This document shows, piece by piece, positions 1 through 20,000 of a stretch of DNA of 20,000 nucleotides (positions within the stretch are counted from its first letter, which is position 1; each line of letters begins with the position of its first letter). The notes below the pieces were generated by a model. The model was not told where the DNA came from, did not search any database, and was given only the letters and a program-made list of their open reading frames with translations. Made by a program: the position numbers and the translations under genes. The DNA comes from an uncultured virus (IMG/VR IMGVR_UViG_3300043429_001189) (Duplodnaviria; Heunggongvirae; Uroviricota; Caudoviricetes), in IMG/VR virus record IMGVR_UViG_3300043429_001189, positions 116,024-136,023 of that record, one strand, 5' to 3'.

Positions 1-432
1 AATTTTCTTGGAATCCAACAAAGTTAATTTGCCATTTTTTGCTATTTTTAATAAATCATCATGCCCTAAAAAACCTTTGTTATAATCACTTACAATTACT
101 AAATCCGCTTCTTTAATCTCTTTTATATTTTCTTCTGTGATGTTAATTTTTCCAACTGGTTGCAATTCTCCGTCATCAATTCTAACAATCATTTGGTTTG
201 ACTTTTCATCAACAATCCTTGTTTTTTTAATCAATTCTTTCTGATGCCAAAATGTTATACTTGTCTCGGGATTTATTGATTTAATGTTTTCTACAACATT
301 TCCTGCCATTCCAGGGTTTTGTGTAGTTTTAATTGGATTAAAAACTGGAACAGGCGCTTCAGGACACAGCCTAACAGTTTTTCCATAAATAAATTCATCA
401 GTACAAAGTTCACCTATAACTATTACTTTCAT
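1..432 (-). CDS. rfaE: RfaE/HldE domain I-like PfkB-family sugar (heptose-7-phosphate) kinase, 3' end runs off the window
   Basis: Not in the ORF track. Manual translation from ATG at 432 gives MKVIVIGELCTDEFIYGKTVRLCPEAPVPVF...PGMAGNVVENI...KTRIVD...QMIVRID...VIVSDYNKGFL. These match the RfaE-I motifs R(I/L)xPEAPVPV, G(G/M)A(A/G)NV, KTR and SDYxKG. Confidence 0.85.
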   Translation of the reverse strand, partial: MKVIVIGELCTDEFIYGKTVRLCPEAPVPVFNPIKTTQNPGMAGNVVENIKSINPETSITFWHQKELIKKTRIVDEKSNQMIVRIDDGELQPVGKINITEENIKEIKEADLVIVSDYNKGFLGHDDLLKIAKNGKLTLLDSKKI

Positions 433-898
433 AATTTAAAATTTTTGTTGTTGAATATTTTTCAATTCTTGGAAAAAAAATTAGTTCTTTAGCATATTCA
501 CTTCCTATAACTCCATTTTTGCGATACTCTTCTCCTACTATTAAATAATCAGGGTTTAATCTTTTAATTGCATTTTTAAGTTCTTCTGAGTCATCAAAAA
601 CAATAATGTTTGATACATAAACTATCGAGCTTAACATCTCAATTCTATCTTTTAAAGAATTATACGGTCGCAATTCGCCTTTTAACTCTTTAATTCTACG
701 ATCTGTGTCAATTCCTACTGTTACTTCCCCGTATGAATAAGCATATTTAAGTAAACGAATATGACCGTTGTGTAACACATCAAAAGTACCGTTAACCCAA
801 ACCTTTTTATTTAATTTACTATAATGATTTGGCGCAGGAAGACTGGAATAAAAATCCCAGTCTTCATCATCAAGAAATTTAGTGGTTTCTTTATTCAT
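410..898 (-). CDS. RfaE domain II / TagD-like nucleotidyltransferase (cytidylyltransferase-like family)
   Basis: Motifs NGTFDVLHNGH (HxGH), GIDTDRRIKELKGELRP, and YSTTKI. Start moved from TTG 928 to ATG 898 to avoid overlap with the cupin gene. Confidence 0.85.
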   Translation of the reverse strand: MNKETTKFLDDEDWDFYSSLPAPNHYSKLNKKVWVNGTFDVLHNGHIRLLKYAYSYGEVTVGIDTDRRIKELKGELRPYNSLKDRIEMLSSIVYVSNIIVFDDSEELKNAIKRLNPDYLIVGEEYRKNGVIGSEYAKELIFFPRIEKYSTTKILNYESNSYR

Positions 899-903
899 GT
901 GTA

Positions 904-1290
904 CTACTTTTGCGAATCGCCAGCCCAAACTCGGTAACTGTCTTCATCAAAGTGTTGTGTTGATACTTCAAAAACAATGCCATCTGTAAGAGCTTCAAGT
1001 TGATGCGGTTGTCCTGGATATTGTCGAACAGAGTCTCCTTCTCTTAATGTTATTTCATTGACTTTTGCGGTTTGCGTATCTATCCAACGATAAATAAATT
1101 CGCCTTCTTTAACATACCAAGTTTCATCTTTAAGCATGTGATAATGCATTGAAAATTTTGCGCCTGCTTTAAAACACAAAAGTTTTCCGCAATAAAATTC
1201 ATTATTTTCAAATACAATCTCATGTCCCCATCCTTTAGGAACATTGCATTCTTTGCACTCCTTTGCATTGAATATGTTTGGTTTTTTCAT
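904..1290 (-). CDS. Cupin-fold protein (sugar isomerase-like)
   Basis: VPKGWGHE, FSMHYHMLKDETWYV, PGQPHQLEA and EVSTQHFDEDSYRV are cupin metal-binding motifs. Adjacent to the RfaE genes. Confidence 0.8.
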   Translation of the reverse strand: MKKPNIFNAKECKECNVPKGWGHEIVFENNEFYCGKLLCFKAGAKFSMHYHMLKDETWYVKEGEFIYRWIDTQTAKVNEITLREGDSVRQYPGQPHQLEALTDGIVFEVSTQHFDEDSYRVWAGDSQK

Positions 1291-1306
1291 AAAAATATAT
1301 TTGATT

Positions 1307-1315
1307 TATATATTC
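1307..1315 (-). promoter_or_regulatory. Putative late promoter GAATATATA
   Basis: Recurrent (G/A)ATATATA motif, 17 nt upstream of the ATG at 1290. Confidence 0.45.
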
Positions 1316-1319
1316 AGAG

Positions 1320-1390
1320 CAGAAGCATTAGGATTCGAACCTAAAATAACGCTTTTGGAGAGCGCCATGATACCTTTTCACCATACTCCT
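1320..1390 (-). tRNA. trnW: tRNA-Trp (CCA)
   Basis: Acceptor AGGAGTA/TGCTTCT, anticodon loop CTCCAAA, T-loop TTCGAAT. No encoded CCA end. Confidence 0.9.
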
Positions 1391-1394
1391 GTAT

Positions 1395-1568
1395 TTATTC
1401 ACAGTATTTATTTTTTCTGCACTTGTATTTATTCTCTTCTTTCTTTTTATCTTTAAATACTTTAGGGGCAAACCTTCCATCATAGAATCCTTGTTCCTGG
1501 GCATTTTTTCTTTGTTTACCCATTTCAATTTTCCTAAGTTGTTCTGAAGTTATCACAAATTTTTTCAT
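1395..1568 (-). CDS. 57-aa basic protein, putative ArfA-like ribosome rescue factor
   Basis: Not in the ORF track. MKKFVITSEQLRKIEMGKQRKNAQEQGFYDGRFAPKVFKDKKKEENKYKCRKNKYCE* fills the gap between tRNA-Gln and tRNA-Trp without overlap. DGRFAPKVFKDKK resembles the E. coli ArfA core DPLFRQRVEKNKK. The ORF is likely real; the function is inferred. Confidence 0.6.
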   Translation of the reverse strand: MKKFVITSEQLRKIEMGKQRKNAQEQGFYDGRFAPKVFKDKKKEENKYKCRKNKYCE

Positions 1569-1590
1569 ATTAAAATTTTTAAATTGTGAG

Positions 1591-1661
1591 TTATCTGATC
1601 TGGGCTCGAACCAGAAATTTAGGACTCAAAAACCTACGTGATACCATTTCACTATCAGACA
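1591..1661 (-). tRNA. trnQ: tRNA-Gln (TTG)
   Basis: Acceptor TGTCTGA/TCAGATA, anticodon arm TAGGT-TTTTGAG-TCCTA with a U31.U39 mismatch, T-arm TCTGG-TTCGAGC-CCAGA. Confidence 0.85.
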
Positions 1662-1666
1662 ATATG

Positions 1667-1740
1667 TAGGCCTGGCAGGGTACGATCCTGCAACCCCTGA
1701 ATTAAAAGTTCAGTGCTCTATCCATTTGAGCTACAAGCCT
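1667..1740 (-). tRNA. trnK: tRNA-Lys (TTT)
   Basis: Acceptor AGGCTTG/CAGGCCT, anticodon arm CTGAA-CTTTTAA-TTCAG, atypical T-loop ATCGTAC. Confidence 0.9.
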
Positions 1741-1747
1741 ATATTTG

Positions 1748-1819
1748 AGCCTTCTGTCGGACTCGAACCAACATCTTCTAAATTACAAATTTAAAGCTTT
1801 ACCATTAAGCTAAGAAGGC
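1748..1819 (-). tRNA. trnT: tRNA-Thr (TGT)
   Basis: Acceptor GCCTTCT/AGAAGGC, anticodon arm TTAAA-TTTGTAA-TTTAG, T-loop TTCGAGT. Confidence 0.9.
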
Positions 1820-1827
1820 AATTTGTG

Positions 1828-1903
1828 TCCGAGAAGAAGGGTTCGAACCTTCATGATGTCTGGTTCCCAAAACCAGAGGCTTAGCCAATTAGCCCATTCT
1901 CGG
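1828..1903 (-). tRNA. trnP: tRNA-Pro (TGG)
   Basis: Acceptor CCGAGAA/TTCTCGG, anticodon arm CTGGT-TTTGGGA-ACCAG, T-loop TTCGAAC. Confidence 0.9.
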
Positions 1904-1913
1904 AAATTTGATT

Positions 1914-1955
1914 AAAAACAAAAAGGTCCAGATAATTTAATTACCTGGACCTTTT
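1914..1955 (-). terminator. Intrinsic terminator (attenuator terminator) immediately upstream of tRNA-Pro
   Basis: Minus strand reads AAAAGGTCCAG-GTAAT-TAA-ATTAT-CTGGACCTTTT followed by TGTTTTT. The G-U pair works only on the minus strand. Confidence 0.85.
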
Positions 1956-1988
1956 AAGAATAATAATTACTATTATACTAAGGTCCAG
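1945..1988 (-). promoter_or_regulatory. Antiterminator hairpin mutually exclusive with the 1914-1955 terminator
   Basis: CTGGACCTT(1988-1980)-AG-T-ATAATAG-TAA-TTATTAT-T-CT-TAA-AAGGTCCAG(1953-1945). It makes 9 perfect bp with the terminator 5' arm and has an inner 7-bp stem. Confidence 0.7.
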
Positions 1989-2097
1989 TATCTGGCCACG
2001 TAGACGGTTGTTGAACACAACCAATAACACCAACCGGTGTAGCAACTGTTTTGCTTGTTGCTTTTGAAATTTTAGCTGATGTGATTTGTTGTTTCAT
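1978..2097 (-). CDS. Putative attenuator leader peptide (39 aa)
   Basis: MKQQITSAKISKATSKTVATPVGVIGCVQQPSTWPDTGP*, with an A-rich start context. Its last codons and the TAG stop overlap the antiterminator 5' arm. Confidence 0.7.
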   Translation of the reverse strand: MKQQITSAKISKATSKTVATPVGVIGCVQQPSTWPDTGP

Positions 2098-2116
2098 ATT
2101 TTTAATTTTAATTTAG

Positions 2117-2188
2117 TGGCGGGGCCGGGAATCGAACCCGAACCTCCAGGTTATGAGCCTGGCGAACTACCGTTATTACCACCCCGCA
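2117..2188 (-). tRNA. trnM: tRNA-Met (CAT), initiator-like
   Basis: Acceptor TGCGGGG/CCCCGCC with a 1:72 mismatch, anticodon arm CCAGG-CTCATAA-CCTGG, T-loop TTCGATT. Confidence 0.85.
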
Positions 2189-2197
2189 ATGTTTTAG

Positions 2198-2272
2198 AGA
2201 TCATAGAAAGAATCGAACTTTCGCTTACCGGCGCGGACGCCCTTTCCGGCTTTCTACCAACAGAATATGGTC
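2198..2272 (-). ncRNA. tRNA-like RNA with a non-canonical anticodon arm (pseudo-tRNA or tRNA mimic)
   Basis: Acceptor GACCATA/TATGATC, D-hairpin TTCT-GTTGGT-AGAA and T-arm GAAAG-TTCGATT-CTTTC are present. The anticodon stem GCCGG/CCGGT encloses 14 nt (AAAGGGCGTCCGCG) instead of 7. Confidence 0.65.
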
Positions 2273-2284
2273 AATTTTTACTAT

Positions 2285-2291
2285 TATATAT
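2285..2291 (-). promoter_or_regulatory. Putative late promoter core ATATATA upstream of the tRNA cluster
   Basis: AATATATAA lies 13 nt upstream of the tRNA-like RNA and has the same core as the other intergenic motifs. Confidence 0.4.
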
Positions 2292-2294
2292 TTT

Positions 2295-2418
2295 TTCTTT
2301 TCTTGAGAATTTTAACCAAAGGCGTTAAGAAAGGGGGAAAGCAAATTTCAGTGTTAAAACCTATATTGCTTAGTAGAGCTATATTGAAGTAACCATCGGT
2401 ACCGCTTCAAGAAAAGAA
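2295..2418 (-). ncRNA. Candidate structured ncRNA of about 124 nt
   Basis: Perfect 12-bp terminal stem TTCTTTTCTTGA (2418-2407) / TCAAGAAAAGAA (2306-2295). It also has an internal TTTTAAC/GTTAAAA stem around a pyrimidine-rich loop. No convincing ORF. Confidence 0.45.
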
Positions 2419-2443
2419 TTTTTTAAAGAACGTTTGTAGATAT

Positions 2444-2470
2444 AATATACACAAGATAATAAATAGTTTT
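2444..2470 (-). promoter_or_regulatory. Putative bipartite promoter AAAACT-N15-TATATT
   Basis: The same arrangement recurs at 5661-5688, 10525-10554 and 15422-15447. A boxA-like CGTTCTTT follows at 2432-2425. Confidence 0.4.
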
Positions 2471-2487
2471 CAGAAAATAAAAAATAT

Positions 2488-2703
2488 TTATTTATTTTTT
2501 GTGCTTTCTGCTATGATATAAAAAATGTATTTAATCATAACAAAAATATACGGCATGCAAGCTGCAATTCCCAATTTTAGATGCCATATTTGGTACCCAA
2601 ACATATAAGAAAAACCGGCCAAAACTCCTAAAAAGAGTGGGAGAAATATTACATAAATAATAAAATATGCCTCCCACTGTAATCTATCAAAGAATAATTT
2701 CAT
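2488..2703 (-). CDS. Small membrane protein (two predicted TM helices)
   Basis: 71 aa with two hydrophobic stretches, co-oriented with neighbours. Confidence 0.6.
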   Translation of the reverse strand: MKLFFDRLQWEAYFIIYVIFLPLFLGVLAGFSYMFGYQIWHLKLGIAACMPYIFVMIKYIFYIIAESTKNK

Positions 2704-2720
2704 ATATTTTTATATTTTTA

Positions 2721-3269
2721 TTACCACAATCCATCAGAACTTTTAATATCCTTGACTTTAGACAAATCCCAATCAAAATCTGAATGAACTTTAGATTTAC
2801 TAAATATGCCTTTCATATATCTGACATTTCTAATATCCCAATTTCTTAGATTACCATCAAAAGGAGTATCATAAAACATAGATGCCATGTTGGTTACTTT
2901 ACTAACATTCCACCCGCTAACGTCACCCTTAAAAGGTGTCCCTTCAAACATACCTTCCATGTTGGTTACATTGCTAACGTCCCATTCGCTAATGTCACCT
3001 TTAAAATCTGACCCATAAAACATGTAGGACATATTTTTTACATTACTAACATTCCATTCGCTAATGTTGCCATTAAAAGGCATTTCTGCAAATAAGAATG
3101 ACATGTCTTTAATTCGCGAAACATCAACATGACTTAAATCTGCATTAGGCCCAAATTTAGCTATTTCATTTTCAATTATCGACTCTAAAGATTTCCGATC
3201 TATTGCATAAATAACTTTGTTTTGAGCAGCTTCGTTAAGAAACTGATCGAAAGATTTTAAATTTTTCAT
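2721..3269 (-). CDS. DUF285/BspA-like repeat protein with capsid-targeting-like leader (about 5 repeats)
   Basis: MKNLKSFDQFLNE leader, GPNADLSHVDVS cap, and 24-aa FxGDISxWxVSNVxxMxxMF repeats. Confidence 0.85.
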   Translation of the reverse strand: MKNLKSFDQFLNEAAQNKVIYAIDRKSLESIIENEIAKFGPNADLSHVDVSRIKDMSFLFAEMPFNGNISEWNVSNVKNMSYMFYGSDFKGDISEWDVSNVTNMEGMFEGTPFKGDVSGWNVSKVTNMASMFYDTPFDGNLRNWDIRNVRYMKGIFSKSKVHSDFDWDLSKVKDIKSSDGLW

Positions 3270-3273
3270 TTTT

Positions 3274-4050
3274 TTAAATTTTTATATGTTTCAGACCATA
3301 CATTCTATCTACATTATCAGCCTTTGATAAATTCCATTGACTAATATCGCCTTTAAACTTAGAGTCTAAGAACATTATAAATACATCTCTGACATTGCTA
3401 ACGTCCCATTTGCTAATGTCGCCGTTAAATCGAGATTCTGCAAACATGTGCGTCATATCTCTAACTTTGCTAACATTCCACTTGCTGATGTCACCGTTAA
3501 AAGTTGTCTTTTGAAACATGTGCGACATATCAATAACTTTGCTGACATCCCACTTGCTGATGTCGCCATTAAATTTAGACCCTTCAAACAATGATGACAT
3601 CATTTCAACATTACTTACATCCCATTGACTAATGTCGCCGTTAAATTTAGAATATGCAAACATATCAGACATATCACGTACATTGCTTACATCCCACTTG
3701 CTAACATCGCCGTTAAACGAAGAATGACGAAACATTCCCCACACAGTGCGAGCATTACTAACATTCCACTTGCTAACATCGCCGTTAAATTTTGAGAATG
3801 CAAATGTATCATTAAAATTAGTAACATTGCTTACATCCCACTTGCTAACGTCGCCGTTAAATTTTGTACCTGAAAAAGCGGCGCTTATATCGGTTAGACC
3901 TGAAACATCAATGTGATTTAAGTCAGCATTTGGTCCTAGCAATTGAATTTCTTTTAAAATAATTGGTTTTAATTCTTTTGCGTTCTTTGGGACAATAATT
4001 TCGCGTTCTGCTTCATTAAGAAACTGATCAAATGTTTTTAAATTTTTCAT
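3274..4050 (-). CDS. DUF285/BspA-like repeat protein with capsid-targeting-like leader (about 8 repeats)
   Basis: MKNLKTFDQFLNE leader, GPNADLNHIDVS cap, and 24-aa FNGD(V/I)SKW(D/N)VS repeats. Confidence 0.85.
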   Translation of the reverse strand: MKNLKTFDQFLNEAEREIIVPKNAKELKPIILKEIQLLGPNADLNHIDVSGLTDISAAFSGTKFNGDVSKWDVSNVTNFNDTFAFSKFNGDVSKWNVSNARTVWGMFRHSSFNGDVSKWDVSNVRDMSDMFAYSKFNGDISQWDVSNVEMMSSLFEGSKFNGDISKWDVSKVIDMSHMFQKTTFNGDISKWNVSKVRDMTHMFAESRFNGDISKWDVSNVRDVFIMFLDSKFKGDISQWNLSKADNVDRMYGLKHIKI

Positions 4051-4075
4051 TTACTATGTTTTTTTTTATATATAT

Positions 4076-4915
4076 TTAGTTAAACAAATCTTCTTTAGAC
4101 GTTACGTCTCGCAGATTTGTCAAATTCCACATATGAACACTTCTTTTAAATTTAGATCCTTGGAAGATACTTTCAATGTATTGCACTTGTCTTACGTCCC
4201 ACTTACTAATGTCTTGATTAAATGATGAGCCATTAAACATAAAACTCATATTTTCTACATTGCTAACGTTCCATTTGCCGATGTTTTGATTAAATCGAGA
4301 GTCAGCAAACATCCATTGCATATCGGTAACATTTAATACATTCCAATTGCCGATGTCTTGATTAAATTTCGATAACCTAAACATATATGACATATCAGTT
4401 ACTCGTCTTACGTTCCACTTGCTGATGTCACCGTTAAATTGTGATTCCGTAAACATTCCACGCATCAGCTCTACATTACTCACGTTCCAACCACTGATAT
4501 CTCCTTTAAATTTGGAATCTTTGAACATATTAGACATATCAATGACATTACCAACATCCCATTTGCTGATATCTTTATTGAACTCTGATCCTTCAAACAT
4601 ACCTGACATATCTTTTACTTTGCCAACATTCCACTTGCTGATGTCACTATTAAAATGAGAATACAAAAACATATTTTTCATAGAAGTAACATTGCTAACA
4701 TCCCACTTGCTGATATTGCCTTTAAATTGTGACCCTTCAAACAAGGATACCATGTTGGTAACTTGCGAAACGTCAATATGATTCAGATCTGCTTTAGGTC
4801 CAAGTCTAGCAATTTCGCTTTCTACTATATCCTTTAAAGTTTGTCGATCTTTAGCAATAATAGTTTCTTGTGTAGCTTCATTAAGAAAATGTTCAAAAGT
4901 TTTTAAATTTTTCAT
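4076..4915 (-). CDS. DUF285/BspA-like repeat protein with capsid-targeting-like leader (about 9 repeats)
   Basis: MKNLKTFEHFLNE leader, GPKADLNHIDVS cap, and 24-aa repeats. Confidence 0.85.
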   Translation of the reverse strand: MKNLKTFEHFLNEATQETIIAKDRQTLKDIVESEIARLGPKADLNHIDVSQVTNMVSLFEGSQFKGNISKWDVSNVTSMKNMFLYSHFNSDISKWNVGKVKDMSGMFEGSEFNKDISKWDVGNVIDMSNMFKDSKFKGDISGWNVSNVELMRGMFTESQFNGDISKWNVRRVTDMSYMFRLSKFNQDIGNWNVLNVTDMQWMFADSRFNQNIGKWNVSNVENMSFMFNGSSFNQDISKWDVRQVQYIESIFQGSKFKRSVHMWNLTNLRDVTSKEDLFN

Positions 4916-4948
4916 TTACTATGTTTTTATTAATTTTAATATTGCACA

Positions 4949-5620
4949 TTATTTTTTTGCATATGAAGAGATTTTCCAATTTGAAGTATCCCCCTTGAAA
5001 GCTGAGTTATTAAACATGTCGGTCATATCCTCAACCTTACTAACATTCCACTTGCTGATATCTTGATTAAATTCTGAAGATTGAAACATTCCAGCCATAT
5101 CATAAACATTACCTACATTCCATTTGCTGATGTCTTTGTTAAATCTTGAGTCTTGAAACATCCAAGACATATCAGTAACATTACTAACATTCCACTTGCT
5201 GATATCTTGATTAAATTCTGAATAAGCAAACATACCAGTCATAACTTTTACGTTGCTTACATTCCACCTGCTGATATCTTGATTAAATTCTGATGATGCA
5301 AACATATAGGCCATTAATCGAACATTCCGAACATTCCATCCTGAAATGTTACCATTAAAGACTGACTCCTGAAACATATAGGACATGTTTTCAACTTGAC
5401 TAACATCCCATTTACTTATGTTGCCGTTAAAATCTGAATTTTTAAACAACCCCGACATATCTTTAACTTTTGATACATCAATATGATTTAAATCCGCCGT
5501 AGAACCTTGTGTTTTGATTGCATCTTCAATTAGCTTTATTAAATCTGCTTTATCTTTAGCAATAATTGTTGTGCCTGCTGCTTCATTAAGAAACTGCTCA
5601 AAGGTTTTAAAATTTTTCAT
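4949..5620 (-). CDS. DUF285/BspA-like repeat protein with capsid-targeting-like leader (about 7 repeats)
   Basis: MKNFKTFEQFLNE leader, GSTADLNHIDVS cap, and FNQDISKWNVS repeats. Confidence 0.85.
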   Translation of the reverse strand: MKNFKTFEQFLNEAAGTTIIAKDKADLIKLIEDAIKTQGSTADLNHIDVSKVKDMSGLFKNSDFNGNISKWDVSQVENMSYMFQESVFNGNISGWNVRNVRLMAYMFASSEFNQDISRWNVSNVKVMTGMFAYSEFNQDISKWNVSNVTDMSWMFQDSRFNKDISKWNVGNVYDMAGMFQSSEFNQDISKWNVSKVEDMTDMFNNSAFKGDTSNWKISSYAKK

Positions 5621-5660
5621 TTACTTTGTTTTTTTATACTTCAATTCGGGTATTTACAAA

Positions 5661-5688
5661 TATTATATACTACTTTTTCCAAAAGTTC
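5661..5688 (-). promoter_or_regulatory. Putative bipartite promoter GAACT-N14-TATATAATA ahead of the DUF285 cluster
   Basis: Matches the AAACT-N14/16-TATA arrangement seen at three other intergenic sites. Confidence 0.35.
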
Positions 5689-5732
5689 TTAAAATATAAA
5701 TATTATTTTTACCGATAGTTTTATTTTTTAAA

Positions 5733-6029
5733 TTAATTTGAAGATTCTTCTGTCTCTTCAACAACTTGTTTTTTTTCTTTTTGGATTTGATTCACAATGT
5801 ATCCCGCAACCGCAAATTCAGCCCCTGCCCATAGCACTGCATCAGATGCTGTTAATTTTTCTACATTTTCATAAAAAAACCAAACCATTCCTGATTGGCC
5901 AATTATAAATGCAATACTTGATTCTATTCTTTTTTTGGAAAAAAAGGATTCTTTTGATGTGTATATAAATCCTATTTCTTGTATAAACCATTTGATATTA
6001 GTCCAACCAAAAAACCATTTTTTGTTCAT
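5733..6029 (-). CDS. Membrane protein, possibly holin-like
   Basis: 98 aa with two hydrophobic helices after SKKRIES and a charged C-terminal tail. The holin function is only a guess. Confidence 0.55.
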   Translation of the reverse strand: MNKKWFFGWTNIKWFIQEIGFIYTSKESFFSKKRIESSIAFIIGQSGMVWFFYENVEKLTASDAVLWAGAEFAVAGYIVNQIQKEKKQVVEETEESSN

Positions 6030-6057
6030 TTTACATAGGCATATTTTTTAATTACTT

Positions 6058-6065
6058 TATATATC
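6058..6065 (-). promoter_or_regulatory. Putative late promoter GATATATA
   Basis: 29 nt upstream of the ATG at 6029. Confidence 0.5.
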
Positions 6066-6091
6066 CATAAATGTATAATGAACAAAGCATA

Positions 6092-6373
6092 TTATGATTG
6101 ATACACTTCTTTGTAAATTTCGGCTAATTTAGTATAATCAGCAACTCCATATATACGAGTGGCAACGTCGCCGTTTTTAATAAAAACTGTATGTGGAACG
6201 CTTTTAATGTTATATTTACGCGCCAGCTCAAAATTTGCATCTTCATCAATATCCAAATCTTGAATCTCTACAGTATTTTGGTATTCTTCAGAAAATTTTT
6301 GAAATGAAGGTGCCATTGCTTTACAAGGTCCGCACCAGCTGGCAGAAAATTTAATAATCTTATTCATATTCAT
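6092..6373 (-). CDS. trxA: Thioredoxin
   Basis: KFSASWCGPCKAMAP active site and the cis-Pro motif IKSVP. The true start may be the second Met (6367). Confidence 0.9.
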   Translation of the reverse strand: MNMNKIIKFSASWCGPCKAMAPSFQKFSEEYQNTVEIQDLDIDEDANFELARKYNIKSVPHTVFIKNGDVATRIYGVADYTKLAEIYKEVYQS

Positions 6374-6569
6374 TCTTTAAATTTATATAAATCTTAACTT
6401 TTTCGTTTTCTTTTGCCGTCATAAACTCGTTATAAATCATTAATGAAAACTCATCTTTAAAAATTAATGAATCCGGGTTGACTATGTAATTTTTAAAAAA
6501 ATTATACTCGCTGTTCTTTGCGCATTGAATAATTTTCTCAGTATCTAAAATTCTTTTATTAAATCCCAT
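6360..6569 (-). CDS. Hypothetical protein
   Basis: 69-aa ATG ORF (MGFNKR...) overlapping the thioredoxin start in an operon-like way. Confidence 0.6.
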   Translation of the reverse strand: MGFNKRILDTEKIIQCAKNSEYNFFKNYIVNPDSLIFKDEFSLMIYNEFMTAKENEKVKIYINLKNEYE

Positions 6570-6725
6570 AATCTTGTTAGTTAAAAATCTGTTTGTGTGC
6601 TTTGTAGACGTTTATCCCAAAAAAAGTTAGCATTCTGTATTTCATAATATATAGCTTTATTTTAGGCATTAATCTCTGATATACACCAATCCTCAAACAG
6701 ATTTTTAATTTGTTTATATATCATA

Positions 6726-6995
6726 CTATTCTTGATTCAATTCTTTCATTCCACGGTGAATATCCTTGATAGTGTAAATACCTTGTGGACTATTGTCAAC
6801 AGGATAGACTTTTGTTTTTGGCGGCAAAAATTTTGCGATTGGTGATTTCCAATAAAAATTTTTATAGCCTCGGAAAGCAACCTCAACTATTTCCACATCA
6901 TCATCGTCCAAAATATCTGAAATGTCCGTATCTTCATCAATTTTAATATCTAACAATGAATTATCTTTAATAATAACTGCGAATAGTGTACTCAT
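6726..6995 (-). CDS. Hypothetical protein
   Basis: 89-aa ATG ORF in the co-oriented gene run. Confidence 0.65.
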   Translation of the reverse strand: MSTLFAVIIKDNSLLDIKIDEDTDISDILDDDDVEIVEVAFRGYKNFYWKSPIAKFLPPKTKVYPVDNSPQGIYTIKDIHRGMKELNQE

Positions 6996-7017
6996 ATTTA
7001 TGTTTTTTAAATGTTAA

Positions 7018-7689
7018 TTAATGTTTTTTAACCGCATCTTTAACTCTGTTAATTAAGCTAGAAATTTCTTCGACATTATCCACCGACCAAGCTTCTGTTT
7101 TTAGGATAACAAAACCTCCATCAGTACGGTCAAGACCTAAGTCTGAAACAACTTCTATGGTTAAAGTTTGATCTTCTCCATTAACGCAGTCGCCTTCCTG
7201 CCAAAATTCAAATTTTGCTGACATAAGTACTGCTTCTTGTGAATCTAAATCTTTTTTATTTTCTAAAGTATTATCCATAATTTCTTCAGGTTTCTTTTTC
7301 ATAATTAAACTATTCTGCCAGCTGCTTGTATCAAATCCTTCACCTAAATAAATAAAATGCTTGTCTTTTGATGACCAGTGTCCACACTGAGACTTTGATC
7401 TTATTAAAACAGGTTCATTTGCATAAGCAAAAGCTAATCCGTTTTCATTAACCGCAACATAATTGTATTGGTCAGGTATGTCTTTTTCGGATAGCTGTTT
7501 AATCTTTCTTATGACAGAATGTTCCCAATTACTAGAGTCAAAGCCATAATCAATAAATTCCATTCCTTCTCCATACCAAATATCTGAAAAATGTCGTGGC
7601 ACATCTTTAAATCCTTTAGCAAGACCGTCAGGATCAACAGCAGCCCATTCACAATTTTCAGGTATGTCCTGTTGTGATAATTTTTTCAT
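7018..7689 (-). CDS. Hypothetical protein with a tandem duplicated ~60-aa domain and a distinct C-terminal domain
   Basis: LSQQDIP..WAAVDPDGLAKGF...GFDSSNWEHSVI recurs as LSEKDIP..YVAVNENGLAFAY...GFDTSSWQNSLI. Confidence 0.7.
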   Translation of the reverse strand: MKKLSQQDIPENCEWAAVDPDGLAKGFKDVPRHFSDIWYGEGMEFIDYGFDSSNWEHSVIRKIKQLSEKDIPDQYNYVAVNENGLAFAYANEPVLIRSKSQCGHWSSKDKHFIYLGEGFDTSSWQNSLIMKKKPEEIMDNTLENKKDLDSQEAVLMSAKFEFWQEGDCVNGEDQTLTIEVVSDLGLDRTDGGFVILKTEAWSVDNVEEISSLINRVKDAVKKH

Positions 7690-7709
7690 ATAAATAATTA
7701 TTTAATTTG

Positions 7710-8003
7710 TTAAAGATCCCAACTCAAGATTAAAGTGTGTACAATTTCACCTTTATTGTTGCGCTCTTCTTTTTCATTTACCGTTATTCCATTATCTTTC
7801 AACTTTTGTATCAAAGAATTTTGAAAGCGCTTTTTGTCTGTGATCTGCAAAGAAGATGCATTCTTTTTAACAGCACTTAAACACAATTCAGCAATCTTTT
7901 CATAATTGATATTATTAAAAGATGGATTAGTGCCTTCTTCATTTTGCTTTTTAACAAGTTCAGTGCGCGCTTCTTTTAGTTGTTCAAACAGAGTTTTTTC
8001 CAT
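7710..8003 (-). CDS. Hypothetical protein
   Basis: 97-aa ATG ORF, tightly packed with neighbours. Confidence 0.65.
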   Translation of the reverse strand: MEKTLFEQLKEARTELVKKQNEEGTNPSFNNINYEKIAELCLSAVKKNASSLQITDKKRFQNSLIQKLKDNGITVNEKEERNNKGEIVHTLILSWDL

Positions 8004-8006
8004 AAT

Positions 8007-8360
8007 TTATATTTTGTTATTTTTTATAAAATCTTCTAGAATTTCATTTATGCAAGTACCGCCATCATAATAAACAGCAGTATAAGAAATGCTGCCATCT
8101 GCATTGGTGTGAAATACTTGTATGTCTTCATATGCAGCTTTAGAGATTTCTTTCTCAATCATCCAAATGGTATTATCTGAAAAATTAAAAATATAGTCTT
8201 CAAAATCTTCACACTCACTTGAATAATAATCATAATAAGTCACACCAGGAGGCAACCCTTCAGTTAACGGTCCAATCTGTTCTTTGCACCATTCTTCGAT
8301 TGTCTTACCTTGTAAATTAATTTGTTTTAATTTTCCAATGTCTAATCTAGTTTCACTCAT
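8007..8360 (-). CDS. Hypothetical protein
   Basis: 117-aa acidic ATG ORF with a C-terminal YYDGGTC motif. Confidence 0.65.
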   Translation of the reverse strand: MSETRLDIGKLKQINLQGKTIEEWCKEQIGPLTEGLPPGVTYYDYYSSECEDFEDYIFNFSDNTIWMIEKEISKAAYEDIQVFHTNADGSISYTAVYYDGGTCINEILEDFIKNNKI

Positions 8361-8418
8361 ATTATTTAAAATTATAAATTCTTCATTGTTTTGTCGATTA
8401 ATTTTTTACTTATTAAAT

Positions 8419-8449
8419 AAAAAAATCTTGAATTTTACAACTCAAGATT
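8419..8449 (-). terminator. Intrinsic terminator
   Basis: AATCTTGAGTT-GTAA-AATTCAAGATT followed by a T run, downstream of the 8500-10493 gene block. Confidence 0.7.
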
Positions 8450-8499
8450 ATTTAACTCCTTATTAAGGATATTTGGTATTTTAGGGGTAGGCGTGTTTT

Positions 8500-8871
8500 T
8501 TAGTCTTGAGTAAAATCTTCAATCTTGTCATTGAAAGAAGATTGTTGATATGAAGATAAATTCTTAATTTCATCGCGTTTTCTTGGAGTTAACTCAATTA
8601 CAGTGTACCCCATTCGGTAATACTTCTTTTCTGCTGCTGTCAAATTTTTATTACGGCGTTTTGCAACTTCTTTTAAAGCTTCTTTGTCATTACCTGTTTC
8701 CATAACATCGCCCCAAGTTCCTTTAACAAAAATTGGGTATGTTCTTTTAGTGCCAATTGAACCTCCGTAATAAACCAAAGCAAATTGGTCAGATAAATTT
8801 ACTTCATTACCTTCGTTGAGAAATTCTTCCGATTCGTTGATAAAATTATCAAAGTTTTGAATATGTTTCAT
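8500..8871 (-). CDS. Putative internal head protein (capsid-targeting-like leader)
   Basis: Starts MKHIQNFDNFINESEEFLNE; the mature domain is not recognised. Confidence 0.7.
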   Translation of the reverse strand: MKHIQNFDNFINESEEFLNEGNEVNLSDQFALVYYGGSIGTKRTYPIFVKGTWGDVMETGNDKEALKEVAKRRNKNLTAAEKKYYRMGYTVIELTPRKRDEIKNLSSYQQSSFNDKIEDFTQD

Positions 8872-8883
8872 ATTTGTGTTTTT

Positions 8884-9498
8884 TTATCCTACAATTGAAA
8901 AACTTAATTGATTTTCAGAAACTACCAAATTATAAACTTTATTAAATAGAGTCTCAACCTCACGTTTAATATCTGATTCAAGCTGTGCCCTACTTTTTTG
9001 TGCAAAGTATTGTTTTAGAGATGCTTGTTTAAAAATATTTGCAGTACTCCGGTAATTGCGTGCGCTTCCTACAAATGAAACATTGACAGTTCTAGTTTTT
9101 GCCGAAGGTATATTACTGATTTGCATGTCTTTTCCCAACTTAGATTTCACCAAATCATTGTTTGCATTTTGCATCACTGCATCAACAAATAGTTTCAATC
9201 CAGCTAAAAAATCGCCCATTTCGTTTGCATTAAAATACGGTCCGCTACCTTGAGAAACAATTGTGTATTTATCTCCCCAACCGCTTTCTGCTATGTCACT
9301 TGTTACTGCATCATACCTACCTGTGCTTATTTTGCTTGGAACGGCCATAACAGGTACTTTGCCTCCAGCATATTGGATGGTAGCAGAATACCTTAAATCG
9401 CCGTATTCACCTACTCTCCATTGTGGCTTTCCTCCTGTCAAAGAAGCCTCGTTAAGATTTTCATTGATAAAATTATCAAAATTTTGAATGTGTTTCAT
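8884..9498 (-). CDS. Putative internal head protein (capsid-targeting-like leader)
   Basis: Starts MKHIQNFDNFINENLNE. The first 13 aa are identical to the 8500-8871 protein and the remainder is unrelated. Confidence 0.7.
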   Translation of the reverse strand: MKHIQNFDNFINENLNEASLTGGKPQWRVGEYGDLRYSATIQYAGGKVPVMAVPSKISTGRYDAVTSDIAESGWGDKYTIVSQGSGPYFNANEMGDFLAGLKLFVDAVMQNANNDLVKSKLGKDMQISNIPSAKTRTVNVSFVGSARNYRSTANIFKQASLKQYFAQKSRAQLESDIKREVETLFNKVYNLVVSENQLSFSIVG

Positions 9499-9512
9499 AC
9501 TTGTGTTTTTTT

Positions 9513-10127
9513 TTAATTATAAATTTTTGATTTATCAACAACTGTTGAAATTTGCCAATCCGATATATCTCCATTAAACTTTGAGTTCTTAAATATACCA
9601 TTCATAGTCAAAACTCTTCCAACATCCCACTTGCTAACATCGCCATTAAACTTTGAATCCGCAAACAGCAATCTCATATCTTCAACATTTTTAGTATTCC
9701 ATTTACTAACATCGCCATTAAACTCAGATCCTTCAAACATACTCTGCATATTTGCAACATTGCTTACATCCCATTTGCTAATGTCGCCATTAAACTTGGA
9801 TCCTTCAAACATGCTTTTCATATTAGCAACATTGCCTACATTCCACTTGCTAATGTCACCATTAAATTTCGAGAATGCAAACATGCCTTTCATATTGGCT
9901 ACCTTTCCCACATTCCACTTGCTAATGTCACCATTAAAAGGTGAGTACATAAACAAGTCAGACATATCAGTTATTTTGGATACATCTATGTGATTCAAAT
10001 CAGCATTTGGTCCTTGCTCTGCTATTTCGGTTTTAACCAATTTTAAAAGCTCGGTTCGATTTGCAGGAACAACAGTTTCTTGTGTTGCTTCATTTATAAA
10101 CTGTTCAAATGTTTTAACTGTTTTCAT
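9513..10127 (-). CDS. DUF285/BspA-like repeat protein with capsid-targeting-like leader (about 6 repeats)
   Basis: MKTVKTFEQFINE leader, GPNADLNHIDVS cap, and FNGD(I/V)SKW repeats. Confidence 0.85.
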   Translation of the reverse strand: MKTVKTFEQFINEATQETVVPANRTELLKLVKTEIAEQGPNADLNHIDVSKITDMSDLFMYSPFNGDISKWNVGKVANMKGMFAFSKFNGDISKWNVGNVANMKSMFEGSKFNGDISKWDVSNVANMQSMFEGSEFNGDVSKWNTKNVEDMRLLFADSKFNGDVSKWDVGRVLTMNGIFKNSKFNGDISDWQISTVVDKSKIYN

Positions 10128-10130
10128 TGG

Positions 10131-10493
10131 TTATTTATATTTTAAATTTGAAATTTCGTCAATTAAACCTCCTAAGTTATAGTCGCTTTGTCTTGAACCG
10201 CTAAAAAAATGATCTTGAATTTTTTTATTAGTCGCGGAAGAATATATGTTTTTGTCCCAATCAATTCGGTCTATTGTCATATAATATCCCACATCTTCAC
10301 CGCTGCTAAATCCTTTTGCTGTATATTTTTTATTTGAATTAGGCCTATCATCTGTGATAGCATAAGTTACTTTCAAGTCAAGATTAAGTGGAACAGAAAT
10401 ACCATCAATTGTGTAATTATCCAATTTAATATTTATGGTATTTAATTCTTCACTTTCATTTAAAAAAGTTTCAAACGTTTTAATTTTTTTCAT
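10131..10493 (-). CDS. Putative internal head protein (capsid-targeting-like leader)
   Basis: Starts MKKIKTFETFLNESEE; the mature domain is not recognised. Confidence 0.7.
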   Translation of the reverse strand: MKKIKTFETFLNESEELNTINIKLDNYTIDGISVPLNLDLKVTYAITDDRPNSNKKYTAKGFSSGEDVGYYMTIDRIDWDKNIYSSATNKKIQDHFFSGSRQSDYNLGGLIDEISNLKYK

Positions 10494-10524
10494 GTCTTTT
10501 TTATTTTTCTTTTAAACCTTGCAG

Positions 10525-10554
10525 TATTTATATTCAAATTCTGCAAATAGTTTT
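10525..10554 (-). promoter_or_regulatory. Putative promoter AAAACT-N16-TATAAATA (contains the exact T4 late promoter TATAAATA)
   Basis: TATAAATA at 10532-10525, 32 nt upstream of the ATG at 10493. Confidence 0.55.
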
Positions 10555-10567
10555 AATAATTGCAATT

Positions 10568-10807
10568 TTATTTTTGTAAAGTTAGCACTTTAACAACATT
10601 CATTTGCGCATTTAATACTTCGCCAATTGCGTGTTGGTAAAAGTCAAACGGCTGTCTTTCTTGATCTTTTGCATTATTTCTTGCTTCATTTAACAGATCA
10701 ATAAGTTCAGCACAAAGTTGCTTTGCTCTTGCCACTTTGTCATCACCTGATGGATTAAAATTTATGCCAACTATGTTTTGTCCTAATGTTTTTTCTTTGT
10801 TTTCCAT
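10568..10807 (-). CDS. Acb2/Tad1-like helical hairpin protein (candidate immune-signal sponge)
   Basis: TLGQNIVGINFNPSGDDKVARAKQLCAELIDLL...AIGEVLNAQMNVVKVLT resembles the FNPS...K...AxLID...AxMxxVKxxT pattern I associate with Acb2/Tad1-hairpin family proteins. Recognised by eye only. Confidence 0.5.
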   Translation of the reverse strand: MENKEKTLGQNIVGINFNPSGDDKVARAKQLCAELIDLLNEARNNAKDQERQPFDFYQHAIGEVLNAQMNVVKVLTLQK

Positions 10808-10809
10808 GT

Positions 10810-11187
10810 TTAATCTTTATTTCCGATAAAATAACTGATAGATGCTGTTGATACCAAAGTATAGGCAACTAAGTTATCAGTTACAACTTCGCCACCTACA
10901 GGTAAAAATGCAACATCACCAGGAGAAAGTTTAACAAACGGATCTCCGGTTGTACCAAATCCAACAAACACAGGAACCGCGTTTGATGTTGGAGTTGAAA
11001 AATAGCAATATGCTGATGAACCGTCAATATCATGAACATTTAATAATTGAGCATCGGTACCAACAGTAACAGTGCTAAAAGATGAATAATCTCCATTGAT
11101 TGGGTTATTATTAATTACGGTAAAAGAAACGGGAGATGGGAATAAATCCGTTGACTCCAATTTGATTGTACTTTTGAGTGTAGACAT
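10810..11187 (-). CDS. Hypothetical beta-rich protein, probable virion structural protein
   Basis: 125 aa, Ser/Thr/Val/Gly-rich and low in charge, with an upstream late-promoter-like motif. Confidence 0.6.
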   Translation of the reverse strand: MSTLKSTIKLESTDLFPSPVSFTVINNNPINGDYSSFSTVTVGTDAQLLNVHDIDGSSAYCYFSTPTSNAVPVFVGFGTTGDPFVKLSPGDVAFLPVGGEVVTDNLVAYTLVSTASISYFIGNKD

Positions 11188-11215
11188 TTTATTTTGGTAT
11201 TTTTTTATTCTTTAG

Positions 11216-11224
11216 TATATATTC
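11216..11224 (-). promoter_or_regulatory. Putative late promoter GAATATATA
   Basis: 29 nt upstream of the ATG at 11187. Confidence 0.5.
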
Positions 11225-11244
11225 ATGTCTTTGAACACTTAAAA

Positions 11245-11658
11245 TTAAGAATTTTTAAGTACAATTTTTTCCGCAATAACAACAGCTTCTTCAATAGTAA
11301 TAGACGGTAAATCTTTTATTACACCAAATGCGGTATAAACCAATTCATTTTCAAGATTTTGCCTTTTGGCATTTCTTAATCCTTCTTTAATCCTTTGTAA
11401 ATGTAATTCTTTTGTATCATGTTCATACTGTATCTTAAAAGGACCAGTAAGTGTAACAATTTCCTCTAAATCATCTTGTGCATCTTTAATTATAAAATAT
11501 GTATTTGAGTCAAGAGATACACGCAGAGGGTCATCTACATCATTGATATTGTTGGAAAATTTAACGGGAGGCGTAGATAAGTTGCCTAATTCCAATTCTT
11601 TAACCCATTTAAAAAAAGTATCAAAATCTTTTTGATTAATATAAATAGTCACTTTCAT
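11245..11658 (-). CDS. Hypothetical protein
   Basis: 137-aa ATG ORF in the co-oriented run. Confidence 0.65.
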   Translation of the reverse strand: MKVTIYINQKDFDTFFKWVKELELGNLSTPPVKFSNNINDVDDPLRVSLDSNTYFIIKDAQDDLEEIVTLTGPFKIQYEHDTKELHLQRIKEGLRNAKRQNLENELVYTAFGVIKDLPSITIEEAVVIAEKIVLKNS

Positions 11659-11666
11659 AGATTAAT

Positions 11667-11697
11667 AAAAAATGAGGGTTAAGTATATTAACCCTCA
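11667..11697 (-). terminator. Intrinsic terminator after the Hc1 gene
   Basis: TGAGGGTTAA-TATAC-TTAACCCTCA followed by TTTTTT. Confidence 0.8.
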
Positions 11698-11706
11698 ATG
11701 AAAAAA

Positions 11707-11886
11707 TTATTCTTCAGGCTTTTTAGAATTTTGTATTTCTATTCGCAAATCTTGAGCAAGAACTTTTAAATCCTGCATATACTTACGTGCCCGTGTGCCT
11801 GCTGCTTTGTTTCCTGACGCATAAAACTTTTCAATGTCGGATTTTGCCGCAGTAACTACTTCTAAAATTTGATTGTAAATTTCCAT
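11707..11886 (-). CDS. Histone H1-like protein Hc1 family (short Bacteroidota type)
   Basis: MEIYNQILEVVTAAKSDIEKFYASGNKAAGTRARKYMQDLKVLAQDLR carries the GNKAAGTRARK Hc1 signature. Start reassigned to 11886 because the longer ORF overlaps the LamG gene. Confidence 0.85.
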   Translation of the reverse strand: MEIYNQILEVVTAAKSDIEKFYASGNKAAGTRARKYMQDLKVLAQDLRIEIQNSKKPEE

Positions 11887-11910
11887 AAATCTGTTTAATT
11901 GTTTAAAAAT

Positions 11911-11918
11911 TATATATC
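11911..11918 (-). promoter_or_regulatory. Putative late promoter GATATATA
   Basis: 25 nt upstream of the Hc1 ATG at 11886. Confidence 0.5.
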
Positions 11919-11920
11919 TC

Positions 11921-12991
11921 TTATAATCCGTACCTGGATTTAGTGCTATTAAATTCTTGTAAAATTGAAGATGTGTCAAGATTACTTGTCCAAATTTTAA
12001 AGGCACCCATATACGCATTCATATAGTAAGAATTTCCTCCTATTGCTCCAATCCACCAGTTTGGGTTATTAACACCTATATTTGCTACAGGTGTTCCTCC
12101 ACCCGTAGTTGCAATTTCAACTCCATTTTTATAAAATTTAATTGTTTGATTGGTCCTGTTAAATACATAAGTTATCATTTGCCATGTATTTTCAGTTACG
12201 GTATCATTTGCTGTAAATTGTGTTCCGCCAGCCAAACCATTCCCAGCTTCAAAATTAAGATTTCTGTTTTGTGTTTGCCACCCATTCCATGATGCTTTAA
12301 AACCGTTTGTGTTGGTGTTTGCTGCAGCATTTGACATCAAGCAATTAATGCTAAACTCTGACCTTGGATATACCCACCCATTAATTGTTATAGTATTTCC
12401 AAAATTATATTGACCAAATGATATTTTATCCGCGCCTCCATCAAAATCAAAAACGCCGCTTGCAATTCCTGCATTATAAGCTGCGCCTGATATAGTACCG
12501 ACGGCTCCTGTTACATTTCCTAAAGAACCTATATTATTTAAAACGGTGCCTGATCCTGAATATGAAGAAGAAATTCCTGCATCATAATAAAATTGTGCAG
12601 TAATTCCTACAGTAGGTGACCAAGATGTCCAAAAATTGTTTAATGTCATCCAATCTTTTGCGTCACTTGCAGACGCAAAGGGGCCTGTGCCTGATACTTC
12701 GCGAGATAACACATTTGCTAATCCCAAAAAAGAATTATCGGTTTTTTCTACAGATCTCCAAAATTGAACATTACCATCGTTACTTCCATCAGCTGTAGGA
12801 AAATTTGCGCCTGTGACAGCCAAAGCAACTATATATCCCAAATCTTCATCAGGACCAGCAAACCACTTAATACCTCCTGGATTTTTTGAATAATCCACGG
12901 TATTATTGCCAATCGCTAAATTTCCTGATTGCGTTGCACCTGTAATTGCAGACATTGAAGGATTATATGAAAAAGGTCTAACTGTTGCCAT
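11921..12991 (-). CDS. LamG/ConA-like domain virion protein
   Basis: YYDAG..SSYSGSGT, FDFDG, TINGWVYP, WQMITYVF...IKFYKNG and EFNSTKSRYGL are typical of phage LamG-like jelly-roll domains. Confidence 0.8.
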   Translation of the reverse strand: MATVRPFSYNPSMSAITGATQSGNLAIGNNTVDYSKNPGGIKWFAGPDEDLGYIVALAVTGANFPTADGSNDGNVQFWRSVEKTDNSFLGLANVLSREVSGTGPFASASDAKDWMTLNNFWTSWSPTVGITAQFYYDAGISSSYSGSGTVLNNIGSLGNVTGAVGTISGAAYNAGIASGVFDFDGGADKISFGQYNFGNTITINGWVYPRSEFSINCLMSNAAANTNTNGFKASWNGWQTQNRNLNFEAGNGLAGGTQFTANDTVTENTWQMITYVFNRTNQTIKFYKNGVEIATTGGGTPVANIGVNNPNWWIGAIGGNSYYMNAYMGAFKIWTSNLDTSSILQEFNSTKSRYGL

Positions 12992-12997
12992 ACAATA

Positions 12998-13480
12998 TTA
13001 TCTTGTTAATGATGTATTTGTTAAATTTAATTCTCCTTTCATACCCACGTCGCGAGATTTCCAGTAATCTTTACCGTATGATATGAATATTTCTTCTCCT
13101 GCTTTAATAATTCTTGAAGCTCTGAAAACAATTCTTTCCTTGTTTTCATCGTAATGCCATCTAGCGTTAGGCTGGTTTCTGTGATTATATAATGATCCGT
13201 TTCCTAGTGCTAGTGCATACTTGTTATCTTCAAGTTTAAACGCATAATCAATTAGTGAAGTATTAACAATTTCTTCTTTGGCAACAATTAAAACTGGGCA
13301 TTCTTCAATTACTTCATTATCGGTAATTGGTTCAATAGCCCAAATACCTAATCCATCTACTTGTGAATTACCAACGGCTACTTTATCCCATTTTTTTACG
13401 GTTGGTGTTTTTCTTAAAAGTCCACCTCCATGTACAAAAATATCAGACTCTAATATTTCTTCAAAAGATTTAAAATCCAT
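12998..13480 (-). CDS. SET-domain protein-lysine methyltransferase
   Basis: GLGIWAIEPI, SLYNHRNQPNA (NHS to NHR variant) and IKAGEEIFISYG. Start moved to MDFKSFEEILES (13480) to avoid overlap with the upstream gene. Confidence 0.85.
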   Translation of the reverse strand: MDFKSFEEILESDIFVHGGGLLRKTPTVKKWDKVAVGNSQVDGLGIWAIEPITDNEVIEECPVLIVAKEEIVNTSLIDYAFKLEDNKYALALGNGSLYNHRNQPNARWHYDENKERIVFRASRIIKAGEEIFISYGKDYWKSRDVGMKGELNLTNTSLTR

Positions 13481-13490
13481 TTTATCTGAT

Positions 13491-15323
13491 TTATTTTTTA
13501 AATGCCATATATTCCTCAAATTTCATAAATCTTTTTGGAACATTTTTATTTTCCTTTTTAATATCATCTTCATCATCTTTCTTTTCTTCCTCAGGCGCTT
13601 TTTCGTCATCTTTCTTTTCCTCCTCAGGTTTCTTTTCCTCAGGCGCTTTTTCGTCATCTTTCTTTTCCTCCTCGGGTTTCTTTTTATCTTCTTTATCTTC
13701 CTCGGGTTTTTTAACATCTGAAGTTTTTTCCTCAGGCTCTTTTTCTTCGCCACCTAAATCTTTCAATTCTTGTATTGCATTTGTGATAGCTTCAGTGTCT
13801 TTTTCAGGCTCCAATTTAGGAAATTCTTTAAATGCTTTTGCTTCGTCGGGCATTTCTTCATCCTCGCTTTCTATTCCTTTGTTAACCAATTCAACCATAC
13901 GGTTGCGCAAATTAATTTGGTTTATCTTTGCTTGTTTAATTTTTTGTAAATCAGTGATTCCTTCGGTTGCAATTTTCTTTTTATCTTCGCCATCATAAGA
14001 ATTAATACTTTTAAGTATAACACTTTTGATAGTACCTAAAGGGTCTTTTGATTCAGTTTCTTCGATAATTAAATTAATTGCCTCACTTAATTTAAAATTA
14101 ATCATTCTGAATGAAGCAAAAGAAATTGATTCACTCATATTTTTTAATTCTTCTTTATAACCGTCAACCGTTTGTTTTGCTTTTTCTAAAGCATCACTAA
14201 TTAATTTAGCTTTTTCTTCGTCGCCTGCTTCTTCAGCAGATTTTAACTCTTCTTCAGCTTTTTTAATTTTTTCTTCAGCTGACTCAATTCTATCTTTAAG
14301 TTCTTTGGTTTTTGAATCTTCAGTTTTTTCATCAGAAGATTTGTCAGATGTTTTATTTTGCTTGTCTTGAATAGCTTTTTCTATATCGACCCACTTTTTG
14401 TAAACTTCATTTGCTTTATTTGTGTACTCTGTGTATGCATCTTGCCATTGAGTAATTCCATACTTATTTAGAGATTCAATTTGTTTATTTGCTTTTTCAA
14501 ATTGTTCATCAACATTTTCATCAACATTTTCATCATCTTTAACATCAGACAGCTTATTTTTTAATTCTTCAGATGTTTTTTTATCTCCCGTATCAGTTGC
14601 TATTTGAATTGCTTCTTCAAGAACCTCAATGTCAGCATTTCTTTTTGCTTCAGCAAATTCAAGATCCCATTTTTTCTTAAATGAACTTCCCAATATGTTG
14701 GATTGAAGTTCAATAAATTTTTCTTGTTTTTTTTCTATTTTTTCTTTTTCGGTTGTGTAATTATTTTCTGCCTTTTTCCACGCAACCTCTTTCATGTTTT
14801 CAGCTTTTTCCAATTCCTTTTTAGCATTTTCGGTATTACCTTTTGCCGCTGCTAATTTTTGATCTCGCTGTTTTCTTAACTGCTCTTGTTTTGCTGAGTT
14901 CCCTTCAGCTCGTTTAATCATTTCACGGTACTCGTCTTCAATTTGTGTTACAGCTGATTTATCTTCATCATCAGACGATGATTTGGTTTTTGCTTTAAGC
15001 GGCTCAATAACTTCAGTTTTATATTTATGATCAAATACATATTTTGATCTATCAGCGCTGGAATTTTTATAAGCTTCAATATATGGTTTTAATGAACTTT
15101 TTAATGACGTATAAATTGTTCTATTATACACAGACTTTGCAGCCAATAAAGCAATGGATAACGTTCCTGCTGCTACTACATTTGCAACCGATTCCAATTC
15201 ATTTCCTCCACCCCACGAAAATGGACCAATATCTAATCGAGTTGCCTCATCACCTGAAAATTCATAAAGATGTTCATTGCTTTCAACAACAGTCTTTCTT
15301 TCAAGATAATCTTTAAACTTCAT
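13491..15323 (-). CDS. 610-aa Glu/Lys-rich coiled-coil protein, probable internal head/ejection protein
   Basis: Starts MKFKDYLE and has one hydrophobic helix (VANVVAAGTLSIALLAA), long coiled coils and a C-terminal FMKFEEYM motif. It lies directly downstream of the capsid gene. Confidence 0.7.
   Translation of the reverse strand: MKFKDYLERKTVVESNEHLYEFSGDEATRLDIGPFSWGGGNELESVANVVAAGTLSIALLAAKSVYNRTIYTSLKSSLKPYIEAYKNSSADRSKYVFDHKYKTEVIEPLKAKTKSSSDDEDKSAVTQIEDEYREMIKRAEGNSAKQEQLRKQRDQKLAAAKGNTENAKKELEKAENMKEVAWKKAENNYTTEKEKIEKKQEKFIELQSNILGSSFKKKWDLEFAEAKRNADIEVLEEAIQIATDTGDKKTSEELKNKLSDVKDDENVDENVDEQFEKANKQIESLNKYGITQWQDAYTEYTNKANEVYKKWVDIEKAIQDKQNKTSDKSSDEKTEDSKTKELKDRIESAEEKIKKAEEELKSAEEAGDEEKAKLISDALEKAKQTVDGYKEELKNMSESISFASFRMINFKLSEAINLIIEETESKDPLGTIKSVILKSINSYDGEDKKKIATEGITDLQKIKQAKINQINLRNRMVELVNKGIESEDEEMPDEAKAFKEFPKLEPEKDTEAITNAIQELKDLGGEEKEPEEKTSDVKKPEEDKEDKKKPEEEKKDDEKAPEEKKPEEEKKDDEKAPEEEKKDDEDDIKKENKNVPKRFMKFEEYMAFKK
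13574..13683 (-). repeat. 48-bp coding tandem repeat (KKPEEEKKDDEKAPEE, about 2.3 copies)
   Basis: Plus-strand tcctcaggcgctttttcgtcatctttcttttcctcctc occurs at 13588 and 13636. Confidence 0.85.
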
Positions 15324-15348
15324 AAACTAAAAAGATTTTTTGTTTATC

Positions 15349-15356
15349 TATATATC
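15349..15356 (-). promoter_or_regulatory. Putative late promoter GATATATA
   Basis: 26 nt upstream of the ATG at 15323, downstream of the capsid terminator. Confidence 0.55.
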
Positions 15357-15453
15357 TTTATAGTTAATGAGAATAATGTTCTTAGAATCTTTTTTTCTTT
15401 AGGACCAATATGCATATTTGTTTTATACACATTTTAAAAAAAGTTTTATAAGT

Positions 15454-15484
15454 AAAAAAAGAGGGTGGCCATTGGCCACCCTCT
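15454..15484 (-). terminator. Strong intrinsic terminator after the major capsid gene
   Basis: AGAGGGTGGCC-AAT-GGCCACCCTCT followed by a T run. Confidence 0.9.
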
Positions 15485-15505
15485 AAGCGTATCTTCTTAT
15501 AATGC

Positions 15506-17377
15506 TTAAGCAATAGTTGAAGAAGTAGATACTTGATCCCAGAAAGTACCGTTAAGATCTTTCAAGTTAATCAAGAATGTGAAGTATTGCGTTTGTGGGT
15601 GGAAACCAGCCTCAACAAGTGCATAACGAGATTTAACAGCAATTTTTGGTGCCATTGTACCTTCTGCAATTGTTTGGATAGATTCAGCCATCAAGTATGG
15701 CATGAACTTAAGACCTGGCTCTTCATCAGCGCCTTTTCTACCAACAAGAATACGAGTATCTTCGTACTTCATATTTGGATCAACATAAATCGTCATACCA
15801 GCGATCGTTCCCAATGGGTAAAGAGCGCCGTTATTTTGATTTACTGTGTTAGCCAATGGGTAGAAAGTAAACTGTGCAGAATCCTGAAGTGCTGTTGCAA
15901 TTTGCAAGTTAGTCACTACAAAGTTACCTGGTCCACGACGGCCGCGTTGTGCAACAACGTTTGCCGCAGCAAGAACTTTGGATTGGATTCTTCTTTGGAA
16001 AGTACCTTGGTTTTCAAAAGTAGTTGCAGAAGAAGTTCCGTATACTTGAACATCTGGGCAAGGAATTGAAACCAATGAGTTTTCTTTACCAATGAAACGA
16101 GCATTACCAGTTGATGTTTGGTCAACAAGGGTAAGGTTAAGGTTAACACCGTCTACATTGTAGAAATCATAGTGGTTCTGCCAGCCAAGTGCAAATGCGC
16201 GAGACAAGATGTGTTTGTTGATTGACTGAGAAATCTCATTAACCAACGCATTTTCCATCATAGAAACAACATCGATACCGTACTGACGGTTAAGATCTTG
16301 AATTTGCTCAGTTGTTACAGTTGCAGCAACTTGGTAAGTTTCAGCTTCAACAAATTTGGTGAAAGCTTGCAAGCCCATTGTTCTGTACTGAGTAGTTTCA
16401 CCAACACCACGGCGCATTGGCTCGTAAGGAGTCAAACCGTTGGTTGCATCACCTGCAAAAGCATCGTTATCAAGAGGACCTGATCCAGCAAATCCTGCAA
16501 TGTGATCTTCAAGAGCGCGAACCAATTCAGCAGAACCAGTGATATCTCCAGCAGCACCTACAATTGTCATTCCAGTTGTTGTGTAAGTGGAAGGATTAGT
16601 AAGAGCATTTCCAGAGTATGAAGTTGCAGAATACAATGTTGCAGCACCGTCCAATACATCAGCAAGAGTAATACCTTGTGTATTTGCAGGAAGAGCATTG
16701 AATGTTTGAGCGCCTGTGCTTGTTACAGCAGTTGATTCGCCAAGAATACGGAAGATTTGCCCGCCGTCGATTCTTGATTTACCTACATAAGCAACAAGAA
16801 GTCCGTCGATGCCAGCACCTGCAGCAGCAGCGGTAAATACATAACCGTCACCAGCATTCGCAGTTGCAAGATCAGCAAGTGCAGTTGCGCCCAAGCCAGA
16901 ACGAGAAATCTTGAATACCAAGAATTTATCAGTAAATCCTGTGTTGCCAGTCAAACCGTTTTGACCTTTGATACCAGGAGCATTTACATCACGTCCGCCA
17001 GCATATACATAATCAAGATATGTAAGAACACCCGCAGGGCCATTCATAGGAATTACAGGAACGATATCGAAGCCAACTGTTCTAGCAGCAACCTGAATTG
17101 CCAACGGAAGTAAAGATGGGAATTTATCGCCAGATCCCAATGCATTTGCGCTGTAGAAGGCACCCGCACCGCCAGCAACTGTAGAAGCTGGAGCAACGTT
17201 ACCCATACCTGGTGTATTTAAAAGTGATGCTTGTGGGTAAGCAAAACCTTCATTGAGTGAATGGTAATGAGCATACTTACTCATCCATGTTAGTTTGTTT
17301 GATTCTTTAATACCCGTCTTTTCCTCAAGAATAGGGGCCCAAGTCTCAAACACTTGTGATTCATTTAACAAGTTCAT
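15506..17377 (-). CDS. gp23: Major capsid protein, T4 gp23-like
   Basis: W.PILE N-terminus, VPVIPMNGPAG, TTEQIQDL..QYGID...LVNEISQSINK, RRGPGNFVV, and FMPY...TMAPKIAVKSRYAL. It follows the prohead protease and precedes a strong terminator. Confidence 0.92.
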   Translation of the reverse strand: MNLLNESQVFETWAPILEEKTGIKESNKLTWMSKYAHYHSLNEGFAYPQASLLNTPGMGNVAPASTVAGGAGAFYSANALGSGDKFPSLLPLAIQVAARTVGFDIVPVIPMNGPAGVLTYLDYVYAGGRDVNAPGIKGQNGLTGNTGFTDKFLVFKISRSGLGATALADLATANAGDGYVFTAAAAGAGIDGLLVAYVGKSRIDGGQIFRILGESTAVTSTGAQTFNALPANTQGITLADVLDGAATLYSATSYSGNALTNPSTYTTTGMTIVGAAGDITGSAELVRALEDHIAGFAGSGPLDNDAFAGDATNGLTPYEPMRRGVGETTQYRTMGLQAFTKFVEAETYQVAATVTTEQIQDLNRQYGIDVVSMMENALVNEISQSINKHILSRAFALGWQNHYDFYNVDGVNLNLTLVDQTSTGNARFIGKENSLVSIPCPDVQVYGTSSATTFENQGTFQRRIQSKVLAAANVVAQRGRRGPGNFVVTNLQIATALQDSAQFTFYPLANTVNQNNGALYPLGTIAGMTIYVDPNMKYEDTRILVGRKGADEEPGLKFMPYLMAESIQTIAEGTMAPKIAVKSRYALVEAGFHPQTQYFTFLINLKDLNGTFWDQVSTSSTIA

Positions 17378-17398
17378 GTTTTTAGAGATTTGTTTTTT

Positions 17399-18622
17399 TT
17401 AACGTTTTACGAATCTGTTCAATCCGTTTGCTACATTCTTAACATAATCATTTGAGTAGCCAAGAGGATTAATGTCATTCTTAGCAGTCTCAATTCTTTT
17501 TGATTCATTAAGACTTTCAACAATGGCTTGATCAGTTTTGCCAAGTCCTCTTGTCTGCCAGAAGTTATTGATTTGGTATTGAGTTTCCAATCTGTAAAGG
17601 TTGGCTTGACGTGTGATGCGGTCTTTAACTTCCGTTGATGCTGCTTCCCAAACAGGAAGGTATTCAACAGGCATGTTAGTCAACCACTTTTCGTTAGTTT
17701 CAACATTTGCAAGTGCAGATTCCCAAACTTTAACAATTCTTTCTTCGCTGAAAGAAGGATTAGCGTTGAGAGCGTTGGTGACCCTTTGCTTTTCGGTCTC
17801 GTTCAAAGAAAAGAATTCATTTCTTTTGTTCTCTCCTAAGAATTTTACGAATGGATAACGAGCATCATTAGATTTTTCATCTACCTTTTGTTTTTTGATA
17901 GAATCCAATACTGCTTCAATTTTATTATCAAGACTAGCGTATCTGTTTACAATATTTTCTTTGATTGAAGAAGATACCATGTCTCTTTCTTTGTTTTCTG
18001 ATACATCAAATGATTTTCCATCAGCTGAAGGCATCATATTTTCAAACATATGTTCTGCATATTCAGTAAGATTTTTAAAGTCTTGTTTGGATGCAACATT
18101 TTCAGTTATATATTCTGTGTAACGAATTGCATTATCGGTATGTTCAGCAATATATTCTGCATATGAAAGAGTTTGATTCATTTTCTCTGCAAGATAATTG
18201 CCATACTTGATGCTCTCTTCCAATTTTTCAGCTACATATTCATTATAGTTGATAGAGCTATTTAATTTTTCTGCAAGATAATTGCTATATTCAAATCCTT
18301 TGTCCATTTTTTCAGCAATCATTTCTGAGTACTGAATACCACGATCAGATTTTTCTGCAACATATTCAGAATATTTAATATTTTGGTCCAGTTTTTCACC
18401 AAGATATTCTGAATAAGCTAATGCCTGATTTTGTGTTTCAGACAAATAGTTTGCGTATTTACGGAGATTATGAATTTCTTCTTGAAGCTTGTCAATTTTT
18501 TCATCTTTTTCCGTAATGGTGGAAATAGAGTTTAATCTTTCGTTAATCTTAGCAATTTCGTCTTTAATAATCAACGAATATTTGTTCATTTCCTCAATGG
18601 ATACAAATTCATTTTGTGACAT
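17399..18622 (-). CDS. Putative nested in-frame scaffold protein (407 aa) from an internal start
   Basis: The in-frame ATG (MSQNEF) has an A-rich leader and a GATATATA motif 27 nt upstream, matching the spacing at stand-alone genes. Confidence 0.55.
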   Translation of the reverse strand: MSQNEFVSIEEMNKYSLIIKDEIAKINERLNSISTITEKDEKIDKLQEEIHNLRKYANYLSETQNQALAYSEYLGEKLDQNIKYSEYVAEKSDRGIQYSEMIAEKMDKGFEYSNYLAEKLNSSINYNEYVAEKLEESIKYGNYLAEKMNQTLSYAEYIAEHTDNAIRYTEYITENVASKQDFKNLTEYAEHMFENMMPSADGKSFDVSENKERDMVSSSIKENIVNRYASLDNKIEAVLDSIKKQKVDEKSNDARYPFVKFLGENKRNEFFSLNETEKQRVTNALNANPSFSEERIVKVWESALANVETNEKWLTNMPVEYLPVWEAASTEVKDRITRQANLYRLETQYQINNFWQTRGLGKTDQAIVESLNESKRIETAKNDINPLGYSNDYVKNVANGLNRFVKR

Positions 18623-19243
18623 ATTTTCTTTTATTTTTTCCTTTTGAGTATATATCTCATTAGAATCCATGCTTTCAAAAAAAGCTGGGAACTCATTGGT
18701 TACATCATAAATTGCAACTTGATCATTATTGTCAAAACCAAGGCTTTCATTAATTTTACTTAAGCGTGCATTTTCAAATCCAGGATCAGCAACAAGATCA
18801 TACGTAAAAATTCTTTTGATCTGAACTTTTTTGTTTTCACCAACCACACCTGCTGCTCTTGACGAAATGCTAATAGGAACACCCGTGTCAACTAAATTTT
18901 TAGCAATTTGTCCACTTGGTGTATCAAGAAGCTTAATTCTTCCTACAATTTGTCTTTTCTTTGCATCATATTTAATATCTTCAATCAAGTGACTTACTTT
19001 TGATAAAGAAATATCAAATTTATCTGGGTGATCCAATTCTCCCAAAAGACGATTTTCAGAAATCTTCTTTTTTAAATAATCCAGGTGAGGAAGATATTCT
19101 TTTTCTTCATATATACGATTATTATTATTCTCTACTCCAAATTGTGCAAAAACACCTTCAAGAACATAATCGTCATTTTTTTTACTTACTGAAAGATTTT
19201 CACCAGATCTTTCAAGTATCATTAAGTATTGCTTGTTACTCAT
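17399..19243 (-). CDS. gp21: Prohead protease (T4 gp21-like) fused to a scaffold/core domain
   Basis: LEGVF....NNNNRIY, LGELDHP, VSH, LDTPSGQIAK, ISSRAAG and YDLVADPGFENA, followed by about 400 aa of coiled-coil scaffold. ATG 19243 is preferred over TTG 19270. Confidence 0.9.
   Translation of the reverse strand: MSNKQYLMILERSGENLSVSKKNDDYVLEGVFAQFGVENNNNRIYEEKEYLPHLDYLKKKISENRLLGELDHPDKFDISLSKVSHLIEDIKYDAKKRQIVGRIKLLDTPSGQIAKNLVDTGVPISISSRAAGVVGENKKVQIKRIFTYDLVADPGFENARLSKINESLGFDNNDQVAIYDVTNEFPAFFESMDSNEIYTQKEKIKENMSQNEFVSIEEMNKYSLIIKDEIAKINERLNSISTITEKDEKIDKLQEEIHNLRKYANYLSETQNQALAYSEYLGEKLDQNIKYSEYVAEKSDRGIQYSEMIAEKMDKGFEYSNYLAEKLNSSINYNEYVAEKLEESIKYGNYLAEKMNQTLSYAEYIAEHTDNAIRYTEYITENVASKQDFKNLTEYAEHMFENMMPSADGKSFDVSENKERDMVSSSIKENIVNRYASLDNKIEAVLDSIKKQKVDEKSNDARYPFVKFLGENKRNEFFSLNETEKQRVTNALNANPSFSEERIVKVWESALANVETNEKWLTNMPVEYLPVWEAASTEVKDRITRQANLYRLETQYQINNFWQTRGLGKTDQAIVESLNESKRIETAKNDINPLGYSNDYVKNVANGLNRFVKR
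18080..18457 (-). repeat. Nine 14-aa (42-bp) scaffold repeats, consensus YxEY(L/I/V)AEK
   Basis: YANYLSETQNQALA / YSEYLGEKLDQNIK / YSEYVAEKSDRGIQ / YSEMIAEKMDKGFE / YSNYLAEKLNSSIN / YNEYVAEKLEESIK / YGNYLAEKMNQTLS / YAEYIAEHTDNAIR / YTEYITENVAS. Confidence 0.85.
18649..18656 (-). promoter_or_regulatory. Putative intragenic late promoter GATATATA
   Basis: Inside the protease-scaffold linker, 27 nt upstream of the in-frame ATG at 18622. Confidence 0.5.
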
Positions 19244-19318
19244 TTCTTTTTTATATTTTTGTCTTAACAAATGACGTAATTTTAAAAATTAAACAAATTG
19301 CTGAATGTTTAATTTATG

Positions 19319-19326
19319 TATATATC
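19319..19326 (-). promoter_or_regulatory. Putative late promoter GATATATA for the protease-capsid operon
   Basis: Intergenic, upstream of the gp21-like gene. Confidence 0.5.
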
Positions 19327-19354
19327 ATACACATTTTCATAAAAAAATAATTCT

Positions 19355-19999
19355 TTATTTTCTTAATATTACACGTATAACTACTGGGTTTCTATCCCCG
19401 AAAGGTGATAAATTGTTGGATTGTATTACATATTCTGGAACAAAACCTATTTCTTTAACTCTTCTTAAAAAATCTTCCAAAATATTAAATCTACGGTAAT
19501 GTCCGTCAAATATCCACTCATTTTTACTTATCATTTGTCCTTGTCCACAAAGTTCATCATAATTTGATCTTGTCTCAACAAAAAATAACCCTCCATCCTC
19601 AATTAAATCGTATATGGATTTAATTGTCCTATATTCACTTACATCATCCACACTATGTAAAGAAAATCTTGAATATGCAACATCAAATGTTTCTTTTATT
19701 TCAAGACGAGTAAAATCCGCAACAAAGTAATTAACCCGAGTATTTTTTTCTTTTAATTTATTAATTGAAACTTCTGAAAGATCACACGCGTAAACTTCAT
19801 TTTTTAAAGCTAAATGTTCAGCGTCTCTGCCATTACCGCATCCAATTTCAAGAATTTTGTATTTCTTGTCCTTATTTTCAGAATTTAATATTTGTTGTGT
19901 AAAAAGAGCAAAGTTTGATGGATTGGATATTTCAGGAGCGTTTTGCTTTTTTTCATAATATTCATTCCAATATTTATTATCTTTAATATGTGCTATCAT
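19355..19999 (-). CDS. Class I SAM-dependent methyltransferase (start may lie beyond the window edge)
   Basis: ILEIGCGNGRD motif I, ACDLS, VADF and FDVAYSRFSLHSV. Confidence 0.85.
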   Translation of the reverse strand: MIAHIKDNKYWNEYYEKKQNAPEISNPSNFALFTQQILNSENKDKKYKILEIGCGNGRDAEHLALKNEVYACDLSEVSINKLKEKNTRVNYFVADFTRLEIKETFDVAYSRFSLHSVDDVSEYRTIKSIYDLIEDGGLFFVETRSNYDELCGQGQMISKNEWIFDGHYRRFNILEDFLRRVKEIGFVPEYVIQSNNLSPFGDRNPVVIRVILRK

Positions 20000-20000
20000 T

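Follow-up and report, generated by a model that had tools for sequence, protein, structure and literature searches.

A putative leader-peptide attenuator ahead of a tRNA block probably makes tRNA supply in an uncultured giant phage depend on decoding speed

An uncultured giant phage probably makes a block of its tRNAs only when the codons that these tRNAs read are being translated slowly. In the 20,000-nucleotide stretch of phage DNA analysed here (the window), this block is preceded by a short open reading frame (ORF) written largely in the block's own codons and by a transcription stop that appears switchable, and it is from this combination that production under slow decoding follows as the probable outcome. 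The arrangement is likely to be a case of ribosome-mediated (leader-peptide) transcription attenuation, which would provide a demand-driven supply of phage tRNAs.

All elements of the locus lie on the minus strand, in the order tRNA-Met, a 39-codon ORF, an intrinsic terminator and tRNA-Pro, followed by tRNA-Thr, tRNA-Lys, tRNA-Gln and tRNA-Trp. The tRNA-Met(cat) gene (2188–2116; Rfam tRNA, 46.8 bits) is located upstream of the putative gate and would therefore be outside its control. The gated block (1903–1590) contains tRNA-Pro(tgg) (1903–1827), tRNA-Thr(tgt) (1819–1747), tRNA-Lys(ttt) (1740–1666) and tRNA-Gln(ttg) (1661–1590), separated by spacers of only 4–7 nt. The tRNA-Trp(cca) gene (1390–1319) is found 199 nt past tRNA-Gln, behind a 57-aa ORF; because no terminator-like site was found in the interval between tRNA-Gln and tRNA-Trp, the latter is probably carried on the same read-through transcript as the other four.

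Upstream of tRNA-Met, a repeat of ∼90 nt (2470–2384, minus strand) is a candidate promoter and 5′ element for transcription of these tRNAs. It contains the hairpin motif GAAGCGG...GTTACTTCAA, and a second copy lies outside the window, upstream of the phage's tRNA-Gly. In the whole phage, a 24-nt core of the element occurs twice and the hairpin motif three times, all on the minus strand and all adjoining tRNAs. For a separate promoter of the tRNA-Pro block, neither space nor signal was found. Counted from the last base of the T tract (1914), 10 nt remain before tRNA-Pro, and counted from the last base of the stem (1921), 17 nt; the first-pass annotation of this DNA gave the same 10–17 nt. Consensus scans of the region, from which the phage's own promoter type may differ, returned 19 promoter-like matches versus 23.4 ± 5.3 in shuffles. 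A promoter of the downstream tRNAs' own, which that annotation had named as evidence that would count against a gate, is thus not signalled. A TATAAT at 1977–1972, in the loop of the predicted antiterminator, was rejected as a promoter: it has no matching −35 box, and promoter-like matches overall fall below the shuffle expectation.

The putative leader ORF (2097–1978, minus strand) begins with ATG, consists of 39 codons plus TAG and encodes the peptide MKQQITSAKISKATSKTVATPVGVIGCVQQPSTWPDTGP; it ends 22 nt ahead of the terminator stem. An ATG ORF of at least 39 codons arose in 1.07% of 20,000 shuffles of the 160-nt spacer. The 18 nt upstream of the ORF are A/T-rich and lack a Shine–Dalgarno (SD) sequence, as is the case for the phage's other genes: an SD-like core is present for just 4 of 115 long ORFs, and upstream regions are A-rich. 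Searches of the 39-aa peptide gave no Pfam or PHROG match.

Nineteen of the 39 leader codons specify the amino acids of the five tRNAs behind the terminator (AAA ×4; CAA ×4; ACA ×4, ACG and ACT; CCG ×2, CCA and CCT; TGG), and 14 match the block anticodons by exact Watson–Crick pairing; both numbers had been reported in the first-pass annotation and were identical on recounting. With codon usage in these 115 long ORFs as the reference, the leader is enriched in Lys, Gln, Thr, Pro and Trp residues (19/38 versus 8.4 expected, a fraction of 0.22; p = 1.5 × 10−4), in codons decodable by the five tRNAs (17/38 versus 0.173 expected; p = 7.7 × 10−5) and in codons exact for the block anticodons (14/38 versus 0.146 expected; p = 6 × 10−4). 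Counting against an attenuator, the matching codons are spread over the whole length of the leader with no cluster, and for half of the residues (Ile, Ser, Ala, Val, Gly, Cys, Asp) the block contains no tRNA. A ribosome stalled at W34 or P35 would itself cover the antiterminator strand.

The intrinsic terminator (1955–1914, minus strand) features a 16-bp stem-loop (1955–1921) with five G-C pairs and a 3-nt loop, followed by a T tract with the tail TGTTTTTAAT, and has a predicted energy of −20.5 kcal/mol. It is the longest of four terminator-like sites in 5 kb, a number not above that in shuffles (2.2 ± 1.6). In the predicted antiterminator (1988–1945, minus strand), CTGGACCTT (1988–1980), formed by the last three leader codons and the first base of the stop, pairs with AAGGTCCAG (1953–1945) in the 5′ arm of the terminator and encloses a small A/U hairpin. 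CTGGACCTT is an exact 9-nt copy of the terminator 3′ arm; the resulting 9-bp core and its extensions reach a predicted −17.2 kcal/mol. When the 139 nt upstream were dinucleotide-shuffled 5000 times, only 6 of the shuffles contained an exact complement of at least 9 nt to the 5′ arm, and 8 reached the energy of the antiterminator duplex (−16.4 versus −8.6 ± 2.0 in shuffles). Among the 15 minus-strand terminators of this phage, strong complementarity to a segment upstream is confined to the tRNA-linked one; the other 14 gave a mean z of −0.33, with 0/14 at p ≤ 0.01. Two near-identical metagenome variants (contigs, four DNA runs) leave the leader unchanged, and the terminator varies only in its loop (1938) and in the length of its T tract (1920). 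The tRNAs, the ORF, the terminator, the 9-nt repeat and a small hairpin described below are all placed where the first-pass annotation had put them, correct in every detail that was checked.

The full-length RNA always folded into the terminator, which is the more stable of the two structures, so the choice between them would be kinetic. When the terminator 3′ arm was left out, the minimum free energy (MFE) structure of the nascent RNA was the antiterminator, and this held also for RNA free of translating ribosomes. Masking the RNA in silico with a ribosome of assumed footprint size left the antiterminator intact with the A site at K16, T20, P21, Q29, Q30, P31 or T33 and abolished it with the A site at W34, P35, T37 or the stop codon. 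The small hairpin GGCCAG-ATA-CTGG(A)CC (1997–1982, minus strand; −6.2 kcal/mol) appears in the MFE structure and is absent from the nascent fold. Its suggested role as a protector of the antiterminator strand is doubtful, as it loses to the −17.2 kcal/mol antiterminator in the nascent fold even without a ribosome.

In the mechanism that we propose, transcription would begin upstream of tRNA-Met and cross the 39-codon leader, which a ribosome would translate while RNA polymerase advances. If Lys, Gln, Thr and Pro codons are decoded fast, the ribosome would reach the last codons or the stop and mask CTGGACCTT; the 16-bp terminator could then form and the polymerase would halt 10–17 nt ahead of tRNA-Pro. 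If decoding is slow, the ribosome would be held at or before codon 33 and CTGGACCTT would be free to pair with the terminator 5′ arm once this is transcribed. The terminator would come too late, and the antiterminated polymerase would read into tRNA-Pro, tRNA-Thr, tRNA-Lys, tRNA-Gln and probably tRNA-Trp. The net effect would be a negative feedback in which tRNA supply tracks the capacity of the cell to decode the codons concerned.

The only relatives found for the window's own leader are an identical twin, the near-identical variants mentioned above and no diverged ortholog. The twin contig is identical at 1201 of 1201 positions. Among viral-contig loci anchored on a cupin gene (80 kept of 429 relatives), the array was present only in this twin (L003); among cupin-anchored metagenome-contig loci (80 kept of 579), no diverged leader ortholog was detected, the best being 86% identical, and one locus (L175) has tRNAs with neither a leader nor a terminator before tRNA-Pro. 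The exact terminator-arm pattern retrieved 23 loci, with the window's context only in the twin. Searches with the 57-aa and 71-aa neighbour ORFs and with a 19-nt pattern from the promoter element likewise gave the twin only, and blastn against cultured phages and BLAST of the records of 47 relatives matched the tRNAs alone. In the absence of a diverged ortholog, covariation at this locus therefore says nothing about the pairing. An Rfam scan matched no leader family to the window at E ≤ 1 and detected no T-box or other cis-regulator in the spacer, where the matches were at chance level and far below gathering scores (LhrC, 27 bits versus 110). The remaining tRNAs on the twin contig (Ser, Phe, Lys, Arg, Leu and one further match, the sixth, uncalled by ARAGORN) are solitary or paired beside protein genes, and no leader units were seen there.

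Analogous units were gathered from other phages by a tRNA-Pro pattern and by one leader motif, and the counts that follow reflect these anchors rather than prevalence. The tRNA-Pro pattern gave 23 loci; in 18 of them, and in the twin locus (L133), an ORF of 26–35 aa and a strong terminator stand upstream of tRNA-Pro. The terminator immediately precedes tRNA-Pro except in L126, where 97 nt separate it from the first of two tRNA-Pro genes. An MRQ-type leader stands ahead of the array in 23/25 of the leader-motif loci. By rule, a leader-type ORF accompanies 27 of the 32 distinct strong terminators that lie no more than 260 nt ahead of a tRNA, and inspection adds one more; arrays that have no such leader also exist (L175, the solitary tRNAs of the twin contig and 4/32 terminators).

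The same build of leader ORF, terminator and alternative pairing recurs in at least 10 independent units of unrelated sequence, and the leader follows the array. The core TRTHTQQFWFPTR precedes Pro, Thr, Phe, Gln, His, Arg and Trp tRNAs; YYSLSLLSSL precedes Leu, Leu, Ser and Tyr; YTTTYQGKQYPQGQKP precedes Pro, Pro, Gln, Gln, Tyr, Lys, Lys, Thr and Tyr; and VNIIKSIKHISVK precedes Lys, Val, Ile and Ser. One leader family with invariant ends has the core NQLNWNEQP ahead of a Pro, Asn, Trp, Leu and Gln array and FIICSKWADER ahead of an Ile, Phe, Lys, Trp, Arg, Cys and His array, and in an invariant-end subfamily a CTA codon in the core accompanies an adjacent tRNA-Leu(tag) in 10/10 distinct leaders. 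When arrays were permuted among 10 independent units, the observed amino-acid excess was 40–55 versus a permuted mean of 4–14, with at most 1 of 200,000 permutations reaching the observed value (p ≤ 5 × 10−6) under each of three array-limit rules. Cognate residues make up 105/189 of the positions before the antiterminator strand versus 14/78 of those that run from the strand up to the stop codon (Fisher p = 7 × 10−9; nine units). On the opposing side, whole-peptide tests per locus were mostly modest (p from 0.001 to 0.7), and some leaders keep codons for which the adjacent array has no tRNA: TGG is present in L153 and L159, both of which have no tRNA-Trp. The 47-aa leader of L170, ahead of a 22-tRNA array, contains 19 of the 20 amino acids.

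The alternative pairing was assessed in 10 representative units. Complementarity to the terminator 5′ arm had a mean z of −2.8, with 7/10 at p ≤ 0.013, versus a mean z of −0.49 for control complementarity to the 3′ arm, and the antiterminator strand lies inside the leader ORF in 10/10. In the MRQ family, the best sampled, the pairings are 98% compatible and nearly invariant; the single compensatory pair is in the terminator, the covariation shuffle controls were not exceeded for the antiterminator, the family offering too little variation, and the 7-bp antiterminator does not differ from chance by energy (z from −0.4 to +0.4 in two representatives). What argues for the alternative pairing is thus its recurrence in unrelated sequences rather than covariation. 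The first-pass annotation had proposed looking in related tRNA clusters for covariation and for leader codon bias that tracks the anticodons; alternative pairing and codon tracking do recur, and the near-invariant MRQ family offers one compensatory pair. Because analogous phage loci carry the pairing together with codon tracking, its core reading of a ribosome-sensing gate on the tRNA block came through the proposed comparison of homologous pairings and is, at the level of sequence, supported.

The leader could alternatively be part of a generic translation sensor without codon specificity, which would register whether translation is going on at all, for example when the host is shut off or ribosomes are damaged. 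The codon match would then be a product of codon bias, given the tendency of phage tRNAs to correspond to the codons most frequent in the phage. The window's matching codons, which lie scattered and belong to the A-ending codons common in an AT-rich genome, would fit such a sensor, and so would the antiterminator fold under zero translation and the near-complete amino-acid set of the L170 leader. We nevertheless regard it as unlikely: the match holds against the phage's own codon usage, leaders are specific to their own arrays in the permutations, and general bias explains neither the exchange of NQLNWNEQP for FIICSKWADER nor the constant association of CTA with tRNA-Leu(tag).

Still less probable is an ordinary terminator that ends a unit of tRNA-Met and a small ORF, with the 9-nt repeat left over from a local hairpin duplication and the downstream tRNAs expressed by leak-through or from an unrecognised promoter. 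Indeed, GGCCAG..CTGGACC resembles a shortened copy of the terminator core GGTCCAG..CTGGACC, a diverged ortholog of the locus is absent, and a 39-codon ORF, found in ∼1% of shuffles, is not vanishingly rare. Against this, neither the repeat nor the ORF nor the codon match is likely to arise by chance, none of the phage's 14 other terminators shows such a repeat, the three-part build recurs in the 10 or more other units, and past the terminator there is no room for a promoter, nor are promoter-like sites enriched. It is very improbable that the small ORF encodes a functional micro-protein (acting, for example, on tRNA or translation) ahead of a merely leaky terminator. The conserved N- and C-terminal residues of MRQ leaders, together with a near-end Val codon that shows all four synonymous third bases, would suit a protein. 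This variable third base, however, is unpaired between two predicted helices, and the flanking paired columns are nucleotide-invariant, so that RNA constraint fits as well as protein constraint. Moreover, the middle of the peptide is swapped wholesale between arrays, and the window's peptide has no domain match and shares nothing with the other leader families.

Attenuation by a leader peptide, the reading that we favour, has well-known counterparts in trpL, hisL, pheL and leuL, the transcription attenuators of enterobacterial amino-acid operons. Like these, the phage element has a short putative leader rich in regulatory codons, a terminator just before the regulated genes and an antiterminator that takes up the terminator 5′ arm and is thereby mutually exclusive with the terminator, with the ribosome position proposed to decide; the energies are comparable, the terminator being the stabler, and in the trp attenuator, too, the choice is kinetic. 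Unlike these systems, the regulated products are tRNAs rather than amino-acid biosynthetic enzymes, the element resides in a phage with SD-less genes, and the window's leader follows tRNA-Met in the transcript instead of a promoter. The 1:2 'protector' pairing is also weak here, and absence of translation may therefore give read-through rather than super-attenuation. The thr and ilvGMEDA leaders are multivalent attenuators with codons for several amino acids, and the phage leader would similarly integrate several signals (Lys, Gln, Thr, Pro and Trp); its codons, in contrast, are scattered rather than in runs, and its amino-acid set appears fixed by the anticodons behind the gate and varies from array to array. 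T-box riboswitches, which control aminoacyl-tRNA synthetase and amino-acid genes, also report the state of a particular tRNA through a terminator/antiterminator decision. They bind uncharged tRNA directly with neither ribosome nor ORF, whereas both are proposed to act here, and the spacer has no T-box match in Rfam. A full-text literature search found no published description of a leader-peptide attenuator on tRNA genes.

Phage tRNAs can escape anticodon nucleases, and tRNA acquisition has been linked to degradation of the host translation machinery; such compensation for lost or cleaved host tRNAs supplies a rationale for sensing tRNA shortage. To our knowledge, work on it treats the presence and sequence of phage tRNAs and not a demand-sensing gate on their transcription. 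The first-pass annotation named anticodon nucleases and starvation as possible triggers of the gate. We tentatively suggest, with considerably less confidence than for attenuation itself, that the gates might be counter-defence sensors and form a widespread, so far undescribed class in phages of SD-less (Bacteroidota-type) hosts. An anticodon nuclease or another tRNA-depleting defence would remove a host tRNA and ribosomes would stall on the leader, which would turn on exactly the replacement tRNAs; feedback would close the gate once decoding recovers.

The usual view of phage tRNA genes is that they serve as static aids to codon usage or as spares against tRNA-cleaving defences, and leader-peptide control has long been known for amino-acid operons. 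An analogous unit in a cultured phage, Tenacibaculum phage Gundel_1, makes the attenuator idea directly testable: a 20-aa leader, MKTKLYSYSCFSSWFKNRAG, and a terminator precede its Phe, Ser and Ser tRNAs, and a TAnnTTTG-type promoter can be read by eye. Its match to the Rfam Phe_leader family is sub-threshold (27.9 bits versus 55; E = 0.056) and does not amount to membership. If the proposed mechanism is true, phages would regulate tRNA supply by demand, through decoding speed on the very codons that these tRNAs serve, and the classic logic of attenuation would be carried over from the synthesis of amino acids to the pool of tRNAs. The mechanism would also leave a signature readable in sequence, in which leader composition equals array content and predicts both which tRNAs are transcribed as a unit and what shortages in decoding the phage anticipates.

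On the minus strand of the window, ARAGORN and Rfam both place tRNA-Met (2188–2116), tRNA-Pro-tgg (1903–1827), tRNA-Gln-ttg (1661–1590), with tRNA-Thr-tgt and tRNA-Lys-ttt between the latter two, and tRNA-Trp-cca (1390–1319). Between tRNA-Met and tRNA-Pro is an ATG-initiated leader ORF of 39 codons (2097–1978), followed by a terminator (1955–1914) with a 16-bp stem, a 3-nt loop and a T tract that ends 10 nt before tRNA-Pro. The leader's last codons contain CTGGACCTT (1988–1980), an exact copy of the terminator 3' arm that is complementary to AAGGTCCAG (1953–1945) in the 5' arm. The first-pass annotation had read this arrangement as a ribosome-sensing attenuator gating a phage tRNA operon. The tRNAs, ORF, terminator and repeat all lie where it had put them, and its codon counts are correct: Lys, Gln, Thr, Pro and Trp account for 19 of the 39 codons, 14 of which are exact Watson–Crick matches. 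No terminator-like site was found between tRNA-Gln and tRNA-Trp; tRNA-Trp, 199 nt farther on and beyond a conserved 57-aa ORF, is therefore probably on the read-through transcript.

In the fold model, the terminator hairpin (−20.5 kcal/mol) competes with an antiterminator (−17.2 kcal/mol) in which CTGGACCUU pairs with AAGGUCCAG in an extended duplex enclosing a small A/U hairpin. RNA that stops short of the terminator 3' arm adopts the antiterminator fold. A ribosome was represented by a 30-nt mask, an assumed footprint, at successive A-site positions. The antiterminator was kept with the A site at K16, T20, P21, Q29, Q30, P31 or T33 and lost with it at W34, P35, T37 or the stop codon. The terminator was favoured in every fold of the full-length RNA, so the choice would be kinetic, as is the decision in classic attenuators. 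The small GGCCAG/CUGG-CC hairpin, previously suggested as a "protector", is too unstable to influence these folds (−6.2 versus −17.2 kcal/mol for the antiterminator). If the leader were not translated at all, the model would give read-through, not super-attenuation.

The pairing and the leader content both depart from chance. When the 139 nt upstream were dinucleotide-shuffled 5000 times, 6 shuffles contained an exact complement of at least 9 nt to the terminator 5' arm, and 8 reached the observed duplex energy of −16.4 kcal/mol (shuffle mean −8.6, sd 2.0). The whole spacer has a folding z of −5.7, with 0/200 shuffles as stable; 1.07% of shuffled spacers hold an ORF of the leader's length. Measured against codon usage in the long ORFs of the phage's own record, Lys/Gln/Thr/Pro/Trp residues (19/38 versus 0.22 expected, p = 1.5e-4), codons decodable by the block's tRNAs (17/38 versus 0.173, p = 7.7e-5) and exact anticodon-matching codons (14/38 versus 0.146, p = 6e-4) are all enriched.

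The window is the final 20 kb of a 136-kb IMG/VR virus record (completeness estimate 48%; G+C ∼31%) whose minus strand carries 109 of 115 long ORFs. Across the record, a Shine-Dalgarno-like core precedes only 4 of these 115, and the missing one before the small ORF is thus no argument against its translation. The 20 nt preceding the start codons are 50–68% A (55–68% at −17 to −10), a style typical of the initiation without Shine-Dalgarno sequences in Bacteroidota and their phages. Just upstream of the tRNA unit are three tandem paralogous DUF285 repeat proteins of 182, 258 and 279 aa (2721–4915, minus strand; Pfam E-values of 4e-49 and 5e-71 for the two tested). The downstream neighbours, which possibly serve sugar-nucleotide metabolism, are a cupin, a cytidylyltransferase-like gene and another ORF, for which Pfam gave no match.

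Among cupin-anchored loci in viral and metagenome contigs, no relative of the exact leader was found beyond a twin, a 238-kb contig identical over the shared region (1201/1201 bases). Queries with the terminator arms, with two small ORFs nearby and with the repeated upstream element returned only the twin or loci without the unit. Public metagenome assemblies contain two near-identical variants with an unchanged leader; these differ in the terminator loop (1938), the T-tract length (1920) and the flanks.

Analogous units in other phages decide the matter in favour of the attenuator reading as the probable one. A search of 47 related records with the window's tRNA region reached locus L112, in which a 32-codon ORF and a strong terminator lie 25 nt upstream of tRNA-Pro-Asn-Trp-Gln. 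Discovery was then anchored on a tRNA-Pro pattern and one leader motif. The tRNA-Pro pattern gave 23 loci: directly upstream of tRNA-Pro, 14 have a terminator and a leader of one family with conserved ends (MRQ), two a second leader type and one (L141) a third; L126 has a fourth type, its terminator 97 nt upstream of the first of two tRNA-Pro; one is the twin; and in four tRNA-Pro is array-internal, three of these having a further leader type before the array's first tRNA. The motif, taken from the MRQ leader end, gave 25 loci (23 MRQ leaders, one 47-codon variant and one chance match within a gene). Among 66 sources, 32 distinct strong terminators lie within 260 nt upstream of a tRNA, and beside 27 of them a 12–80-codon ORF ends by rule. 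A 28th unit, missed by the rule, has MNTMVNIIKSIKHISVKNWAGLVLPNLC before Lys-Val-Ile-Ser (L118); the other four comprise one weak hairpin and three terminators after a 161-aa gene.

The switch itself recurs. In 10 representative units, part of the segment from start codon to terminator is complementary to the 5' arm of the terminator (mean z −2.8; p ≤ 0.013 in 7/10), compared with a mean z of −0.49 for the 3' arm as control (p ≤ 0.01 in 1/10) and −0.33 for terminators of the window's phage that do not adjoin tRNAs (p ≤ 0.01 in 0/14). The exceptions are the two MRQ-type representatives (z −0.36 and +0.39). Their candidate antiterminator joins GUCUCGA to UCGGGAC over 7 bp. The consensus fold of the nascent alignment contains this helix, with which 13 sequences are 98.9% compatible but show no covariation. 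In the MRQ family GUCUC has a second possible partner, GAGAC at the start codon (AUGAGACAA); such a helix would act as a genuine 1:2 "protector" and account for the invariant MRQ. The antiterminator strand lies inside the ORF in 10/10 units, 1–39 nt before its end. With the pan-amino-acid leader of L170 left out, cognate residues make up 105/189 positions upstream of the strand versus 14/78 from strand to stop (nine units; Fisher p = 7e-9).

Leader content follows the array behind it. Leader MNVTRTHTQQFWFPTRAGLGMCDNRG precedes Pro Thr Phe Gln His Arg Trp; MKNFNTYYSLSLLSSLTGRELKVWV, Leu Leu Ser Tyr; MKNYTTTYQGKQYPQGQKPSRLGELYKKGSDELIG, Pro Pro Gln Gln Tyr Lys Lys Thr Tyr; and MKNINNISTSTRPLNNGNGYGVQPLCYICSDINKG, Leu Arg Pro Asn Leu Tyr. 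MRQ leaders have ends nearly invariant in nucleotides and a variable middle, which is SNQLNWNEQP where the array is Pro Asn Trp Leu Gln and SFIICSKWADER where it is Ile Phe Lys Trp Arg Cys His (then Asp Ser Glu). In the first MRQ subfamily, a core CTA codon agrees with tRNA-Leu(tag) in the adjacent array in 10/10 distinct leaders (six with both, four with neither; two cut loci left out), which are non-independent events. Arrays were permuted among 10 units chosen as independent families, under three rules for the array end with boundaries assumed. The amino-acid excess was 40.1, 51.6 and 55.1 against permuted means of 4.4, 14.1 and 13.5; 0, 1 and 1 of 200000 permutations were as high, and no permutation equalled the codon-level counts. 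Leader codons track the downstream tRNAs across analogous phage loci, a relation that the first-pass annotation had proposed as a check. Expected frequencies for the other phages were borrowed from ORFs of the window's phage, an approximation. Per-locus tests on whole peptides are weaker (p 1e-4 to 0.7), because conserved ends and arrays cut at locus ends dilute them.

In L170 (oriented, 3375–3571), the 47-codon leader with the CDTDVG end common to the MRQ family stands ahead of a 22-tRNA array; with 19 of the 20 amino acids represented, it amounts to a "pan-codon" gate. The cultured Tenacibaculum phage Gundel_1 (MT732474.1) carries an analogous unit at 150–275: a promoter-like box TATGTTTG, a 20-aa ORF MKTKLYSYSCFSSWFKNRAG and a terminator AAAAAGTCCTGC...GTAGGACTTTTTTTT, past which are two weak tRNA-like matches, then tRNA-Phe, Ser, a tRNA of undetermined type and Ser. 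The ORF ends with GCAGGAT, a complement of the 5' arm of this terminator, and the Rfam Phe_leader match is sub-threshold (27.9 bits, E = 0.056). The Bacteroidota-type promoter motif TAnnTTTG was seen by eye, uncounted, before many leaders.

Other elements accompany these tRNA regions. A ∼90-nt element (2384–2470, minus strand) recurs outside the window at 115596–115690 of the record and precedes both tRNA clusters. After its core, TTGT[G/A]TATATTATATCTACAAACGTTCTTTAAAAAA, comes a hairpin, GAAGCGG...GTTACTTCAA, whose motif occurs a third time directly 3' of tRNA-Gly. The element possibly combines a phage promoter with a hairpin for processing or regulation, and its position before both clusters suggests that it may supply the unit's promoter. 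Directly upstream of tRNA-Met, ∼2195–2290 (minus strand) resembles a tRNA remnant, with a T-arm-like GAAAGTTCGATTCTTTC and possible acceptor pairing; neither ARAGORN nor the Rfam tRNA model at E ≤ 1 calls it. The 57-aa ORF between tRNA-Gln and tRNA-Trp (1395–1568, minus strand) has no Pfam or PHROG match. A homolog clear by eye, sharing GFYDGRFAPKV, lies at 363–533 of L175, a higher-G+C relative, again within a tRNA region, which suggests that the ORF encodes a genuine small protein of such regions and is not a leader. A conserved non-tRNA stretch of ∼265 nt, starting AACAGGTGACGACGGTGGTG, occupies spacers before tRNA-Ser(tga) and tRNA-Asp in L149 and L152 (oriented). It separates tRNAs in several of the related phages and could represent an unknown structured RNA. 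tRNA-Met-like sequences (GCGGGGAG...CTCATAA...CCCCGCA) in the L149 and L152 spacers and at ∼1806–1876 of L112 are not called by ARAGORN, and ARAGORN-based tRNA sets are therefore incomplete.

Leader-peptide attenuation with tRNAs as the product is the simplest account of these sequences. It follows the same logic as the trp, his, thr and ilv attenuators, with the difference that here the target is phage tRNA genes and the leaders mirror the content of the array. Full-text searching, with subscription-only literature outside its coverage, returned no published description of such control of tRNA genes, and within that coverage the class seems unpublished. With fast decoding, the ribosome would come to cover the antiterminator strand and transcription would stop before tRNA-Pro, with tRNA-Met upstream of the gate; slow decoding of the block's codons would leave the strand free and allow read-through. 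Anticodon nucleases or starvation are proposed as a plausible natural trigger.

Follow-up and report, generated by a model that had tools for sequence, protein, structure and literature searches.

The window, i.e. the whole stretch of DNA that was analysed, is 20,000 nucleotides long and forms the end of an IMG/VR phage record of 136 kb. Identical DNA over the region is carried by a 238-kb contig of this phage, whose completeness is 84% according to CheckV. The source is a T4-like jumbo phage, which encodes a T4-type Gp23 capsid protein and a prohead protease. 13 tRNA hits were obtained in the 238-kb contig, and all window ORFs with an assigned function lie on the minus strand. The features of the tRNA array containing the gene under study are listed below, in order of coordinate; tRNAs were detected by both ARAGORN and Rfam.

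1319..1390, minus strand: tRNA-Trp (CCA)
1391..1394, minus strand: spacer of 4 nt, from the TAA stop to the 5' end of tRNA-Trp (sequence and ARAGORN ends)
1395..1568, minus strand, stop included: basic-protein gene of the GFYDGRF...DKKK family, 57 codons, ATG start (ORF list)
1569..1589, minus strand: A/T-rich leader of 21 nt, from the 3' end of tRNA-Gln to the ATG (sequence and ARAGORN ends)
1590..1661, minus strand: tRNA-Gln (TTG)
1666-1740, minus strand: tRNA-Lys (TTT)
1747-1819, minus strand: tRNA-Thr (TGT)
1827-1903, minus strand: tRNA-Pro (TGG)
1921..1955, minus strand: terminator-like hairpin upstream of tRNA-Pro, a 16-bp stem followed by a T run (-20.5 kcal/mol, z -6.8)
1978..2097, minus strand: leader ORF of 39 codons (ORF list)
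2116..2188, minus strand: tRNA-Met (CAT), the first gene of the array

Read along the minus strand, the order of the genes is Met, Pro, Thr, Lys, Gln, the 57-aa ORF and Trp. Since tRNA-Gln ends at 1590 and tRNA-Trp starts at 1390, the ATG of the ORF follows tRNA-Gln by 21 nt and its TAA precedes tRNA-Trp by 4 nt. The ORF list, ARAGORN and Rfam therefore confirm the location given in an earlier note on this DNA, which had described a Lys-rich ORF of 57 aa placed exactly between the two tRNAs. The product contains 14 Lys and 4 Arg, i.e. 18 Lys/Arg residues, and its second half includes the run KVFKDKKKEENKYKCRKNK; like ArfA, it is thus a small protein with a positively charged C-terminal half. 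No Shine-Dalgarno-like run is present in the 21-nt leader. The ORF interval gave no RNA fold signal (z = -0.92), and an Rfam scan of the region at E <= 1 returned tRNAs only.

The leader ORF ends 22 nt before the hairpin at 1921-1955. An alternative hairpin (-17.2 kcal/mol, z -3.0) can form between the 5' arm of the terminator (1945-1954) and the final 11 nt of the leader ORF (1978-1988, stop included). Codons for Thr, Lys, Gln, Pro or Trp account for 20 of the 39 in this ORF, and the same five tRNAs are encoded past the terminator hairpin. The region 1904-2115 on the minus strand resembles an attenuator of the leader-peptide type, belonging to a phage tRNA operon. The attenuated operon claimed in the earlier note is present as a layout and, because the upstream leader ORF is accompanied by mutually exclusive terminator and antiterminator hairpins, co-induction of the 57-aa ORF with the tRNAs is structurally plausible.

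The ORF ends in a TAA stop of its own and so differs from the stop-less messages of the arfA/brfA type. In the 51 family loci scanned, no T-run hairpin precedes the stop, and in two of them (L011, L014) a weak hairpin extends across it. With cleavage by RNase P at its predicted site, the released message would have 21 nt ahead of the ATG and 4 nt after the stop, and a slight 3' trimming of such a tRNA-processed message would make it stop-less.

Upstream of tRNA-Met, at 2196-2275 on the minus strand, a T-loop-like GTTCGATTC is found together with G+C-rich arms. No tRNA is called at this position by ARAGORN or Rfam, even at E <= 1, and the element may be a decayed or unusual tRNA-like sequence.

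Conservation and genomic settings of the family

A full HMMER scan of 1.84 billion cluster representatives returned 129 at E <= 1e-3, three of which are spurious long repeat proteins, leaving about 126 genuine small proteins. Nearly all members are 35-120 aa long and the core R..A.E.GFYDGRF..KV..DKKK...K..CR is common to the family. Two close relatives, 98% and 74% identical over their full length and differing mostly by conservative changes, were detected by a word-indexed search, and for nine pairs of closely related coding sequences, drawn from phage as well as bacterial loci, pN/pS ranges from 0.00 to 0.12.

These data bear on the simplest alternative, according to which the ORF is non-genic spacer DNA between two tRNAs. 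The ORF is indeed short, was absent from the initial ORF track and has no Shine-Dalgarno sequence. This alternative has next to no probability and is refuted by the conservation of the family: the 129 representatives have a motif in common, pN/pS is low, the 74%-identical relative extends over the full length with mostly conservative changes, and the region is without a signal of RNA structure. The ORF at 1395..1568 is a real gene under purifying selection. Its conservation, named in the earlier note as a point on which the proposal could fail, is borne out by the some 126 small proteins and their pN/pS values.

The family was previously unnamed, and is conserved in Bacteroidota chromosomes and in many phage contigs. 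Source names, where checked, all read "hypothetical protein", except for one evidently wrong label. Searches of Pfam, NCBIfam and PHROGs with the window protein gave nothing but a sub-threshold touch of DUF7230. An AF2 model (pLDDT 87) consists of a helix at residues 8-25, an extended segment at 31-40 and a second helix at 41-47; Foldseek returned a single row for it, with an E-value of 3.6, and a VIA-align fold search gave only generic helical matches, with Z <= 3.1. In GenBank phages, the peptide had no match by tblastn, and blastn of 4 kb around the gene detected only tRNA and cytidylyltransferase fragments. No relative was found by a metagenome scan with a three-sequence alignment of the family. 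One member, P0087, is called as fused behind a GIY-YIG/SegE-like endonuclease; two other candidate fusions, P0135 and P0264, were rejected as unrelated proteins falling in the same clusters.

A pattern scan located 26 further viral loci and 27 loci in genome contigs, every one of the latter with a title naming Bacteroidota. The gene is present in 6 of 301 genomes of a phylum-wide sample, and in 47 of 146 genomes from the order of G001, a complete host-type genome, always as one copy and with the positives concentrated among the closest relatives. The single copies clustered within that order, along with the rare occurrences across the phylum, indicate vertical retention in one lineage and a sporadic presence elsewhere.

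The embedding among tRNAs is peculiar to the source phage. A tRNA lies no further than 2.5 kb away in only one of the 53 other family loci. In a set of 79 other phages which also carry the cupin gene next to it (72-87% identity), the family gene is absent from the site throughout, and three of them have tRNAs. The cupin itself belongs to a set of genes at 1-1290 on the minus strand, together with cytidylyltransferase and heptose-kinase-like genes (PHROGs 7851, 7878, 8133); with 429 confirmed relatives of the cupin in viral contigs, they represent a widespread phage sugar-nucleotide module.

Neighbourhoods were compared over 19 non-redundant phage loci, after dropping five as duplicates (L008, L010, L014, L017, L025) and leaving out two (L013, L015). 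In six of them the gene directly downstream encodes an RNase H-like protein of the YkuK type (PF04308), in the following arrangement.

About 2630-3280, other phages (L005, L007, L012, L019, L020, L021): family gene, then PF04308 gene

An RNA ligase is encoded no more than two genes away in four of the 19 loci, being of the T4-type Rnl1 in L005 and L007 and a PF09414 RNA ligase in L018 and L019. The same loci include nearby genes for a DSP-type phosphatase (two), an AAA_33 kinase (one) and a phosphoribosyltransferase (four). The family gene, the PF04308 gene and the RNA ligase, DSP phosphatase or AAA_33 kinase may compose an RNA-repair module, two parts of which are uncharacterised. Neither PF04308 and Rnl1 genes nor RF-1-domain genes were found in the 238-kb contig of the source phage.

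A different neighbour is found in bacteria. Of 20 loci from the G001 order, 15 have a gene for an EF-G paralogue upstream of the family gene and on the strand opposite to it; the two genes are directly divergent in 10 of these loci and separated by a DUF983 gene in five. All three of the 15 EF-G genes compared with NCBIfam NF058620 (EFG2_Bacteroid) pass its cutoff. The adjacency is seen in none of seven loci outside the order. No BT4338/Cur-type site was found between the family gene and fusA2, the best sites having 3-6 mismatches. On the other strand, downstream of the family gene, loci L037-L057 contain a conserved gene of about 246-273 aa with no known function.

Three independent settings, i.e. 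the tRNA array, the phage repair genes and the bacterial EF-G2, point to RNA and translation. Even setting ArfA aside, the 57-aa protein is part of a small-protein family which is conserved and under selection, has neighbours linked to RNA and translation, and is often missed by gene callers.

Resemblance to ArfA and to other small proteins

The earlier note had aligned the protein without gaps to the ArfA core. This match was evaluated against E. coli ArfA translated from NC_000913.3, and is correct as described: 7 of 13 residues agree (D, F, R/K, V, K, K, K). As a match between single sequences, it lies at the chance level, since 794 of 5000 shuffled versions of the peptide agree with ArfA at 7 or more positions of a gapless 13-mer. 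By BLASTP, the window protein aligns to E. coli ArfA with E = 2.4, over a stretch different from the quoted 13-mer. The exact regular expression of the earlier note, which was composed after the match was seen, is found in 6 of 200000 shuffles and once in the 18479 six-frame residues of the window.

The same register returns at the family level. Comparison by hhalign of the family (123 sequences) with 11 enterobacterial ArfA sequences gave a score of 25.4 over 35 columns, with a probability of 34% and a P-value of 4.3e-4, a value too weak to stand in a search of some 20000 families, had ArfA not been named beforehand. A, E, D, F, V and the K.KK run are found in both profiles. After column shuffling, the score stays below 25.4 for all of 200 ArfA alignments (maximum 18.7) and all of 200 family alignments (maximum 16.0), and the reversed ArfA alignment scores 10.9. 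Real ArfA sequences obtain 4.2-9.5 bits from the family HMM, and only one of 2000 shuffled ArfA sequences reaches the best or median real score; in the opposite direction, with an ArfA HMM, 31% of the 123 members score higher than the 99th percentile of the shuffles. For 17 control proteins, including RMF, S21, L36 and L30, hhalign scores range from 7.2 to 13.7, against 23.9 for ArfA. In all these comparisons the ArfA profile is narrow, with at least 80% identity among its sequences, because the search gave close relatives only and a metagenome scan performed to widen the alignment added only E. coli-like arfA.

Searches with established models gave a different picture. PF03889, the Pfam model of ArfA, has no hit at E <= 10 on the window protein or in the phage record, the E. 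coli control being positive, no hit at E <= 1 among the 123 family members, and none on the family gene in the host-type genomes G001 and G002. Profile searches of PDB sequences returned no rescue factor, only chance hits to the RuBisCO small subunit, and the neighbours found in the ESM Atlas are the family itself and DUF7230, not ArfA. Of the profile-profile check proposed in the earlier note, the comparison with the narrow ArfA profile has given P 4.3e-4 and a probability of 34%, and the PDB searches have brought no rescue factor.

The contacts with the release factor were also considered. In ArfA, Leu19, Leu24 and Phe25 form a hydrophobic patch contacting Trp319 of RF2, according to PMC5378476. 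In the hhalign register these residues correspond to Gly27, Arg32 and Phe33 of the window protein, so that one of the three residues named there is kept, which speaks against a shared mechanism; Gly27 and Arg32 are invariant or nearly so in the family, and the aromatic residues Phe28 and Tyr29 adjoin the patch. A complex prediction for the RF2 (345 aa) and the family protein of G001 gave scores of 0.09 and 0.05, too low to count for or against an interaction.

Taken at the level of the family, the similarity to ArfA appears weak but specific, and may reflect either homology or convergence on a ribosome-binding motif. On sequence grounds, the family cannot be filed as a member of the ArfA family. 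The ArfA-like identity proposed in the earlier note consequently holds as far as the small size, the basic composition and a profile score above all shuffles and controls are concerned, but finds no counterpart in PF03889, in the PDB searches or, with one residue of three, in the RF2 patch. A partial relative of true ArfA, 60% identical over residues 1-30, was encountered in a 158-kb viral contig (L173, 1501-1590).

Likenesses and differences can be followed further among known systems. ArfA (YhdL, PF03889) is RF2-dependent and belongs to beta- and gammaproteobacteria. Both it and the family protein are small and basic, and the core A..E...D..F..[KR]V.K[DN]KK is common to the two in one gapless register (hhalign P 4e-4). 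The Lys-rich half of the family protein matches the portion of ArfA by which the empty mRNA tunnel is filled (PMC5378476). Unlike ArfA, the family has no PF03889 hit, no hydrophobic C-terminal extension and no stop-less mRNA, is found in Bacteroidota and phages, and carries Gly and Arg at the positions given there for Leu19 and Leu24; its hallmark GFYDGRF, in turn, is missing from ArfA.

Rescue factors that depend on release factors have been described in Proteobacteria (ArfA, ArfT) and in Bacillus (BrfA); none was named for Bacteroidota or phages in the literature searched. BrfA of B. subtilis and ArfT of Francisella are unrelated small basic factors of this kind; they are similar to the family in size, charge and patchy, lineage-specific distribution, and indicate that proteins of this type arise repeatedly (PMC6881298, PMC6299226). 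No sequence similarity to them emerged from the family profile search of PDB chains, which may lack some of these factors, and the BrfA message ends before its stop, whereas the window gene has one. ArfB (YaeJ) possibly does the same job, and family-positive genomes are mostly without an ArfB-like gene; it has, however, a GGQ hydrolase domain of its own, which the window protein lacks.

DUF7230 (PF23876), a neighbour in the ESM Atlas, is matched below cutoff by 7 of the 123 members (best E 5.7e-5). The window protein, which matches on the Lys-rich tail only, stays below the gathering score of 27 bits, with 10.4 bits (E 0.75), or 12.8 bits when the genome was searched. DUF7230 itself has no assigned function, and the term was not found in the literature searched. 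As to RMF, no hit to the Pfam model was seen among the 123 members, and hhalign against E. coli RMF gave P 0.22. Small ORFs and seg homing endonucleases occur in the tRNA gene region of T4; the window resembles it in having a small gene inside a phage tRNA array, and P0087 in being fused to a GIY-YIG/SegE-like endonuclease.

Candidate roles of the family and of the tRNA block

The reading preferred here, to which a probability of roughly 35% is assigned, is that the 57-aa family plausibly represents an ArfA-like ribosome-rescue factor. The Lys-rich half of the protein would bind the ribosome, and the protein would act like ArfA, helping to free ribosomes that have stalled on a broken message or for want of tRNA, probably with a release factor which it recruits. 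In the source phage, the gene would be transcribed with the five tRNAs, whose processing would excise an mRNA of about 199 nt ending 4 nt past the stop codon, and ribosome stalling in the 39-codon leader ORF would cause more read-through into the block of tRNAs and ORF. The block could then work as a phage cassette for restoring translation once tRNAs or mRNAs have been damaged by host defences or by shut-off. The complete version of this scheme, a self-contained translation-repair cassette in which the leader senses a shortage of the five downstream tRNAs and allows transcription past the terminator, the message is a tRNA-punctuated mini-mRNA and the protein stands in for ArfB in the bacterial hosts of the family, is considered improbable as a whole.

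The distribution of ArfB was evaluated by a proxy, namely the presence of three or more RF-1-domain hits per genome, the length having been checked for only three of the third hits. In the G001 order, none of the 47 family-positive genomes has an ArfB-like third RF-1-domain gene, the third hit of one of them (G333) being a second RF-length frame. At least three hits are found in 37 of the 99 family-negative genomes (36 of 98 without G392, a genome flagged as unpublished), and the three third hits checked among these are all ORFs of 137-142 aa. Among seven family-positive genomes outside the order, an ArfB-like ORF is present in one (G449), the case is ambiguous in one (G451), and none is found in five. 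In the phylum-wide sample, a hand count gave at least three hits in 165 of 301 genomes and in one (G152, with three) of the six family-positive ones. The pattern, drawn from few independent lineages and from genomes many of which are MAGs, fits a family factor replacing ArfB.

Other roles are compatible with part of the evidence. The protein could be a small accessory factor that binds RNA and assists phage tRNA/RNA repair or the handling of tRNA, e.g. by holding damaged tRNA for a ligase or shielding tRNA from anticodon nucleases, and not a rescue factor; such a role is possible, if rather doubtful. It would suit the PF04308 gene lying directly after the family gene in 6 of 19 phage loci, the Rnl1 genes in L005 and L007, the PF09414 ligases in L018 and L019, the two DSP phosphatases and the AAA_33 kinase, as well as the position inside a tRNA array in the source phage. 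It agrees poorly with the bacterial copies, which are single chromosomal genes without repair neighbours, and with the source phage, in whose 238-kb contig no PF04308 or Rnl1 gene was found; it also leaves the specific similarity to the ArfA core unexplained. That similarity could itself be coincidental or convergent, in a short basic peptide with an unrelated function, such as nucleic-acid binding or anti-defence. This is a possibility on the low side, in line with the negative outcome of the Pfam, NCBIfam, PHROGs, PDB sequence and fold searches, with the chance level of the single-sequence match, and with the restriction of weak hits to DUF7230, seen in 7 of 123 members (best E 5.7e-5). It has to face the specificity of the ArfA signal against shuffles, the reversed alignment and the 17 controls, and the recurrence of RNA- and translation-related neighbours in the three independent settings.

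The bacterial neighbourhood suggests a further role, that of a ribosome-associated factor of the stress or hibernation type, working with the starvation-induced elongation factor EF-G2 in Bacteroidota and borrowed by phages to tune host ribosomes. In B. thetaiotaomicron, no gene responds to carbon limitation with a stronger induction than that of EF-G2 (PMC6989115), an EF-G paralogue lies beside or near the family gene in 15 of 20 loci of one order, and the three paralogues tested pass the EFG2_Bacteroid cutoff. Since the adjacency is absent from the seven loci outside that order, it may be no more than an inherited gene order. The intergenic regions, in addition, have no BT4338-type site (3-6 mismatches at best), and E. 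coli RMF shows no similarity to the family (hhalign P 0.22, score 10.3). This role is held to be decidedly improbable.

If ribosome rescue, the preferred reading, were true, the family would fill a gap for the Bacteroidota lineages without ArfB, and phages would carry rescue capacity alongside tRNAs and RNA-repair enzymes. It would also offer a simple object for testing, a 57-aa protein with a defined motif and clear bacterial orthologues.

Elsewhere in the window, five paralogous DUF285 (PF03382) repeat proteins, four of them consecutive, are encoded on the minus strand at 2721-5620 and 9513-10127. The same strand encodes an Hc1 histone H1-like protein and, a short distance from it, a SET-domain protein, at 11707-12018 and 12998-13519; a SET-domain gene (3239-3649) is also located two genes from the family gene in the bacterial locus L038.
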